Shown piece after piece: positions 1 through 64,000 of a DNA stretch of 64,000 nucleotides. The stretch lies in the IMG/VR virus record IMGVR_UViG_3300029959_001566. One strand, given 5' to 3'. The notes beneath the pieces are model-generated. The model worked only from the letters and a program-made list of their open reading frames with translations, was not told the DNA's origin and ran no database searches. Numbering within the stretch: position 1 is the stretch's first letter; each line of letters starts with the position of its first letter. Position numbers and translations under genes: made by a program. Origin of the DNA: a virus.

Positions 1-1
1 G

Positions 2-166
2 GCCTGAAGGCCCGTACTGGCCCTGGCCGTTGTCTGCGATGACGATCTCACCATTGAAGCCATCTGGATGGTCCAGTATGGCCCGGATCAGTGATTTGAC
101 TAAATCGGTGTTTGTCCCGCCGCGCTCGTCCCACTGGCAGTTGACCTTGATAATCGCGCAAAAGAA
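2..166 (-). pseudogene. 3' part of a host DUF362-family (Fe-S-associated) gene, 5' end missing
   Basis: Minus frame reads IIKVNCQWDERGGTNTDLVKSLIRAILDHPDGFNGEIVIADNGQGQYG, which I recognise as DUF362-like; in-frame TAG at 167-169 with no start codon before the conserved block. Confidence 0.65.
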
Positions 167-238
167 CTAGTTCAATGGCAGGCTTTTTATCCTTTGGATA
201 CATATCTACCTCTTGCATTGTGACTTCTCACCAGAAGA

Positions 239-406
239 TCAATGCTTGGCGATGGGCTTCTTAGCCCGTCGCGAAACTACAAGATCGTTCAGGGCAACAT
301 CCACTGCATGGCTCAGGTTGCGGAACTCTTTTGAGTCGCTCACCAAATCCACGACCTCCCGATACGTGTTTTCATCGATGCTAACCGAGATTTTCTTAGA
401 TGTCAT
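239..406 (-). CDS. Ribbon-helix-helix (CopG/MetJ-like) regulator, 55 aa (not in ORF track)
   Basis: Own translation MTSKKISVSIDENTYREVVDLVSDSKEFRNLSHAVDVALNDLV...: alternating beta strand then two helices; divergent from the early operon. Confidence 0.75.
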   Translation of the reverse strand: MTSKKISVSIDENTYREVVDLVSDSKEFRNLSHAVDVALNDLVVSRRAKKPIAKH

Positions 407-491
407 AAGTTATGATAGAGTCTTCCTGGGTATTAAACTTTCCTACCGCATACTACCATAAGCTTTATTACTTAGTGGTATAACATACTAC

Positions 492-755
492 TTGGTGAGA
501 AGCACAATGCAGCAGATTTATAATGAAAGTGATATCGGGAGAGAGGTTCGAACAGGCAAGCAGGTCTTCACAGTTGTCAGCAACCTGAACGGCGGAGTCA
601 AGCTGGTCAGAAAGTGCAGCCGCAAGCACGCAGCCAGCAAGCAGGCCAGGTTCCTGGCGATGGAGGCCGAAGCTGCCGAGAGAAGCTTCAAGCGCAACCA
701 GGACATGCACAAATTGACAGTGAACGATCTTCTAATATGCAAGGAAGTGGCCTGA
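492..755 (+). CDS. Hypothetical protein (start may be ATG 507)
   Basis: First gene of a tightly packed + strand operon. Confidence 0.6.
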   Translation: MVRSTMQQIYNESDIGREVRTGKQVFTVVSNLNGGVKLVRKCSRKHAASKQARFLAMEAEAAERSFKRNQDMHKLTVNDLLICKEVA

Positions 756-756
756 A

Positions 757-975
757 ATGGCCTCTTCTCTTTCTTCAGCAGCGGGCTTAAAGCCCGAAGA
801 GCATCTTGGCTGGAAGCGCCTCATCACTCAGGCCCTGGCATGGCATCGCTTCGAGGTTGTTTATATGCAGAATGGCGAGATGCGCACGGGCTTTACGTTT
901 GGTGAGGATCTTCCGGCTGCAGCAGTGCATCTGAAAGAACAGGGAATCGAAGTGATAGGGTTACAGGTGACATAG
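757..975 (+). CDS. Hypothetical protein
   Basis: Packed between neighbours with 1-3 nt gaps. Confidence 0.65.
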   Translation: MASSLSSAAGLKPEEHLGWKRLITQALAWHRFEVVYMQNGEMRTGFTFGEDLPAAAVHLKEQGIEVIGLQVT

Positions 976-978
976 AAA

Positions 979-1599
979 ATGCAGGCTCCAGCCATCGCTA
1001 AAAAGCTCCTCGAAGTCATGAGAGACTGTGCATACATCCAGAAAGACGGCACAAACGACTTTCACAGATACAGATACGTAAGCGCGGCTCATATCATGGA
1101 GCGGGTCAACGAGTCCCTGGTAAAGCACGGCCTGGCCACGGCCCTGGAAGAGGTTGAGGTGGTCAGCCAGGTAGAGAAGGCCAACAGCAAGGGCAGCATA
1201 GATATCCTGGTCACTGTCAGAGTCCACATCAAGATTATCGACGTGGACACAGGCGAGGTCCTGGTGATCAAGGGCCTGGGATCTGGGCAGGACCCGGCAG
1301 ATAAGGGCATAGCAAAGGCTCAGACGCAGGCCTTGAAGATAGCCTGGATGAGCACGCTCGCCATATCGACCGGAGAAGACCCAGAGGCCGATGAGAGGAC
1401 GGATGCCGAGAGCGAGGCTGATAAGAAGCTGGGTACCTGTGAGAGGCTGAAGCGAGAAATCCAGGAGAAGGCAAAGGCCAAAGGGATTGGACCGGAGGAG
1501 CTCATGAAGATCATCTCCAGGAAGTTCAGGGCCGGGGGCATGGGAGATCTGACAGAGGCTCAGAAGAGAGACCTTCTGGAAGCATTGGAGGCATATTGA
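979..1599 (+). CDS. ERF-family single-strand annealing recombinase
   Basis: FHRYRYVSAAHI...GSGQDPADKGIAKAQTQALK...ISTGEDPEAD match ERF motifs. Confidence 0.85.
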   Translation: MQAPAIAKKLLEVMRDCAYIQKDGTNDFHRYRYVSAAHIMERVNESLVKHGLATALEEVEVVSQVEKANSKGSIDILVTVRVHIKIIDVDTGEVLVIKGLGSGQDPADKGIAKAQTQALKIAWMSTLAISTGEDPEADERTDAESEADKKLGTCERLKREIQEKAKAKGIGPEELMKIISRKFRAGGMGDLTEAQKRDLLEALEAY

Positions 1600-2048
1600 G
1601 GATATCAAGAGCAGACCAAAGAATTCTGTACCGTGGATTCATATCAGAGATGCTAGGAAGGCCTCTCAGAAACGACGAAGACGTGCATCATATAAACGGC
1701 AATCATGACGACGATAGGCCGGAGAACCTCATGGTGATGTTTCATAAGGAACATTTCGAGCACCATAGGTCAAGCGCAGTCGTCAGGCGCGGGCATCTTA
1801 AATTCAGATACCCTCTTCCGACCACGTTGAGGTATAACACGATTTGTCCCGAATGCAATTCGTATTTTATTCATGGCGGGTACGGTCTCTGTGTCGATTG
1901 TTATAGTATGGCAATGGAAGGCGAATATCTAAAGTCGATGCGGGGGATGATAGCGATAGATGAAGGGGGTGCGATATTCGTTTTTGGGCGCAAGCCCAAA
2001 TCGTTATCTCGGGAACGTGTAAACCATTTACCTCCTCAGCAGCGCTAA
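1596..2048 (+). CDS. HNH endonuclease with C-terminal Cys motifs
   Basis: EDVHHINGNHDDDRPENL..H..H; CPEC/CVDC. Confidence 0.8.
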   Translation: MRISRADQRILYRGFISEMLGRPLRNDEDVHHINGNHDDDRPENLMVMFHKEHFEHHRSSAVVRRGHLKFRYPLPTTLRYNTICPECNSYFIHGGYGLCVDCYSMAMEGEYLKSMRGMIAIDEGGAIFVFGRKPKSLSRERVNHLPPQQR

Positions 2049-2099
2049 CCCCATCCCTTCACATTTCTATTAAATCATGTCTTGGAAGATGCGAGTATA

Positions 2100-2619
2100 T
2101 GGTACTACTGAAGGGCAACTATTCGGAATTACCGAATAGTTCAAGTTTTTTCAAATGATTACTGCCCTTCTCACCGCATCGACTCTCTCGGGACTTCTTT
2201 TTGGGCGGCAGGACCTTTATTTTCATAGAAAATTGTATATACTGCTCGGACTCATCAAGGCATGGCTATTTCCTGAATGGACAGAGGTTCGACTCCTCGG
2301 GCAGGCAGCCGTAAACGCGGGTTCGAATCCCGTCCCGGGAACAGGGCATCCAGGATGAATCGGGCCTAAGTACACGGTCTGCCTAAAATGCGGCGAGTTT
2401 CACCGGGAGTTCGCGCCGCGTTGGGTGAGTTAAAACCCGGTGACCTGATTTCATGGCAGCCTTCAGAGTAACAGTCTGCGACGGGGGCATACGATCGCCC
2501 GGGCTTCTAGCAGCATAAGCCTTCTGATTGGTAGTAATAGATTGCCATATCCATTGGTGGCATATGTGGTACTACCAAAGGGCAACTGTTAGGAATCGCC
2601 GAATAGTTCAAGTTTTTTC
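2100..2619 (+). repeat. Two-copy 53-bp direct repeat (2100-2152, 2567-2619), each a hairpin plus T-tract
   Basis: 47/53 identical; copy 1 has a perfect 10-bp stem AACTATTCGG/CCGAATAGTT followed by T6. Confidence 0.85.
2242..2340 (+). ncRNA. Degenerate tRNA-like element(s) with two tandem T-arms
   Basis: GAGG-TTCGACT-CCTC (2284-2298) and GCGGG-TTCGAAT-CCCGT (2317-2333); CTGCTC/GGGCAG acceptor-like stem; too short for a canonical tRNA. Confidence 0.45.
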
Positions 2620-2767
2620 CGAGGTTACCAGAGGCTCTATAAGCCCGGATCTCTCTCCGGCTGGCATGATATTGCCTGGGCAGAGGAGATCTTGGAGCTA
2701 CCAGCATGGCGAGGGCAACAGGGCTATGAGCAGAAGAAAGAGAAAGCTGTAGAGATAGAGCTGCAAG

Positions 2768-3181
2768 CTATTCATAGAATGCCACCTGCACGAACTCCAG
2801 GCCTTCAGCGGCATGATATAGCCCATCGACCCTAAAGTGCGCAGGCCCCTTGTATCCTGGATCGAAGAACGGTCCCTGCACGGAAATGCCCCGGAGGGTC
2901 ATATCTTTCACAGGCGAGAAGATCCCCAGACACTCACCGGGCTCCAGAATCTCAGCAGTTCTAAAGATCACTGGATGGTGAAGAGTCCACCATTTTTGAC
3001 CATCCTTCGAGGTCTTGAAGTCGCCGTATGGGCTCAAGCGGTTATCTCTAGCCTCTTCTTCGAGCGCTGGCCAGAAGACACCGCCTAAGGTCAGACGAAC
3101 GCTTTTAGGCCGGGCCTGTTCCGGCCTGGCACCTCTGACCAGGCCCCTTTCTATGATCTGATGGCCGGAAAGAAGACTCAT
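2768..3181 (-). CDS. dCTP deaminase/dUTPase-like trimeric-fold protein (ORF track extends it to 3343 via a probable frameshift fusion)
   Basis: MSLLSGHQII start, LEPGECL, FFDPGYKG, FVQVAF motifs. Confidence 0.7.
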   Translation of the reverse strand: MSLLSGHQIIERGLVRGARPEQARPKSVRLTLGGVFWPALEEEARDNRLSPYGDFKTSKDGQKWWTLHHPVIFRTAEILEPGECLGIFSPVKDMTLRGISVQGPFFDPGYKGPAHFRVDGLYHAAEGLEFVQVAFYE

Positions 3182-3339
3182 GGCCATCCTTCCTGCACTA
3201 TACCCCTCGCGTTCCCCCCAAACCACCCACCAAGCCAGTATAAGCCTCTCTTTCAGGCACACTGGTTCAGGCAGAAAGCGGGCCTGGAGCTTGACGCCTT
3301 CGCATTCGTAGTTATGGAAATGAGAAGCCTCTAAGATGC

Positions 3340-3660
3340 TCACGGCACCACCCGAAACTTAACCACCTTTACAACCTCATTATCATCCCAGGGCCTTTTA
3401 TTGATGGCTTCCAGGACTGCCTTATAACCCTCCAAGCTATCATAGCCTTCATTGGAGATGCTCCGCGGGCTGATATCTCCCAAGGCCTCTTCCCACCTGT
3501 CCAGGATCTCCAGGCGGGCAAAGTATTCTTTGCTGATCATCTGGGTTTTGGCGAGCTGGATAGATCCCACGTTGACCCGGAATTTCTTCCAATAGCGCCG
3601 GGTTTCTGTCTTGCGGCCCGATAGAATCGGGGCTACGTGTTCGGGTTTAAACAGAATCAT
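3340..3660 (-). CDS. ASCH-domain protein
   Basis: MILFKPEHVAPILSGRKTETRR, EGYDSLE motifs. Confidence 0.85.
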   Translation of the reverse strand: MILFKPEHVAPILSGRKTETRRYWKKFRVNVGSIQLAKTQMISKEYFARLEILDRWEEALGDISPRSISNEGYDSLEGYKAVLEAINKRPWDDNEVVKVVKFRVVP

Positions 3661-3878
3661 GGCATAGCCTCGGGTAGCCAATATACTGAAGGAATAGGGC
3701 CGCCATGCCTCATTTTTGTCTTATCTTTTTTGCTCTTAGCTCCAAGTGTCTTGACTAGGATCCTTGCGGCATGGGGCCTGAAAGGAGGGGCGGCTTTGGC
3801 CGCTATTTCGTTTATGGTCATGGCCTGCGCTTCTGTGGCGGGTATGGCCTTTCGAATTAGCTCATCACGCGACTTCAC
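3657..3878 (-). CDS. Small putative winged-helix protein
   Basis: AMTINEIAAK helix pattern, C-terminal VYWL wing; 4-nt overlaps with both neighbours. Confidence 0.5.
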   Translation of the reverse strand: MKSRDELIRKAIPATEAQAMTINEIAAKAAPPFRPHAARILVKTLGAKSKKDKTKMRHGGPIPSVYWLPEAMP

Positions 3879-4591
3879 AGCATCGCCTCTGGTATCTGCT
3901 GCAGTAGCTCCCTATTCTTTGGCGGCCAATGATCCAGGCAGAGCTTTAGCGCATTGTCTTTTATAAAAAATGGAATGCCTTGGGCAGCGGCCATCGCAGC
4001 AAGGCGGTTTACCCACGATGACTTCGGTATAATCTTATCCTTTCTATTACCAGACTCTGCACCGACTATTGCCCATTGGATGCCTGATAGATCGATCCCC
4101 TCGAGATCCTCAAGCAATGGCTCAAAGCTCACAAACAGTCGATCAGTCCATGCCCCAGAATCGAGGCTTCTTATCCTCCAGGCGTCTTCCTGGCAGGTCA
4201 CGGACACGCCAAACCACATGTTTCTGGGCATGGGCCCTATCATTTCGCCTAAGATCTCTGACATCCTGTCAGGCCTCTTGGTCAGCACCAGGAAAGTATG
4301 GTCTGGCTTGTGTCGAACTGCGTCTATAATTGCCCATACCTGTTCACGATTTACACCAGGGCTGAACCAATCACCCATCGAAGAGAGGAACACTCTCTTG
4401 CCTTTTCCTTTGAGGCCGTAAATGGCGGCCAGCTTGTCGAAGTGGAATGTCGGCTTGAAAGGGTCATCTTTGGGGTAGCCATATCTGCCCTTAAGCCTGT
4501 ATGCCATCTTCCTGGCATAGCAATATTCGCAGCCCTGAGTGCAGCCTGTCAGGGGGTTCACGGTGTCTGTACACCAGCCAATTTTATTCAT
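3875..4591 (-). CDS. DUF5131 / phage Gp37Gp68-family radical-SAM-like protein
   Basis: NPLTGCTQGCEYCYA (CxxxCxxC), VFLSSMGDWF, LTKRPDR, FVSFEPLL, WAIVGAESG. Confidence 0.9.
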   Translation of the reverse strand: MNKIGWCTDTVNPLTGCTQGCEYCYARKMAYRLKGRYGYPKDDPFKPTFHFDKLAAIYGLKGKGKRVFLSSMGDWFSPGVNREQVWAIIDAVRHKPDHTFLVLTKRPDRMSEILGEMIGPMPRNMWFGVSVTCQEDAWRIRSLDSGAWTDRLFVSFEPLLEDLEGIDLSGIQWAIVGAESGNRKDKIIPKSSWVNRLAAMAAAQGIPFFIKDNALKLCLDHWPPKNRELLQQIPEAML

Positions 4592-5304
4592 TCCGTGTTA
4601 TCCTCCCCATGCCCCAGGTGATAGGAGAGTTCTCCTCTAGCGGCATCGATCATATACCACTGACCACTCTTATCCTGTGCAAAGTCCACCGACCAGAATC
4701 CCGGAACGAGACGTGAAAAGACTTCAGCCAGGGCTGTGAGATACCCCACTTCATTAGGCATCTCTTCATTCAGCCTTGATAGATGCTCTTTCCAGTCTGG
4801 ATAATCAGGTTTCTCTATGGCCCCCTCTGGCCAATACGGGTGCCTACACTGGACCTTACCATCCTCCACGAAAAAACGTCTCTCTCTGGATATGGGGAGC
4901 TCTCCATCAAAGGCTTTGAATCGGGAGTACAGGGGCAGGAGTTCCCTGAAGACAAGGGCCCGTGGTGCTGGCAAGAATCGCATGAGCTGCCAGTTCACCA
5001 GGGCAGCCACGTGCCCCACGAGCTTATCCTCAGATTCTACATAGCACGTGTCTTTCCAGTCATGCTTCGCGCTGCCCTGGTCAGTTCTGAGGAATAAAGG
5101 ATACCCGATCCGGGCGGCAGACTCTTTGATCTGAGAATACAATGCATCTGAAATCATGACACCGTCCAGGAGGTTCATTGCCTCGATGGATTCCTCGGGG
5201 GTTAGATTGAGGATGATGGTCTTAGGGACTGGTAGTATATCTTTTATTTTTGGAAACCAGGTAGGCAGGGCTGATTCTATCTGGAGATTAGTTAATGCGA
5301 TCAT
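4588..5304 (-). CDS. ATP-grasp (R2K/D123-like) protein; likely start ATG 5304 rather than 5571
   Basis: PLFLRTDQGSAKHDW, ERRFFVEDG, WSVDFA..WYMIDAARG. Confidence 0.7.
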   Translation of the reverse strand: MIALTNLQIESALPTWFPKIKDILPVPKTIILNLTPEESIEAMNLLDGVMISDALYSQIKESAARIGYPLFLRTDQGSAKHDWKDTCYVESEDKLVGHVAALVNWQLMRFLPAPRALVFRELLPLYSRFKAFDGELPISRERRFFVEDGKVQCRHPYWPEGAIEKPDYPDWKEHLSRLNEEMPNEVGYLTALAEVFSRLVPGFWSVDFAQDKSGQWYMIDAARGELSYHLGHGEDNTE

Positions 5305-5613
5305 AAGAATCTCTGTTCTATATGCGGTCAAAGTATTTAGTGTTAGCTGAGGTAGAGCATAGCGTTTTATGCTAAAATCTTGGGTATTTTGCTTGTCATG
5401 CGGCACGGCGCTGCATAGCGTCTTATGTATCGAGTGCCCCCTCCAAGTACATGCAGAATTACATAAGACACGGTGGCGCAGCGTGGTGATTGTATGCTGA
5501 GACCAATTTGTTGGCGTCAACGAAATGATGGGGCATAGCGATAATAGCATTTGCGTGTCGTGGAAAGGCACTTGATGGCACGCAAATGGTGCTGAAGGAT
5601 GTATTGAAAAGAG

Positions 5614-5982
5614 TTAAGAGTTAGTGTCCCACAGCTTACAGGTGCCCTTGACAAGTTGCCTTGTAACATCCCTTTTGATATCACGTGAGAGCATACAGGC
5701 CCACCTGGCCACAACATGCCTGGCAATGAATACGATTGGGCGCAGCAGTGCGTTCGTGGCCTTGACGGCAGGAGAACGCTTGGCTGAGAAGAACGTTGCC
5801 AGCTCGGCCAGGAAGAACGCCAGTACAGCAGCAATGCTTACTTCGTAAGACAATCCCAGCCCCAGGCAGATCCAGACGATAACACCGCCTATCAAGGACA
5901 GTACGAATGCGTATATGCCATATGCTATCATGCACAGTGCAACGATGCGCAAGGATATCGCATTGTTCTTCTCATGTTTCAT
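5614..5982 (-). CDS. Membrane protein
   Basis: 2-3 hydrophobic segments. Confidence 0.65.
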   Translation of the reverse strand: MKHEKNNAISLRIVALCMIAYGIYAFVLSLIGGVIVWICLGLGLSYEVSIAAVLAFFLAELATFFSAKRSPAVKATNALLRPIVFIARHVVARWACMLSRDIKRDVTRQLVKGTCKLWDTNS

Positions 5983-6021
5983 CTGGTATCACCTCTCAGT
6001 CAAATCATTAGCGTTCTGTAT

Positions 6022-6339
6022 TTAACTCTTTTCCGGTTCGCTCTGGATTATATCCCGGACTTCTTTGGCCATGGTGGAGACAAACAGGACAGCAAAGAAC
6101 AAGTATATAATGACATATATAGCCCCAGATAGCTTCAATATCACCTGGATCGCGGTCTCATCTCCTGCTCCGAGATAGTTGATTCCTACGACCAGTGCGT
6201 GAGTAAAACATGCCATGACCAGGACAATGATCAAGTCCGGCGCTAGAAGCGCTATTATTATGCCCGCCATGTATAACTTAATCCTGACTATCAGCCAGAA
6301 CTTGTTCCACAGATTTGGCGAGGGCATGAGTTTGGGCAT
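6022..6339 (-). CDS. Membrane protein
   Basis: Three hydrophobic segments. Confidence 0.7.
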   Translation of the reverse strand: MPKLMPSPNLWNKFWLIVRIKLYMAGIIIALLAPDLIIVLVMACFTHALVVGINYLGAGDETAIQVILKLSGAIYVIIYLFFAVLFVSTMAKEVRDIIQSEPEKS

Positions 6340-6491
6340 TGGCTGGCTGGAATATAATTCTATCTAGCCAGGGCTTGGCATTGCCGGAGTGGCAGCCCAA
6401 AATTATTTCTCCTCATCTCCTCAACGGGCTTGGCCGGAGCATCGGAGATTTGATATTTGAAAAAATTTGCTAATAGGCAGAATATCAATTA

Positions 6492-6611
6492 TCAACTCAT
6501 CATTTTGTTATGATGCTCCATTCTTCTACGCCTTGCCAGTTCCTCCTCAGTGGGTTTTTTCGGCTTCTTGTCTTGTGCATCCACATCGTCTTTCTTGTTT
6601 TCTTCTGTCAT
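6492..6611 (-). CDS. 39-aa charged peptide (not in ORF track)
   Basis: MTEENKKDDVDAQDKKPKKPTEEELARRRRMEHHNKMMS with a GAGG RBS-like sequence upstream. Confidence 0.45.
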   Translation of the reverse strand: MTEENKKDDVDAQDKKPKKPTEEELARRRRMEHHNKMMS

Positions 6612-6722
6612 GCATCCTCACTATTATTGCTTAAGTCTGCGCGCCATCAGACGAAAAGGCTTTTGGTATCCAAAAGATAGGCTTACCAAAATTATTTCTC
6701 CTCACCTTCTTAATGCTCATTC

Positions 6723-7259
6723 ATGAAGCTCTTGTATATCGGGCTATTGTGCCTGCTGACGATCGTCCCAGCATCGGCAACGACAGTAGAGCAGCGAATT
6801 GGACCTTATGACGTTATCTTTGACCTCACAAACACGTCCTTGATGCTAAACTCATCGGCCAGCTATTGGGATGACAGCAATCCAGACATGGCTTATGGCG
6901 AGGTCTACATTGTTCCGAAAAATCATCCCTCGCTCATGGTGGCCAGTATCAGGATAATGCATAGCGAACTGGGCGTGCAGCTGTACCTGGACTATCTGGA
7001 AGACAGTCTCAGAGACGAGGGCTATGATGATGCGCAGGCTTATACCAGGACCATTGATGGAGACAGTTCGGGCTATTTAGCAACAGCTAAAAACACGACG
7101 ACGGGACGGGTCAAAAACCTTGCAGGGTACCGGCTGGATGGGAAGACCATTGTTGATATTACGAGCTTTCTGTCCGCAGAGGGCGAGATGAGGGATCTAT
7201 TAGACACGATTCACGTGGCAGAAGCTAAGAGCGAGGATGGGCTTGACAGGATACGATGA
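6723..7259 (+). CDS. Secreted protein with signal peptide (GPYDVxF motif)
   Basis: N-terminal K + hydrophobic stretch + ASA cleavage site; resembles 54829..55452. Confidence 0.75.
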   Translation: MKLLYIGLLCLLTIVPASATTVEQRIGPYDVIFDLTNTSLMLNSSASYWDDSNPDMAYGEVYIVPKNHPSLMVASIRIMHSELGVQLYLDYLEDSLRDEGYDDAQAYTRTIDGDSSGYLATAKNTTTGRVKNLAGYRLDGKTIVDITSFLSAEGEMRDLLDTIHVAEAKSEDGLDRIR

Positions 7260-7315
7260 AAACGTGTTCGTATGCTGTTTTCCCAGTGGCAACATCTAAA
7301 AAGATGAATGAATGC

Positions 7316-8206
7316 TCAAACGCATTGGGTTTGAATCAGTGCCGAGACTATCATCCCAATGGCATCGATATGGGCAGATCTGTCGATCAAGAAAACTCGT
7401 GCCTTGGATTCATTCTCCTTTTGGAACCTGATTCCGTCAGTGTATTTAGTAATATCAACTATTTTATTAAGCGGGTAGGTAGCATTCTTCTTTTGGCCGA
7501 CGAAAATTACTTTTTTATTTGTCACGTATAGAATTCCTGTATCGGTGACTTTTTGATAGCTCTCTCTGATAGGAGTGCCTCTGAAGCTCCCTGTCCTAAA
7601 TGTAACGCCTTTCGCTACTCGAAAGCTGACTCCGCTACTACTACCCACATAACGCGTTTTTGATAGTTCCTCTAGCAGTTGTGCAGGTATAGCAAAATGA
7701 CACACTTCGCCCCCTTTAAGCAGGATATTGACCTGTATAGTTGGAAGAATGCCCTGCGCCAAGATTGTGAGCATTCTGACATCGAGAAGGTTTTGCCGCG
7801 TCTTTTCGGGCAGGTTTGCTTCGGATATTCCAAGAGATCTCAGCATCTCCTCCAGTTCCACTTCCTCGATTTGGTTTATCCAGCCTCTTGAGCAAATTTC
7901 ATTTATCTTTTGATCGCATAGAGCTAAATCAGTCTTTGCGGTCGAGAGACGCAATTTTGCTAGTTCCTTATTAGCTTCCTCGATCTCCTCGTCAGTCAGC
8001 CCAAGGTTGGTTTTAAGCTCTTGAAGAGACCGCTCTTCCTCTTTAGAGAGGTACTTATCTTTTCCAAAATATTTAACCGCATCCAGATATCGCCGGATCT
8101 TTTTATCCTTTTCAGCCTTACAGTCCGGGCACACTGTCTGAGGGCCAAAAAGCTTTCTAAGCCCAGAAGCCCCAAATTCCTTACCGCAGTTAGTACAAAG
8201 AGCCAT
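7316..8206 (-). CDS. Zn-ribbon + helical + PH-like domain moron protein
   Basis: CTNC/CPDC at N-terminus; DTGILYVTNKKVIF PH-like motif; visibly AT-richer than the flanks. Confidence 0.65.
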   Translation of the reverse strand: MALCTNCGKEFGASGLRKLFGPQTVCPDCKAEKDKKIRRYLDAVKYFGKDKYLSKEEERSLQELKTNLGLTDEEIEEANKELAKLRLSTAKTDLALCDQKINEICSRGWINQIEEVELEEMLRSLGISEANLPEKTRQNLLDVRMLTILAQGILPTIQVNILLKGGEVCHFAIPAQLLEELSKTRYVGSSSGVSFRVAKGVTFRTGSFRGTPIRESYQKVTDTGILYVTNKKVIFVGQKKNATYPLNKIVDITKYTDGIRFQKENESKARVFLIDRSAHIDAIGMIVSALIQTQCV

Positions 8207-8223
8207 TCATCAAGCCCCCCTTA

Positions 8224-8694
8224 TTAAGCTAAACCCCATCTTCCCAGGAAATCGAGTGACGCAGATTCTTTCTTTGCAAGTCTGTATACATCATAGATCG
8301 CGATAGCCGCTATTATATATACGCCCCATTCGCCCGCCAGGATTCCAATAATAAGAGCTATCAGAAAGACTATCAGCCCCCGTTTCAGTCGTTTTACATA
8401 CCAGTACCCTGCCGGTATGAGGATCAACGTCAACACGGCTGCTATGACAGGATTCCTCTCTTTGGTTGGTTCTATCGGCGGTGTATTATTCTCTTTGATT
8501 GGTGATACTGTGGATGACTGTATTAAGCCACATTTTGTGCAAATCTCGGCACCGGGACTTAATTCAGCACCGCAGTCTGAGCACGTTTTGCCTGCAATCG
8601 CCTCTTGTTCTGCCAGTGATATCCCTCCAAGACAGTAGATGCTTCTTAATGTAGATGAAAAGACTTTTGGTATCCAACAAATAGTTGAGTTCAA
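8224..8694 (-). CDS. Zn-ribbon + TM2-like membrane protein (true start probably downstream of 8694)
   Basis: CSDC/CTKC; NPVIAAVLTLILIPAGYWY pattern. Confidence 0.65.
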   Translation of the reverse strand: MNSTICWIPKVFSSTLRSIYCLGGISLAEQEAIAGKTCSDCGAELSPGAEICTKCGLIQSSTVSPIKENNTPPIEPTKERNPVIAAVLTLILIPAGYWYVKRLKRGLIVFLIALIIGILAGEWGVYIIAAIAIYDVYRLAKKESASLDFLGRWGLA

Positions 8695-8872
8695 CCATCA
8701 ACCTTTTTCTGGGGGTGATAGTCGGGAATCTTTTTTAGTATAATATCACTCTCATCTTCTCCTTCTCCCAACTAACCGTTATACCGAAACCTGGCAAAGT
8801 CCTGCCAGGACCGTACGGGAATTGAACCCTCAAAGAAAATCTGAAAATTAGTTGATAGTTGAACTCAACTAT
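8681..8872. repeat. 192-bp cassette bounded by 22-bp inverted repeats (cassette 1)
   Basis: 8681-8702 ATAGTTGAGTTCAACCATCAAC vs reverse complement of 8851-8872 ATAGTTGAGTTCAACTATCAAC: 21/22. Confidence 0.9.
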
Positions 8873-9288
8873 CTCAGGACCAGGATCTTTTGCCGTTTAT
8901 CTTTGTAGAATGGCTTCTGTTCTATATCCTGGGGCATGGAGTCAACCAACTTGGAGAAGGTTGGGGCATCCAGGTGCATCTTTTCCCTGGCAGTCTTGGA
9001 TAGAAGCTTACCATCATTCGCGGCTATCAGAGCCTTGAGAACATCGCCCCTATCCCTCTGCGCTGGCTGGGGGTCTGGCTGAAGCGTTATTTTCAGGGAT
9101 TTGATGAGCTTAAGCTGGATCTCATCCTGCTCAGAGAGATTAGTTATCTCTTTATCGAAGCCTTCGCGAAACATCCTCAACTCTTTAGATAGGTCATCGC
9201 ATCTCTCTCTGAGATTCGCCATCTCCTGAATCAGGGCAGCTATAGTCGGGTCCAGGATGATAATCTGGGATTGAGGAGATGCGCTCAT
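8869..9288 (-). CDS. Coiled-coil + winged-helix DNA-binding protein (P1)
   Basis: Heptad N-terminal half; LLSKTAREKMHLDAPTFSKLV HTH; wing ending KILVLR; stop codon lies inside the cassette 1 arm. Confidence 0.7.
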   Translation of the reverse strand: MSASPQSQIIILDPTIAALIQEMANLRERCDDLSKELRMFREGFDKEITNLSEQDEIQLKLIKSLKITLQPDPQPAQRDRGDVLKALIAANDGKLLSKTAREKMHLDAPTFSKLVDSMPQDIEQKPFYKDKRQKILVLR

Positions 9289-9399
9289 TCTGGTTCTCTC
9301 CTGAGATAGATAGCAAGGTTTATAGCTACGGCTAAGCTAGTATTTATGGACATTTGGTTCACATCCAGTGTCTAGAGCACCGTATTCGCAGTACGGCGT

Positions 9400-9591
9400 T
9401 CATGCAGAAACGAGAGCTTCAGCGCCCATCTGAGGGTTTAAAGCTGAACTCTCGCTTTTTGCACTAAATCCTCTTTTAATAGTAATCTCTACAAGGTCGC
9501 CCGGTTCGATTCCCATGGCGTCGCGTATGTGCTTGGGAATCATGACCCTACCTATATTATCGGTCTTCAGGGTCGTGGTAATCTCATGCAT
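9400..9591 (-). CDS. AbrB/MazE/SpoVT-family regulator
   Basis: GRVMIPKHIRDAMGIEPGDLVEI signature. Confidence 0.9.
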   Translation of the reverse strand: MHEITTTLKTDNIGRVMIPKHIRDAMGIEPGDLVEITIKRGFSAKSESSALNPQMGAEALVSA

Positions 9592-9599
9592 ACAACGTA

Positions 9600-9704
9600 C
9601 TTAACCCCCTATTCTATATAAGCATTTCCTACAGTTGACGTATGTAGGTAAAAGTTGCATTAGAAAGGGAGAAGATATAAATAGTAGGGAGTAGTAGTTA
9701 GTTT
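9600..9704. promoter_or_regulatory. Divergent promoter region with a putative operator
   Basis: TATA-like elements at 9614-9622 and 9674-9683; CCTACA-N9-TGTAGG at 9628-9648. Confidence 0.5.
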
Positions 9705-10091
9705 ATGCCAGACCCCAAAGGACCAACCGAACTCCCGGCCCCCAAAGCCGGGATCTTAAGCCCGACAGAAGTTCAGGAAATAATCAGCCTTAGAACAGGC
9801 GAGGATAGAATATTAATACCAAAATTACCGGGTCGGGTAATCTTGCCCAACCAGGAAGTAGCCCTGACTAGAAGCAGCGACACTGCGAGGTACTACGTCC
9901 AGACAAAGCAGCCAGACGGCTCCTGGTCATGCGCCTGCGAGGCAGGATCTCACGGCAAGCCCTGTCATCATGTCAAGAGCTTAGAGCGCTACCTCACCAG
10001 GCTGAGTTCAAATAGCCCTGTGCAGCACCTAGGCGAGAGCATGGAGACCTTTCAACGCCGCCAGAACGCAAGAACATCAGCGGAGGCCTGA
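9705..10091 (+). CDS. SWIM zinc-finger protein
   Basis: WSCACEAGSHGKPCHHV (CxC..CxH). Confidence 0.75.
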   Translation: MPDPKGPTELPAPKAGILSPTEVQEIISLRTGEDRILIPKLPGRVILPNQEVALTRSSDTARYYVQTKQPDGSWSCACEAGSHGKPCHHVKSLERYLTRLSSNSPVQHLGESMETFQRRQNARTSAEA

Positions 10092-10094
10092 GAT

Positions 10095-10235
10095 ATGAGG
10101 ATCTGTAAGAGATGTAAACAGTCTAAAGACGAAAAACATTTCGGCGGCCTCTTTGGGCACAATGGATACTGCAATGATTGTGTTCTGAAGGCATCGCTGA
10201 AGGATCTCCCTAAGATGGGTCAGGGGGTGCTCTAA
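10095..10235 (+). CDS. 46-aa Zn-finger peptide (not in ORF track)
   Basis: MRICKRCKQ...YCNDCV; fills the gap between the two SWIM genes. Confidence 0.6.
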   Translation: MRICKRCKQSKDEKHFGGLFGHNGYCNDCVLKASLKDLPKMGQGVL

Positions 10236-10238
10236 AGC

Positions 10239-10640
10239 ATGCCCATCCACAAATCACCCGCCAGCCTCGATGAAGGCATGGGCCGCATCCTGACACCTGA
10301 TCAGATCAGAGCCCTCTTCGAAGGCCAGGCTCCTGCCAAGCTCCCAGACGTCATCATGTACGGCGATGATAGGGCCCTGGTGCGCTCCATCGATCACAGC
10401 ATGTACTACAAGCTGGTCCTTGAGGGCGGCTACTGGTACTGTGGCTGCGAGGTGGGCCGGTTCTGCCTGCACACCGAGGCAGTCCAGACATCCTTAGCCA
10501 GCAAGCCACAAAGTCAGCTCACGAGGCAGCAGAGGCTTGCACAGGTGCAGAGAGACCACCACTGGAACACTTTGCACCAGGTCCAGAAGATATGTCAGCA
10601 CAGTGGGGCCGAGGAGCAGCCAGAGAAGGGAGAAGCATGA
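10239..10640 (+). CDS. SWIM-like zinc-finger protein, paralog-like to 9705
   Basis: WYCGCEVGRFCLH; N-terminal ILTP motif as in 9705 (ILSP). Confidence 0.65.
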   Translation: MPIHKSPASLDEGMGRILTPDQIRALFEGQAPAKLPDVIMYGDDRALVRSIDHSMYYKLVLEGGYWYCGCEVGRFCLHTEAVQTSLASKPQSQLTRQQRLAQVQRDHHWNTLHQVQKICQHSGAEEQPEKGEA

Positions 10641-10942
10641 GTCCCGACCCATGCTCGTCTTGTGCGATCGCTCGGGAGATGGGAGAACCCTGTGAACAGC
10701 GCGGTTCTCTAGACCGTGATTATGTGAGAATACCCCAATCCAAGCTCGGCACTGAGCCCAACCCATGGGCGGGGCAGAAGGTCCATCTCTGCCTCAAGTC
10801 CGGCGGCATGATCTATGAAGGCAAGATGAAGACCGCAGAGTTCCAGGCCGAGATCATAGGCGTGGACAGGCACGGGGTATTCCTGAAGGGGGGGACGTTC
10901 ACTACCTTCTCGAATATCAATAGTATCAGCCCCGTAAAATAA
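10637..10942 (+). CDS. Hypothetical protein
   Basis: ATGA overlap with the upstream gene. Confidence 0.55.
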   Translation: MSPDPCSSCAIAREMGEPCEQRGSLDRDYVRIPQSKLGTEPNPWAGQKVHLCLKSGGMIYEGKMKTAEFQAEIIGVDRHGVFLKGGTFTTFSNINSISPVK

Positions 10943-11074
10943 CAATCACCAAGCGGCCTGGCTGGTTTCAATGTGTTGTAAAAGGCCACAAGGTACAACC
11001 CAACTGGCCCGGCCTCACGCGGCCCTCAACTACTCCCGCATTCCCCCGAATGTTGTAGGTGAGGACCTATCCCT

Positions 11075-11135
11075 GCTCAGATTGGATGCATCTCTCGAGA
11101 GGTGAGGTGCCAGTCGTTCGATTCGACTGCTGAGC
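11075..11135 (+). ncRNA. 61-nt tRNA-like t-element (6-bp acceptor-like stem + 6-bp T-arm, no D stem)
   Basis: GCTCAG/CTGAGC stacked on CAGTCG-TTCGATT-CGACTG; internal GCATCTC/GAGGTGC stem; TGG linker. Confidence 0.55.
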
Positions 11136-11138
11136 TTT

Positions 11139-11729
11139 ATGAATGAAAATATTGACGGATGCTCAGGCAACTGCCATGCAGCAGATTGCCATAATTGCCC
11201 ATCGGAACCGACCAACCAAGCCAACGCAGACCAGAAGCCCGCAGAAGAAAGTAATCTGAACGCATCAGTCGATCGATCAGAGAAGATGGCCAGGGCAAAA
11301 GGCCACGAGGCCTCCATATCAAACATGCTCAGGGAATGTGAATTGCACGGCTGCACTGTACCAAAGACCATCCAGCCCAGTCTCGCCATCCGCCTGCAGG
11401 CAGCAACCACGCATCTGATCCGTGCAAGAGAGGAGCTCTTCAATCGCACTGAAGAAGAACTCCAGGCCCGGGACGCCCTGAAATCTGAAGAGGCCGGGCT
11501 CCTTCTATCAGGAGAAATCAATGGCAAGAATGAGAAAGAGCGCGATGCACAGCTCAAGGCCCGGACCGCAGAGCAGAGAAAGGTCCTGACAGACGCAGAG
11601 GCAGACGTGCGCGCCCCCAAGCTCTGGTTAGAGATCTGCCAGGACAAGAGGACCTTGCTCCGAGATCTGCTGAGGTGTGAAGAGCTTGAGCAGCGGCAGA
11701 TAGAGTTCGACTGCACAAGGGATATCTGA
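11139..11729 (+). CDS. Coiled-coil protein
   Basis: Long amphipathic helices. Confidence 0.7.
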   Translation: MNENIDGCSGNCHAADCHNCPSEPTNQANADQKPAEESNLNASVDRSEKMARAKGHEASISNMLRECELHGCTVPKTIQPSLAIRLQAATTHLIRAREELFNRTEEELQARDALKSEEAGLLLSGEINGKNEKERDAQLKARTAEQRKVLTDAEADVRAPKLWLEICQDKRTLLRDLLRCEELEQRQIEFDCTRDI

Positions 11730-12046
11730 GCGCGAGGCCTCCAATCGTCAAACAGCGAATTAAGCTATAAAAAGATTTGAAACTGTTTCCGCAGGCAGTG
11801 AAGGCAAATACGACACATTACTTTCACCCTGCCTGCACAGACATGGCAAATAGAGGAAGATCTGAGATGTTAACCCCTTGCATAGCAAGGTATATGTCGA
11901 AGGATAGGAATGGACAGCTAAAGCTAGAAATAGAAGAGCCAGGGCAGACCCCTCGATGTTTACCAGACCCCGAGGATCAACCCAGGCAGCATAAATTGCG
12001 CGGCATGACTTAATGAGTCTTTCGACTCTCACGAGTCTCAAGAGTC

Positions 12047-12358
12047 TTGTGCCCCATGCTGCCTGTCCCGCTCTTCAGGACGTGGGACATGCTAGATGAC
12101 ATAGACAAGGAATTATTGGAGCGCTGCAAGTTGAATCCAGGCAGCACTCCCAAGGAAATAATAAAGCCGCTTTTAAATATCAGGGACAATAAAACCCTCC
12201 GCGCCAGACTGAACGATCTGGAGTGTCAGGGACTGCTCAGGCTGGACAGGACAAAATTCCGCGGCAGGGTTCTCTGCTACATCACAGAAGCGGGAGAAAA
12301 GGCACTAGGACATGCTGGGAATCAATCCCCTGAAGGAGGCGATTCCCGTGGCCTCTAG
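12047..12358 (+). CDS. Winged-helix (MarR/ArsR-like) protein (start maybe 12089)
   Basis: DDIDKELLE..TLRARLNDLECQGLL..CYITEAG. Confidence 0.75.
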   Translation: MCPMLPVPLFRTWDMLDDIDKELLERCKLNPGSTPKEIIKPLLNIRDNKTLRARLNDLECQGLLRLDRTKFRGRVLCYITEAGEKALGHAGNQSPEGGDSRGL

Positions 12359-12644
12359 GATTGAAGTTCTAAATATACCTTCCGTCGCCCCTGGAAATCC
12401 CTCAACCCGTCTCGCCAGCTGTGAGCACATCTCGGGCGATCTGCTCAGAGTAGGTGACTCAGTAGACGGCGAGATACAGGCCAGGCTCAGGGCCCCGTGC
12501 CCACACTGTGGCAGTGTGGTAGAGGTCGACCTGCTCCTACCAGAGGACCTGCGAGAGAGGCTCATGCCCCTCATAGGCGAGCAGATCGGCATCATGCGAC
12601 TGGATGATGACTATCTCGTGAGGGTTTCCCATGCCCCAGCCTGA
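12312..12644 (+). CDS. Hypothetical Zn-ribbon protein
   Basis: CPHC motif; operon packing. Confidence 0.55.
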   Translation: MLGINPLKEAIPVASRIEVLNIPSVAPGNPSTRLASCEHISGDLLRVGDSVDGEIQARLRAPCPHCGSVVEVDLLLPEDLRERLMPLIGEQIGIMRLDDDYLVRVSHAPA

Positions 12645-12825
12645 AATAAGTGATCTCCTGGCTAAGAATCCAGACCTCGGAACTGAGGAGATCGCCAGGA
12701 GGCTCGATGCTAACCCCAGAACTATCCTAAAAGAGCTGGGGCGGCTGAAAAATAAGCAGATTGTTACATACGAGCGCTTGCCTAACCACATGTGCGTCTG
12801 GCGACTTCTGCCAGGGGGCTACTAA
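12631..12825 (+). CDS. Small winged-helix protein
   Basis: GTEEIARRLDANPRTILKELGRL. Confidence 0.75.
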   Translation: MPQPEISDLLAKNPDLGTEEIARRLDANPRTILKELGRLKNKQIVTYERLPNHMCVWRLLPGGY

Positions 12826-12952
12826 TGCTCACAGATCAGGAGCTGGCCCAATACGCCGCAATGAGTGCCTACTATGACAAGCACGTTGCACCACTCTTAG
12901 AGCAGATCGCAGACCTCAAAGCAGAGCGCGCAAGGCTCAGGAGGCAACTGCT

Positions 12953-13240
12953 ATGAGACGCGCACTGAACGCCTGCGCCGCGCAGCAGGTCTTAAAAGGC
13001 CTTCACTTCGAGGGGAGGGTCCAAAAAGTGACAGGCATAGGCGACGTCTGCCTTGAGGATATCAAGCTGCCTGTAGGCGATGAGCCATATGCATGGATCA
13101 ATAGGCGAGAGTGGCATGGTCCTTTACCCCATGCAGGCGATGCGGTTTCAGGAGTGGCTGATATCGCAGGCTATACCAGGCTCAACGGCAGCTGCGATCT
13201 GAGTCTCGGGAACGCCAGGATGCTGCAGGTGACGCTATGA
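12953..13240 (+). CDS. Hypothetical protein
   Basis: ATGA overlaps on both sides. Confidence 0.6.
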   Translation: MRRALNACAAQQVLKGLHFEGRVQKVTGIGDVCLEDIKLPVGDEPYAWINRREWHGPLPHAGDAVSGVADIAGYTRLNGSCDLSLGNARMLQVTL

Positions 13241-14472
13241 CCTCACCTAAAACTCTCCAGATCCTCAAAATCCTTTTCGGAGATACGATCTCTCTGCAGG
13301 AGTTTGGCCGTGTGCAGGATGCTGCTGAAGAGATTGATGATATAGTACTCAGGATCGAAAGCGACCAGGACCCCGATACAGGATTTCTCTTACCGAAAGG
13401 CTGTAGATCGCTTCCTGGAACCAAGATCTCAGCTCGGAAGTTCGATGAGAAGATCAGCAAGCTCTTCCATATGAACTACACAGATCGCCAAATTTCAGAA
13501 GCACTGGCAAAAGAGAACATCTACAGATCACCATCCACAGTCAAAGAGCATCGTACTCATATGGGACTCCTGCGAGGCCAGGGTCCTGGATGGAGTAAGA
13601 AAGACGTAGATCCTGCTCTCGTGATAGAGCTGAAGGACTCCGGGCTGTCATGGCCTGGGGTTAAGGCTGAGGTCCTCAAGAGGACAGGAATCGAGATCTC
13701 AGCATCTGCTCTGCAGGATCGGTATTATGGTGCCAAAGATGAAGCTGAAGTTGTTCAGGAGTCTGCTGCAGAGGAAGTCCCCTCAGCAGGGCTGCGCAGC
13801 GCTGCACAGAATAACGACAGCAATATAATTTGCCATCCGGCGCCGGATCTCTCAGACGCAATGGTGCGCAACGTTGCAGAGGCGGACCAGTCCGGACCTG
13901 TCCGGCCGACTCATGAACCTTCATCGAATCCAGATACTCTTCCAGAGCCCGAACATCCATATGAGCACTCTCAGCCCGCCACCATCTGCTACAAAGGCCC
14001 AAGCATCTCAATGTCTCCTGAAGAGGCCGGCCAGATAGCCAAGGGGAGCCCGCTGGCGGAAGATATCAGGACCAAGGCCCTGGACCTGGTAGATTCCGGC
14101 AAGACCTGCAAAGAAGCTGCTCAAATGATCGGGGTCGAGATGACTCTGGCAAGGTCCTGGGTTGGAAATCGAAAAGCTCAGGAAGCGTTCGCCAGAAAGA
14201 GGGCAGCCAGGGCAGAAGAGCCCTTGATAGCCCCAGAAGTTAAGCCAGATCCCATCCAGTACGCAGCTCCAAAGCCAGCTCCCGCAGAGGAAAAGCCCGC
14301 ACTTCAGGATGATGAGATTGATGACCTGATCTGGGATTTCATGGAGAAGGGCTGCAAGTCATTCATGCAGGCCCGGCTAGGTCTGAAAGCCAGGGGTGTT
14401 GGCATGTCAGTGGGCGATATCGCTGACAGATATGACGCCATGAAGGCTGAGAAGGGGGCTGAGGAAGAATGA
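13237..14472 (+). CDS. Multi-HTH protein with Pro/Glu-rich linkers
   Basis: YTDRQISEAL, GLSWPGVK, GKTCKEAAQMIGV HTH-like blocks. Confidence 0.6.
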   Translation: MTSPKTLQILKILFGDTISLQEFGRVQDAAEEIDDIVLRIESDQDPDTGFLLPKGCRSLPGTKISARKFDEKISKLFHMNYTDRQISEALAKENIYRSPSTVKEHRTHMGLLRGQGPGWSKKDVDPALVIELKDSGLSWPGVKAEVLKRTGIEISASALQDRYYGAKDEAEVVQESAAEEVPSAGLRSAAQNNDSNIICHPAPDLSDAMVRNVAEADQSGPVRPTHEPSSNPDTLPEPEHPYEHSQPATICYKGPSISMSPEEAGQIAKGSPLAEDIRTKALDLVDSGKTCKEAAQMIGVEMTLARSWVGNRKAQEAFARKRAARAEEPLIAPEVKPDPIQYAAPKPAPAEEKPALQDDEIDDLIWDFMEKGCKSFMQARLGLKARGVGMSVGDIADRYDAMKAEKGAEEE

Positions 14473-14786
14473 GCATTTGGAGGCCAGGCGCTTTGCGGAT
14501 GCTCGACCCCGCAGATCTCCAGGAGCAGCTCAGATCGGGCTTTACACAGCATCTCAATAAAGCGGCCCAGGATGTCTGGGCAGCCCTCGAAGCCGAGCCG
14601 CAGTCGATCGAGAAAATAATGGGTGCATCCGGTCGGAGCGATCACTCAGTCCGGCTTGCCCTTACAGAGTTTACAGCAAGCGGACTGGCGGAGAAAGTCA
14701 ATATTTACCCATCATCGAAGCGCCATGGATCGCATGCGATAGATTGGCGGATGGTTGAAAGAGTGGGTTGGAGGCGGGCCGTATGA
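14469..14786 (+). CDS. Winged-helix protein
   Basis: QSIEKIMGASGRSDHSVRLALTEFTASGLAEK. Confidence 0.6.
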   Translation: MSIWRPGALRMLDPADLQEQLRSGFTQHLNKAAQDVWAALEAEPQSIEKIMGASGRSDHSVRLALTEFTASGLAEKVNIYPSSKRHGSHAIDWRMVERVGWRRAV

Positions 14787-15067
14787 CCTCCAAGTCCACG
14801 GGTCACAAAGTCCGAAAGGAAGTCGAGGCCGACTGCCAGCAGATCATCAGACTCCTCGAAAAAGGCCCGGCTGATAAATTCGATATCGAGCTTGAGTGCC
14901 ATCTATCAGGAGATACCAGGCTGTGCAGGATCAGGCTGCTGCAGGGCAAGGGTATCGTCGAAGAGGTCAAAAAGCGCAGAATCTGCGGAGGCAGGGCGAT
15001 AGATGCGCCAACGGGTCGGTACAGGCTGACTGAGGTATATCTGAAACAGGAGGCTGCAAAGGCATGA
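14783..15067 (+). CDS. Winged-helix protein
   Basis: IIRLLEKGP..RLLQGKGIVE..RYRLT. Confidence 0.6.
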   Translation: MTSKSTGHKVRKEVEADCQQIIRLLEKGPADKFDIELECHLSGDTRLCRIRLLQGKGIVEEVKKRRICGGRAIDAPTGRYRLTEVYLKQEAAKA

Positions 15068-15402
15068 CGGCTGAAGTCGAACTGCAGCTCTCAAACGGCT
15101 ATATCACTGTCATAGATGCCGCAGACCTGGAGACAGTCCGCTGCTGGCACTGGCACGCGAGGCTTTGCAGGCCTGCACTGCTGTACGCAGCCCGGACCAC
15201 ATCCAAGAGGGCAAACGGTAGCCGGAAAGTTCTCAATATCTACCTTCACCGCTTCCTCATGAACGCGCCTGCAGGTATGGAAGTGCATCATGAAAATGGC
15301 GATACACTTGATAACAGGCGAGAGAAAAATCTGAGACTGGTAACGCCAGATGAGCACCAGGCATTGCGATTGAAGAGACATTCAAATGAGGCTGCCTTAT
15401 GA
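15064..15402 (+). CDS. HNH endonuclease
   Basis: YLHRFLMNAPAGMEVHHENGDTLDNRREKNL. Confidence 0.85.
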   Translation: MTAEVELQLSNGYITVIDAADLETVRCWHWHARLCRPALLYAARTTSKRANGSRKVLNIYLHRFLMNAPAGMEVHHENGDTLDNRREKNLRLVTPDEHQALRLKRHSNEAAL

Positions 15403-15749
15403 GCCCCAGTCTCATCGATCTGGCCAGAAAGGAGCGAGAAGACAAAGCACAGCTCCAGATCCTGTCCGAGGGCTTCTGGAGCCTGGCAAGGCAGAATATC
15501 CGGGCGCAGAAAGACAAGCTCTCTGGGTACCAGGGCTTCGAGCTGGATCTGGCAAAGGATAGCATAGCCAACGATCGCAAAGCCTATGCAGCCGCCTCCA
15601 TGCTCCGCACCAGGAAGATAGCAGCAAAGGCGGTGCTCAATGCCTATGGGGGCAAGGCAGCGCCAGAGCTGTATGAACATGAAGCAGAGCTCTATCAGGC
15701 CGTGCTCGAAGCGGTGAAGGCTGCCAGAAGCGCCACAGGAGGGATCTGA
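15399..15749 (+). CDS. Hypothetical helical protein
   Basis: ATGA overlap, operon packing. Confidence 0.6.
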   Translation: MSPSLIDLARKEREDKAQLQILSEGFWSLARQNIRAQKDKLSGYQGFELDLAKDSIANDRKAYAAASMLRTRKIAAKAVLNAYGGKAAPELYEHEAELYQAVLEAVKAARSATGGI

Positions 15750-15915
15750 TGTCAGGAACTGAATATACCGGCATCCTGGCCCCTTCGTTCATCATCATGG
15801 GCAAACTCTGCCTGAGTGCCGATCTATCCGGGGTGTTCGACTCCGGGAGCATCAATGCGCTGATGACTGAGCTAAAAGGCCAGAAGGTCAAAATCAGCAT
15901 AGAGGCGGTGCCCTA

Positions 15916-16185
15916 ATGCCCATAACCCCATGGTCGACCAACCAGGCACTAGCAGCCAAGGGCATCATAGGCGATGTGGCTCTCTTTCCAAACCATCCTT
16001 TCACCATGGACGAAGTTTTTCCAGAAACGCCGAAGTCTGCACGCGGCGCCATGGCCACATTCCTAAAAGCAAAGGTACTCATTTCGCAAGCAGGACGAAG
16101 AGAGATTCGGCATGATTGGATCGTCACTCTCTGGAAGACGACTGAAGATCATAAGAGGTGGCTGAGCTGGAGGGCCAGAGCTTGA
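15916..16185 (+). CDS. Probable winged-helix protein
   Basis: FTMDEVF..MATFLKAKVL..TLWK. Confidence 0.5.
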   Translation: MPITPWSTNQALAAKGIIGDVALFPNHPFTMDEVFPETPKSARGAMATFLKAKVLISQAGRREIRHDWIVTLWKTTEDHKRWLSWRARA

Positions 16186-16234
16186 CGGCAGACAGTGAAA
16201 GCCCTTTGGAGAGATCCAGCAGCTCAGAGGGGAG

Positions 16235-16630
16235 GTGCTGAGATTGGCGGCAGAGGTGCAGCAGCTCAGGGCAGACCTGGCAGCACAGAGCGAACGCGCT
16301 AGGCTGCTGAGTGGCAAGATGATAGACTCCGAGATGACCCAGGACGATATGGTAGCCTCTCTCAACAGGCTTGAGAGGGCCGCCAAAGACGCAGCGCCCA
16401 TAACAGAGTCATCAAAGGCACGGCTCGATCAGTTAGCATCTGAACTGGAAAAGCGCGGCAAGCGAGGCCAAAAGGGCGTCACCTATGCAGAGGCGGGAAA
16501 GATCCTGGGGCTGAGCAAATCAATGATCTGCAGGCTGAGAGGTCAGATTGGCTCCGACCCCAGATTCAATATCAGGTGGCACCCGGTCAAGAAGAATAAG
16601 AAAATCATCTCCTTAAAGAAACTGAGGTGA
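16235..16630 (+). CDS. Coiled-coil + winged-helix DNA-binding protein (P2); 5' end possibly frameshifted
   Basis: Heptads, then VTYAEAGKILGLSKSMICRL HTH; wing ending KIISLKKLR; stop codon abuts cassette 2. Confidence 0.75.
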   Translation: MLRLAAEVQQLRADLAAQSERARLLSGKMIDSEMTQDDMVASLNRLERAAKDAAPITESSKARLDQLASELEKRGKRGQKGVTYAEAGKILGLSKSMICRLRGQIGSDPRFNIRWHPVKKNKKIISLKKLR

Positions 16631-16631
16631 A

Positions 16632-16830
16632 AACGTTGATTCAACGTTCAACGATGTGGGGTGAGATAGGGATAGGTCGATAGTGAATGTAGCAACTCTG
16701 AGTAAAAAAGTATGCTGAATACATATCACATTACGTATAGATAGAAAAGAGAGTATGGATAGGAGTATATAAACAGCACAACGTTCTGCCTTTGAGTTGA
16801 ACTCGAATCGTTGAACGTTGAGTTTACGTT
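16632..16830. repeat. 199-bp cassette bounded by 24-bp inverted repeats (cassette 2)
   Basis: Perfect 15-bp core TCAACGTTCAACGAT (16641-16655) / ATCGTTGAACGTTGA (16807-16821); 21/24 when extended. Confidence 0.9.
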
Positions 16831-16849
16831 ATTTTTTACGAGGTGGAGG

Positions 16850-17233
16850 ATGAAGATCTATATGCCAATTAGCCCGGATGAGGAGCACTACGCAATCTTC
16901 ACGGACAGATCACTAGCAGATACCGTACTGAGGCTCTTCAAGATGAAATTCGATGAAGAGTCTGAGATCCTGGAATACGACACGGACCAGAACACAGCCG
17001 AGCTAAAAGCAGGACTCAAGCCGTGGCTCATCTCTATAGAGCTCCGGGCAGGAATCATCCAGGGCAAGCCGGCAGTCGAGCTACAATGGCCACCACTACC
17101 AGAGGGTATCATCACCCAGAATGACGGCATGGTGCAGTATGCCTGCTGGGCAAAATCACCAGACGATGCCATCAGGCGCATTCCAGGCATGATAAAGGAT
17201 GCCCACGAAACCGCAATCGAGGTCGAGGCATGA
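16850..17233 (+). CDS. Hypothetical protein
   Basis: GGAGG RBS before ATG 16850. Confidence 0.65.
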   Translation: MKIYMPISPDEEHYAIFTDRSLADTVLRLFKMKFDEESEILEYDTDQNTAELKAGLKPWLISIELRAGIIQGKPAVELQWPPLPEGIITQNDGMVQYACWAKSPDDAIRRIPGMIKDAHETAIEVEA

Positions 17234-17460
17234 GCACAGTCCCGGACACCATAGCCCTGACCCTGCGCAAATGTGCTCGACGGGACAAGGGCAAGCGAGG
17301 GCTCACAATCTCAGACCTGGCCGACGTTTCTGGCATCAATCCCAAAGAGTGCCAGGCCTATCTTGCAGAGCACGGCTGGACTTCTGAAACCATCGGCTCA
17401 GGAATCACTATCTTTTGGGCCCCTGATACTGTTTTGAAAGAGCTAGGATTCGAGGAGTAG
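17230..17460 (+). CDS. Small HTH protein
   Basis: GLTISDLADVSGINPKECQAYL. Confidence 0.65.
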   Translation: MSTVPDTIALTLRKCARRDKGKRGLTISDLADVSGINPKECQAYLAEHGWTSETIGSGITIFWAPDTVLKELGFEE

Positions 17461-17763
17461 GTAATATGGTAGGTAACATGACAGGTAATGCAGTGGGCAA
17501 TCGCAGAGAGCGCCGGGCAGCCCGGAAGCTGCCAAAAGGCATCCCTGACAGGAGTGAGTGGGAAGCCACGGGACTCCAGGAGCAGGTTACGGCATATCTG
17601 AAATCCGAGCCGGGCGCCGGTCGTGCAAAGAGGCAGCCATGAGACCCGGAGCATCATTCCGCCTCAAGAAGGCCGCACAGGAGCGCAAGGACGAGGAGAA
17701 AGCCAAGCTCCTGGATGATCTAGGCAAGCAAAAGAGACCGAGCGGGGACAGGGGTGGTGCCTG

Positions 17764-18078
17764 ATGTCCGATAAGACCGACCTCTACTCAGACCGGGGCG
17801 TCTTGCTCAAGTCTGATGCGGATCTAAGCGCCCATTCTCTTCTGAAGGGTAATACTATGCACAGGCTCATTGCAATGACTAAGAGGATTACCACAGTCTT
17901 TCCGGTGGGCGCCGAGCCAGACCAGATACACAGCACATCGAGCGGGTACGGAGTGGTCGCCAGACCTTCGAAGCCACACGGCGGCTTTAGAACCCGTCAC
18001 TCAAAGCCCAGTCCGGCTGAGATCAAAGCCCAAAGACTGGTCTGGAAGAAAGAGAACAGGACCGGGAAGTGGCACTGA
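17764..18078 (+). CDS. Hypothetical basic protein
   Basis: Operon packing. Confidence 0.55.
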   Translation: MSDKTDLYSDRGVLLKSDADLSAHSLLKGNTMHRLIAMTKRITTVFPVGAEPDQIHSTSSGYGVVARPSKPHGGFRTRHSKPSPAEIKAQRLVWKKENRTGKWH

Positions 18079-18437
18079 TGACAGCCACAACCACCAAGAG
18101 TCAGAAAGCCAAGGGCAGAACGCTCCAGAATCAGGTACGGGACGACCTGATCAAGGCCCTATCACTAAATCCCGGTGACGTCCAGGGCCGAGGAATGGGC
18201 CAACAGGGTTGTGATATAGTGATGTCAAGCTCTGCTCGTCTCCTGGTACCGTTTGCAGTCGAATGCAAAAACCAGGAGCATATCAAGATCTGGGAAGCAC
18301 TACAGCAGGCCAACACCAACGCAGGCAAAGAGGATCTAAAACCCCTCTTAGTCTTCAAACGAAATCGTTCTGATATCTATGCCTGCATGAAATGGGAAGA
18401 TCTCCTGGCACTTTTGGGGGCGGTAAAATGCCTGTAG
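18069..18437 (+). CDS. PD-(D/E)XK Holliday-junction resolvase-like nuclease
   Basis: KAKGRTLQ..GCDI..FAVECKN..PLLVFKRN. Confidence 0.85.
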   Translation: MALMTATTTKSQKAKGRTLQNQVRDDLIKALSLNPGDVQGRGMGQQGCDIVMSSSARLLVPFAVECKNQEHIKIWEALQQANTNAGKEDLKPLLVFKRNRSDIYACMKWEDLLALLGAVKCL

Positions 18438-18561
18438 TCAGCCTATATTTTGAAAAGGATCACAAGCCAGCTGAGATATTCCACTTCGGCCAGCTCACAC
18501 CGGACCAGGTACACAGGTTGGAAGATGGGATCAGAGAACTCATGAAGAACGGGGCGCTCGA

Positions 18562-18951
18562 TTGAGGCCGACTATATGTACTTTGTCGGATCATACTGAA
18601 GTGCTAGGAGGGCAAGCGTTCATGGACAATAATCGAGATCGAGAGCCCATTTTCATCGAAGCCTGGGAAGTCTTTGGCCGGGAAAACAGAGAAGATCGGG
18701 TCATGGAAGAGGCCAGTGAAGTCATCCAGGCAATCCTCAAGCTCCGCAGGCCCGACGTCCGGAGGAGTGAGCGCCTCCAGGATGCCAGGCTCAACATGCT
18801 TGAGGAGGTTGCAGACCTCACAATCGTCCTGGACTGCCTCAGGCACATCATCTTGCACGGCCCGGATGCTGAGGAGCTGAAGGCCCTGGACTCCCTGAAG
18901 TGGCGCAAGTTCGTTTCCCAGGTCAAGGCAGAGCAGAAGGTGAAGGCGTGA
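18562..18951 (+). CDS. MazG-like nucleotide pyrophosphohydrolase (start maybe 18620)
   Basis: MEEASEVIQAILK..LEEVADLTIVL. Confidence 0.75.
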   Translation: MRPTICTLSDHTEVLGGQAFMDNNRDREPIFIEAWEVFGRENREDRVMEEASEVIQAILKLRRPDVRRSERLQDARLNMLEEVADLTIVLDCLRHIILHGPDAEELKALDSLKWRKFVSQVKAEQKVKA

Positions 18952-19313
18952 ACGTGCCTAGCAACAGAGTCGGTGCTATGCTGGGCGTCGATGGTGATGC
19001 TAAAGTCGTTGAGTTCCTGGGCTACGGAGTCTGCGAGGGAGAGAAGCCTGTCGCCAGGGACGCAGGCGGCTTGGCATCGCTCAAGTGGGCAGCATACAAT
19101 GATAGCAAAATCACAGCACACCTCACACAAGAAGAGAAAGAGGCCATTCTTCTCAATCCAATGATCCGGCTAGACAATGGCGACATCGTGTATGGCTGTG
19201 AATGCTGGTGGGGCCCAGAAGAAGGAATCAGAGATCAGCTGAAAAGGCTGGAATCTGAAGGCTTCGAGCTTCGAGAAGTACGAATATCAGATTTCAGGAG
19301 GGACGGCGCGTGA
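18948..19313 (+). CDS. Hypothetical phage protein
   Basis: GTGA overlap; NPMIRLDNGDIVYGCECWWG block. Confidence 0.6.
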   Translation: MNVPSNRVGAMLGVDGDAKVVEFLGYGVCEGEKPVARDAGGLASLKWAAYNDSKITAHLTQEEKEAILLNPMIRLDNGDIVYGCECWWGPEEGIRDQLKRLESEGFELREVRISDFRRDGA

Positions 19314-19404
19314 TTCGTGCAGCGGGGTGGGTCAGCACTACGCAGCTCTGGTCCATTGGCCCGAAGTTTGCCCACCGGGTCAGAACTGAGCAGAGGGTGA
19401 GGGT

Positions 19405-19851
19405 ATGAAAGGCGCAGGTACTCAGCTTATCAACATTCTGAAAAGGGACGGTCTGCTCGATGTCGTAATGGTGATCCCATCAGGTTCGACCTTTACATTC
19501 GAAGATTTGCCGGCGACACTCCCGGCCAAAGGCGCTGCCAGTACACTGAAAAAATATGAGCTGATCAAGAAGGTGCATGGAGGGTACAGGACCACAGGCT
19601 TGCATGACAAGCTCGTAAAGAGCCTAAAGGGCGAGCCCGTGGGGAAAGAGCGCCAGTACAAATATGCTGCTAAGATCCTGGACCAGCTGAAGAAGGGGTC
19701 GGCTTCTCAGAGCGCTATGGCCAAAGCGCTTAAGGTCCACCCTATCCAGCTCAAGCCGAGCTTAGCTCACCTGGCAAAGAAAGGGCAGATCAAGCACACG
19801 GGACGCGGGATGGCATCGAGGTGGGGGCTTGCGGAAGGGCAGGAGGTATAA
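19405..19851 (+). CDS. Tandem winged-helix protein
   Basis: SQSAMAKALKVHPIQLKPSLAHLAKKGQI..RWGL. Confidence 0.7.
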   Translation: MKGAGTQLINILKRDGLLDVVMVIPSGSTFTFEDLPATLPAKGAASTLKKYELIKKVHGGYRTTGLHDKLVKSLKGEPVGKERQYKYAAKILDQLKKGSASQSAMAKALKVHPIQLKPSLAHLAKKGQIKHTGRGMASRWGLAEGQEV

Positions 19852-20090
19852 CCGTGCGTAGCAGTAATACACGAGCCAACTATGCAAAATATCAGGTTCT
19901 CACGGCCATCAGAACACATCCTGGCTGCCACCTCCGCGACCTGGGTAGAATATGCCAGCGCGATTTCAAAGGAATCTGGAGCCTTGGCAAGGTTCAATGG
20001 ATAGTTGATGATCTGGAAGGGCGAAATAAAATCAGGTCAGAAATATGCATTGACAGGGGGCACACTTGCAGGAAGCTGTTTGCGCTTTAG
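19821..20090 (+). CDS. Winged-helix protein
   Basis: VLTAIRTHPGCHLRDL..VQWIVDDLEGRNKI. Confidence 0.65.
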   Translation: MGACGRAGGITVRSSNTRANYAKYQVLTAIRTHPGCHLRDLGRICQRDFKGIWSLGKVQWIVDDLEGRNKIRSEICIDRGHTCRKLFAL

Positions 20091-20155
20091 GCCCTCAATT
20101 ACATACTAGTATGGATCTTCAGCCATGCTCTATTGAGGAGAGAAAATCGCGGCCC

Positions 20156-20557
20156 ATGAAAAAACTGACCTGTGTCTTCAGAGAATGCCCGACATTTCGG
20201 GCCATCTGGCTGACCAAGGCAAGGGCTGACGCTACACACTCCCTACAATCGGTTGCGGGACAGGATGACCACGGAAGACTCATCTACAGAGGCAAGCTCT
20301 ACAATAGGCGTTCCTGGTCCTGGCGACCGCCTAAGATCATCTGGAGTCAGGGCAGGAGGGCACACGAACCCCCAAACCCCGATAACGCCAGGGTCCACAT
20401 ACTGAAAGAGGTTCTAAAAAACGGCGTTCTGTGCGTGGTAGCGATCAACAAATGCGATTGCGGTGGCCACCTTATACGGGATCTCATGACCTCCGATCTG
20501 TACTGTGAAGAATGCGGCCTGGTTTATGATAAAATAGTCTGGCTGCGAGAATATTGA
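20156..20557 (+). CDS. Protein with C-terminal TFIIB-type zinc ribbon
   Basis: CDCGGHLIRDLMTSDLYCEECGLVYD. Confidence 0.7.
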   Translation: MKKLTCVFRECPTFRAIWLTKARADATHSLQSVAGQDDHGRLIYRGKLYNRRSWSWRPPKIIWSQGRRAHEPPNPDNARVHILKEVLKNGVLCVVAINKCDCGGHLIRDLMTSDLYCEECGLVYDKIVWLREY

Positions 20558-20629
20558 TCATCTAGCCTGGGCCTGTGGGGCTTATGCCTCCTATTCCCTT
20601 TCACCCGCGGCCCCAGATCCCTTCTGACT

Positions 20630-20833
20630 ATGAACTGCCCTATCTGCGGTCAAAAGGGCGCTCTCATCGCCCAGTATGATCGCAGAGGTGCGCGTTATAC
20701 GCCCCATGCACACAGGAGGCTCAAGGTGTATCGATGTGCCAACAGGCACGAGTTCACCAACAACCAGCGACATATGATAGACACGATGGCCATGCACGTG
20801 GCACCCGCGGGTTCAACTCCCAAGGGCGACTAA
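20630..20833 (+). CDS. Zinc-ribbon protein (Ogr/Delta-like arrangement), candidate late activator
   Basis: MNCPICG..RRLKVYRCANRHEFT. Confidence 0.55.
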   Translation: MNCPICGQKGALIAQYDRRGARYTPHAHRRLKVYRCANRHEFTNNQRHMIDTMAMHVAPAGSTPKGD

Positions 20834-20856
20834 AAATCGGGTCATCAACTCGACAG

Positions 20857-20883
20857 GGCAGAGGGTTTGCGCTCTGCCTTTTC
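20857..20883 (+). terminator. Hairpin + T-tract after the early operon
   Basis: GGCAGAG/CTCTGCC 7-bp stem followed by TTTT. Confidence 0.4.
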
Positions 20884-21278
20884 AATCATCTCTATAGCGA
20901 GGCTTGCTTTCCCTGGGCCCTGGAGAGAGTCCGGGGCTGCTAATTCTGGCCTCGCTCTTCTTGTCATAGTCCCTGGTAGTTTCGAGCCTGAAGCTCTGTC
21001 CAGGATATGATCCCACAGATCCAAACTACACCTCTGAGAAGGGCACTAGCTCCCTTCTCATCTTATCACAGCTCCAATGACCCCACAAGGCGAGGAGGCC
21101 TGCATCGGTTAGCCAAAAAGCCATCTGAGGGCCGGGTTCGAGCCTCCTACCTTTCCTGGCCCTCAAATCTCCTTATTATTATGACAAATGAAGATTATTA
21201 TGCTGTCTTGGACCTCATGGACGAATGGGATGAGCTCAAGTCCATGAGCCAGGAAGAGATAGAACAGTACTGCAGATG

Positions 21279-21326
21279 AACCGCCCAAACTACCCAAAAA
21301 CTGCCCAAACTACCCAAAACTTCCCA
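21279..21326 (+). repeat. Short tandem repeat array upstream of terS
   Basis: 20-bp unit x2 (19/20 identical) built from five AACNNCCCA subunits. Confidence 0.85.
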
Positions 21327-21346
21327 CGTCAGCCGACAGTGATATA

Positions 21347-21808
21347 ATGAAGATAACTCCGGAAATACAACAATTCATTTACAACAATAATACTCTTAGC
21401 AGCAGGGCATTAGTGCCCATAATAGAGAGCACCTTCGGTGTCACGCTCACACACAAGGCGATTGAGCCTCACCTATCCAAGGCCCGGCTCGGCGTCCAGG
21501 CCGGCAACGCTGCTAAGGTCGCAGCCATCCAGGCCGAGGTCCTGAGCAATGAGAAGAGATATGTCGATAGGTACCTCGACTTTCTAGATAAAGAGATAGA
21601 AGCCTGGAATAAGCTCCTAGAGACGGGCGTCCAGGTCTTCCCCAAGAGAGATAATGAAGTCGAGCCGAGAGAGATCACCATAAACGATATCAAGGACAGG
21701 GCAGCAGCAAGCCAGAACCTGCTAAAGTGCATAAACTCCGTCCTTGATTTCGTGAAACCTCAGCCGGAATCCGGCGCCAAGGCTAAATTTGAATGGCTTA
21801 AAGAATGA
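21347..21808 (+). CDS. Putative terminase small subunit
   Basis: N-terminal HTH-like region, coiled coil, overlaps the TerL start. Confidence 0.65.
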   Translation: MKITPEIQQFIYNNNTLSSRALVPIIESTFGVTLTHKAIEPHLSKARLGVQAGNAAKVAAIQAEVLSNEKRYVDRYLDFLDKEIEAWNKLLETGVQVFPKRDNEVEPREITINDIKDRAAASQNLLKCINSVLDFVKPQPESGAKAKFEWLKE

Positions 21809-23271
21809 TCCTGCAGATAGAGGTCGATGGCAGGAAAGAACGCTTTGACCTCTTCAGGTTCTCAAAGCAGATCTTGGGCTATGACAAGCTCATAGATGAG
21901 CCCCACAGGCGTTGGGCTCAGCAGTGTGATGCCAGGCGTAAGCGCGCTCTGTACCTCAAGCCAAGAGGCACATACAAGAGCACGATATATACCATCTCTG
22001 ATAGCATATGGCGGCTCCTGGAGAACCCAGACCTTCGTATCCTCATAGCAAACGCCACAGAGGACCAGGCCAAGCAGTTCCTGGCCGAGATCTCAGGTCA
22101 CTATCTCAGGAACGAGCGCTTAAGAGAGCTTCATTACGAGATGTGGGGATGTGAGGCCCTTAACAAGGACTCAGCCAACGCAGAACGCCTCACTATCAAC
22201 TCCCGGAAGATCATCAGGAAAGAGCCCAGTATAGGCACCGTGGGCGCTCTTGGTAACATAGTTTCCTCTCACTACGATATAGTCAAGGTGGACGACCTCT
22301 GCAACCTGAAGGACAGGGAAAGCCCTGCCTACAGGGAAGCTAAAAAGAGGTGGTTCGAGAACCTTACTCCCATCCTGGTTGAAGGGGGGGAGATTCAGGT
22401 TGTAGGCACTCGCTGGCACGACCAGGATTGCTACGACCATATCATCAACACCGTCAACCCCAGGATGCCTGAAGGCGAGAAATATTTCGTCGATGTAGAG
22501 CCTTGCTGGCTGGATGACGGCATAACGCCCAGGTTTCCTGAGCTGCTGCCAAAGAAGAGGCTGGAAGGCCTCCTGGCTGAAATGGGTCCGCTCGTGTTTG
22601 CCTGCCAGGAAGAGCTGCAGCCCCTATCAGGCGAGTTCCAGATCTTCAAGCCCGAGAACATCCACACGATAGGCCATAATGAGATAGACCTCTCAGTATG
22701 TCAGCGCTTCGGGGCCCTGGACGCCTCGCAGGGCGGGGACGACCTCTCAGCCATTACTTCAGTCGCATGGACGCCTGATAATAAGCTCCTGGTCTTCCAT
22801 GCTGACCTGGAGCACGACGCCCAGAGCGATGCTGCCAAGAAGGTTGTTAAGTTCCACAAGCTCTTTAATTATCAGAAGTTCTGGGGTGAGATGAACATCC
22901 TGGGGCTGGCTAAAGAGAGGGCCAAGAAAGACCCAAAGGCGCTGAGCAACTTCGAGATCATCCTCAACCACGAGGCTAAGAAAGCAGGCGTCATAGTACC
23001 ATGGGCGCGTACCTGGAATACTCAGAACAAGGCTATCAGGATCACATCATTAGAGCCTCACTATACCAACGGCTCCTTACTCTTCTGGGATGACTACTTG
23101 CAGCAGTACCCATCCCTGATAACACAAATTACCCGGTTTCCAATGGGCCATGATGATGGACCCGACGCCCTCGAGCTCGTCTGCCGTGGCATATTAGAGC
23201 AGATGAATAAGCCCAAGCCCGTTACAAAGCTCACGATTGCCGGTACTGCCAAGGTACCGGCCTGGAAGTAA
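21805..23271 (+). CDS. terL: Terminase large subunit
   Basis: PRGTYKST Walker A, KVDDL Walker B, GTRWH, RNase H-like D..GGDD and HDDGPDAL. Confidence 0.95.
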   Translation: MILQIEVDGRKERFDLFRFSKQILGYDKLIDEPHRRWAQQCDARRKRALYLKPRGTYKSTIYTISDSIWRLLENPDLRILIANATEDQAKQFLAEISGHYLRNERLRELHYEMWGCEALNKDSANAERLTINSRKIIRKEPSIGTVGALGNIVSSHYDIVKVDDLCNLKDRESPAYREAKKRWFENLTPILVEGGEIQVVGTRWHDQDCYDHIINTVNPRMPEGEKYFVDVEPCWLDDGITPRFPELLPKKRLEGLLAEMGPLVFACQEELQPLSGEFQIFKPENIHTIGHNEIDLSVCQRFGALDASQGGDDLSAITSVAWTPDNKLLVFHADLEHDAQSDAAKKVVKFHKLFNYQKFWGEMNILGLAKERAKKDPKALSNFEIILNHEAKKAGVIVPWARTWNTQNKAIRITSLEPHYTNGSLLFWDDYLQQYPSLITQITRFPMGHDDGPDALELVCRGILEQMNKPKPVTKLTIAGTAKVPAWK

Positions 23272-23274
23272 TCA

Positions 23275-24978
23275 ATGACATACGACTCCCGATATCCCAG
23301 GTTCGTCCAGGATGCTAGAGCCCTAAATCGACAACAGCTCGGGCGCTCAGGCCTGGTCTATTACCGCCCGGGCTACATCAGGCGTGACAACCTCCCAGAA
23401 CTCCAGGGCCGCAACCTTTGGCTACAGCTGGACGAGATGGGGACCAATGACAGCACCATAGGCGGCGGGCTCTCTACTTATTCAACCTTCATTCGCAGGC
23501 CTGGGTGGAAGGTCAACCCAATAGACGACCGCAACACGGATAACAGCTCTGCAGACTTCCTGGAGAGCGTTATGAATGATATGTATCATTCATGGAAAAC
23601 CTTCATAGCCACAGCCGCACGCCCATCTCTTCAGTTCGGCTTTATGCCCTCTGAGAAGGTCTACAAGCTCCGGGAGGGGCCACAGGACGATTATCGCTAC
23701 TCATCAAAGTATGATGATGGTTACGTTGGCCTGTCAAACCTCGCTCCTCGCTTCCCTGATTCCATCCTTCACTGGAAGTACAACGATGAGGATGTAACCA
23801 GGCTGGATGGTCTTGTTCAGTTGGCCGCACCTGATTGGCATATGCAGTATATCCCAATCGAGAAGATCCTCAACATACGGGTGGAGCCTGGCAGGGATAG
23901 CCCAGAGGGACGATCGATATTGCGCTCCGCATGGCGATCCTGGCGAGCAAAGAAGTACAACGAGGATTTCCGCAATGTGGCGACCGAAATGGGCGGCACA
24001 GGCATACCATGGGCTGAAGTGCCTGTCAACATAGCCAACGCACCCGCAGGTATGGCAGCAGTCGCGGACCTGGAGCACGACGACCCCGCGTGGGTCGCAG
24101 CCAATGAGGCCCTGGCATCATACAACTCAATAGTGGAATCTCTCGAGAGCATAGGCCTTGGCCAGCAAAAATGGATGATTACTCCACAGATCTGGAATGA
24201 GCAGGGACAGCCACAGATCAAGATAGGCTTCTTGCAGCCTACACAGAATGGAGACCTCTTAGGTCACATCACAGAGACCATAGAGACTGAGGCTAAATCA
24301 ATCCTCATCTCAATGAACACAGAATTTCTAGCTCTGGGCATGGGTGGGACAGGTTCACTGGCCCTATCACGAGATAAAACGGATAACTTCACGCTTTCAG
24401 TAGGTGCGACACTCGAGGCCTTCAAGGAATCGATAAATGGCCAGGGTGTAACACAGCTATTCGCGCTAAACCCACAGTTCGAGTTCGAGAAAGACCAGCC
24501 ATTACCAGAGATAGCATATGATCCACTGGTGCCGCTATCGGTTCAAGATGTGGTAGCGATGCTAACACTCTTCGAGAAATCCGGGTGGGACCTCAGCAAG
24601 CAGGCTGGCATAAGGGACGCTCTCCTCAAGAGCCTGGGCCTGCCTGAGTATGTCGAGCAGGATGTAGATGAGGAGCTAGGAGACCTGGGCGACAGCCCCA
24701 TAGAAGCTGTGCTGGAAGGCAGGAGCGCCCTGGATGCAATCCTCGGCAAGGGCGAGGCTAAGAGGGACTATAAAAGGGAATACAGAGAATACCATGGTTC
24801 CCCAAAGCACATCAAAGAGCGAGCCCAGAGGAATGCAGCAAGGCGCGAGATGGGACTAAAGCCAGGTGACGGCAAAGAGGTCGATCATAAAAATCCTATC
24901 TCCAGAGGCGGCACCAACAGCTCAAGGAACCTCAGGGCCGTGAGTCGGGACACCAACAGGGGCAAAGGGGCATCATGA
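23275..24978 (+). CDS. Portal protein with in-frame C-terminal HNH domain
   Basis: Follows terL; portal-like size and fold pattern; last ~72 aa KRDYKREY..KEVDHKNPISRGGTNSSRNL. Confidence 0.85.
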   Translation: MTYDSRYPRFVQDARALNRQQLGRSGLVYYRPGYIRRDNLPELQGRNLWLQLDEMGTNDSTIGGGLSTYSTFIRRPGWKVNPIDDRNTDNSSADFLESVMNDMYHSWKTFIATAARPSLQFGFMPSEKVYKLREGPQDDYRYSSKYDDGYVGLSNLAPRFPDSILHWKYNDEDVTRLDGLVQLAAPDWHMQYIPIEKILNIRVEPGRDSPEGRSILRSAWRSWRAKKYNEDFRNVATEMGGTGIPWAEVPVNIANAPAGMAAVADLEHDDPAWVAANEALASYNSIVESLESIGLGQQKWMITPQIWNEQGQPQIKIGFLQPTQNGDLLGHITETIETEAKSILISMNTEFLALGMGGTGSLALSRDKTDNFTLSVGATLEAFKESINGQGVTQLFALNPQFEFEKDQPLPEIAYDPLVPLSVQDVVAMLTLFEKSGWDLSKQAGIRDALLKSLGLPEYVEQDVDEELGDLGDSPIEAVLEGRSALDAILGKGEAKRDYKREYREYHGSPKHIKERAQRNAARREMGLKPGDGKEVDHKNPISRGGTNSSRNLRAVSRDTNRGKGAS

Positions 24979-25226
24979 TTACATTTCAGGATAAATTAAA
25001 GGCAAGTGTTGAAAATGCGCTATACTGCATATACGTCGGGCAGGGCGACACCCTTGAACCCGGCTGGGCGGTCTTCTTCGCACCGATGATCAGAGAAGGC
25101 ATCAAGAACATCAAGGACGGCGCTAATCTACCCCAGGAGATAGCCGAATCGGTTGAGCTGTACAAGGATGAAAAGGATTTGCACAGTTATCACAGGCTCG
25201 ACGAGGACATCGATAAATCGACATGA
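24975..25226 (+). CDS. Small acidic hypothetical protein
   Basis: ATGA overlaps on both sides. Confidence 0.6.
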   Translation: MITFQDKLKASVENALYCIYVGQGDTLEPGWAVFFAPMIREGIKNIKDGANLPQEIAESVELYKDEKDLHSYHRLDEDIDKST

Positions 25227-26212
25227 ACGAGCAACTTCTGGACCTCATCAGGCAATCAGGATATTTGACTGATGCAAATCTAGCCGATCAGGTTCGATAT
25301 GACCTCCTAACTCACTCTTTCTGGCTCAAAGTCGCAGACCTGGGTTATGACCTCCCAACCCTTCGCCGTACCCTCTGGCGGCTCTCAGGCCATCCAGAGC
25401 ACGAGCTCAGATCAGCTCTCTCTTCATCTCCCATCAGCAAGGCGGCCAAGCCCACAGAAGGCGACCCCAGAAAGCACATCAAGGAAACTGCCGCGGCCCT
25501 GGCACTGCTCTATGGGCGGGGAGAAAAAGAGATTGATGCCCTTATAGACCTCTACATAGACAGCCCCGACAGGCTCAGGACGGAGGTGGGCAGGGTTAGG
25601 CGCAGGCTCTTAGCTTCCGCAGCTGATTGGCTCTCAAGGGCAGTCCCGGGCCTGTATCTCATGGGATCCGGCCAGGCTGTGCTGAGGGGCGCACATGATC
25701 AGGCTGCAAGGGCTCTAGCCACCCAGGAATACAACCGCTGGAAAGAGGTAGATGCCCAGGTAGGCAGACACGTTGAGGAAGTCCTAGCCGAGGCTGAGAA
25801 GAGGAAGGTCAAGGCCAGGCTCTCAGGGACCAAGCCGGACCTAAAAGGCATCCATGAAGGCATTATAGGCTACATAACCCGGGACGGCAAGGCGCTATCA
25901 TTGGCAGGATATGCGGCAATGCTAGCCCTAACGTCTTCAAGGGATTTCTTCAATTTAGCTGCAGAGAACCAGGCGTATGAAGATGGCCGGGACCTGATGC
26001 GGATCTCTCGAGAGGTCAGGGCTAATAGCTGCCAGGCCTGCAGAGACTGGGCAGGGAAGATCATCAGTATCTCTGGCAGATCTTTGGAATATCCGAGCTT
26101 AGAGCAGGCAAGGTCTGAAAATATTTTTCATCCTCATTGCATTCACTTCTTAGAGCCTGTTAATGAAGACAGGTACGCAGGGACAGGGCATTATTTAGGT
26201 GGTACCCTGTGA
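25223..26212 (+). CDS. Minor capsid / head morphogenesis protein (MuF-like)
   Basis: CQACRDWAGKI..IFHPHCIH motif; position after portal. Confidence 0.85.
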   Translation: MNEQLLDLIRQSGYLTDANLADQVRYDLLTHSFWLKVADLGYDLPTLRRTLWRLSGHPEHELRSALSSSPISKAAKPTEGDPRKHIKETAAALALLYGRGEKEIDALIDLYIDSPDRLRTEVGRVRRRLLASAADWLSRAVPGLYLMGSGQAVLRGAHDQAARALATQEYNRWKEVDAQVGRHVEEVLAEAEKRKVKARLSGTKPDLKGIHEGIIGYITRDGKALSLAGYAAMLALTSSRDFFNLAAENQAYEDGRDLMRISREVRANSCQACRDWAGKIISISGRSLEYPSLEQARSENIFHPHCIHFLEPVNEDRYAGTGHYLGGTL

Positions 26213-26284
26213 AAACTCTTACGATCGTTCAGATGTAATATTGCCATTAATACTGCTTGCTGCTATTGTAATCATAATTCTATT

Positions 26285-27694
26285 GTGATTTTTGATATGA
26301 AGAAAGGTTCTGCGCTGGATCGGCTCAAGATCCTAAAGGTCAAAGATGACCAGGGGCATGAGCACGGTTCGGATGGGAAGTTCACGTCAGGCGGCGGAGG
26401 CGGCGGCAAGAAGCCCGACGACTCCCCCAGGACCGGCAAGACGCCAGACAAAAAGAAGCCTAAACGCCGTGCATCTTCTCAGACAACGCTCAACGATACG
26501 CAGACCAGGCTGAACACCTTTGGGGACTATCATAGGAAGATAACTGAAGCATGGCCTGACAAGAAATTCCCGGAGCACGCTAAGCATCTTCAAAACCTGA
26601 AAGATGAACATGCGGCTAACCAGGGCTCGGCGTCTGATAAGAAGCCTGATAGGCAGGGCACCACTCATAGCGAACCAGTCCAACGAGACATAGACCGAGG
26701 CCTATTAAGAGGAGTCAAGCCTGGCAGCAGGCATGAGGCAAAGCTAAAGGAACTCTCCGCAAATGGCATCATATCATATAACAATGAATCGGGTTTATGG
26801 CAGTCATCCCGGGGCTCAGACAAAAGCGCAAGATCTCTAGCAGCGCTTCATGCTGACTATAAGCCCGTCAAAGATCGGCTTGCACAGTTTGAATCTGATT
26901 ACAAGAACCTCACCAGCCAATGGCCGGATCATGAATTCCCGGCAGCTAAGGCGAAGCTCGATGCCATCAGGGCTGAGCATGACCGGCTATATGGCGACTC
27001 TAAGCCGGGTGGCAATCAGAAGCCAGCAGATGCGCCCAAACCAGAATCTAACAAGCCCGCTGATGGTCAGAAGCAGCCAGATCAACGCGGGTTCAAGCCC
27101 TCAAAGACCGTTCAAGAGGCTGAGGGATGGGCTAAAGCGAACATGAAGACGCCCATATCGCCTCTGAAAGGCTGTGAGATTAAACACGTCAACCAATGCC
27201 TGCAGACCCTTCACAGCATTGAGCAGAGGATAGGATCTTCTATTTGTGATAAAATCCAGTTCGGCGGGCAGCGGGGCGGGTCGTATGCGTCATATAACAA
27301 CGCCACGCATACTATAAACCTTCCAAAGAAGGATGTGAGGATTGCAGAACGCCACGCCCAGGATAACGAGAGGTGGAATAACCGGATCTCCGACCAGCCC
27401 TATCATTCAACTGATACCGTCGAAGGCATGGTTTACCACGAAGTAGGTCATGCGCTCGACAAGGCGAACAATCATGCATTCAGCACGATGATTAACCGGA
27501 TGACACTGGATGAAAAGAAGCAAGTTCTGAAAGTTTCCGGTTACAGCGGCGAAGATATGTTTTTGAGTATGCGACCATGTTCTGAAGCGTGGGCAGAGTC
27601 ATTTGCAGCAATCGCAACTAACAGCCCCCGGGCATCTTTTGTACCGAAAAGGATTGCCAACGAGATTAAGAAGGTGCTTGAGATTGCAGATTGA
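26285..27694 (+). CDS. Head-module protein with C-terminal zincin metallopeptidase domain
   Basis: N-terminal HEHGSDGKFTSGGGG motif; VYHEVGHALD (HExxH) + EAWAESF. Confidence 0.75.
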   Translation: MIFDMKKGSALDRLKILKVKDDQGHEHGSDGKFTSGGGGGGKKPDDSPRTGKTPDKKKPKRRASSQTTLNDTQTRLNTFGDYHRKITEAWPDKKFPEHAKHLQNLKDEHAANQGSASDKKPDRQGTTHSEPVQRDIDRGLLRGVKPGSRHEAKLKELSANGIISYNNESGLWQSSRGSDKSARSLAALHADYKPVKDRLAQFESDYKNLTSQWPDHEFPAAKAKLDAIRAEHDRLYGDSKPGGNQKPADAPKPESNKPADGQKQPDQRGFKPSKTVQEAEGWAKANMKTPISPLKGCEIKHVNQCLQTLHSIEQRIGSSICDKIQFGGQRGGSYASYNNATHTINLPKKDVRIAERHAQDNERWNNRISDQPYHSTDTVEGMVYHEVGHALDKANNHAFSTMINRMTLDEKKQVLKVSGYSGEDMFLSMRPCSEAWAESFAAIATNSPRASFVPKRIANEIKKVLEIAD

Positions 27695-29537
27695 TGCCCC
27701 ACAATGCGTTTTATGCGCAAACTTCGACCCGGAAACCTGGAAATGCAAAGCGTTTAAGGCAGGTATCCCACAGGCAATTTTAACGGACCAACACGACCAC
27801 AACAAACCATTCCCAGGCGATAATGGTATTCAATTTTCCCCTCTTAAAAACGCTAAGAAGGGTCTCGATTACAGCCAAATCACAGTCCCAAAATTAAACG
27901 GTGATCCAATGCCAAATGAAGATGAAGACAGGATAGAAGACGACGATAATTCAGATCTGGAGAAAGCCTCAGACTCTGATCTGGTCCGCCAGCTCCTCCG
28001 GGATGAGAACGACGGCATGACCGGCTATAGCGCAGCCCTGGAGCAGATCCAGGACCCCAAGCTCAAGGAGATCATGCAGGCCATCCAGGAGGATGAGCAG
28101 AAACACAGCGCAGCCCTGGAACAATACCTGCAGCAGACAGACCCCGATTCCTTAGAGGACCACGAGGACGAAGAAAGCCCTGGTGAAGAGTCCCTAGAAG
28201 ATGATGAGGGCTTCGAGGGCGAGGACGAGGACACCACAAAGGACGAGAGCAGCCTGGCTGATGATCTGCAAGCGCTCCTGGACGAGCACAACGGGGAGAC
28301 TGAGAAGGATGATGAGTCTGACGAGGACGACCTGGAGAAAGACGAAGACCAGGAGACCGACCCCGATGATGAAGACGATGAGCTGGATAAAGAGGACGAG
28401 GATGAAGCCGTCAAGAAGTCCGCAGTAACCAAGCTTATGCCCATTGTCAAGCTCGACAATGAACAGCACAAAGCATATTGCATTGTCACCGAGCCCAACA
28501 AGTTCGACCTGCAGGGCGATCGCTCCTCTGAGGAAGAGGTAGAGAAAGCTGCCCATCGCTTCATGAAGCGTCTCCAGAAGACGTGTTCAGCAGGTGTGGG
28601 CGTGGACCACGAGAGGCCCATCAAGGCATACGTCATTGAGAACGTTGTCACCCAACAGCCAGGAATCAAGCTAGGAAAGCAGATCCTTGCAAAAGGCACC
28701 TGGTACCAGGGCCACGATCTGAGCGAAGAGCCCGAGATCTGGAAGGCCATCAAGTCAGGCGAGATTACAGGCCTGAGTCGCCAGGGCGAGGGTAACAGGG
28801 TGCCGGTGGGCAAAGGCATTGCGTCTGGCATGTCATCTATTCTGAAGGCGGCCGGCATCAAGAAAGAGCAGCTAAACGACCTCAAAGACGAGGACATTGA
28901 TCGCATTGATTGGGTTGGAAAAGCTGCTAATGGGCGCAGAATAGCGATTATAAAGTTCACGGGAAGTGGAAATTCAATGAAGACAAGGCCCGCAGGGGCA
29001 AAGACCGAGGCCGCTGGGGCTGAGGTCGAAAAGAGCGATGGTATCACAAAGGCCGACATCGAGGCCATAGTGACCAGCGCCGTATCCAAGGCCGTTGAGC
29101 CTCTCCAGGAGGAGAACGCGCAACTCAGAAAGGCCGTGCATAAGATGAGCAGCGCAAGCAGAGACGCCGAGCTCGAGTCCATTGCCAAGTCCCACCTCAG
29201 CGCGCTGGGTCCGGCCAAGGAGACAGTAGGCATCCTCAAGTCCGTCGATAAGCTGCCCTCCGGAGACAGGAAGGCCGTGCTCAAGGCGCTCAAACAGGCC
29301 AACGCGGTCAAGAAGGACGCTATGAAGATCCTCTCCAAAGAGTACGGCCACAACAGGCCAATAGACGCAGACGCGGACTCTGCTATAGCCAAGGTCAACA
29401 AGATGGCACAGTCCCTCATAGAGAAGTCTGATAAGCCCATGGACATCTCAGTAGCCCGTACAAAGGTCTACAAGATGCACCCGGAGCTGAGGCAGCAGGT
29501 CCTTGAAGAGCAGAAGGAAGAGCGCGGGGTGGCTTAG
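27684..29537 (+). CDS. Multidomain prohead protease/scaffold: Cys/His domain + ferritin-like helices + acidic linker + XkdF-type protease + coiled coil
   Basis: TTG 27684 (second start possible at ATG 27909); DLQGD, EEVEKAAHRFM, GTW, GEITGLS.QG XkdF-like motifs; E..H ferritin-like pattern. Confidence 0.8.
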   Translation: MQIDAPQCVLCANFDPETWKCKAFKAGIPQAILTDQHDHNKPFPGDNGIQFSPLKNAKKGLDYSQITVPKLNGDPMPNEDEDRIEDDDNSDLEKASDSDLVRQLLRDENDGMTGYSAALEQIQDPKLKEIMQAIQEDEQKHSAALEQYLQQTDPDSLEDHEDEESPGEESLEDDEGFEGEDEDTTKDESSLADDLQALLDEHNGETEKDDESDEDDLEKDEDQETDPDDEDDELDKEDEDEAVKKSAVTKLMPIVKLDNEQHKAYCIVTEPNKFDLQGDRSSEEEVEKAAHRFMKRLQKTCSAGVGVDHERPIKAYVIENVVTQQPGIKLGKQILAKGTWYQGHDLSEEPEIWKAIKSGEITGLSRQGEGNRVPVGKGIASGMSSILKAAGIKKEQLNDLKDEDIDRIDWVGKAANGRRIAIIKFTGSGNSMKTRPAGAKTEAAGAEVEKSDGITKADIEAIVTSAVSKAVEPLQEENAQLRKAVHKMSSASRDAELESIAKSHLSALGPAKETVGILKSVDKLPSGDRKAVLKALKQANAVKKDAMKILSKEYGHNRPIDADADSAIAKVNKMAQSLIEKSDKPMDISVARTKVYKMHPELRQQVLEEQKEERGVA

Positions 29538-29948
29538 ATGCTCGGCTATTCCATGGGCGGCGTCGCAGGCTACACAGAGCAGGACCAGACAGGATATCAG
29601 GGCTACTTCGTCAAGCAGACTGCCTACACCGTCGGCCTGGGTCCCAAATTCGTCAGATGTGACGGCGCCGGAGATGAGCCCTTTGGCATCATCGTAAGAG
29701 GTGGCGAGGGCGCCAGCACAACCAACCCCAAGTCCGTTGTGGTGGTCAGGAGAGGCCCAGCACCTATCATAGCGCACGATACAAGCCTCGCAGTAGGTGC
29801 TAACGTGGGCACACACAGCGATGGAACCGGTATAGCCAAGACGGCTGACAAGGATATCATAATGGGTCAGATCACCAAGCCAGCCGCCGCAGGCGGAGAC
29901 GTCGGCGAGATCGATCTGAACGGGCCGGTCTACATAAGCAAGACTTGA
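29538..29948 (+). CDS. Capsid cement/decoration protein (DUF2190-like)
   Basis: Gly-rich beta protein between scaffold and MCP, AAAGGDVGEI ending. Confidence 0.75.
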   Translation: MLGYSMGGVAGYTEQDQTGYQGYFVKQTAYTVGLGPKFVRCDGAGDEPFGIIVRGGEGASTTNPKSVVVVRRGPAPIIAHDTSLAVGANVGTHSDGTGIAKTADKDIIMGQITKPAAAGGDVGEIDLNGPVYISKT

Positions 29949-29958
29949 GGTGATATAA

Positions 29959-31035
29959 ATGGAAGCACTTCCGCGTTCAATGATTCAGAAGGGCATGGAT
30001 ATGGACGTATCCGATATCCACATAGCCCGCTATGAGACCGACCAGAGCCACGCTTACATTCAGGATCAGAATGTTTTCATGGCCGCAAAGATCTTCCCCA
30101 TATCCCCGGCGACCCAGATTACCGGCTATATAGCCAGGTGGAGAAAGGACGCATGGTACAGGAGATGGGCTGGCAAGTGGCAGCCAGGTGATGCGGTCCC
30201 CATCTCCAGGATAAAGCCCGGAGACAAGCTCAGGTATGACCTGGACTGGATAGCTGTAGGATATCCACTGCCCAAACAGTTCTCTGGCAGTGGCATCGCT
30301 GACCCGGCATTCAACATAGACGACTCCATCAACAGGCTCGTGACCAACACACTCCTGATCGAGAGAGAGTTCATGTTCGCTGACACGTACTTCAAGCCTG
30401 CCGTGTGGGGCCTGGACTATACCGGAGTCTCTGACCCGGGCGATGTAGATCCAGCATCATACACATTCCTGCAGTTCGATCAGCCAGGCAGCGACCCCAG
30501 GGGCGTCATATCCACGTTCAAGAGGAAGATGGATAGAAAAGCCATGGAGCCAAACGTTGCCCTGATGTCATACCCAGTGTTTGAGGTTCTAAGGGTCCAT
30601 AAGCAGCTCTTGCAGTGGGCAGCATCATTCCAGAAGCCGGGCACCGCCATAAGCGAGCTGAACGAGGACTGGATAGCTCAGGCTCTTGGACTGGACAAGG
30701 TACTCGTGGCCAGGGCAAAGTATGCCGACTCAGCAGAGGGCGCTGATGAGGACGACATCACCCTGGATTATATCCTGAATAAGCAGGGCCTGATGCTTGC
30801 CCACGTCGAGGCACCCGGTCTCCTCACAGCCAACGCAGGCCAGATAGTCTCCCAGAACTTCGATATGCAGGTTCCTGGAGGCGTTGACCTGGCCGTGGAG
30901 CGCATACCTATCCTGGAGACTCACGTCGAGAAGATGCAGGGTTTCATGTGCATGGACATGGTGCAGGTAGGCAAGGACCTGGGTCTATTTGCTGCTGAGA
31001 CTATCAGTGCCAATGCCGCAAACGGCCTGGCCTAA
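29959..31035 (+). CDS. Major capsid protein (HK97 fold)
   Basis: 358 aa, position, PNVALMSYPVFEVLRVH block. Confidence 0.88.
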   Translation: MEALPRSMIQKGMDMDVSDIHIARYETDQSHAYIQDQNVFMAAKIFPISPATQITGYIARWRKDAWYRRWAGKWQPGDAVPISRIKPGDKLRYDLDWIAVGYPLPKQFSGSGIADPAFNIDDSINRLVTNTLLIEREFMFADTYFKPAVWGLDYTGVSDPGDVDPASYTFLQFDQPGSDPRGVISTFKRKMDRKAMEPNVALMSYPVFEVLRVHKQLLQWAASFQKPGTAISELNEDWIAQALGLDKVLVARAKYADSAEGADEDDITLDYILNKQGLMLAHVEAPGLLTANAGQIVSQNFDMQVPGGVDLAVERIPILETHVEKMQGFMCMDMVQVGKDLGLFAAETISANAANGLA

Positions 31036-31053
31036 ACCCTTTTTGGAGGGCAT

Positions 31054-31443
31054 ATGATCAAGTCACAGTATTATCTGACTCCAGGAGGGCTAGCCGGGAT
31101 CGAGAGCCTGTATGTAGAAAAGGAGTTCTACGCCAACCAGGCACGACTGGACTTCGATGAGACGACCAAGACCTATAAGCCTATCAAGCTGCCCAGATAT
31201 TCGATGCTGGTGGGCGCTGCTATCGTAATAGATGGAGCCGTAGACGGCACCCTAAAGCTCGGATTCAGCGGCACCGATGAGGCCTTCATAGCAGATGCCG
31301 ACATGCCCAAGCTTGCCAACCACTCCAAGTATTTCACCATAGACGCCATAATTCAGGCAGCAACCACAGTACAGTTCAAGGTCGCTGGATGTTCAGAGGG
31401 TGCAGCTGGTAAGATATGGCTCTTCTGGAGGCCTTTGATATGA
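31054..31443 (+). CDS. Small beta-rich virion accessory protein
   Basis: Follows MCP; KLPRYSML..TLKLGFSG pattern. Confidence 0.55.
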   Translation: MIKSQYYLTPGGLAGIESLYVEKEFYANQARLDFDETTKTYKPIKLPRYSMLVGAAIVIDGAVDGTLKLGFSGTDEAFIADADMPKLANHSKYFTIDAIIQAATTVQFKVAGCSEGAAGKIWLFWRPLI

Positions 31444-32612
31444 AGAAGATAACCGCAATCCTGACATTTGCATGGATTATGCTCCTGATGGGGCTTGCCG
31501 GGGCAACTGTAACCTATACGCAGGACGCCCAGATATTCACCAAGCCCGTCAGTTTCGCAGGCGGTGCGACTGGCGACATCACCGGCACAGCCTCAAGAGT
31601 AGCAATCGGCTCATTCCTGGATACTAGTCATGGCCTGAAGAACGCTACTAACAAGGCTCGGATCAATCTCACTGCCGACGATGGCCTTGAGTTCGGCACA
31701 GGTGCCACTCTGGGCGCCCTGGGTATCAAGACCGGGGACGGCCTGGACACTGGGGCCTCTGGTGTGCTTGTGGATGTAACAGACTTCATAGACACCGGCT
31801 ACGGTCTCGCTGAGAACGCCAACGATATCAGGGTCAATCTGACAGCAAACAAAGGCCTGGAATTCGGTACAGGAGCCTCTCAGGGGTCGCTGCAGGCAAA
31901 GGCCAGTAATGGTATATCTCTCGGCGCGTCCGGCATAGCTGTGAATCTCACGGCCGATAAAGGCCTGGAGATTGGCACAGGCGCTGCTGCGGGAGGTCTG
32001 CAGGTAGAGGAGGGAGACGGCATTGATCTGGGGTCCGGTGGCGTGGCAGTCAATGCCACTGATATTATAGACACTGGCGCTGGCCTCAAGGAGGACGGCT
32101 CCAACAACATACAGGCAAATGTCAGCGACGGCCTCAAGTTCGGCACCGGGGCAACTCTCGGAGCTATTCAGGTCAACATTACTGCCAACAAAGGCATCGC
32201 TGTTGGAACCGGCTCTGAGGCAGGAAGTATCAGGGCCAACATCAGCGACGGCCTTGAGTTCGGCACAGGCACCGCTCTGGGCGCTATCAAGGTCAAGGCC
32301 ACAGACCCGTCTATAAACGTGAGTTCTGCAGGCGTGTCACTTGGCACTGGCAAAATCAAGACGCTGGTAGTAGCGGGTGCCTCACCCGGAGACGTGACCG
32401 TTACCGGAATAGCTGTCGGTGATGAGCTGCTCTCAGTCGTAAGGTTCGACGTTGCCGCTGATACCGGGACCGATGCTGCAGGAGACAAAGTTCAGGCAGT
32501 GTCAACCATAACGTCAGAGTTTACGGTCGGAGCTGCTAAGATAAACAACGCTGCTGGAACCGATACATCAGGAGATAGCCTGATGGTGCAGTGGTTGGAT
32601 AGGACAGCTTAA
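31440..32612 (+). CDS. Fibre-like repeat protein with N-terminal signal peptide
   Basis: MKKITAILTFAWIMLLMGLAGA; repeated NxTAxKGLEFGTG / xGDGxDxG units. Confidence 0.65.
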   Translation: MKKITAILTFAWIMLLMGLAGATVTYTQDAQIFTKPVSFAGGATGDITGTASRVAIGSFLDTSHGLKNATNKARINLTADDGLEFGTGATLGALGIKTGDGLDTGASGVLVDVTDFIDTGYGLAENANDIRVNLTANKGLEFGTGASQGSLQAKASNGISLGASGIAVNLTADKGLEIGTGAAAGGLQVEEGDGIDLGSGGVAVNATDIIDTGAGLKEDGSNNIQANVSDGLKFGTGATLGAIQVNITANKGIAVGTGSEAGSIRANISDGLEFGTGTALGAIKVKATDPSINVSSAGVSLGTGKIKTLVVAGASPGDVTVTGIAVGDELLSVVRFDVAADTGTDAAGDKVQAVSTITSEFTVGAAKINNAAGTDTSGDSLMVQWLDRTA

Positions 32613-32658
32613 GCAGGTTCAATTCCTGCAAATCTCTTATTTTTCGTGAGGTTCTCAT

Positions 32659-33051
32659 ATGCTGAAAATAGCGCTCATCGTCCTTGCTCTTATCTCGGTC
32701 GTCTCCGCTCAGACACTAGCGCCGCCGCCAGCGGTCCAGGCAATCACTCTACAGACCAACGCCACAGGCTACGCGTCGGAAGAGACACGGCTCATGGTGG
32801 GCGAGGTCCTGGGTCTGGAGTTCATAAACGGCAACTTCACAGCCCGCGGTATAATAACAATCAAAGATACCCGCGGCGTGCAGCTCGATAGCTACAATGT
32901 ATCCAACGGCACGGCCTGCAGACTACCGGGCATCAAGATACTGGGGTCAAGCGATGCCTGGGGGCCGTACGTTGTATCAAGCCCCCTCTGGCTGAACATG
33001 AGTGGGCAGGAAGCCAACAAGACGGCAAAAGTGCTGATAGTCTGCAGGTGA
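32659..33051 (+). CDS. Small secreted beta protein
   Basis: MLKIALIVLALISVVSA signal peptide. Confidence 0.65.
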   Translation: MLKIALIVLALISVVSAQTLAPPPAVQAITLQTNATGYASEETRLMVGEVLGLEFINGNFTARGIITIKDTRGVQLDSYNVSNGTACRLPGIKILGSSDAWGPYVVSSPLWLNMSGQEANKTAKVLIVCR

Positions 33052-33314
33052 GTATGGCAGAAGGCTCTTTCCATGACCCTTACACGGGCGAGACATTTCA
33101 AGCCCAAATCGCTCTGGGGGCTTACAATGTCACTAATGGCGAGCATGTACTACTATATGAGACAGAAGACTCCGAGGCCGTCTCTCACTGTTCATGCCCC
33201 ATTTGCTCCAAGCGTTTTGCGGTGGATCTGCTACCAGGACCGGACGCTCTTATAAGCACCGATTTTGAGAGTGAATATAATACTACATACGGGATTATTT
33301 TGGGGCTGATTTAG
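33048..33314 (+). CDS. Hypothetical protein with a Cys cluster
   Basis: CSCPICS; GTGA overlap. Confidence 0.55.
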   Translation: MSMAEGSFHDPYTGETFQAQIALGAYNVTNGEHVLLYETEDSEAVSHCSCPICSKRFAVDLLPGPDALISTDFESEYNTTYGIILGLI

Positions 33315-34298
33315 ATGGCTGAAGGCGATGCTGATGTTATACGTATAGGTGAAAGTTCGACAGGAACAGTCTATGCTGATATGGAAGAGGGCCGCACCAC
33401 CGACGGGCACGCAACTAAGAGGCCGTTGCAGCATGAGATTAACAGTGATGATATCAAATCTGCTGTCGAAACTCTCCAGGCAGCTATAGGCGCGCTCGTT
33501 GATCCTGCAGCGGGCTCCTCGAATAAGCTGCTAACTGATATCCTAGCAAAGATCATAGCCGCACCGGCCACAGAAGCCACTCTGGCTGCTCTGTTGGCTT
33601 CCTGGGGCGATGCCGAAGCCTCTCCAGATGCTAATACCTCACAGGCCAGGCTCAAGGCGCTGGCGGATGCGCTGGGGACTAATACAGATGCCCCGGCCAG
33701 TGGCACACAAGACACCACTGAAAAGAGTGCTATAGCAGAGCTGAAGGGCATGCTGAACCAGTTAAATGCTCTGGCGGCTACTCTGGGCGCAACAGACGGC
33801 GCTGCAGTCATCACGGATGCCAACGGCACGGCACAGCAGTATCTGCGGGGTCTGGTCAAGCTCTGGATAGCAGGACTCCCTGCAGGCACTAATCTGATGG
33901 GCAACGTGGGGATCGATCAGGTCACAGCCAGCGCGAACGAAGTGGTTGTGAAGTCTGCCAACAAGGGCAGCGTAACCACTGCACATAGCGAAATATCCGA
34001 TACAGCAACGTCTGCCGAGATAGACTGCAGGGGATTTAATTCGCTCATAGTTTATGCTGGTCCTTTCACCGCGGCCGAAAACTGGACGTTCAAGATCCAG
34101 GGCAGCATGACTTCGGGCGGCGTTTTCGTGGACATGTACGAGATGGCAAACACTGGCAGCATGGCCCTGATGAGCTACCAGTGCAATGCGGCACGGGCGT
34201 TCGTGCTCCACGGCATGCCGGATTACATTAAGGTAGTCGCCACCAGAGACGGCGGAGCATCAACCATAACCTGCAAAGTACAGCCGTTCAACGCATAG
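33315..34298 (+). CDS. Ala-rich helical + C-terminal beta-sandwich virion protein
   Basis: Composition; location in the head-neck module. Confidence 0.55.
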   Translation: MAEGDADVIRIGESSTGTVYADMEEGRTTDGHATKRPLQHEINSDDIKSAVETLQAAIGALVDPAAGSSNKLLTDILAKIIAAPATEATLAALLASWGDAEASPDANTSQARLKALADALGTNTDAPASGTQDTTEKSAIAELKGMLNQLNALAATLGATDGAAVITDANGTAQQYLRGLVKLWIAGLPAGTNLMGNVGIDQVTASANEVVVKSANKGSVTTAHSEISDTATSAEIDCRGFNSLIVYAGPFTAAENWTFKIQGSMTSGGVFVDMYEMANTGSMALMSYQCNAARAFVLHGMPDYIKVVATRDGGASTITCKVQPFNA

Positions 34299-34331
34299 GG
34301 TCTGCTCGCCCTATCATTCATTTGAGGGAAG

Positions 34332-34721
34332 ATGACATCAGCAGCGACCTACACGGGCAATCCATCGACCAGGCCCATAGACGCCGTAAGGCTAGAGCTT
34401 GGCAAGGAAGTGAGCATTGAATACCTGACAGATGATGAGATCACCTATTGCCTCTCGCAGGCTGGCGGCAACGTGCTCTTAGGGGCCAGCTATGGAGCAG
34501 ACAAGATCGCAGGCATATTCGCCTACAAGGCTGATCAGTCCATGGAGTCTTCCAGCCTATCATGGTCTCAAATGGCTGAGGCTATGAGGAAAAAAGCCCA
34601 GGATCTGCTTACCAGGGCTAAGAGCCCCACGTTGACCCCGAGGGCGTCATCATCTGCCAGGAGGCCCCCGAAGTTCGGTATAGGACAGCACGACTTCAGA
34701 TCATATCCAGGGTGGCCATGA
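34332..34721 (+). CDS. Head-tail connector/adaptor (gp15/gp6-like)
   Basis: DAVRLELG..LTDDEITYCL..GNVL pattern. Confidence 0.75.
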   Translation: MTSAATYTGNPSTRPIDAVRLELGKEVSIEYLTDDEITYCLSQAGGNVLLGASYGADKIAGIFAYKADQSMESSSLSWSQMAEAMRKKAQDLLTRAKSPTLTPRASSSARRPPKFGIGQHDFRSYPGWP

Positions 34722-35308
34722 GGGATTATTTCTCAAACTTCGAGAAGGGCATCAATAATGCCCAGATGGTCGAGCAATCCACCTGGAAGATCTTCGATGC
34801 CCCCTCAGCCTCGATACTGACGCTATCCGGCACAGCACCGACAGACCCTTTCAAGCTTGCCATTACCGCACGGGCTGTAACAGGCCATACAGACTGCGCA
34901 GGCTCTATCACGGTAGGCGACGAGATCCTAACCTTTACAGCTCCGACCAGGAAGACCACCACAGCAGCCCTTACAGCTCTGCCAGTCATCGCAACCTGCG
35001 GCCTGGACTGTCACGTTCTGATCGAATGCATCAGCACATCAGGCGCTCCACTATACAAAGAGGTTCTGACACCTATCGAGATCGTATGCTTCCCTCACAC
35101 TGAGCTGATGAGAGATCCATCTGGCAGCGGGTGGATACAGCTTCAATACAAGATCTTTACCAGGGCAGCTCTCAACGTGGGCGACCAGATCAGGTATACC
35201 GATCCCTTCAGAGGTGGGCAGGTCGTGGATATGTACTGCAAGCGCCCTGGTGCGGGGGTAGATCTCACGAACAATTCCGAGGCTTACAGGGTGATGGATT
35301 GCGCTTAG
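34712..35308 (+). CDS. Probable head-closure/neck protein
   Basis: Follows adaptor; C-terminal LNVGDQIRY pattern. Confidence 0.55.
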   Translation: MAMRDYFSNFEKGINNAQMVEQSTWKIFDAPSASILTLSGTAPTDPFKLAITARAVTGHTDCAGSITVGDEILTFTAPTRKTTTAALTALPVIATCGLDCHVLIECISTSGAPLYKEVLTPIEIVCFPHTELMRDPSGSGWIQLQYKIFTRAALNVGDQIRYTDPFRGGQVVDMYCKRPGAGVDLTNNSEAYRVMDCA

Positions 35309-35523
35309 GTGAGATAGAAGACGTTCACGCATTTGTGAATAACCTCACGACATAGAACGCTCTGTATATGCACAATCTCCTGGAAAACAGGCTGCTCAGG
35401 GACCTGGCCATCAGAGCCAAAGACTTCGAATGAAATATGTTTTGGAAGCCGTGACGCTTCTAATATTGATTTTGCTTTATATTTACTTCAGAGATGACAT
35501 GGGCGTGGCCCACTGGTGATGTT

Positions 35524-36261
35524 GTGAAAATAATAATTCCAATAATCTTGTTAGCTTTGGCTCTCTCAGCCTCAGCCGAATACAACTACACCTCGCACTG
35601 GGAGGTCAAAGACGGCTCTTTCTCCTCTCGATTCCACACCAGCGAGGTAGGCGTTGGTGCTTCCAATACCGGCGCAATGACTGTTGACCTCTCTGGCTAT
35701 CTGTCCAAGGGCGGTGATGGCGCCAGCGTCCAGATGGATGGAGCGGGTCGCTTAGGGCGCTTCTGGGGGATGTCACAGAGCGGCGGCTTTAGCAACTCCC
35801 TCAATGTCCATAGTGCAGATTCAATCAACGGCAAGATTGAAGCCACTTCTGGCGGCGAGAGTCCATCTTTGGTCTACGATCTACCCTCGGTGGCAGGGTT
35901 CGCTTCATTCAGGGCAGACGGCACCAATGAAAGGGGCCATAAGAAGAGCATAGTAGCCGAGGATGCTTATGGGCTGTTCTCTGGCAGAGGATCTTCTTTC
36001 AGGATCGGCGAGCCCGTTGATGTAGGTCCGATAGCAGAGGTGTATGAGACCGTGGATCTGCTAAACGACACAGCCCCCATTAGTTCAGTCGGCGAGCCCT
36101 CTGGCGAGGCCATTGTCCTTGGTGCAAACACTTCCATTGATAATGTTCTCAATCCACTCGGTGAGAACAGCACAACCCTCAACACAACCAACCAGACGGC
36201 AGTCGCAGAGGCCTTGGCAGACGATTACCCGGCCCTCTGGGCAGCTATTCAGGAGCCCTAA
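35524..36261 (+). CDS. Secreted Ser/Gly-rich protein
   Basis: GTG start after GGTGA RBS; KIIIPIILLALALSASA signal peptide. Confidence 0.65.
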   Translation: MKIIIPIILLALALSASAEYNYTSHWEVKDGSFSSRFHTSEVGVGASNTGAMTVDLSGYLSKGGDGASVQMDGAGRLGRFWGMSQSGGFSNSLNVHSADSINGKIEATSGGESPSLVYDLPSVAGFASFRADGTNERGHKKSIVAEDAYGLFSGRGSSFRIGEPVDVGPIAEVYETVDLLNDTAPISSVGEPSGEAIVLGANTSIDNVLNPLGENSTTLNTTNQTAVAEALADDYPALWAAIQEP

Positions 36262-36263
36262 GC

Positions 36264-36644
36264 ATGAGCGATGAATGCGGTGGCTGCGGCAAGACAACCA
36301 ATCTAGACGATGACTGGGGTATCCCCTACAAGGGCACAGGTGCCAACAAGCCGAGAGGAGTAATACTCCCTGCAGGCATCACGGCCAAAGACCTGATTCT
36401 CAAGGTGGCATATGCTCCGGAAAGCAAGACCCCCATCAATGTCGCAATCGATGAGAAGGTTTACCGGGCCATAAACGGCCCCCAGAACATCAAGATAGGC
36501 GAGGCTACAAGCACCAACGAAGAGGGCGGCATATCCAGGGAGGCCTGGCTGAAGAAATATGGCTATGACGGCCTTGGATACTGGCTTACGCAGCAGATGG
36601 GGGCGGGGCCAATAAAGCCTATCAAGCTCGGAGGGAGAAGATGA
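36264..36644 (+). CDS. Hypothetical protein
   Basis: Operon packing. Confidence 0.6.
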   Translation: MSDECGGCGKTTNLDDDWGIPYKGTGANKPRGVILPAGITAKDLILKVAYAPESKTPINVAIDEKVYRAINGPQNIKIGEATSTNEEGGISREAWLKKYGYDGLGYWLTQQMGAGPIKPIKLGGRR

Positions 36645-37204
36645 CCGCGTTCCAATCGTTCTGTGACCTCATAGGCCTAAAGGACCCCCGAGGTCAGGCC
36701 GTGCTCAAGCAATGGCTCCAGTATACTGCCAGCGACCCCCAAGCCCCTATCATGGGTGAGGTCATCCGGCCAGTCCTGGTGATCAGCGGACCCACGACAT
36801 GGATGATCGTCTATGCGATGGAGTATATTCAGTCGCTCTTTGATCAGCGGCCCAGCTTCATCCCCAGGAGCGCTTCTGGCGGTATCCTGAAGCAATATGC
36901 CAGGATTACCAATGATAATAAGATCACTGGCATTTACACAGTGAGCTGGCCAACTGACGAGCTTTCTAAGTATGTGCTGGATTCTATCTCAGGGAAGACT
37001 GCCAGCAAGAGTGCTTTCGTGGTCGGGGGACTGAACCACAACCTAATCGGCTATGGTGCCAGGATCTCTCTGGAGGCCGTGACTGCTGATCGGGAGGCCA
37101 TACGGGCCGCTGTCATCGGTCATGAGGCATCTTGTACCAAGGACTATTACAGGCAGAAGTTCGAGGCCCTGAAGTCTGGAATCGTTTCTGAATTGAGATT
37201 ATAA
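36641..37204 (+). CDS. Hypothetical protein
   Basis: ATGA overlap. Confidence 0.6.
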   Translation: MTAFQSFCDLIGLKDPRGQAVLKQWLQYTASDPQAPIMGEVIRPVLVISGPTTWMIVYAMEYIQSLFDQRPSFIPRSASGGILKQYARITNDNKITGIYTVSWPTDELSKYVLDSISGKTASKSAFVVGGLNHNLIGYGARISLEAVTADREAIRAAVIGHEASCTKDYYRQKFEALKSGIVSELRL

Positions 37205-37217
37205 GGACGTGATATAA

Positions 37218-37487
37218 ATGGCAGATTCTACAGTTGACGATACGATAGCAATGGCCACGACCGCAGGAATACTGGCAGTGAAGACTCTCAACCCCACAGG
37301 TTATGCAGTGGGAAAGAAGTTCATCAAGGCCATCAGGGCGGCTTCCACATGGTTAGACGATGCTCTGGCTGATGACAAGGTATCTGATACAGAGCTGAAT
37401 AGAGGCTTTGCCGAGCTTGTAGAGCAGGGATATGGCAAGGTGGCCTTCAAGCTCATGAGTGATGTGTACAGGTACATGCGCGGCTGA
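37218..37487 (+). CDS. Hypothetical protein
   Basis: RBS-like spacing, operon packing. Confidence 0.6.
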   Translation: MADSTVDDTIAMATTAGILAVKTLNPTGYAVGKKFIKAIRAASTWLDDALADDKVSDTELNRGFAELVEQGYGKVAFKLMSDVYRYMRG

Positions 37488-37580
37488 GTGGTGAGGTACT
37501 ATGAGGCCCTCCCTCATTTCCCTCACCAGCCGATGCAAAGACGACCGGAAATATAATACTTCTCACACCACCGGGGCGGC

Positions 37581-37865
37581 ATGTCAGACGAAGAAGACAC
37601 CATAAAGAAATGTGATGCTCAGCAGATGGTTCAGATAGCGGAATTGGCAGGGGACGTTAAGTACATCCGCAAAAAGGTAGACACTTTCTGCACCTTCAAA
37701 GACGAGGCTATGGTGGACCTGGCTAACCTGAAAACCAATAGTGAGAATACCAAGAATCTACCTGCACGAGTCTCTTCTCTTGAACTCTGGCGGGCCGGTC
37801 AGGCGGCGGCATTCGCCCTCGCTTGTCTGGTGGTCGGCTGGTGGCTGACATACCGGGCGGCTTGA
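37581..37865 (+). CDS. Coiled-coil protein with C-terminal TM helix (holin/XhlA-like topology)
   Basis: Amphipathic helix, then AAAFALACLVVGWWL. Confidence 0.55.
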   Translation: MSDEEDTIKKCDAQQMVQIAELAGDVKYIRKKVDTFCTFKDEAMVDLANLKTNSENTKNLPARVSSLELWRAGQAAAFALACLVVGWWLTYRAA

Positions 37866-37915
37866 GGGAGCAACTCACTGAAAATTCACATTTCACACAT
37901 TTTTACAGGAAGTGA

Positions 37916-39397
37916 TTGACTATGGCCGACATTGATTACTTGAGCCCAGCCAGCGAGGTCAACTGGTCGCTACACATCAAGGTCCTATCGAGGGCCACGG
38001 GCGGCACTGGGGTAGTGAACGGCAATCGTCTGGCCCCAACCAGTCCAGCTAGTATGAGTTTCACGTCCGACGCGGGGCGTATCAAGATTGATGGCACACC
38101 GGCAGATACTGGGGTCGGTACAGGGACGATCAGCACTGCCCACCCGAGTCTGCCCAGGATAGATATTATTATCAGAGATACGGCTGGCGCGGTCCAGATC
38201 GTGGCCGGCACACCTGCTGTAATAGAGGATACCATCGCGGGTCTCGGTAACTGGCACCAGTATTTCTCACCACTGCCACAGGAGGCCGTCCCGGCCGGTG
38301 CTATACTTGGAGCCATCTATGTAGCTGCGGGCGCTACCGAGATAACGGCAGATGACATATGGATGTTTGCCGGAAAGGTCGAGGATCTGGCGTTGAGTGT
38401 GGGAAATCCCGGTCTCGATTCAAGATCAGCGTCCGAGAAGGCAATCAAAACCGCATTAGATTCCAAAGTCACTGCCGTACTTCGACAAACTATCACGAAT
38501 CTGGCTTCGGATGTAGCCAGCACCGCCGCTCTGACCACTGCTCTAGCGACGAAAGTCACTGCCGTACTTCGACAAACCATCACGAATTCAGCCTCGGATG
38601 TAGCGAGCACTGCAGCCTTAACAGCAGCCCTGGCAGCCAAAGTCACTGCGGCCCTGCAACAGACCATCACGAATTCAGCCTCGGATGTAGCGAGCACTGC
38701 AGCCTTAACAGCAGCCCTGGCAGCCAAAGTCACTGCTGTACTTCGGCAAAGTATCACGAATTCGGCTTCCGATGTGGCCAGTACAGCGGCTCTGACCACG
38801 GCCCTGGCAGCCAAAGTCACTGCTGTACTTCGGCAAAGTATCACGAATTCGGCTTCCGATGTGGCCAGTACAGCGGCTCTGACCACGGCCCTGGCAGCCA
38901 AAGTCACTGCGGCCCTGCAACAGACCATAACCAACTCAGCTTCCGATGTGGCCAGTACAGCGGCTCTGACCACAGCCCTGGCAGCCAAACTCGGCACATC
39001 CGCACAGGCTGCAGACTCCGCTAAACTGGGGGGCGTCGATTCTTCCAAGGCGCTCACCAGAGGCATCGAGATCCCTTACAGCCGCGATGGTGTGGTGATA
39101 CCCACCGGCGTCCTGCTGGATTTCGAGATTCCTTTCAAATGCACCATCACTGCGGCTCGTTTGGTCGCAGACCAGACAGGCAGCATAGCAATAGCGGTTT
39201 GGAAGGATACTTACGCAAACTTTCCGCCAACGGCTGCAGACCTGATCGACACATTCTCTATCAGCAGTGCGACCAAAAGCGAAGAGACTGGGCTCGCGTT
39301 GGCCGTGGCCGCTGGGAGCTGGATCAGACTCAATGTCAATAGCTGTGCATCGATTACCAGATTCACCTTGAGCCTGACTGCGACGGTGGTGCAATGA
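37916..39397 (+). CDS. Fibre-like structural protein with 29-aa repeats
   Basis: PRIDII N-terminal block, six repeats, C-terminal beta-sandwich. Confidence 0.7.
   Translation: MTMADIDYLSPASEVNWSLHIKVLSRATGGTGVVNGNRLAPTSPASMSFTSDAGRIKIDGTPADTGVGTGTISTAHPSLPRIDIIIRDTAGAVQIVAGTPAVIEDTIAGLGNWHQYFSPLPQEAVPAGAILGAIYVAAGATEITADDIWMFAGKVEDLALSVGNPGLDSRSASEKAIKTALDSKVTAVLRQTITNLASDVASTAALTTALATKVTAVLRQTITNSASDVASTAALTAALAAKVTAALQQTITNSASDVASTAALTAALAAKVTAVLRQSITNSASDVASTAALTTALAAKVTAVLRQSITNSASDVASTAALTTALAAKVTAALQQTITNSASDVASTAALTTALAAKLGTSAQAADSAKLGGVDSSKALTRGIEIPYSRDGVVIPTGVLLDFEIPFKCTITAARLVADQTGSIAIAVWKDTYANFPPTAADLIDTFSISSATKSEETGLALAVAAGSWIRLNVNSCASITRFTLSLTATVVQ
38465..38986 (+). repeat. Six 87-bp (29-aa) coding tandem repeats
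   Basis: KVTAxLxQxITNxASDVASTAALTxALAx x6; copies 4 and 5 look identical at DNA level. Confidence 0.92.
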
Positions 39398-39891
39398 GTC
39401 CTGCCGTCACCTTGCGACCTAATGGTGTCGGATTACTTTCGGAATTAACGTGTGTTGGCGATAGTCCTGGGTGGAAGTGTGTCGATGATGTGGTGGCCGA
39501 TGATGGCACTACTCGTGTACGTTCAGCACACGGAGATATTGGATGGCATGCTGACTTATACACAATACCTTATCCTGACGTCATGTCTGGAAGAATCACA
39601 AATGTCACAGTCACCGCCAGGGGGTTCACTTCTAGTAATGGTATGAAAATTGAGATAGTAACACACGACACTTTGGTAGTTGGCACTATAAATTCCCCAA
39701 GTTCATACACCAACTGGTCCGAGTCCTGGGATACCAACCCGGTAACTGGAATTGCTTGGACTTGGGAAGACATCCAAAATCTTCAGATAGGCATTGCTAT
39801 TTTCGAGATTCAAGGATCGGGAACCTGTACTCAATTGTATGCAGTCGTGACCTACCTACCTTACCCAAGCTGCGGCGTCCTGATGATCTGA
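39394..39891 (+). CDS. Beta-rich fibre/virion accessory protein
   Basis: NPVTGIAWTWEDIQNLQIG motif; AT-richer codons. Confidence 0.6.
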   Translation: MSPAVTLRPNGVGLLSELTCVGDSPGWKCVDDVVADDGTTRVRSAHGDIGWHADLYTIPYPDVMSGRITNVTVTARGFTSSNGMKIEIVTHDTLVVGTINSPSSYTNWSESWDTNPVTGIAWTWEDIQNLQIGIAIFEIQGSGTCTQLYAVVTYLPYPSCGVLMI

Positions 39892-39897
39892 GGCTAC

Positions 39898-40257
39898 ATG
39901 GATTTCACCCCAGAACTAGAGGTCGCTGCACAGAGCTTCAAGACTGCCTGGCAGGCGACAATTGATGCAGGAGTGCCCCCGCCAAACGCTCCAACCACTA
40001 TCATGAAAAAGGGTCATGGCCTGACCCTGAGAGAAACATGGGCCTACAGAGAAGGTATAAAGACAAAAGTTTTTTCAGACGGTGCAGAAATTGGGCCGGA
40101 TGACCCCGAAATCTCAGAATATGTCTACTACAACGAGCACGGCACCGTCGATACCCCAGCTCGCCCGGCTTGCGGCATAACGGTTGATGGTCCTGGTGAG
40201 AAGATCCTCGACGAGCTGGAGAATGATATCGCTGATAAAGAAGTGTCAATATTTTAG
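39898..40257 (+). CDS. HK97 gp10-like neck/tail-completion protein (copy 1)
   Basis: PPNAPTTIMKKG..YVYYNEHGT..PARP. Confidence 0.65.
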   Translation: MDFTPELEVAAQSFKTAWQATIDAGVPPPNAPTTIMKKGHGLTLRETWAYREGIKTKVFSDGAEIGPDDPEISEYVYYNEHGTVDTPARPACGITVDGPGEKILDELENDIADKEVSIF

Positions 40258-40269
40258 AGGTGTTATTAT

Positions 40270-40851
40270 ATGGCGGCAGTAGTGAAGATTGTTGGATTGT
40301 ATGGCAACCCCCTTACAACCACGGAACTAACAATACAGCGGTACAATACCGCAATACCGGGTCAGAGAGACCCCGGCCTCTCCTTCCCAAACAACATGCC
40401 GACAGTTGAAGGAACCGTCTCAAGATCCTGCTGGCAGTTCACAGGTTGTCAGGTCACAGGCGGCACATACTCACAGCTATCATACTGGAGATGGGGGACC
40501 AGCGGGGCTGAAAAGAGCATATGGGGCCTGAACAATGGAATGATACAGGTAGCGCTGAAGGACTCGGGCGCACCAGGTTGCCCGTTTGCGAGTTGTATAC
40601 CCCCAACCGGGATTCAGGATCAGTTTGGATACGACATAAAAGACCCAGATCACGGTATCCCGTTCTATATCAACGAGACAACGCCATGTGCGGACAACCC
40701 GGTAACTGGAATTGCTTGGACTTGGGAAGACATCCAAAATCTTCAGATAGGCATTGCTATTTTCGAGATTCAAGGATCGGGAACCTGTACTCAATTGTAT
40801 GCAGTCGTGACCTACCTACCTTACCCAAGCTGCGGCGTCCTGATGATCTGA
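40270..40851 (+). CDS. Chimeric ORF made by the duplication (N-terminus of 41230 gene + C-terminus of 39394 gene)
   Basis: First 142 aa match 41230..41826; last 51 aa match the end of 39394..39891. Confidence 0.8.
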   Translation: MAAVVKIVGLYGNPLTTTELTIQRYNTAIPGQRDPGLSFPNNMPTVEGTVSRSCWQFTGCQVTGGTYSQLSYWRWGTSGAEKSIWGLNNGMIQVALKDSGAPGCPFASCIPPTGIQDQFGYDIKDPDHGIPFYINETTPCADNPVTGIAWTWEDIQNLQIGIAIFEIQGSGTCTQLYAVVTYLPYPSCGVLMI

Positions 40852-40857
40852 GGCTAC

Positions 40858-41217
40858 ATGGATTTCACCCCAGAACTAGAGGTCGCTGCACAGAGCTTCA
40901 AGACTGCCTGGCAGGCGACAATTGATGCAGGAGTGCCCCCGCCAAACGCTCCAACCACTATCATGAAAAAGGGTCATGGCCTGACCCTGAGAGAAACATG
41001 GGCCTACAGAGAAGGTATAAAGACAAAAGTTTTTTCAGACGGTGCAGAAATTGGGCCGGATGACCCCGAAATCTCAGAATATGTCTACTACAACGAGCAC
41101 GGCACCGTCGATACCCCAGCTCGCCCGGCTTGCGGCATAACGGTTGATGGTCCTGGTGAGAAGATCCTCGACGAGCTGGAGAATGATATCGCTGATAAAG
41201 AAGTGTCAATATTTTAG
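40858..41217 (+). CDS. HK97 gp10-like protein (copy 2, identical)
   Basis: Identical translation to 39898..40257. Confidence 0.65.
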   Translation: MDFTPELEVAAQSFKTAWQATIDAGVPPPNAPTTIMKKGHGLTLRETWAYREGIKTKVFSDGAEIGPDDPEISEYVYYNEHGTVDTPARPACGITVDGPGEKILDELENDIADKEVSIF

Positions 41218-41229
41218 AGGTGTTATTAT

Positions 41230-41826
41230 ATGGCGGCAGTAGTGAAGATTGTTGGATTGTATGGCAACCCCCTTACAACCACGGAACTAACAATACAGCG
41301 GTACAATACCGCAATACCGGGTCAGAGAGACCCCGGCCTCTCCTTCCCAAACAACATGCCGACAGTTGAAGGAACCGTCTCAAGATCCTGCTGGCAGTTC
41401 ACAGGTTGTCAGGTCACAGGCGGCACATACTCACAGCTATCATACTGGAGATGGGGGACCAGCGGGGCTGAAAAGAGCATATGGGGCCTGAACAATGGAA
41501 TGATACAGGTAGCGCTGAAGGACTCGGGCGCACCAGGTTGCCCGTTTGCGAGTTGTATACCCCCAACCGGGATTCAGGATCAGTTTGGATACGACATAAA
41601 AGACCCAGATCACGGTATCCCGTTCTATATCAACGAGACAACGCCATGTGCGGACAGTGATGATTACAGGCCAGACAATCCCCTGGTTTTCTGTGCTGAC
41701 GTCATTACTCCAGAAGGGCCTTCCCACACCACGTCCTTTGTGGTTACACAACTCGTCCTGGCGTACAACTCGACATTTGGGGAAAACGGCGACCTTAGCC
41801 GGTTCTTCAGGTGGAGGGAGATCTGA
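41230..41826 (+). CDS. Virion structural protein (intact parent of the chimera)
   Basis: Position; C-terminal FRWREI. Confidence 0.6.
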   Translation: MAAVVKIVGLYGNPLTTTELTIQRYNTAIPGQRDPGLSFPNNMPTVEGTVSRSCWQFTGCQVTGGTYSQLSYWRWGTSGAEKSIWGLNNGMIQVALKDSGAPGCPFASCIPPTGIQDQFGYDIKDPDHGIPFYINETTPCADSDDYRPDNPLVFCADVITPEGPSHTTSFVVTQLVLAYNSTFGENGDLSRFFRWREI

Positions 41827-41828
41827 AA

Positions 41829-42398
41829 ATGCCTCAGATAGCTCCTGATACATGGCGTGTCGGCTATGAGTTCTCCTGGTACAGAGAGTACCAGGACGGC
41901 AGAATAGAATACCAATTCGACCCTGGGACGGGGCAGCAGATGTGCTGGGGGCAAGAGACTCCAAAAGGCCTCGAGCGCGTCGGCTGGCTGCCCATGACGC
42001 CTGACCTGGCAGCCAAGATTCGTTCGAGCGGTGAGACCGGGTACCCAGTCCATGCGTTTCCCGTGGCTATAAAAGTGAATCCCGGCGACCGTTTAATCTG
42101 TGCAAGGGATTGCACCATCTTAGACGGCTCCCTCATCACCTGCAAGGTCTGCGGGTTCGAGTTCAGGACATTGGATCAGCCAAACATTTGCCCAGACTGC
42201 GGCACTGAGGTGGCCAGGAGGTGCGAGGGGGCACTCAAGACAGTTAGGGAGTGTGAAGGCTGTACAAAGCAATGCTCTGCGGAGGTCGTATCTCCATTCA
42301 TCGCCAGGCCTGATAGGCGGGAGGATGCCGTTTACATCTTGGGGATCGAGGGGCGGTATGAGCAGAAGTTCAACAGCAGGGGAATGATCACGGAATGA
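41829..42398 (+). CDS. Protein with Zn-ribbon motifs
   Basis: CKVC, CPDC, CEGC. Confidence 0.6.
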   Translation: MPQIAPDTWRVGYEFSWYREYQDGRIEYQFDPGTGQQMCWGQETPKGLERVGWLPMTPDLAAKIRSSGETGYPVHAFPVAIKVNPGDRLICARDCTILDGSLITCKVCGFEFRTLDQPNICPDCGTEVARRCEGALKTVRECEGCTKQCSAEVVSPFIARPDRREDAVYILGIEGRYEQKFNSRGMITE

Positions 42399-43537
42399 CC
42401 TCACATTCATGGAAAACTGATAACGACGTACTAGCTTACGATGCTATAGTATACCCAGGCGATGGTGTTACAGAGGCTGTAGATCTGTACGGGGAATTGA
42501 TAGACTCAGACACAGCACCAAATATACTAGATGGGCTGGCAGAGGTAGCGGGAAAGTACCTCATCCTTCCCGGAACTTACGCAGGCGCGGGCCATGTAGT
42601 GTCATTAGCCGATGATGTGATATTCGAGGGCGCCTATAGGAATGGCGTGATCCTGGACGATTTTGGCCTCTCAATAGGGGATGGGATATCGGGAGCCCAG
42701 GTCAAGAATCTGTCCATCACAGGCAGTCCCGGCGCAGATCTAGCAGGGATTCTCCTTACAGGCGACGTGGCCAATGCAAGGCTGCAAAACCTATACTTCG
42801 ACATGGACAGTGCCCCACACGCAGCCCTGAGGCTTACAGCGGGATCCGGGAAAACCATCAGCGGCGTTGTGATGCAGGATCTGATGGCCACAGGAAACGC
42901 TCATGGATATGTCCTGGACGGGGTGGGCTCATTTGCAGGCATAACGATGAATCGCCTTCTGGCGTGGAAGTGTGGTTTTTCCGGTCATCACGATACAGAT
43001 GTTGCGGGCTTCACGTTCCCTGAGCCAAACACAGCTCTCCATTCAAACGTGCTTCTGAAGAACTCACTGGCCGCTTACTGCTACGGAACCGGATTCTTGC
43101 CAGAGGGTGACCTGAGCAGCGGTCCAATAAGCCTCAGCAATTGCATGGGGCATGACAATGAGCAGAAAGAATCCCCTGCAGCGGGATCTGAGTTCGAGGT
43201 CATAAACGGCACGTTCATCAGCGGGATAGAGCGCGGGGCCTCTGCAGATGCATACGCCAACGCACTGCTCTGGAACTGTGAGCCGCAGGGGGTCTATAAG
43301 AACCTCTTTATAGCAAACGTACACGCCACAAATGAGCTCAAGTACAAGATAACCGGGTACGCAACACCCGCCGACGTCGTTGGAACCACTATCGCAGCCG
43401 AGACAGCACTTCCGGCACTCGAATTCATGGCCATACAGGTACTCAACCTCTACGATCACATAGGCGTACAGGTCAAGAGTTCAGTCGGCAGCACCCCGGC
43501 AACCTGGCTGGCAGATTACTGGGGCGGGCAGCAATGA
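42395..43537 (+). CDS. Pectin-lyase-like beta-helix protein (possible tailspike/adhesin)
   Basis: YLILPGTY, stacked I.NL.I / V.L.N patterns. Confidence 0.6.
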   Translation: MTSHSWKTDNDVLAYDAIVYPGDGVTEAVDLYGELIDSDTAPNILDGLAEVAGKYLILPGTYAGAGHVVSLADDVIFEGAYRNGVILDDFGLSIGDGISGAQVKNLSITGSPGADLAGILLTGDVANARLQNLYFDMDSAPHAALRLTAGSGKTISGVVMQDLMATGNAHGYVLDGVGSFAGITMNRLLAWKCGFSGHHDTDVAGFTFPEPNTALHSNVLLKNSLAAYCYGTGFLPEGDLSSGPISLSNCMGHDNEQKESPAAGSEFEVINGTFISGIERGASADAYANALLWNCEPQGVYKNLFIANVHATNELKYKITGYATPADVVGTTIAAETALPALEFMAIQVLNLYDHIGVQVKSSVGSTPATWLADYWGGQQ

Positions 43538-43965
43538 CGGTAGTAAGCGGCTTCACCCCGTATGCTGAAAACCTGCTCCTGGACTCGCTTCTGGGGTCTG
43601 AGGACCCTGCCAGCATTTTTGTCGCCATGGCCACGAGTGTCAGTGGCGACACCGTAACAGGCGAGCCAACGATCGGTACCAATAATTATTCGCGGGTGGA
43701 GGTCGTTAACAATGCGACCAACTTCCCAGCAGCCGAAGACGGTTCTAAGACAGTTTATCCAACCATCACATGCCCGACGAGTTCAGGAGCCTGGAATGAA
43801 GGAGCCCCCCTCAACGTGGTAGTTCTATTCGACGCTGCGACTGGTGGACATGCAATAGCATGGGGTACTCTATCAGTACCGCCAACAGTGAACGGCGCAA
43901 ACATCATCGTAGCCCTCACGGGCGACCAGGACCTGACTCTGAGCATAACACCGACCAGCGCATAA
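43534..43965 (+). CDS. Phage tail/fibre-attachment structural protein
   Basis: YAENLLLDSLLG..YSRVEV..VLFDAATGG pattern. Confidence 0.7.
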   Translation: MTVVSGFTPYAENLLLDSLLGSEDPASIFVAMATSVSGDTVTGEPTIGTNNYSRVEVVNNATNFPAAEDGSKTVYPTITCPTSSGAWNEGAPLNVVVLFDAATGGHAIAWGTLSVPPTVNGANIIVALTGDQDLTLSITPTSA

Positions 43966-43971
43966 GGCTCC

Positions 43972-45360
43972 ATGTACGGCGACTCGCTCTATAATCGCAA
44001 CATCTACGGGCATAACGCGGGGATAACAGCCGCCACCTCGGCAGATATCCGAGCGGCGGGTCAGATAGAAGTTGATGGAGAGGTTCGCCGGGAGGTCTCA
44101 AGCAACATAATTGCTGTGGGCAGCGTACATGCCGCGCTCGCTGGAGCTGTAACAACATCGGCTGTTATAAACGCTGTTGGCAGCCTGAGTGCATCTCAGA
44201 CGCTCACAACAAACACAAGCGCCGTCGTGGGGGGTATAAGCGGATTGGAGGCGGTCGCGCGTCAGCACGACGTCTCGCCATCTGCGATCAGGGCCGGGTA
44301 CAATGGGGTACTTTACAACCGATGCCTATACGGGGCACTGCCGTACAGGCGCGGCACTGAGCTTACTTATGTCGTCAGGGCCCGGATTGTTAAGCCATAC
44401 GTCGAGCCGCCTCCTGTCATGGAGACGCTCAGCTATGGGCTATCCAGGCGGTTTGCATGGTTACAGGAAGGTATCCAGGCATTCAGCCTCTTCAACAAGA
44501 TCACGTATGCTACCGGGCAGGACGGCCTAATAACGCCCTCTCTGGACAGGCACTGGGGTGAGATATATGGCCTTCCAAGGCTTGCAGGAGAGTCAGACGA
44601 TGATTACAGGTCGAGGCTGAGCATCTATGTCAAGGTCCTGACTGGATCAGGGACTATACCAAACGCTCAGGCTGTGCTGGACTTCCTCATAGGGCCTCCA
44701 GGTGGGTCGAGAGTGAATCCCGTCTGGCCTGGGAGGGCTATAATCACCTTCGACACGGTTGAGGCCATGCGGCAGGCCAGGGCCAAAGAAAGCCTGATAA
44801 ATTCAGTGCTGCCCGGCATGTTTGCAGCGGGGATCGACTATGAAGTTCTCCTCCCATTCCTCGAATACACACAGAAGGCCTTGGTCGCAGGGAACCCCGC
44901 ATTGGAGTATGTCGCCAGGGCCGCTGTTTCAACCGACTGTGAGTTAGGGTACATGGTAAATGCTCTCGTCGGATTCCAGGCCGAGCTCGATATGCAGGTG
45001 CGTGCAGCTGTACAGTGTGATAGGACCATTAACTACAAGGCGAAAGCAGTTGTAATGGCGGAAAGGCTTCTCGGAGTCGTCCAGAAGGGCGCCATACGAG
45101 GGGACGCTGAGCTATCATGTACTCAGAGGGGCGCTGCCAGGACCGAGATACTTGTCGAGGTGGTCCAGAAGGGTGCTATCATGGCAGAACGCGGCCTGGA
45201 ATATGTCCAGAAAGGCGCCATGTGCCGCAACTTCGAGCTGACTTACAAGGTCTCAGCATTCATGGCCCTGGTCGGACAGGCTGAGATGATCCAGAGAGCT
45301 GCCGTCTCAGGAACTCCTGAACTGACATATGCGGTGCGTGCCAGGGTGGCGAGACCATGA
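43972..45360 (+). CDS. Baseplate wedge (gp48/DUF2313-like) domain + 14-aa repeat tail
   Basis: SLDRHWGEIYGLPRLAGESDDDYRSRL; YxQRAAV repeats. Confidence 0.75.
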   Translation: MYGDSLYNRNIYGHNAGITAATSADIRAAGQIEVDGEVRREVSSNIIAVGSVHAALAGAVTTSAVINAVGSLSASQTLTTNTSAVVGGISGLEAVARQHDVSPSAIRAGYNGVLYNRCLYGALPYRRGTELTYVVRARIVKPYVEPPPVMETLSYGLSRRFAWLQEGIQAFSLFNKITYATGQDGLITPSLDRHWGEIYGLPRLAGESDDDYRSRLSIYVKVLTGSGTIPNAQAVLDFLIGPPGGSRVNPVWPGRAIITFDTVEAMRQARAKESLINSVLPGMFAAGIDYEVLLPFLEYTQKALVAGNPALEYVARAAVSTDCELGYMVNALVGFQAELDMQVRAAVQCDRTINYKAKAVVMAERLLGVVQKGAIRGDAELSCTQRGAARTEILVEVVQKGAIMAERGLEYVQKGAMCRNFELTYKVSAFMALVGQAEMIQRAAVSGTPELTYAVRARVARP

Positions 45361-46931
45361 GTTATTTTCCATGGGACGATGAAAGGACATACGACCCCCA
45401 CACCCCAAAGCTGATCATGGCGGGTGGGGGTCAGATGCTCCACAGGACGATATCAGAAGAGGATGAAACCACAGGATACAACGTCTGGCACCCAAGCAAC
45501 CAGTTTCCTGGAATGCGGATCATAACAGTGCAGGAAGTATATTTCGGCATTGTTCTAACTCTGGTAGTCACCGAGGAGGGACACTATGATATCTATATGT
45601 CCACCGACCTGGTGAACAATACCCTCGTCCATAGCCACGCCACAGAAATCTATGGGATCTTCCCAATTGACATGGGGCACGCCGTCTTTATGGCAGCGGA
45701 CGGCTGCTGGTTCACCCATAGGTCGGGCCTCGTTTGGGAGCAGCTATACAGCAGGGCCTCTTATACACAAAACGGCATCAAGTTCACTGAGAGGAAACCC
45801 ATTGAACACGGCGGCGGCATATCACTCATCGCAGTCCAATGTGTCGTTGAGGGGACAGATACTCAGCTCTCAATCAGCACTGAAGATTACCTGGTAACAA
45901 TCAACAGTGCAACTGATAGCGATGGCAACGCCACAAGCACCCAGGCTGAGATAGTAGAGGCCATAAACGGCAATATCCTGATAACAGGCAACTCCCTGAT
46001 AACCGCTGAACTGGTAGGCAGTGGCCCAGAAATTTTTGGACCGATGCTCCATGCACATCTGGCAGGAGCAACCCCTATAAACGCTCTTGCAGCCACGCGG
46101 GTTGTGGCGGCAGGTGACCCGGACGAGCAGAGTTTCCGTACCCTGGTAGCATATGCAAATGATCGCAAAATCTATGCTATGGAGTACCCAGGCGGTGATT
46201 GGGAGGCAGCATATACAACAGGTGTGAAGGCCAGCCATACACACAACGGCGTCAAGTTCTTGGCCAAAAAACCCGTTTATGGCGCTGACGGTATATCATC
46301 TATTGCCGTCCAATGTGTCGTTGAGGGGACAGATACCCCGCTCTCAATCAGCACTGAAGATTACCTGGTAACAATCAACAGTGCGACTGATAGCGATGGC
46401 AACGCCACAAGCACCCAGGCTGAGATAGTGGAGGCTGTTAATGCGGGAAGCTCTCTTATAGAAGCTGAACTTGATGACGGCGGTTCCGGGATCTTCGGCG
46501 TCCTGCCACACACGCACCTGACAGGCGCAATCACTGCGGCAGGCCCGTGGTACCCAGCGATTGACGGCTCTGGTGTGGGCCTACTGTCGGGGCATGGGAA
46601 TGTGTTATCAGTCTCCCTGGACGGCATCACCTGGCGGGAACGCTTGCGTATGGATGGCGTCATAAGGAGCATCACGATCTCTGATAGGTCTTCAACTCCT
46701 AAGTTCCTTATAGCAGTCGAACAACCGAATTCAGATGGTACATGCAAGCTTTATTGGTCAGATGATATGGGTGATTCAATCAGGCCCGATATCAACCGCC
46801 TATCACCTGATATAACAGTTGAATCTGTATACAGGACGGGGACGAACATGAGAGAAACCATCTTCGCTGTGTCGGGAAAAACCACTGGCGGTGAAGCTGT
46901 ACATAACATAATCAGGTTGGCGGGAGATTGA
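45357..46931 (+). CDS. Beta-propeller-like tail protein with duplicated inserted domain
   Basis: SxDG.TW/SDDMG motifs; internal ~128-bp repeat 45834/46308. Confidence 0.6.
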   Translation: MSYFPWDDERTYDPHTPKLIMAGGGQMLHRTISEEDETTGYNVWHPSNQFPGMRIITVQEVYFGIVLTLVVTEEGHYDIYMSTDLVNNTLVHSHATEIYGIFPIDMGHAVFMAADGCWFTHRSGLVWEQLYSRASYTQNGIKFTERKPIEHGGGISLIAVQCVVEGTDTQLSISTEDYLVTINSATDSDGNATSTQAEIVEAINGNILITGNSLITAELVGSGPEIFGPMLHAHLAGATPINALAATRVVAAGDPDEQSFRTLVAYANDRKIYAMEYPGGDWEAAYTTGVKASHTHNGVKFLAKKPVYGADGISSIAVQCVVEGTDTPLSISTEDYLVTINSATDSDGNATSTQAEIVEAVNAGSSLIEAELDDGGSGIFGVLPHTHLTGAITAAGPWYPAIDGSGVGLLSGHGNVLSVSLDGITWRERLRMDGVIRSITISDRSSTPKFLIAVEQPNSDGTCKLYWSDDMGDSIRPDINRLSPDITVESVYRTGTNMRETIFAVSGKTTGGEAVHNIIRLAGD

Positions 46932-47773
46932 AGGAATTCTGGGACGTTTGGCCTGCGGACAAGTGTCTGTGCGGCTACAGCGCTTATTATGGGTGTTACT
47001 GCTGTACAGAAATATTCAATAAAGGCAATGGTAACAATATACAACCTCACTCGTATGCAGTGGTCCACAAAGCAGACCAGACTAAAATAGAGAAGACTCA
47101 GAAATGTCCTGCTGGGCCAGGGAAGAGCTATTGCAGCTGCGTTCCAGACTACAGCGGCGACGTTATAGGTCTGATGTGCTTTGGCGGGGACCCCCTCCCC
47201 CCAGGATACGAGTACCTTTATCTGGCAGATTCAGGGATGGCGTGCGGCAATCCCGTTGACTTCTATAAAACAGCAAGCCGCAGCCAGACATATCAGCAGA
47301 GGGCGGCCGTCCAAGCTGAAAGAGCAAAAACCTATAAGACAAGGGCAGCAGTTGCCACGAACCAGAGCCTCCCCTGCACTCAGAGGGGCGCAATACAGGG
47401 CAATTCCAGCCTATCATGCGCACAAAAAGCGGCCGTGGAGGGTGAGGTCAGTAAGGCGGTGAAGCAGAGGGCAGCCGTGCGAACGGAACTGCTGCTGGAA
47501 TACACACAGCAGGGGGCAGTGGCTGCAACCTTTGAGCTGCCTGTGGTGGCCAGGGCTACAGTACAGGGCAACCCGCGACTCAATTACAGACAACGAGCAG
47601 CAATCAAAGGCGAGGCCGAAGTCACATGTATTCAAAGGGCGTTCGTTGTCAAAGACAGGACCGAGGCGATAAGGCTTGAGATGGAAAATCTCGTACCTCA
47701 GCAATACTACCAGAAGATTACGAACTCTCCATCGACTGTCAAGGACTGGCGCAAGTCACAGCTCGGCGGCTGA
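46928..47773 (+). CDS. Cys-rich N-terminus + 14-aa repeat protein
   Basis: Many Cys; nine YxQRAAV-type repeats. Confidence 0.6.
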   Translation: MKEFWDVWPADKCLCGYSAYYGCYCCTEIFNKGNGNNIQPHSYAVVHKADQTKIEKTQKCPAGPGKSYCSCVPDYSGDVIGLMCFGGDPLPPGYEYLYLADSGMACGNPVDFYKTASRSQTYQQRAAVQAERAKTYKTRAAVATNQSLPCTQRGAIQGNSSLSCAQKAAVEGEVSKAVKQRAAVRTELLLEYTQQGAVAATFELPVVARATVQGNPRLNYRQRAAIKGEAEVTCIQRAFVVKDRTEAIRLEMENLVPQQYYQKITNSPSTVKDWRKSQLGG

Positions 47774-48003
47774 AGACATCGCCAGAGGCATCCTGGAGAA
47801 GCTTCCCATCCAGGATCGCTCAGGCCCGGCATACCAGGTAGCAATCCAGAAGAGTGCTGTATACTGGTCCCAGGTCCTGGGTGGAAAGTATGCTGATGAC
47901 GCCAAGCAGGTAGCAGACGATGCTATAGGGGCATTGCTTGGCTGCGAGGTGAACATGGTGGGAAGAAGGCGGACGAGGAAAGAACGGTTCTCGGGGTGGC
48001 TTC

Positions 48004-48582
48004 GTGATACCTTTACCAGACGACATAAAAGACAAGATCCTGGCGTGGCTGCCCAAAAATCTAGTAGGATATGATTATCCTCTTGTAGAGACAGATGGCA
48101 TAGTACCGGACCTGATTGTACCAGCCATCACGTTCTACGTGAGCAGCAACGCCCCCACGGGGCAGTATAGGAACACAATTCTGAGCACTGAGAGAACCGC
48201 TGAAGGCCAGATGGACGACTCCTGGGGGGAATATTACTATTGCACCTTTAATGTGGTCCCGAGGGCGCTTGACAAAGCTGAGCTCTCCAAGATGTGGCGG
48301 GCCTTCATGCGGCAATGCCAGCAGACCTCAAGAGATCTCCTCATGAGGATTGATCAGGTCCATTTCGTGGAGATCCTGAACTCACAGCCTCTACAGCCTC
48401 AGAGGATAGACGGCGGTACGCTCTACTGGGCCCAGGTGGACCTGAGGTTCGAGTATGCGATGTCTGATATTTCTGATGCTGATTACCTAGAACAATACAC
48501 AGCAGTTTTAGCAGTAAACAACGGCTCCGAGGCCACGGATTCAGAGATAGAGTTTGAAGGCAATAAGACAGACAGTCAATAG
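48004..48582 (+). CDS. Tail terminator/completion protein
   Basis: Precedes sheath; C-terminal W.QVDLRFEY. Confidence 0.6.
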   Translation: MIPLPDDIKDKILAWLPKNLVGYDYPLVETDGIVPDLIVPAITFYVSSNAPTGQYRNTILSTERTAEGQMDDSWGEYYYCTFNVVPRALDKAELSKMWRAFMRQCQQTSRDLLMRIDQVHFVEILNSQPLQPQRIDGGTLYWAQVDLRFEYAMSDISDADYLEQYTAVLAVNNGSEATDSEIEFEGNKTDSQ

Positions 48583-48737
48583 GTGATGGTTTTTGAAAAC
48601 TGTAGAAAAGCGCATAGTGGATGCTATGATAATTCCAGGTTATGAGCACCTGAGGGCTCAGTATGAGCATCTGGTCAAGACAAACGGCCTGGTCGCTGCC
48701 AGAAATTCCAGAGTCAAGATAGAAATCGAGGATTGAA

Positions 48738-50387
48738 ATGTCTGAACTAGAACTGGGAGATAAGTTTAGCTTCCTGCGTCACGTCCTGACGATCCACAGC
48801 GTGGGGCGTGTCACTGTCCTGGTGGGCAGGGGCGTCTGCCTGGGCATAGGCCCGGCAGTTAGAGGCCCTGCCATGGAGCCTTTTGGTATAATGGGTTCTC
48901 AACCGTCGCTCGTGAGGTCCACCTATTACGCTGGTCCTCTATGTGACGACCTGGAGACCGCACTCGACCAGGGCTGCTCTGTAGCATTCGGCATGAGAGT
49001 TATGGGCCAGAACTACGCCACGGCCGGCATGAACCTGGTAGATAGCCAGGCGGTAGGCGTGGGCGTGGGCAGACTGGACGCCACAGGGCCGGGTACCTGG
49101 GGCAGCATACCCACAATAGAGTTCAAGCTCGGAGACCTGGACGGCCCCAAGACCGAGATATTCAATGGCGACGGCACAGAAGGCCCTTATGCCTTACTGA
49201 TGGATGATATCGTGCAGGACGTCTCAACCTTCACGCATGTCAAGGTGAACGGTGAGGCCAAGACGATAGTGTATAGCGGTACACCAGACCCAGGCCAGGT
49301 CAAGATAGACAAGGTTGTAGGCTCCATCCTGTTCGCCACCGGCCAGGTGGTGCCAAGGACGGTAGAGATCGAGGTCCGATACAAGTACAAGTCCAGGACG
49401 ATGGTCATCAGGGACGAAAACACCCTGCCCATGACTATCCCGAACATCATGGACCCAGTGATGCTCAATGCGAAGCTGAGGAACAACACCATCTGCAGGT
49501 ACACACCCGCCACAGGCGCAACGCACCTGCCCAAGGTCATGGCTGCAGCCCAGATGACGGGCGGTGCCGAGGGCGACCCCATCACCATCAATGATTGGGA
49601 GCTGGCATTCAACGCGCTTTATGAGACGCTCTCAAAGACCGTCATACCCTCAACCATCTTTGCAACGACCTACGAGGCGACCAACGGCCAGAACGACATC
49701 ATACCCCTGATGGATGCCTATCTCAAGAGAATGGCTCATAAAAAGAGGCCTCTACAGGGATTCATCAGCCTGAATCCGGTCATGACAACCCAGGCCAAGA
49801 AGGACCTGGTGAACGGGTATAACAACCTCTGGATGACGTTGATATCCAACGGTTATTCACAGACAGAGAGGAACCTCGCACCCGCCAGGGCCGGCCAGGA
49901 GGCTGCAATAGCCCTTGGAACGTCCCCGGCAGCACCGAGCCAGGTGCTCGTGGGTGTCGATGGCCTGCTGTATCAGGAGAATGAGGTAGACACTCAAGAC
50001 CTATTCAACTCAGGCATAGAAGTGCTGGTCAAAGAGACTGGTGTACATTGCTACCAGGGCATATCGACCGACCCAGACCAGAACCTCAGCCAGACAACAG
50101 ACGTGAGGACAATAGCGGCGGTCATCGTGGCGATTGATACTATCATCGCCAAGTTCTATGATGAGCGCAGGACCCTGACCAACATAACCCGTATTCAGAA
50201 CTCGATAGAGCTGTATCTCAAGGTTCTGATGGATCAGAGCATTCTGGATGACAGCACAATCAAGGTATCCCCTGGCGTGGGTCACAACGAGGTCAAGACG
50301 GACTGCTGGATCCAACCAGTAGGCCACATGAAGCAGTTCTACACCGATCTGTTTACAGGCTTCTGGTCAGACGCGGTGGCACAGTGA
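48738..50387 (+). CDS. Contractile tail sheath protein
   Basis: 549 aa; C-terminal GIST..DVRTI..LKVLMDQSIL domain; followed by tube. Confidence 0.88.
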   Translation: MSELELGDKFSFLRHVLTIHSVGRVTVLVGRGVCLGIGPAVRGPAMEPFGIMGSQPSLVRSTYYAGPLCDDLETALDQGCSVAFGMRVMGQNYATAGMNLVDSQAVGVGVGRLDATGPGTWGSIPTIEFKLGDLDGPKTEIFNGDGTEGPYALLMDDIVQDVSTFTHVKVNGEAKTIVYSGTPDPGQVKIDKVVGSILFATGQVVPRTVEIEVRYKYKSRTMVIRDENTLPMTIPNIMDPVMLNAKLRNNTICRYTPATGATHLPKVMAAAQMTGGAEGDPITINDWELAFNALYETLSKTVIPSTIFATTYEATNGQNDIIPLMDAYLKRMAHKKRPLQGFISLNPVMTTQAKKDLVNGYNNLWMTLISNGYSQTERNLAPARAGQEAAIALGTSPAAPSQVLVGVDGLLYQENEVDTQDLFNSGIEVLVKETGVHCYQGISTDPDQNLSQTTDVRTIAAVIVAIDTIIAKFYDERRTLTNITRIQNSIELYLKVLMDQSILDDSTIKVSPGVGHNEVKTDCWIQPVGHMKQFYTDLFTGFWSDAVAQ

Positions 50388-50398
50388 GGCGGTTTTAA

Positions 50399-50977
50399 AT
50401 GGCAGTAAGTGGAGCAGAATCTACCAACACATCCCACGGCTTACACCCTGGGAGCAACTATATGGTCTCGGCGGGAAAGACCATATACAATTTTTCGACC
50501 CTGGATGTCGTTATAGACGTTGCTGGCGTATACTTCCCCCTCAGAAGCGCGACATATTCTAAGAATATGAACCGTTCTGATGAGCATGGCTCAGGCTCGC
50601 TCAACCCGTTTGCCTTGCCTGCACTGGAGCAGACCTATACCGGGTCCTTCGAGTTCGCCTCATTCTTGGTGAATGGAAAGCCAGCCATGACGACTCACGA
50701 GCAGCTAGCTCTTGAGGCCATCCTGGAAGACCAGGAGGATGAGGGCAGGGGCAAGTATTTCGATATCCTCTTCATGGAGGTGCCGGGCAAGCATGCCAAT
50801 ATCGGTAATATGAGCTTCAATGATGCCGTGCAGGCATCAATCGACAACGCATATGCGCTAGGATTCATTGAAGGAAATTTAAATTGCGTCTTGACAAAAT
50901 CCGGGCGTAATTATGTAGAAAAAGGGGTGATTGTTACCCAGAGAGAATACAAGTTCATGGAAAGGATACCAAAATAA
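50399..50977 (+). CDS. Tail tube protein
   Basis: Position after sheath; TYTGSFE and REYKFME strands. Confidence 0.75.
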   Translation: MAVSGAESTNTSHGLHPGSNYMVSAGKTIYNFSTLDVVIDVAGVYFPLRSATYSKNMNRSDEHGSGSLNPFALPALEQTYTGSFEFASFLVNGKPAMTTHEQLALEAILEDQEDEGRGKYFDILFMEVPGKHANIGNMSFNDAVQASIDNAYALGFIEGNLNCVLTKSGRNYVEKGVIVTQREYKFMERIPK

Positions 50978-51045
50978 ACTTTCCATGCACTATTTTTTTC
51001 TATAATAATTAGTAATAATAAGTACAGAATAATAGGAGATTAATT

Positions 51046-51546
51046 ATGGAATATATAACCAGACAGAAAACGAGAATGGGTGTAAAATACGAAGTTGAAG
51101 TGAGATTACCACAATACGGCCCTGATGCTGGTTTGAGGGTGCATGCGCTCCCGGAGATGGCCAGGGCCAGGATCGAGTCCAGGGCAGGCTATACGATGGA
51201 GGAGGCGCTCCTGGATATGAAACGCATCGACCTTGACGATGAGGAGCTGGATGCAATTAAAAACGAAACAGCCTCAGACGACGTGCTACAGAAGGCTACG
51301 AAACTGCTCACGCCAAAGCTGATACTCTTCCTGGGCGAGCTCTGCAAGGCTGGCATAGTGCCGAATCCAGATTGCTCGTGCAAAGGCAAAGGCTGCCCGG
51401 AATGTGATGCGGGTCAGATGGTGGAAGAGTTCACAAATTCGAGTATCATGGCGGTTGGTATGGCCGTTATAGAGGCATCGACTGCCGACTGGGGGGCAAT
51501 CGAAAATTTTTCCTTAGCCCAGAAGGCGCCATCCACTCCCGCGTAG
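51046..51546 (+). CDS. Tail assembly chaperone (G-like)
   Basis: Between tube and TMP; carries a slippery heptamer near its end. Confidence 0.75.
   Translation: MEYITRQKTRMGVKYEVEVRLPQYGPDAGLRVHALPEMARARIESRAGYTMEEALLDMKRIDLDDEELDAIKNETASDDVLQKATKLLTPKLILFLGELCKAGIVPNPDCSCKGKGCPECDAGQMVEEFTNSSIMAVGMAVIEASTADWGAIENFSLAQKAPSTPA
51504..51510 (+). promoter_or_regulatory. Programmed -1 ribosomal frameshift site A AAT TTT
   Basis: X XXY YYZ in the correct phase; the -1 frame is open and joins ORF 51552..51851. Confidence 0.8.
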
Positions 51547-51551
51547 TTTGC

Positions 51552-51851
51552 ATGACGCAGCGCCCCAGAATAGAAGACCTCACATCAGCAGAGATGATCT
51601 TCCTGGGCATGGCTGGTATGGAGGATGCCCAGATAAAGGCTGGTGCCGGTCCTGTCAAGAGAGACTTCGGTGTTCAGGACGATAGGCTCATGGGCACGGC
51701 AGAGCTGGCCGAAATGCACAGGGCCAAGCAGCCAGGCGGCACGATAGCGCAGACCATAGAGGAGATGAGGCGTAAACAGGCACCTCTGAGGGCAAAGATC
51801 GAGGAGCAAGCCCTGGCAATGATGGATGATGGAGAAATACCGGCAGTATGA
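51552..51851 (+). CDS. Tail assembly chaperone GT-like frameshift extension
   Basis: In the -1 frame of the upstream chaperone. Confidence 0.7.
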   Translation: MTQRPRIEDLTSAEMIFLGMAGMEDAQIKAGAGPVKRDFGVQDDRLMGTAELAEMHRAKQPGGTIAQTIEEMRRKQAPLRAKIEEQALAMMDDGEIPAV

Positions 51852-54823
51852 CCGAACGCAGAGTTTTAATTCGGCTTGACCTCGAGGATCATGTACAGAA
51901 CAGACCTCTCGAGGTCAAGAAACAGCTCGATAGCCTAAACAAAGCAGCTGCAAAGGCAGTGCTGAATGTTCAGGTAAATGGTGCGAACCACATACAAAAT
52001 CTTATAAGATCCATCGAGCAGGCCAAGGCGACTGCCGCAAAGCCCACGTATTACCAGGGATCAGCTACACCATCTGCCGGGGCTCTATCATCCGTTAGTC
52101 TCGATGTGAGGAAAATCGAGGCAGCGCATAAGAAGCAACAGGCTGCCATGCTGGCCCAGATGGCGACGCTCATCACCCCAGAGGGCGGGCAGATGAGTGG
52201 CGGCATGAGGGGTAAGGTCTTCTCACCCGGCCAGGCCCCTCCAAAGCAGCCAAAGAACAGGGGCGAACCCCTGCCCGGGTCTGGCCTGATGGATATCAAT
52301 CCACTCGTTGGGAATTCCGTTGGCAAGGCAGTCCCTCAGCTATCCCAGTTCCAGGGAGTCCTGGGCAACACCGGCATAGCGGCTCTATCACTCAGCAGGT
52401 CGGTGAAGGCCGTCGATCTGGGCAGCCTGAAGAACATATCATCGGGCGCAGTGGATTCATTCAGGACAATGAACTCCACCATGAAGGGTCTGGGCTTTGG
52501 GGCCGTCACTTCAGGCGCTACTGCGTTTAAGTATGCCATAGGGCGGTTTGTATCAGGAGAGGGGAGCAACTTCCAGGGCTGGCTGAAGAACGCTACATCA
52601 GGACTGGCGGAGCACAAGCTCGCTCTTCTGGGGGCGGCTGGGGCTCTGGCAGCGGTGGCGACACAGGCTGCGATGACCAGCAAGACCTCTGCCAACCGAA
52701 TCAACTCCACGCTGAACACGCACATGATGGGCATCAAGCTCACCGACAAAGAGGGGGCAAAATCGTGGATTGAGGGGGCGCAAAAGGATGATTGGTCAGC
52801 CGGTCGTGATTCCCGGTTAGGTGTCTTCCAGACAGTCCTGAGTAAGAACAAGGGGATCGGGCAGAAGCAGGCGCAGAAGAGAACAGAGGATATCGAAAAA
52901 TTTTTCTTCGCCAATCAGGAGATGATGGCGGATAATCAGATCGGATCGGCGAAGGAGCTGGCATCTGCAATATCCGCACCAGAACTCAGTGGCGATGACG
53001 CAAGAAAGTTTGATGATATATTTGGGTTGGGCTTCAGCAAACTGCTCCCGCAAGCGCGGTTAGCTCGATTATCCACGGATGCGCCTAATGACGAGGAGCT
53101 CAAAGAGGCCGAGGAGGATAGGCCCGATGTTATCATGCAAAAGAGGCTATCGTCTGCGACTGCCTCCATGGGCGACGCCGTTCTTCCAGCGCTCAATGCC
53201 GTTTTAGGCGGGTTCCTCAAGATCTCCGATGCCATTGGCAAGATACCAGGCCTTGGCCCTATGCTGGGCTGGGGTGCAGTCCTGGGCGGTGCTGCAGCAG
53301 GCGGCCTCGCTCTGGTAGCCGTCGTGGGAAGCATGATACCAGGTATTCAGGCCATGATCGGCTTGACGCAATCCGACACTGCAGTCAAAGTGAAAAATAC
53401 CGCAGTCACATGGGCACGCACCGCAGCAACCTGGGCATCAAGCGCTGCAATGGGCGCATATACGGCAGTGCAGACTATAGCTACGGGTGGAGCCTATGCG
53501 CTGGCGGCAGGCATGTGGGCCGCACTAGCACCAGTGCTGCCATTTGTAGCGGCTGGCGCTCTGTTGGCCGTGGTGCTCGGTGCCGTGGCAAACAAGGCTG
53601 GCCTCTTGGGACCTCTTTTGAAGGGCTTCAAATCGATTGATCTGGGTAAGGTTTGGGGAGATCTGTCTAAAGGCGACTTCAGTAAAGCCTGGAAAGGTCT
53701 CACCAAAGGGTTCAAGCTGCCGAGCCTCGCCGAGATGTGGGGCAATGTCACAAGTGGCATAGATCTCAAAAAGCTGCTATCAGGCGGCGCTCTGAGGTTG
53801 GCTTTGGACGTGGGCACGTCTATGGCCATGCCCATGCTAAAGCCTGCGCTGATGTTGGTGGACTTCATCAGGAAGCTATGGGCCAACAGCGAGACCCTGA
53901 ATAAGCTTTTCAGGACTGCCTCATGGATCTGGCAGAGGATGTCAGAGTTCTTGAACTGGCTTTGGGCCGGCATCAAGTCTCTGCAGAGCTGGTTAGCTAC
54001 GGCCATTCCAGGGAGTGAGAAGGAGGAGGCCCGAAAACAGCGAGATAAACAGGCCGAACGTGAGGGTCTGCGCTGGAACGGTACTGAGTGGATCACGAAA
54101 GAGGGTTTCCGCGGTACGCCGAGCAGTAAGCTCTCTGATATGCAAACGGAATACAATAATTTACCAGACTTCGCTGGTGGAGTTGCAAAGGCGGTTGCGG
54201 ATGGTATGAAAGGGGTAGCTATGACCATACCAGGCATGTCCGAGTTAGTCGATGCCCTCGAGAAGCTGACAACCACGCTCGATGCGCCCAAGAATGCTGT
54301 CTCGGGGGTTGTTAGCCCCATAACAGGCAAGCTAAACAACCTTGGGGGATCGGATCAGTACACGGACTCTTCCGGGGCGGAGTGGCACTACAAGAACGGT
54401 AATCTCTGGACACAGAACCCGGCCGACAGTACCACAACCGATGTCGATCCCTCGACCGCACCGGATGAAGTTAAAAAGAGATTTAAGTTCGCCGGTGGCG
54501 CAACCTTCCAGACCGGCGGCCTGTTCCAGGGTGAGGTGGATCCATCAGAAGAGATAATTCCTCAGGCAATAACCCGAAGGGGTGCCGGCCCCATGTCTCA
54601 GATGCTCGAAAGGTTCCAGAAAGCGGCATCTGGGGGGCAGTCGTTCAGCTCCGGTGGTCAGCAGGTCAGCATATCTGCACCTATCAACATATACATTGAT
54701 AAGATTGAGAAGGAGGCTGACTCTGATAAGGTCCTGGAACAGCTCACCGAAAAACTACCATTCACCCTGCGAAACGCTCTTGACAATCTGGGAAATAGAA
54801 ATATAGGGTACCAGAGGGGCTGA
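51848..54823 (+). CDS. Tape measure protein
   Basis: 991 aa, Ala/Gly-rich helical with hydrophobic stretches; C-terminal FAGG..TGG..EEIIP. Confidence 0.9.
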   Translation: MTERRVLIRLDLEDHVQNRPLEVKKQLDSLNKAAAKAVLNVQVNGANHIQNLIRSIEQAKATAAKPTYYQGSATPSAGALSSVSLDVRKIEAAHKKQQAAMLAQMATLITPEGGQMSGGMRGKVFSPGQAPPKQPKNRGEPLPGSGLMDINPLVGNSVGKAVPQLSQFQGVLGNTGIAALSLSRSVKAVDLGSLKNISSGAVDSFRTMNSTMKGLGFGAVTSGATAFKYAIGRFVSGEGSNFQGWLKNATSGLAEHKLALLGAAGALAAVATQAAMTSKTSANRINSTLNTHMMGIKLTDKEGAKSWIEGAQKDDWSAGRDSRLGVFQTVLSKNKGIGQKQAQKRTEDIEKFFFANQEMMADNQIGSAKELASAISAPELSGDDARKFDDIFGLGFSKLLPQARLARLSTDAPNDEELKEAEEDRPDVIMQKRLSSATASMGDAVLPALNAVLGGFLKISDAIGKIPGLGPMLGWGAVLGGAAAGGLALVAVVGSMIPGIQAMIGLTQSDTAVKVKNTAVTWARTAATWASSAAMGAYTAVQTIATGGAYALAAGMWAALAPVLPFVAAGALLAVVLGAVANKAGLLGPLLKGFKSIDLGKVWGDLSKGDFSKAWKGLTKGFKLPSLAEMWGNVTSGIDLKKLLSGGALRLALDVGTSMAMPMLKPALMLVDFIRKLWANSETLNKLFRTASWIWQRMSEFLNWLWAGIKSLQSWLATAIPGSEKEEARKQRDKQAEREGLRWNGTEWITKEGFRGTPSSKLSDMQTEYNNLPDFAGGVAKAVADGMKGVAMTIPGMSELVDALEKLTTTLDAPKNAVSGVVSPITGKLNNLGGSDQYTDSSGAEWHYKNGNLWTQNPADSTTTDVDPSTAPDEVKKRFKFAGGATFQTGGLFQGEVDPSEEIIPQAITRRGAGPMSQMLERFQKAASGGQSFSSGGQQVSISAPINIYIDKIEKEADSDKVLEQLTEKLPFTLRNALDNLGNRNIGYQRG

Positions 54824-54828
54824 GCACC

Positions 54829-55452
54829 TCAGGAAGTGATATGTAAAGTCTCTAATACCAGTGAGATGTCTTTATCGTAGTCCATGTCCGAATACACAAC
54901 CACAAAAGTCCCGAGGTCTGGTGAATAGGTATAGATGTGTCGCGGCTTTTTCCAGGGAGCATAAGGCTCTGATGGCGGATACGCCACTACTTCTGTTGCG
55001 TTATATCCATCGATAACTGTATTGCTCGGACTGGATATGTCCCAGTCGCGTGCTTCGGCGGTTTCCATTTCGCTATATCCAAACGGATCAGGATCTACGG
55101 GTGCATCTGATAACGGAGAGACGTAACGATAGATATGTAAGTGCATCGATCCACCGGTACCAGGGACAACCATGAGCGTTCCAATATCATAGGTACAGGT
55201 GTGATAGCTCTTTCCGCTTCCTGCTGATCTATTCAGGACCGAGTCTTGATAATACCCATCGTAGCTGGCATTTTCGGCCCTGATGGAAAAGCTGACATTG
55301 TACGGGCCCATGGGGGTGGTGACATATACAGCATTATACGGTCCTGGCACAGCACTAAATCCAGGGCTTGTGTTGTTGATATGGATCGTATCGCTCATGG
55401 CAGGCCCCAATATCAGCAGCAGACTTAGCACAATTAGAGCATTCCGTAACAT
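54829..55452 (-). CDS. Secreted protein moron (GPYNVSF motif)
   Basis: Signal peptide; antisense within the tail operon. Confidence 0.7.
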   Translation of the reverse strand: MLRNALIVLSLLLILGPAMSDTIHINNTSPGFSAVPGPYNAVYVTTPMGPYNVSFSIRAENASYDGYYQDSVLNRSAGSGKSYHTCTYDIGTLMVVPGTGGSMHLHIYRYVSPLSDAPVDPDPFGYSEMETAEARDWDISSPSNTVIDGYNATEVVAYPPSEPYAPWKKPRHIYTYSPDLGTFVVVYSDMDYDKDISLVLETLHITS

Positions 55453-55551
55453 AGTTAAGAATTGTTCACCCCTCGCTTAAACCTCTTTCGAATTGCTGAC
55501 TGTCGGAGCCAAGAAAAGATAATATCTAAAGAAACCAACCCACTACATAAG

Positions 55552-56070
55552 ATGAAGCTCGGGATCACAATCACAGGCCCCAAGGTCCATGACGTGGGCT
55601 ACAGAGTTCTCCTTGGAAAGCTCGCCATGTCGCTGGGTTTACCTGGTTTTATGGCATATAACTGGGATGAAGAAGGCCAGCAACAGGTAATAGCTTTAGC
55701 CGAAGGCGATGAGGCCCGGATAGCCATACTCAAGAAGCGGATTGAAGAGAGAAAGCCAAATCTGGCTGTTGTATCGGCAATAAACTTCGATGATGGGTAT
55801 GATGGCGAGGTTGGACGCGCCAGCGAATATGCCATGCTCCTATCTTTCGAGCAATTTGATAAGGCCATCCCGATTCTCCAGGCAATCAAAGACAACACCG
55901 ATATAATCCCGCAGATGGCTAAAACCACGGAGAGGGCTGCTAACACAACAGATAAGATCCTAGAAGAGGCCAGGGGGATCAGGGACGAGGTTCAGCCGGG
56001 GTTGGGGATGCAGCTCAGGCAGATGCAGGCAGATATCAGGGCCTTAAAAGAACGAATGGGGATGCCCTGA
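55552..56070 (+). CDS. Acylphosphatase-domain protein with C-terminal coiled coil
   Basis: ITGPKVHDVGYR..AYN..AEGD acylphosphatase signature. Confidence 0.8.
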   Translation: MKLGITITGPKVHDVGYRVLLGKLAMSLGLPGFMAYNWDEEGQQQVIALAEGDEARIAILKKRIEERKPNLAVVSAINFDDGYDGEVGRASEYAMLLSFEQFDKAIPILQAIKDNTDIIPQMAKTTERAANTTDKILEEARGIRDEVQPGLGMQLRQMQADIRALKERMGMP

Positions 56071-56077
56071 GCCTGCA

Positions 56078-56647
56078 CTATATCAGATTATTTTCTTTCA
56101 GCCCCTTTAAGATCTCCTCTAACTTGGCTCCAAAGGTCACATCTCTCTCGTTTAGCCTGGCTACCAGCTTAGAATAATCTTTCGGGCCTATCACGCCATT
56201 CTTTGCGACGGCAGCGCGAACGGTGTAGGTCAGCTGTCGCTCAAACGTCCTGCCGTCTGTATAGGGGAAATTGTCCATGGCATCGATCAGGCTCAGCAGG
56301 TCTGATATCTCACGCTTTGCTTCAACCAGGCTCTTTGCCCATTGTGCGGCCTTCATAAGCGTATAAGTCACAAGAGCCGAGGACATCAGGAGTACGATAA
56401 ACACCGATAGAATCACGGCCCAATACATCTCTACCCAGCCTACGCCAAGGCCCAGCAGTTCTGCAACTTTTGAAATCCAGGTCAACAAGGTTACCCACCT
56501 GTCCTTAGTTTCGACGAATGTGTTCAAGAACAGTGCCATGAGGAGTATCGCCGAGGCGACCGAGACCGCGATCGCCGCCAGCAGCATGCGGTACCATTTG
56601 CTTCGAGCCCATTTCAACAGCTTCATCAAAGCATCGATGTAGTCCAT
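56078..56647 (-). CDS. Membrane protein moron
   Basis: Two hydrophobic segments then a helical domain. Confidence 0.65.
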   Translation of the reverse strand: MDYIDALMKLLKWARSKWYRMLLAAIAVSVASAILLMALFLNTFVETKDRWVTLLTWISKVAELLGLGVGWVEMYWAVILSVFIVLLMSSALVTYTLMKAAQWAKSLVEAKREISDLLSLIDAMDNFPYTDGRTFERQLTYTVRAAVAKNGVIGPKDYSKLVARLNERDVTFGAKLEEILKGLKENNLI

Positions 56648-56762
56648 GGACGGGCGTATTGACGGCAGTCATATTAACGCTTAATGTGCTGCTGAGGGAA
56701 ATAACTTTGGGTGAGATAGAAACGCCTTACAGATAACGTTTTTCTTGTTATATTTCTAGGAG

Positions 56763-57242
56763 TTGATTTTCATAGGCATAGGTGATCTTCTCGGAGGCGC
56801 AGCAGGCGCTATGATCGGCGTCAACATCGGCTTAAAAGGCGCCTGGAAGCACGTAAAAATTGGCTCGGTCGAGCTCGGCATCAAGAGAACAGACGACCCG
56901 GATCTGTCGCAACCCAATCCCGAGATAGAATGGTCCTGGGAAGCTGAGGTAGTCGTTCATAAAACGATAGGCCAGAAGCCCATAAGCGTATGCACTATTC
57001 CCGATGGCCTCTGGTACCTGGCGCTGAAGTTCACCACGCTCAAAGGCACGGACGGCGGAATAAATGAGCAGCTAAAGGCCATCAGGGACATGGACGCGGG
57101 GCCGCGCGGAGTCGAGGATATACTATTCAATGAGGGTAAATGCATGTTCCTCGTGAAGAAACTCATCAGGCAACCCAAAGGCTCCAAGGACTATTATCAC
57201 ACGGTCGAGCTCAATTTCGTCGAGTCCAATCCAGGGAGCTAA
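56763..57242 (+). CDS. Tail tube initiator (P2 GpU-like)
   Basis: TTG start; VVVHKTIGQKP motif; precedes hub. Confidence 0.6.
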   Translation: MIFIGIGDLLGGAAGAMIGVNIGLKGAWKHVKIGSVELGIKRTDDPDLSQPNPEIEWSWEAEVVVHKTIGQKPISVCTIPDGLWYLALKFTTLKGTDGGINEQLKAIRDMDAGPRGVEDILFNEGKCMFLVKKLIRQPKGSKDYYHTVELNFVESNPGS

Positions 57243-57245
57243 TCC

Positions 57246-58478
57246 ATGGTTTTAGTACCACATCTCATTATAGACGGCATGGATGCTTCTCGCTACCTTC
57301 TGACGGCTCACTGCGAGATGACGGCCAACGGCAGCAAGGACCCTGGCAAGTATGATCTGACTCTTGCCGACCCTGGCGGCATATTCTATGGTGCCTTTGG
57401 ACCCAAATCGATAGAGGCGACTGAACAGGAACAGCTTGGAAACTGGGATCTGGCGCCAAAGAAGAAAGTGTTCCTGCAGATGATAGAGACCCGCGCAGGT
57501 TGCGAAGCGGGTGCGGACAATACAACCACAATCTTCAGCGGCGAGATTCAGAAGGCTGAGGCTGATGAGGTGTACTGCCGGATCGAGGGCTCGTGTACTG
57601 AGGGCGGCATGACTTCTAGGATAAAACCCCGTACATGGCCGACTGGAACGCCGATCACTACGATAGTAAACGATCTCCTAGACATGTTCGGGGGCATACC
57701 CCAGAACAAGCGGCACATTCTGCCATATAAAAACGATACCGATGATATCACACCCGAGCTCAGGGAACATCTAGACTTCGACACTGCCCTCTACGAGGTC
57801 TCTTGCTGGGCGCAGTCCATCTACTTCTTCGATGAGAACGATGATTTTTGGTTCTGCCCTGCAACGGATCTGAGGGGCTTCTCCGACCTCACAGGGCGCA
57901 TACTCAGGGGCACCTCTGCAGCCAATATGGTTGGAAACTGCAACTTCGTCGAGGTTTATGGAGGGGCTCCAGAGGACCTCTCGGAGATCAAGACTCACAA
58001 GCTCATATACGCATTCGCCAAGGCCCCGGACTGGGAGATACAGACTTATGGGCTGCTCAAGGCTCCGCCTGTTACCTTGCCAAATGTCAGCCAGGAGAGG
58101 GCGCAACAGGTAGCAAACAACCTTTTGGAGTGGTATCGGCAGTACAAGGACGTGCCCACTATCAAAGTGGTAAACAGAGCCCCGGGACTTTTATCAAAAG
58201 TATCTTTCCAGCCCTGGAACGGGCACGCTCCGCCGCTCAACTGTGACGGCCTGGAAGGCGCCACCATGGCCCCAGTCATGGGCCTGGTCACTCGCCGGGT
58301 AGTCGACATATCAGCTGAGTCTGGCTTTGTCAGCTCTCTCGACGTGGCAACGCGGTTCTTGGACGCAGGCGTGCCGGTCGGCGAGGACGATATCAAAAAC
58401 TTCTACTCACAGAACCAGAATGCGTTAGAAGCAGATCCTGGCGTATCGAGTGCGCATCCGGGGGTCACATATGCCTAG
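57246..58478 (+). CDS. Baseplate hub (gp27/GpD-like)
   Basis: IFSGEI, YFFDENDDFWF motifs; 410 aa. Confidence 0.8.
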   Translation: MVLVPHLIIDGMDASRYLLTAHCEMTANGSKDPGKYDLTLADPGGIFYGAFGPKSIEATEQEQLGNWDLAPKKKVFLQMIETRAGCEAGADNTTTIFSGEIQKAEADEVYCRIEGSCTEGGMTSRIKPRTWPTGTPITTIVNDLLDMFGGIPQNKRHILPYKNDTDDITPELREHLDFDTALYEVSCWAQSIYFFDENDDFWFCPATDLRGFSDLTGRILRGTSAANMVGNCNFVEVYGGAPEDLSEIKTHKLIYAFAKAPDWEIQTYGLLKAPPVTLPNVSQERAQQVANNLLEWYRQYKDVPTIKVVNRAPGLLSKVSFQPWNGHAPPLNCDGLEGATMAPVMGLVTRRVVDISAESGFVSSLDVATRFLDAGVPVGEDDIKNFYSQNQNALEADPGVSSAHPGVTYA

Positions 58479-58755
58479 TGTCCTGTTATCAGGCGCAATC
58501 TACAAGCTTGCAATGCAGTCTGCCGAGGCAAAGAACCCGGCCATCAATTACGCGACTCTTCAGAAGGACCGCTCCTGGACGCTGATTTACAACCCCAAAA
58601 CCAAGGATGGGATGTTCGTTAAGAAGCTCAACGTCTGCACGTACCTGGGGACAGATTATTGTGAAGCCTATCCTCAGATCGGGACAAACACGGCTCTAGT
58701 AGGCAATATACAGGCATTGAACGCACAGGGCTGGCCTGCGATAGAAGGGATCTGA
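58471..58755 (+). CDS. Hypothetical baseplate-module protein
   Basis: Overlaps both neighbours. Confidence 0.55.
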   Translation: MPSVLLSGAIYKLAMQSAEAKNPAINYATLQKDRSWTLIYNPKTKDGMFVKKLNVCTYLGTDYCEAYPQIGTNTALVGNIQALNAQGWPAIEGI

Positions 58756-59948
58756 TGGCTCAAAATGCGTTCTCCAGGAACATTGATAGCAGTAGGCGTG
58801 AAGATTCTCGAAAGGGCCAGATGGATCGCTGCGAAGTAATAGATGTTCATCCTCACGTTGCGCCCTATAACAACGGCCAGGGAGACAAGGACTTCAATGT
58901 CGTGGACGTTCAGCTTATCGACAGACCCCGAGACAGTGACGGGGCACTGTGCATAAAGCGTACTCGCCTGAACTGTGCTCAGCAGTACCATGGGCTCTTT
59001 CAGGGCAACCCCTGGACACCACGGATCGGCGACCAGATCTTGGTTTATTGGCTCAATGAAAGAGAGGGCATTGTCATATGCTCTATCACCTCAGCCGAGC
59101 AGGAGCCCGTCTGCCGCTCCCAGGCCTGCGCAGAGCATCAGGAGATAGTCTGCAAGAGAGCTGCCTGGAGACCGCCAGAACGAAACGCGGACGGCAACTA
59201 CGTTGTCTTCCCGCCGCCACAGCATCCCGATTGTTTCAAGTGGTGGCCGGTGACCAGGGACCAGATCTTCATCTTCGACTGCCCGAATGGTCACGAGAAG
59301 CCCTCGTGCTGTAAGGATACTCCTTGCACTTGTCTGGACGACCTCATAAGAGGCACGTACCTTAAGTTATTCTCGGACATCAGCCCCACCAAACTGGATC
59401 GAGCCTGGCGAGTCAAGTTCCATCATCACTGCGGCTCTGTGTGGTATTACGACGAAGACGGGACGATCTACACCGAGAACAGGGTGGCTGAAGACCCGCG
59501 CGGCCACGTAAAGCATGATCCCACAGGCACCATCGACATACATTCGGAGTCAGGAGACGATGAAGGCGCCCGCCTGATGGTAGTCGCAGATGAGGATACC
59601 TGGGCTGATGAACATGGGTCAATAGCATCCGAAATGATCCATCTTCCAACAATGGGTCTCGTGAGGGTCTACAAGGACGGTTCCGTGCGGATTGTGTCCA
59701 AGGGCGGCACCGGAGAGATGCGTCTAAATTCTGACGGTACCTGTTGGTTGTGGGACAGGGCCCACGATAATTATGTGGAGTTCAAGGCCGATGGCACATG
59801 TGATATCAAGGCGGTTAATGTGAACATCTCGTCGGTTAATGTGAACATCTCATGCGCAAACCTGGAAGCTACGGCATCTGCCGGGGTGAACTTCATAACA
59901 CCCGTCATCAAGCGCAACGGTGAAATCATACACAGCGGGGGTGATTAA
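58755..59948 (+). CDS. Baseplate central spike (gp5/gpV-like)
   Basis: OB-fold PRIGDQILV; C-terminal beta-helix repeats, FKADG.CDIKA.NVNI. Confidence 0.8.
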   Translation: MAQNAFSRNIDSSRREDSRKGQMDRCEVIDVHPHVAPYNNGQGDKDFNVVDVQLIDRPRDSDGALCIKRTRLNCAQQYHGLFQGNPWTPRIGDQILVYWLNEREGIVICSITSAEQEPVCRSQACAEHQEIVCKRAAWRPPERNADGNYVVFPPPQHPDCFKWWPVTRDQIFIFDCPNGHEKPSCCKDTPCTCLDDLIRGTYLKLFSDISPTKLDRAWRVKFHHHCGSVWYYDEDGTIYTENRVAEDPRGHVKHDPTGTIDIHSESGDDEGARLMVVADEDTWADEHGSIASEMIHLPTMGLVRVYKDGSVRIVSKGGTGEMRLNSDGTCWLWDRAHDNYVEFKADGTCDIKAVNVNISSVNVNISCANLEATASAGVNFITPVIKRNGEIIHSGGD

Positions 59949-60452
59949 ATGCCCTGGGGAGATGTATGGCTTAACGCCCATCTCGACAATGACGGTATTT
60001 GTCGATGCCATGGTCGGTTATCGCCCGGTCACAGCCCAAACGGTGATATAGAAAGGGTAACGCCCATCAAGCAAAAGGATGGTACCACAGACTATTCAAA
60101 ATGCATTGAACAGAGGGTAGTAGTATGGCTGGCTTGCCGTAAGGGCGAGAGGCCCATTCACCCAAAGTTTGGTTGCTGCATCAGGGATTTCTATGATGAG
60201 CCATTGACAGGTTCGCGCCTGATCGACCTGAAAGGAGCCCTTGAGAGAGAGCTGAGTAAGGATGTATTCCCAGAAAAAGAGTTCAAGGTGAGCGGAGTCA
60301 GGGTCAACAGCCCGGCCCGAAATGTTGTGAAGTGCGAGGCCACGGTGGGGAACTATGATGTGGAGTTCACAACGGACCCTGCGATTCTGGCGGCGTTGCA
60401 GAGTCAGCTATCACGAGCTCTAATCGACCTGGGGATGAAAAAACCATATTGA
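59949..60452 (+). CDS. Baseplate wedge gp25-like protein
   Basis: LACRKGERPIHPKFGC signature. Confidence 0.85.
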   Translation: MPWGDVWLNAHLDNDGICRCHGRLSPGHSPNGDIERVTPIKQKDGTTDYSKCIEQRVVVWLACRKGERPIHPKFGCCIRDFYDEPLTGSRLIDLKGALERELSKDVFPEKEFKVSGVRVNSPARNVVKCEATVGNYDVEFTTDPAILAALQSQLSRALIDLGMKKPY

Positions 60453-60459
60453 GGTCATC

Positions 60460-61905
60460 ATGTCGTCAATAACAGACTTTACAGCTTTCCTTAATGCCAG
60501 CCCCGAGCAGCTTTACGCAGACTGGTTATCTTACATAACTACAAGAGATCCCCTCTTGCAGGACACATCACTTGCAACTTTCAATTCCATCCTGGCGGAG
60601 GCGGTAGCGTCACAGTTTTGGATATTCAAAGAATTATTAATCCAAAAAGTCCAGGATTCCAATATCCTCACGGCTACAGGCGACGCCCTATCAGCCATTG
60701 TGAGGGCATACTCCATCACCCGACAGCCGGGCATCAGGGCAACAGGCGTCATAAAGTTTGTCCGCAACTCACCGGCCCCCTCGGCCATCACCATCGATGC
60801 CGGCATACTTTGCGGTATGCGCCCAGAGTCAGGCGGCACAATGCTGCAGTTCAGGACGACCCAGCAGGCTATCATAGCCCAGGGTGCGTACTCGGCATAC
60901 GCGCCCGCACAGGCCGCAGATGCAGGCATAGCTTACAATGTGGGTGCAAACACCATAACTGCAATGCTGCAGCCGGTGGTGGGCGTCTCATCTGTCATCA
61001 ATGATGCCCCGTTCTCAGGCGGCACGGGTGGGGAATCAGACGAAGACCTCAGGGCCAGGGCATTGTACACCTTCTGGGTACCCGGTAAGGCCACCATACC
61101 CCTGATGACTGAGCATATAGCAGGCCTGGAAGACGCCAGGGAAGTCAAGATAACCACGCTTGGCCAGGGCGATGTCCTGATAGTCTATGACGGCGAGTCG
61201 GATGAAGGCCTGCGGGACATGATATACGAAAATCTGGCCAGTGGCTGCACATGCCCCGGCGTCCTGGCCGCGTCTTTGCTGCAGTCTGGCAACCTGTTCG
61301 ACCTTGGAGACTGCGCAGGCGCTGACGTGTGGGCCAGGACAAGAGACTACATAGCAGATGAGACAATAGTTCCCTTTGTCTACGTGAACATTACAGGAGC
61401 CCCGCAAAATGGCACATTCACGTTTCCGGCAGGCTCTGGCGCAGGTACGCCTGTTAAGGCTGAGCTGGCAAACACTGCTTCACAGGCCACGAGCATCACA
61501 AGCGCGACCTACACAGGCGCAGCTAACATAGATCTCTACCTTGGAAAAGGGGAATATCCCTATCTTTGGGTGCCTCCCACCATAAGACCTGCTGCGGTGG
61601 ATGCTACATTCGTTCTCACAGCCACACCGGAGGTAGATCTTCTGGGTCCTGGTGGCAAGATAGCAACATCAATAGCAGCGAAATTGAACTCCTACAAGAT
61701 CGGGGATGTCCTGGAGTGGGAAGATGTCTATCTATACTGCAGGGTGGACTATGCGACAGGAAGGCTTTTCTCAGGAATTGATCGGGTACCCACGTTCTCA
61801 ATCACCTGCAGGGGTCAGACCTTGACAGGGACTGGCGATAGAGTGGTCATAGATGAGGACGGCCGGGTAGCGAGTGGAATTATTAGCGCGGTGGCGGCAA
61901 CATGA
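60460..61905 (+). CDS. Baseplate J-like wedge protein
   Basis: TATGDALS, ATGVIKF, GGTGGESDEDLRAR. Confidence 0.92.
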   Translation: MSSITDFTAFLNASPEQLYADWLSYITTRDPLLQDTSLATFNSILAEAVASQFWIFKELLIQKVQDSNILTATGDALSAIVRAYSITRQPGIRATGVIKFVRNSPAPSAITIDAGILCGMRPESGGTMLQFRTTQQAIIAQGAYSAYAPAQAADAGIAYNVGANTITAMLQPVVGVSSVINDAPFSGGTGGESDEDLRARALYTFWVPGKATIPLMTEHIAGLEDAREVKITTLGQGDVLIVYDGESDEGLRDMIYENLASGCTCPGVLAASLLQSGNLFDLGDCAGADVWARTRDYIADETIVPFVYVNITGAPQNGTFTFPAGSGAGTPVKAELANTASQATSITSATYTGAANIDLYLGKGEYPYLWVPPTIRPAAVDATFVLTATPEVDLLGPGGKIATSIAAKLNSYKIGDVLEWEDVYLYCRVDYATGRLFSGIDRVPTFSITCRGQTLTGTGDRVVIDEDGRVASGIISAVAAT

Positions 61906-62663
61906 TTGATCTCGATGATTTCGCAGGAACGATAATAAATACAAGCCGATGGGTTGAGCGCTGGGCAATAGGGGAAGCTCTCATACAGAACGACGGCCTT
62001 GCAATGGGCTGGAGCAATGGAGGAGTGCCAGGAAGCAACTCTGCTGGAGTCAGGACCGCAAAGGTCTATGGCCCCAATACAACCGTGTCGATAAAGATTG
62101 ACCCCAGCAGCACTTTCAGAGGCCAGATATATCTATCACTGTACAGGGATGCTCAGAATCAGGTTCTCTTCGGGTGCTATCACACAGACGCATATGGAGA
62201 TGAGAAAGCCTGGCTGGGGATACTGTCTGATGGGGTCACCACAGACGCGTTTCTGTCCACCTCACCCAACGATGGCCTGCCACATAAATACAGCGCAAAG
62301 GTCTATACAGCCTCGATAGAGCTGTACCTGGATGATGTCCTCCTGGGTTCCAGGGCCATCAACTGCTTATGCGGTGTGGATGGTTCCGCCAAGTACAGCA
62401 TAGGCCTGGTGGCACAGCTCGACACCGAATCGAGTAACGGGCTCTTCACTGAATATTCATCGGCTTCTGGGGCAGATGGGGGCGGAACCACCGGGCAGCA
62501 CCTATTTGCTATCAGAGGAGAGACGGCCGAGGGCGCAAAGGACGTTGTAGATACGCCAGTATACTCAAGTGATATTCAGACGGCGATTAACGTCTATCTG
62601 GTAGAGCATCCGACCAATGTTGTGACTTTTGCAAAAAGGATGTATTGGGATGTGTTGGTTTAG
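61902..62663 (+). CDS. Beta-sandwich (lectin-like) tail/receptor-binding candidate
   Basis: LDDFAGTIINTSRW, IELYLDDVLLG; last late gene. Confidence 0.55.
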   Translation: MIDLDDFAGTIINTSRWVERWAIGEALIQNDGLAMGWSNGGVPGSNSAGVRTAKVYGPNTTVSIKIDPSSTFRGQIYLSLYRDAQNQVLFGCYHTDAYGDEKAWLGILSDGVTTDAFLSTSPNDGLPHKYSAKVYTASIELYLDDVLLGSRAINCLCGVDGSAKYSIGLVAQLDTESSNGLFTEYSSASGADGGGTTGQHLFAIRGETAEGAKDVVDTPVYSSDIQTAINVYLVEHPTNVVTFAKRMYWDVLV

Positions 62664-62701
62664 GGCAGGTGCGCGGCTGCCCTCTCCCCCCTCACACACA
62701 T

Positions 62702-63070
62702 TCAAACATCGATGGTCACAGAGCATTTATCAGACCTAGCTTTCATGTCTTCCAGGAACTCCCAAGTCATGAGCGGGAACCTGACCCCAAGTGCCTCCAG
62801 TCCCATGCCAAATCGAGTTGGTGTGAAGGTGAAGCCATTGGGCTGCATTGACGGGCTCTCCTGTGCTATCCTGGTAATGAACTCCTCGGCACAGTTCTCT
62901 GTTGGAGCCCAATAAGCTTGGATGTGCGGGTCAAGCTCATCAGCGCTGTTCTTCGCTTCCTGGAGGGAGCTCCAGGCAATGGGATAATGCGACTGCATAA
63001 CAAAGCCTTCTCCTGGCAGGATATTTACACTGAGGCCGCGCGATGAGGCCTCGAAGTGGAGCTTTAACAT
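62702..63070 (-). CDS. Hypothetical protein downstream of integrase
   Basis: Same strand, 30 nt after the integrase stop. Confidence 0.5.
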   Translation of the reverse strand: MLKLHFEASSRGLSVNILPGEGFVMQSHYPIAWSSLQEAKNSADELDPHIQAYWAPTENCAEEFITRIAQESPSMQPNGFTFTPTRFGMGLEALGVRFPLMTWEFLEDMKARSDKCSVTIDV

Positions 63071-63100
63071 GAAGATAACATGTTATCAAAGTATATAGGA

Positions 63101-64000
63101 TCAGATGCCAAGCTGCGGAATATGTGCCATATAGCTTTCCCTCAACTCCTTTCTATCGATGTGGTTATATATATCTACAGCCTCGTTCCTGACATCGCCT
63201 CTAAGCTCCTTCACGAAGTCCCTGGACATGCCCGACCTAATTAAGTACGTCGTAAACCAATGTCGGCAACAGTGGGGTGTGAAGCGCTCCTCCTGCCGTT
63301 TAGACTCTGGTATATGGAGCCCAACCCTGGTGGCGTGCAGGATCACCAGCTTATGCACCTCGCTGGGGCTGATCCTGGACGATACCCGGCTCGGAAATAG
63401 GGCCCTATCGGTCTTTTCTCTGTTCTCCCTGGCCCTGATCCAGGCTGCCAGGATATTAGCAGTTTCATAATCGAAATATAGTAGCCGATTGCTTCTTTTC
63501 GCTGTTGGCTTCAGCATTACTTCCATTCTCTCCAGGGATACATCATCGACGTCCAGGGCTGCAAGCTCTGCCCGCCTCATCCCGGTCTTAGCCAGCAGGG
63601 TCACTATGGCTTTATCCCGGCTGTCCAGAATAGAGCTGATGAGCATGGCCATTTGTTCTACAGATATGAGCTGCCTGGGGTCCGGCACCTCCTCCTTATA
63701 TCCCTTCAGGTAACGCCGACGAAAGGGTATTATGGGGTTGGTTTCGACCTGGCCCTCTTCTACCAGGTACTCGTAGAAGGTGGACAGGCAGGCAAAGCAA
63801 TGGTCCAGGGACCTCTGCTTTACATCTCTTTCTCTGAACGCCTCCAGGAAGGCTTTGAGGTCTGGCCGGGTCACATCCTGGGGCCGTACTCTCCGGGCCT
63901 CCAGGAATGCACAATACCGCCTGACATATCTATAGTAGGTGCTGGCTGTCTTCATGCGCCTGAGCTGGCAGTCTGCGAGAAAGTCCTCTGCTATACCCAT
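63101..64000 (-). CDS. int: Tyrosine recombinase/integrase (XerC/D-like)
   Basis: TGMR, TAK, HCCRH, LRG and DIY catalytic motifs. Confidence 0.93.
   Translation of the reverse strand: MGIAEDFLADCQLRRMKTASTYYRYVRRYCAFLEARRVRPQDVTRPDLKAFLEAFRERDVKQRSLDHCFACLSTFYEYLVEEGQVETNPIIPFRRRYLKGYKEEVPDPRQLISVEQMAMLISSILDSRDKAIVTLLAKTGMRRAELAALDVDDVSLERMEVMLKPTAKRSNRLLYFDYETANILAAWIRARENREKTDRALFPSRVSSRISPSEVHKLVILHATRVGLHIPESKRQEERFTPHCCRHWFTTYLIRSGMSRDFVKELRGDVRNEAVDIYNHIDRKELRESYMAHIPQLGI

Follow-up and report, generated by a model that had tools for sequence, protein, structure and literature searches.

The stretch of DNA analyzed here (the window; 64,000 nucleotides) belongs to a myovirus-type element with genes for terminase, portal, sheath, baseplate, and an integrase of the tyrosine recombinase type (63101 to 64000), and it appears to span almost all of an independently assembled 65.9-kb contig. 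The P1 gene (8869 to 9288, minus strand) encodes a protein of 139 residues, with a coiled coil (residues 14 to 69) followed by a MarR-like winged helix (residues 75 to 138) whose recognition helix comprises residues 108 to 116. Its stop codon (8869 to 8871, minus strand) lies inside a 22-bp gene-proximal arm (8851 to 8872), and an inverted copy, the distal arm, is located at 8681 to 8702. As stated in a preliminary description of this DNA, the arms are complementary at 21 of 22 positions. They start 170 bp apart, with 148 bp between them, and both read GTTGA-NN-TCAAC-NN-TCAAC. Each arm thus holds three TCAAC pentamers, one inverted and two direct, with a 7-bp period; measured over their outer ends, the two pentamer arrays cover 186 bp. 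The 12-mer GTTGA-NN-TCAAC occurs only twice across the 64-kb window. Between the arms, the minus strand carries a central hairpin (8790 to 8809), with a stem of 6 to 7 bp and an 8-nt loop containing a conserved GA-N-TT, and a conserved purine-rich, AT-rich tract (8728 to 8786; 64% AT in the window, family mean 76%), which is a candidate unwinding element.

The predicted fold of P1 (pLDDT 93) consists of a 56-residue helix and a MarR-like winged helix, with the chain stopping at the wing, and structure comparison with 2nyx gave a Z score of 10.6 and an rmsd of 1.2 over 61 residues. Matches of the family to MarR_2 and DUF7343 in Pfam were weak, and P1 contains no catalytic domain, nuclease, helicase, and ATPase domains all being absent. 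Although the winged helix resembles that of MarR-family regulators, P1 was rejected as a canonical member, lacking dimerization helices on both sides of the winged helix and having its putative cognate site downstream, not upstream, of the gene. Upstream of P1 and on the same strand lies the gene of a small AbrB/MazE-fold regulator (9400 to 9591, minus strand), a family that was found at five loci, directly upstream of the P1-family gene in the three that were mapped, and that probably acts as a copy-control repressor. The DNA past the cassette is a cargo hotspot, with zinc-ribbon membrane proteins in the window (7316 to 8694), a Cap4 nuclease with MC4 in another locus (L007, 1333 to 3124), and toxin-antitoxin-like pairs elsewhere.

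A second module is found at 16235 to 16830. The P2 gene (16235 to 16630, plus strand) encodes a distant coiled-coil and winged-helix protein of 131 residues and is followed by a cassette (16632 to 16830) whose arms (16632 to 16655 and 16807 to 16830) are 88% complementary and carry the same TCAAC pentamer as module 1, but with a dyad spacer of 1 nt. The single-sequence model of P2 has the element order of P1, at a lower pLDDT of 70. The recurrence of the module 1 architecture, as claimed earlier, holds for the gene and its paired arms, whereas P2 shows marginal similarity only to the P1 family (P = 0.013, hhalign) and a profile search detected no homology between the two cassette interiors. 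No close homologs of P2 were found. When the window was scanned for palindrome-containing arms 170 to 240 bp apart, exactly modules 1 and 2 were returned, with none in five shuffles. The coiled-coil-like reading of P2 continues for 13 codons upstream of its GTG start, up to a stop (16158 to 16235); a frame upstream could give P2 a longer N terminus, and P2 may be frameshifted or mis-started.

The P1 family comprises at least 223 clusters at 50% identity. Its named loci lie mainly in Methanotrichaceae genomes, 27 of 105 of which carry a P1-family gene, and the remainder in viral and metagenome contigs. Whether such a cassette follows P1 homologs was a point raised in the preliminary description: a six-pentamer cassette was present at the stop codon in 106 of the 115 distinct homologs with enough flank, and none of 60 random control regions passed the same cut-off, so its usual absence, which would have spoken against the pairing, was not seen. 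Among the nine exceptions, two fell just short of this threshold, and truncated or fused copies account for some. The gene directly before the cassette is always that of a small winged-helix protein. A search with the interior motif alone led to new viral loci, again behind a P1-family gene, together with one cassette of the type found on plasmid pGP6 that had no called ORF upstream and six matches without a cassette. Since the loci were gathered with a 22-sequence core alignment, the sample is biased toward the consensus subfamily. Each genome holds 1 to 6 cassette matches (both strands counted), mostly beside copies of the gene. One fusion of the winged-helix domain to a response-regulator-like protein (L173), a single and probably chimeric case, was left out of the analysis. 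A chimeric cassette was also observed (L122, 965 to 1165), in which the left arm, TTAAC, matches its protein and the right arm has GTAAC/GGAAC, suggesting module exchange through recombination inside the cassette. In one small virus (L009, 4560 to 4886), inverted TGTGCA repeats surround an AT-rich interior behind a divergent gene for a coiled-coil and helix-domain protein (4886 to 5545, minus strand), which is probably a second, degenerate module.

The family displays 18 pentamer types among 83 non-redundant proteins. For every variable base, the column with the highest mutual information, out of 73 columns, was in the recognition helix. Residue 110 determines base 1 (Arg or His with G; Leu, Thr, Gln, or Ala with T; Asn with A), and residue 113 determines base 2 (Glu or Met with G; Arg or Lys with C; Gln with A; Leu with T). 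At residue 108, an acidic side chain goes with G at base 5 in 8 of 8 proteins, which are spread over five helix backgrounds, and any other residue goes with C in 74 of 75. In a leave-one-out prediction, with each protein predicted from proteins less than 75% identical to it, bases 1, 2, and 5 were correct in 73/78, 59/79, and 79/80 cases, compared with 30, 25, and 72 correct when the nearest relative in the rest of the domain was used and 35, 40, and 72 with the commonest base. The specificity types are scattered over separate branches of a helix-free tree, which is built on 63 columns and is poorly resolved, with many open forks. Aligned to the family, P2 has Lys, Met, and Arg at the three code positions; with Met treated like Leu or Thr, the code predicts TCAAC, the actual pentamer downstream of the gene. 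Given this recognition-helix code and the fit of P2 to it, we consider it very likely that each protein directly binds its own adjacent arms, as first proposed from the window alone, a prediction strongly supported by the co-variation of residues and bases. P1 and P2 may also cross-read the direct repeats of each other's arms.

The cassette is also constrained in its dimensions. Its span is 184 to 188 bp in 94 loci, 195 to 197 bp in five, 206 to 207 bp in six, and 176 bp in one doubtful case. The hairpin lies 55, 65 to 66, or 76 to 77 bp from the left arm (the non-standard values coming from well-scored long variants) and 120, 131, or 141 bp from the right arm; i.e., spacing on both sides varies by whole helical turns only, several of the variants being related and representing perhaps four or five independent events. 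The stem of the hairpin is variable in sequence, with 38 different left-stem hexamers among 69 loci, and its pairing is kept in 93.8% of cells versus 27 to 43% in slid controls. On the gene strand, G-T outnumbers A-C in the hairpin by 57:8, while arm-to-arm mismatches (171:165) have no wobble bias. Because the bias is confined to the hairpin, the arms behave like double-stranded protein sites and the hairpin like a single-strand structure. An RNA stem formed by the arms was rejected, given the lack of wobble bias and the matching of spacers at 68% versus 94% for pentamers, and the cassette had no match in Rfam. The AT-rich tract is kept regardless of arm type, which points to a shared factor, probably of the host. 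In addition, a TATA-like stretch, preceded by purines, is located about 25 bp ahead of the distal arm and is less conserved than the hairpin-side tract. Of 126 proteins, 79 have RhxxhE, a known trimer motif (PMC5940361), at the end of their coiled coil, with about 6 expected; the exact form of the motif is absent from P1. A trimer, as predicted from this motif, would suit the three pentamers of each arm. Heat-shock factor likewise binds three pentamers as a trimer.

Next, the genes accompanying the module were considered. Among the window ORFs, Pfam and PHROGs identified an Erf annealing protein, a RusA-like resolvase, and HNH nucleases, and no polymerase, primase, helicase, MCM, Cdc6, or Rep, in agreement with the earlier remark that no replication enzyme is recognizable in the provirus. 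As for a nicking Rep of rolling-circle type (HUH, Rep_trans, or Rep-Arvir), no Rep family had a match among these ORFs, the new Rep-Arvir family being outside the direct search, and P1 has no such domain. A 411-residue ORF (13237 to 14472) was considered as a hidden replicase and rejected, its matches being helix-turn-helix-like only. ParA was found neither in the window nor in L016.

Other carriers of the module include viruses of 13 to 15 kb, tailed viruses of 46 to 66 kb, integrated islands, and plasmid pGP6, in which the protein and arms are divergent and the interior is the same. L016, a circular virus of 13.7 kb (130-nt terminal repeat with 1 mismatch), has two modules pointing apart, and integrase, D5, MCM, and Prim-Pol genes are all absent from it. 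G106, a complete related myovirus, has modules at the two positions of the window, the second of pGP6 type, and Prim-Pol, D5, and MCM genes were not found in it; Prim-Pol and D5 were likewise not found in L009. Thus, the window element, G106, and L016 have no recognizable replication enzyme and two cassettes each, and the primase-helicase carriers G107, G108, G110, L008, L020, and pGP6, some of them incomplete, have one clear cassette each. In so small a sample, the contrast between two cassettes without a helicase and one with it is a lead only. A primase-helicase is present in many carriers, usually several genes away from the module, and three loci (L059, L067, and L074) contain two P1-family genes within about 2 kb. 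The small viruses L016, L009, and L008 encode a major capsid protein and portal, with a terminase in L016 and L009, no recognized tail genes, and no integrase. A GNAT-like gene accompanied by a small partner is present in L016. In L008, a 14-kb virus, the presumed replicase is a protein of 945 residues (485 to 3322) that has an SF2-like helicase region at its N-terminal end and matches AEP-TOTE primase at its C-terminal end.

Taken together, we infer with moderate confidence that the P1 gene and its cassette form a minimal replicon module, in which a non-catalytic and probably trimeric protein binds a cognate origin. P1 would form a parallel trimer whose three winged helices fill the three pentamers of one arm, and the complexes on both arms, sharing one helix face, would loop or wrap about 150 bp. 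The resulting strain could open the AT-rich tract, with the gene strand folding into the hairpin, either holding the bubble open or marking a loading or priming site, and synthesis would be begun by the host MCM and primase or by the element's own primase-helicase if one is encoded. A joint change of two or three helix residues and of the arms would create a new incompatibility group, allowing several elements or modules to coexist per cell. The origin is favored because of the hairpin with its strand bias, the AT-rich tract, the whole-turn phasing, and the complete genomes devoid of recognizable replication enzymes; the fixed linkage to the gene, the six pentamers, and the three-residue code also count for it. 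Moreover, the published archaeal origins of pRN1 (PMC4234260) and SNJ2 (PMC13107129) lie immediately 3' of the rep gene and require a hairpin.

Against an origin, P1 lacks any nuclease, helicase, or ATPase domain, homology to Orc1/Cdc6 was not detected, many carriers have their own primase-helicase, some loci contain two of the genes within about 2 kb, and the cassette interior is unlike the host oriC, which carries ordinary ORB boxes. GC and AT skew track gene direction and are uninformative, and no switch in GC skew is seen at module 2. Furthermore, genomes without a recognizable replication enzyme may encode an unrecognized replication protein. The initiator and origin (or partition) function first guessed for the pair remains the best guess and has gained support from the hairpin, the tract, the phasing, and the enzyme-free complete genomes; many relatives also have a primase-helicase of their own. 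More tentatively, the module may exemplify a new archaeal replicon class. A trimer of 140-residue subunits with no enzyme activity would loop and open the phased 185-bp cassette and then deliver it to the host replisome, with neither Orc1/Cdc6 nor ORB boxes involved; three residues would set specificity, and helicase-less elements would use two divergent cassettes as paired one-way starts.

Known systems share parts of this layout. In the Orc1/Cdc6-ORB oriC, a winged-helix reader likewise recognizes inverted sites that flank AT-rich DNA and adjoin the reader's gene; unlike it, P1 lacks an AAA+ domain, and the cassette resides on mobile elements, with variable private pentamers and an extra hairpin. 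Comparison of P1 with host Cdc6 C termini gave an hhalign probability below 1%, with shallow Cdc6 profiles. ORB boxes were found beside the host cdc6, and the cassette consensus has neither ORB nor G-string and no match to the host oriC. The pRN1 replicon (orf56, orf904, and a downstream stem-loop origin; PMC4234260) has the same order of repressor, protein, and cis element immediately 3' of the gene, and in SNJ2 the Rep-Arvir origin, with a binding site and hairpin 3' of rep (PMC13107129), also follows straight after the gene. In both, as in the cassette, hairpin structure is kept over sequence, the cassette hairpin being much shorter than the 100-nt stem-loop of pRN1. However, the pRN1 protein is a primase-polymerase-helicase and that of SNJ2 a nicking endonuclease, whereas P1, with 139 residues, is non-catalytic and the hairpin sits between two phased arms. 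A replicon of pRN1 type was rejected, since a small winged-helix gene, not a primase-polymerase-helicase, precedes the cassette, and G106, L016, and L009 have no Prim-Pol or D5. EBNA1, LANA, and iteron Rep proteins are sequence-specific origin binders with strict spacing, in which protein and site co-diversify. They resemble the module as non-catalytic or specific binders that would recruit host replication proteins, and differ in sequence and host.

The closest published proteins in layout are the coiled-coil and winged-helix proteins tn2-3p and p12-14p of Thermococcales plasmids and ORF153 of virus PAV1, presented as putative regulators with no site described (PMC3543421, PMC2926602). They share domain order and size with P1 and are conserved in archaeal plasmids and a virus; sequence homology to the P1 family was not detectable. 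In four Thermococcales plasmids, a triple site begins at the stop codon of the coiled-coil and winged-helix gene (L211, 5365 to 5395; L212, 1025 to 1055; L213, 1022 to 1050; L214, 1210 to 1245), with CTCGG twice direct and then inverted at a 10-bp period, a site absent from the available text of both papers. These plasmids have one arm only, a second being absent at 150 to 230 bp. Counting against an origin, this analogue coexists with a primase-polymerase and a helicase, and in pTN2 it lies away from the skew-predicted origin (PMC2926602, PMC3543421).

The main rival explanation is a centromere-like maintenance site, in which the protein would wrap the cassette into a partition complex tethering the element to the nucleoid, the membrane, or a partner; we regard this as possible, if rather unlikely. 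A winged helix with a coiled coil and no catalysis is the parts list of pSK1 Par/RocS (PMC11500499), which likewise combine a DNA-binding helix domain and a coiled coil without an ATPase, and the coexistence with primase-helicases would suit a function independent of replicon type. The parS site of phage P1 has two arms with whole-turn phasing, a trait shared with the cassette, and diversification of specificity also suits partition incompatibility. For the phasing, the coexistence, and the diversification, this reading does as well as an origin. The Thermococcales analogue, moreover, is conserved across all plasmids of its group (PMC3543421). However, a centromere needs neither a one-strand hairpin nor an AT-rich tract, and would leave L016, G106, and the window element without any replication determinant. 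In P1 the domain order is reversed relative to pSK1 Par/RocS, neither a C-terminal membrane helix nor any other evident tail for membrane anchoring is present, and the site, a cassette with two arms, lies 3' of the gene and not at its promoter; DUF536 was not among the top Pfam matches of 126 family members. Partition of type I, II, or III was rejected, as no cognate NTPase gene lies beside P1: of about 120 loci, 6 contain ParA, usually paired with a neighbor of its own, as in L024, L053, L096, L112, and L114. A better partition candidate is a separate protein with an RHH domain, a long coiled coil, and a Trp-rich basic C-terminal tail, found in 18 loci and often convergent on the cassette (L016, 9855 to 10367; L009, 9203 to 9691; L128, 10089 to 10586); its layout recalls RocS and pSK1 Par, with no DUF536 match.

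Less probable still is a looped operator, insulator, or terminator, with P1 repressing or blocking transcription, the hairpin acting as an RNA terminator, and the AT-rich tract as the TATA promoter of the next gene. The MarR-like fold, the sense-strand wobble bias, which suits an RNA hairpin, and the TATA-like stretch after purines ahead of the distal arm are in line with it, and repressor-operator pairs diversify in a similar way. Nevertheless, the following ORF was convergent at 27 of the 45 loci that could be scored, which often leaves such a promoter without a gene to serve; an RNA terminator has no need of whole-turn spacing to both arms, and the tract on the hairpin side is better conserved than the TATA-like stretch.

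The cassette could also be a replication fork trap with polar Ter-like arms or a multimer-resolution site, an explanation we find improbable. RTP, a winged-helix protein with a coiled coil, acts at Ter sites, and cer/psi sites place accessory sites around a recombination core; the inverted asymmetric arms, the length of about 185 bp, the central dyad with its spacer of 6 to 8 nt, and the phasing would fit. Yet the central stem is free in sequence, as seen from its 38 hexamers in 69 loci, unlike the core of a single host recombinase, and has a one-strand wobble bias, and no resolvase was found in L016, L009, or L008. Finally, the earlier alternative of a promoter inverted by the tyrosine recombinase of the provirus, like that of a MITE or a structured RNA with pairing ends, is very improbable despite the inverted repeats at both ends of a short, asymmetric interior and the integrase at 63101 to 64000: in assembled sequence, all 81 informative homologs and all 5 assemblies of the window element have the interior in one orientation, three near-complete carriers have no tyrosine recombinase, arm sequence tracks the helix of the neighboring protein, the copy number is not high and gene independent as in MITEs, and arms without wobble bias, like the negative Rfam search, speak against RNA.

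The module is therefore none of Orc1/ORB, pRN1-type replicons, NTPase-based or Par/RocS partition systems, invertible promoters, or MITEs, although its layout resembles the first two. The module is real and widespread, and no description of this Methanothrix gene-cassette pair was found in the literature searched, subscription papers being outside that coverage. Similar coiled-coil and winged-helix proteins had been published for Thermococcales plasmids and PAV1 (PMC3543421). Many archaeal viruses and plasmids have no recognizable replication protein, and their mode of replication is an open question (PMC13107129). The module is a candidate replicon of 0.9 kb, directly testable in a Methanosarcina host. 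Were it an origin, it would account for how several groups of viruses of a major acetate-using methanogen replicate, and it might supply methanogen genetics with small replicons that are compatible with one another. Irrespective of function, about 18 natural protein-site pairs governed mainly by three residues offer an unusually clean DNA-recognition code.

Several repeats were also observed elsewhere in the window. An exact 300-bp repeat (39735 to 40034 and 40695 to 40994) reflects a duplicated two-gene unit with a 960-bp period, and an 87-bp tandem repeat (38376 to 39071) lies within a structural gene. In the left early region, a 57-bp direct repeat with 88% identity (2096 to 2152 and 2563 to 2619) is possibly a duplicated promoter or operator.

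Follow-up and report, generated by a model that had tools for sequence, protein, structure and literature searches.

Behind the small viral gene P2 lies a 199-bp cassette bounded by inverted repeats, and we judge it moderately probable, from comparison of sequences, that gene and cassette together form a regulator linked to its own pair of operators, which would loop or gate a promoter at the border of the early region. The DNA analysed is a 64-kb stretch of sequence from an archaeal-type tailed virus, referred to here as the window. The original prediction, that the window holds a second gene for a coiled-coil and winged-helix protein with its own cognate inverted-repeat cassette, is supported. 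To this the present analysis adds the P2 protein family, the fixed geometry of the unit, a conserved candidate TATA box, a probable link between P2 and its sister protein P1, and the paired layout of the two modules. A literature search found no description of such a unit of gene and cassette.

In the mechanism that we propose, P2 would be a sequence-specific winged-helix DNA-binding protein that oligomerises via its N-terminal coiled coil and binds the heptad arrays of both arms, within the 199-bp unit that follows its gene directly. These arms would bracket a conserved archaeal-type core promoter, made up of a purine-rich tract and GTATATAAA, that points at the next gene. With both arms occupied, at about 183 bp from centre to centre, and with the A-tract-rich box A near the middle of the intervening DNA, this double occupancy would trap the promoter inside a loop or a wrapped complex. 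Such a complex would gate transcription out of the early region, both through control of initiation at the internal promoter and through a block to read-through from the early operon, and its net effect could be repression or activation. P1, together with cassette 1, would act as a paralogous gate at the opposite border of the early region. The marks of a looping system are two sets of cognate operators around a promoter and a domain for oligomerisation, and counterparts of both are found here, in the sequence anatomy and in the predicted coiled-coil helices. The archaeal frame of this reading derives from a virus gene that encodes the first 44 residues of methyl-coenzyme M reductase beta, from a match to a TFIIB-type zinc ribbon, and from the promoter-like sequences themselves.

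To our knowledge, little has been learned about gene control in methanogen viruses, and DNA looping is understood at only a few archaeal promoters. The P2 family offers a compact and directly testable system, with one small protein, one 200-bp target and spacing fixed to the nucleotide, in which natural variants of the heptad are matched by changes in the recognition helix. Should the modules act as gates, they would define how these viruses keep early and later transcription apart to either side of the control region, provide a readable code of protein-DNA recognition, and supply orthogonal regulator-operator pairs for methanogen genetics.

Anatomy of the inverted-repeat cassette

P2 is encoded on the plus strand at 16235-16630 and is 131 aa long when read from the GTG at 16235 (a TTG at 16244 is an alternative start). 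The proximal, or left, arm of cassette 2 (16632-16655, 24 nt) begins 1 nt past the TGA stop codon of the gene (16628-16630), and the distal, or right, arm occupies 16807-16830. The arms match in 21 of 24 positions (88% complementarity), with a perfect 15-bp core, and are separated by a gap of 151 nt, giving the unit an outer span of 199 bp. The positions of the arms, the inverted core, the extended match and the distance from the stop codon were all as originally predicted. This inverted repeat exceeds chance expectation: pairs that match in at least 21 of 24 positions across gaps of 100-300 nt occur five times in the window and never in five shuffles, and cassettes 1 and 2 are the top two pairs of the whole 64 kb.

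Each arm has an internal structure of its own. The left arm is a perfect 17-bp palindrome, AACGTTGA-T-TCAACGTT, joined on its inner side by a third half-site, the heptad TTCAACG, so that three heptads are present; the right arm mirrors it with the heptads CGTTGAA and CGTTGAG and a degenerate outer heptad. Placed in register with its relatives, the arm reads as three contiguous 7-mers, one inverted unit and then two direct ones, the unit here being TTCAACG. A dimeric winged-helix repressor would not usually have three contiguous 7-bp units as its site, an observation that speaks against the operator function proposed here.

The interior of the cassette had been described as A/T-rich and purine-skewed, and it is both: its GC content is 38.4%, compared with 52.8% in the whole window, and purines make up 62.9% of its plus strand. 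The reported absence of a target-site duplication at cassette 2 is confirmed by the flanks, which read ...GGTGAAA on one side and ATTTTTT... on the other.

The P2 family and its co-variation with the arms

A word-based search for homologues recovered P2 alone, and its relatives came from a full search with HMMER (phmmer and exhaustive). The family so defined has 39 representative members, of which 17 were found at E<=1e-10. These relatives are 118-229 aa long and have the C-terminal 80 residues in common, preceded by a helical N-terminal part of variable length; none of the 39 is fused to another domain. The family consensus is GQxGVTYxEAAKIL...SKSRICQLR...RFNISWHP..KN.KII.LK. Neither Pfam nor PHROGs gave a family for P1, P2 or most of their neighbours, and a sequence search of the PDB with the family profile returned coiled coils only.

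The AlphaFold2 model of P2 (pLDDT 91.5) has helices at residues 2-30 and 36-52, followed by a winged helix at residues 58-127 in which a helix, a short strand, two further helices and a beta-hairpin succeed one another. MarR-type transcription regulators rank first in a Foldseek search with this model, at a weak E of ~1e-3, and a second, independent structure search gave generic winged-helix matches with Z of 7.5-8.9. With MarR-type regulators such as PefR (7dvs), MexR (4zzl) and the archaeal BldR (3f3x), P2 would share the winged-helix fold and palindromic sites. It differs from them in that the Pfam MarR models do not match it at E<=1, and in that the modelled protein has a long N-terminal coiled coil of variable length, ends with the wing and has no evident ligand pocket. 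A dimer interface of the MarR type, in which helices from both sides of the winged helix take part, was considered for P2 and rejected, as the model ends with the wing at residue 127 and has only N-terminal helices beside the winged helix.

The variation among loci in the arms is extensive and ordered. At least nine types of heptad are found (TTCAACG, TTAAACG, TTTAACG/CTTAACG, TTCATCG, TTTCCCG, TTCACCG, TGCACCG, TTTCTAG and TTTAGGG), and across 11 loci the left and right arms are nevertheless complementary in 95.8% of cells, with changes on both sides in 11 of 22 position pairs. None of 500 shuffles reached these values, and slid controls gave 41% at most. The units within one arm also change together, in step with those of the other arm.

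The heptads vary in step with the protein as well. Distances between heptads correlate with distances between recognition helices (Mantel r 0.76, p 2e-4), and a correlation is still seen after the rest of the domain has been removed (partial r 0.45, p 2e-4). The remainder of the domain, too, diverges along with the heptads (r 0.41), so part of the signal between heptad and helix comes from shared ancestry. Particular helix motifs pair with particular heptads: RxCQLR with TT(A/T)AACG, (M/S)IC(R/K)LR with TTCAACG, and TIKKLH with TTCACCG. The suggested co-evolution of protein and site is thus upheld on both counts, in the joint change of the two arms and in the tracking of the recognition helix by the heptads, and this co-variation is the main evidence, drawn from sequence, that supports binding of the arms by P2.

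Fixed geometry and a candidate promoter

Scans of viral and metagenome contigs yielded 25 loci, some of them duplicates or truncated. Scans of viral contigs with the single P2 protein found no locus, and the wide alignment (A1) proved too varied to be used in scanning for loci; scans of genome contigs found no related loci, and the phage collection held no similar DNA. In every locus with enough downstream DNA, an inverted repeat follows the stop codon of the P2 homologue. The P2-type structure stands after the stop codon in 18 loci. Relative to the last base of that codon, the repeat starts between 23 nt upstream and 24 nt downstream, and in several loci the arm itself supplies the final codons of the gene.

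Within the unit, distances are held almost to the nucleotide. Among 14 loci with differing arms, the span is 193-204 bp (199-204 bp in all except L010), the sequence GTATG lies at +75 to +81 from the repeat start in 13, and the TATA box lies at +131 to +137 in all 14. An alignment of 11 cassettes is nearly free of gaps, and its invariant interior columns are the GTATG of box A, the TA of TTAG/TTAC in box C, and TAT..AA in the TATA box. More distant members of the family span 211, 221-223 and 263 bp, with arm-to-arm distances of 189, ~205 and ~245 bp, so that helical phase is not kept among them, which is a point against looping.

In cassette 2, box A consists of the invariant GTATG and an A-rich tract behind it (plus strand, 16710-16726, +78 from the repeat start). 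It lies near the midpoint between the arms, and in many loci its A-tracts are about one helical turn apart; from this sequence pattern we infer that box A would favour bending of the DNA. Box C, with TTAC or TTAG in the alignment of 11 cassettes, and the purine-rich tract that runs up to the TATA box occupy 16730-16764 on the plus strand. The TTAGTT-purine tract of cassette 2 is found again in cassette 1 and in locus L026.

Box B, GTATATAAA (plus strand, 16765-16773, +134 from the repeat start), is a conserved and precisely placed candidate for an archaeal-type TATA box facing the next gene. The original prediction did not recognise it as a conserved TATA box. A scan for promoters and terminators of the bacterial kind yielded no useful signal. 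The sequence TATATAAA occurs once in the 64-kb window, within cassette 2, and resembles ATATAAATA at 9675, a probable early promoter lying 22 nt ahead of the ATG at 9705. Such a spacing of 22 nt between TATA box and start codon is expected for a leaderless archaeal transcript. On the plus strand a purine-rich tract precedes both TATATAAA and ATATAAATA, and the published archaeal core promoter has a purine-rich BRE upstream of a TATA box of the TTTAWATA type (PMC11065993). The combination of a constant TATA box with varying arms fits a division of labour in which TBP and TFB of the host would read the centre and virus-specific proteins the arms.

Taking the usual spacing of ~23-27 nt from the TATA box, transcription would start near 16795-16800, and the distal arm would fall at about +10 to +35 of the transcript, in its 5' leader. 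By analogy with archaeal repressors, a protein bound there would hinder recruitment or escape of the polymerase. The small palindrome GAGTTGAACTC (16794-16804) lies at the predicted start and has 9 nt in common with the P1 operator, and other loci have a different small palindrome at this position. A 9-nt sequence shared with cassette 1 had been claimed, and GTTGAACTC is indeed found there at 8858-8866 and 8687-8695.

Beyond the distal arm, a Shine-Dalgarno-like GAGGTGGAGG (plus strand, 16840-16849) stands directly before the ATG at 16850, which opens the first gene after the cassette (plus strand, 16850-17233), encoding 127 aa with a DUF7336-like lead. A T6 run (plus strand, 16832-16837) lies ahead of this ATG, within the predicted leader of cassette 2, a point against the mechanism proposed here. 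Of the 18 rightward-type loci, 17 have a located gene start on the same strand past the distal arm, L024 being the one for which none was located; the start lies ~8-60 nt from the arm where measured, with an RBS-like motif in several. The gene so placed differs between loci, being DUF7336-like in five and of other kinds elsewhere; homologues of the gene at 16850-17233 follow the cassette in four loci (L001, L008, L010 and L011).

The closest known counterparts are the DNA-looping repressors with two operators around a promoter, namely GalR with HU, AraC and lambda CI. As in these systems, paired cognate operators appear to bracket a promoter, the regulator would be oligomeric, and a presumably bendable segment lies near the middle of the intervening DNA. 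The P2 unit differs in having an archaeal-type TATA promoter and triple heptads in mirror orientation, in being tied to the 3' end of the regulator gene, and in having its spacing fixed at the nucleotide level; looping is also our proposal here. In the phage regulator Q of lambda, acting at PR' and qut, a regulator gene likewise lies directly upstream of its target promoter. There too the regulator, a DNA-binding protein, is the product of the final gene of an early operon and has its site in the promoter region immediately downstream, and gene and site are exchanged together as a specificity module; the fold of P2 is, however, unrelated to that of Q, and its sites lie on both sides of the promoter.

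Two archaeal systems offer partial likenesses. ORF80 (PlrA) of pRN1 and other Sulfolobus plasmids is a small, conserved and highly site-specific DNA-binding protein of the zipper type (PMC4234260, citing Lipps 2001). Like P2, it is encoded by an archaeal mobile element and has sites next to its own gene, but these sites lie upstream of that gene, its fold is different, and it is dispensable for replication (PMC4234260). In the virus SMV2, gp37 is a predicted leucine-zipper repressor, and inverted repeats are found at the BRE of early promoters of archaeal viruses (PMC11065993). This system shares with the P2 unit the combination of a conserved core promoter, virus-specific inverted repeats and a coiled-coil protein (PMC11065993). 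Its repeats overlap the BRE of many promoters (PMC11065993), whereas P2 has one target, with triple-heptad arms 183 bp apart.

Paired modules and alternative functions

The sister module lies on the minus strand at the other side of the early region. P1 (8869-9288) is a protein of 139 aa with a coiled coil and a winged helix, and the arms of cassette 1 (8681-8872, 192 bp) occupy 8681-8702 and 8851-8872, while its minus strand carries a TATA-like TATTATAC and a TTAGTT-purine tract. Its arms have the same layout as those of module 2 with a different flank (ATAGTTGA versus AACGTTGA). A direct alignment of the two cassettes is not significant beyond their ends, and the TTAGTT-purine-TATA layout that they have in common becomes visible only through the other loci.

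BLASTP finds no match between P1 and P2, and hhalign gives their profiles a weak match, in register, with a probability of 8.6% and E of 0.004. A model of P1 built from three sequences (pLDDT 80.6) has its elements in the same order as P2 and matches largely the same winged-helix structures in the PDB. The comparison of predicted structures thus removes the possibility, foreseen in the original prediction, that the two proteins are structurally unrelated. L026 encodes a protein that bridges the two families (1270-1674, minus strand): its entire length matches the profile of P2 (probability 95.7%, E 9.5e-9), and its N-terminal portion also matches that of P1 (probability 54%). On the basis of the common order of the predicted fold and of this bridging homologue, P1 and P2 probably share a fold and are distant paralogues. 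The virus that carries the bridging homologue also has two divergent modules around its early region.

The paired layout is itself conserved. In the window, a small AbrB/SpoVT-like gene (9400-9591, minus strand) is followed by P1 and then by cassette 1, and P2 is the last gene of the rightward early block. The related virus G002 (37 kb, 97% complete) has the same synteny on its minus strand, with an AbrB-like gene, a coiled-coil winged-helix gene and a 199-bp inverted-repeat cassette, and its P2-type module is found on the plus strand, ~5.5 kb further right. In both viruses, therefore, the early region is flanked by two modules that differ in specificity, each holding the last early gene of its side, and a TTAGTT-purine-TATA layout is common to the interiors of the leftward cassettes. 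In G002, a convergent LamG-like late gene lies with its 3' end towards the leftward cassette; past the arm there is only an RBS-like remnant and no convincing downstream gene belonging to the cassette, which speaks against a role as a gate. The suggestion that the cassettes are two captured replicons finds little in its favour: no replication gene travels with the module, the paired layout is kept in the related virus, and two differing modules at both borders of the early region fit gates of outward transcription better than replicons captured twice by chance.

A function in replication is a different matter and, of the alternatives, deserves the closest attention, unlikely as we consider it. 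P2 would then be an initiator that binds the origin, with inverted heptad arrays around an AT-rich unwinding region in an arrangement like ORB-DUE-ORB, and the cassette would be a new type of archaeal viral replication origin. Inverted multi-unit arrays do surround an interior of 38% GC with A-tracts, the geometry is rigid, the adjoining gene is initiator-like, and its specificity co-evolves with the sites as in Rep-iteron pairs. Such a function would also accommodate the leftward cassette of G002, whose persistence with no clear downstream gene is the one clear exception to the promoter reading. Furthermore, none of the genes in the window was recognised as serving replication, which implies that an initiator must have gone unnoticed, and a search of the 411-aa early protein gave no replication lead.

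The layout, in which inverted elements flank an AT-rich segment beside the gene for the binding protein, is that of archaeal Orc1/Cdc6 origins with their ORB elements, and the likeness is one of layout. Unlike those origins, the modules have no AAA+ initiator (neither P2 nor its neighbours has an AAA+ or Orc1/Cdc6 match), contain a conserved directional TATA box, and come two to a virus with different specificities. That the best-conserved interior element should be a directional TATA box with its purine tract, with a gene start on the same strand in 17 of 18 loci, argues for a promoter rather than an origin. P2 is also small for an initiator, with 131 aa and no domain beyond the coiled coil and winged helix, and fused forms are absent among its 39 relatives. 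A complete element of 15 kb (G004) carries its own D5-like primase-helicase beside a single module, and ORF80 of pRN1, another small site-specific zipper protein first proposed as an origin binder, proved dispensable for replication (PMC4234260). Neither GC nor AT skew changes sign across 15-18 kb, which is a weak argument against an origin, skew here following gene orientation.

A more daring view, which we hold to be speculative and rather unlikely, treats the modules as a new class of self-contained, swappable units of protein and site in viruses of methanogens, offering nine or more orthogonal heptad specificities. The protein would act as a coiled-coil winged-helix oligomer, perhaps a trimer as in heat-shock factor, that reads the three contiguous heptads of each arm and builds a fixed 200-bp nucleoprotein particle. 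This particle would either fire replication, as a new type of initiator and origin present twice in each genome, or tie replication and transcription together where the early region begins and ends.

The conserved TATA box and the gene start beyond the arm likewise tell against a nucleoprotein site with no part in promoter control, which would leave both unexplained. In such a case, which seems to us improbable, the cassette would serve centromere-like segregation, recognition for packaging or pure insulation of transcription, with P2 as the adaptor. Comparable sites are parS of P1, which lies behind parB, and cosB, which is bound by the small terminase of lambda. The heptad boxes in inverted arms, the possibly bent centre, the position directly downstream of the gene for the binding protein and the location of the leftward copy in G002 between convergent units would all suit this view. 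No partition NTPase lies beside any module, though, and the window encodes an integrase, so that segregation of the plasmid type is not required. For packaging, a separate gene occupies the position of a small terminase before an ORF of large-terminase size at 21805; this role is suggested by gene order with the portal, Pfam having no family for either the gene or the ORF.

An invertible promoter (inverton), or a miniature mobile element with terminal inverted repeats, is very improbable. Inverted repeats of ~24 bp around a promoter-like segment of 150 bp do recall bacterial invertons, and the term cassette in the original prediction had implied a mobile or invertible unit. Against this, the interior has one and the same orientation relative to the gene in 18 of 18 loci, and the only recombinase found is the integrase at 63101-64000, ~46 kb away from the cassette. 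The heptad and palindrome structure of the arms also fits binding of an oligomeric protein. As for a mobile element, target-site duplication is absent, and the sites of P1 and P2 occur nowhere in the 64 kb outside their own gene-adjacent cassettes and are always linked to the gene in the other loci; the unit is thus not a MITE independent of its gene.

Equally hard to credit is that the arms pair in RNA, as a long-range stem in a read-through transcript that would signal processing or attenuation: the 22 complementary positions with compensatory changes would allow it, but scans of 8-17.6 kb for Rfam families and tRNAs gave no match, RNAalifold found no conserved RNA structure in the cassette interiors, each arm is a palindrome with a tandem heptad repeat, whose internal periodicity goes beyond what a stem needs, and the heptads track the recognition helix of P2.

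Elements within and at the borders of the cassettes

The proximal arm of the cassette encodes the last 4–9 codons of several homologues of P2, the coiled coil and winged-helix protein (L007, L010, L011, L014, L001 and L008), with C-terminal tails such as ...EIVELNVQ and ...RRIV, and therefore the candidate operator and the coding sequence overlap. At the other border, the motif TTAACGCCGTTAAC is conserved just 3′ of the distal arm in seven related loci (L001, L007, L008, L010, L011, L014 and L025), where it lies between this arm and the ribosome-binding site whatever the heptad type; related forms are found in L003, L018 and L020. The window lacks this motif and carries a T6 run at that place (16832–16837).

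The cassette interior has small palindromes at two fixed places, with lineage-specific sequences. The first, immediately before box A at cassette positions from about +45 to +65, is seen in L001, L007/L011, L008/L010 and L012, and the second, at about +150 to +165 and coinciding with the predicted transcription start, in the window's cassette, L005, L008, L010 and L014. A second dimeric protein may bind these palindromes, or they may form hairpins.

Probable early promoter and gene content of the window

The segment 9600–9705 is a probable early rightward promoter. One TATA-like box, TTCTATATAAGC, lies there at about 9612 and a second, GATATAAATA, at 9674, with a short palindrome, CTACA...TGTAG, between them. 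The ATG at 9705 starts 22 nt after the second box, which suggests that the early transcript is leaderless.

A temperate, integrating lifestyle is probable for the virus. Its genes include those for an ERF-type single-strand annealing protein (979–1599, +) and a tyrosine integrase at the window's right end (63101–64000, −), as well as a DUF5131/radical-SAM-like gene (3875–4591, −).

In the 104-aa product of 17764–18078 (+), the first 46 residues match the methyl-coenzyme M reductase beta N-terminus (Pfam MCR_beta_N, E 1.7e-5, above threshold). This gene may represent a fragment of host origin or else a decoy, and a scan of genome contigs found no close relative. The 163-aa protein encoded at 20066–20557 (+) has a C-terminal TFIIB-type zinc-ribbon match below threshold (E 4e-4), and could be a virus-encoded factor touching the host transcription machinery.

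Related elements

L033 lies in G004, a miniature head-tail element of 15,452 bp, estimated complete, that encodes a D5_N/DUF5906 primase-helicase, large terminase, portal and coat. Two genes past its cassette is a Cas2-like gene (6489–6779), and arrays of TTGGGCCC-type repeats, 8-bp-spaced, occupy 7532–7909. In the related virus G002, the first rightward early gene (L026 2144–3151, +) encodes a 335-aa pentapeptide-repeat protein with ADLSG/ANLSR repeats, which could mimic DNA or have an anti-defence role.
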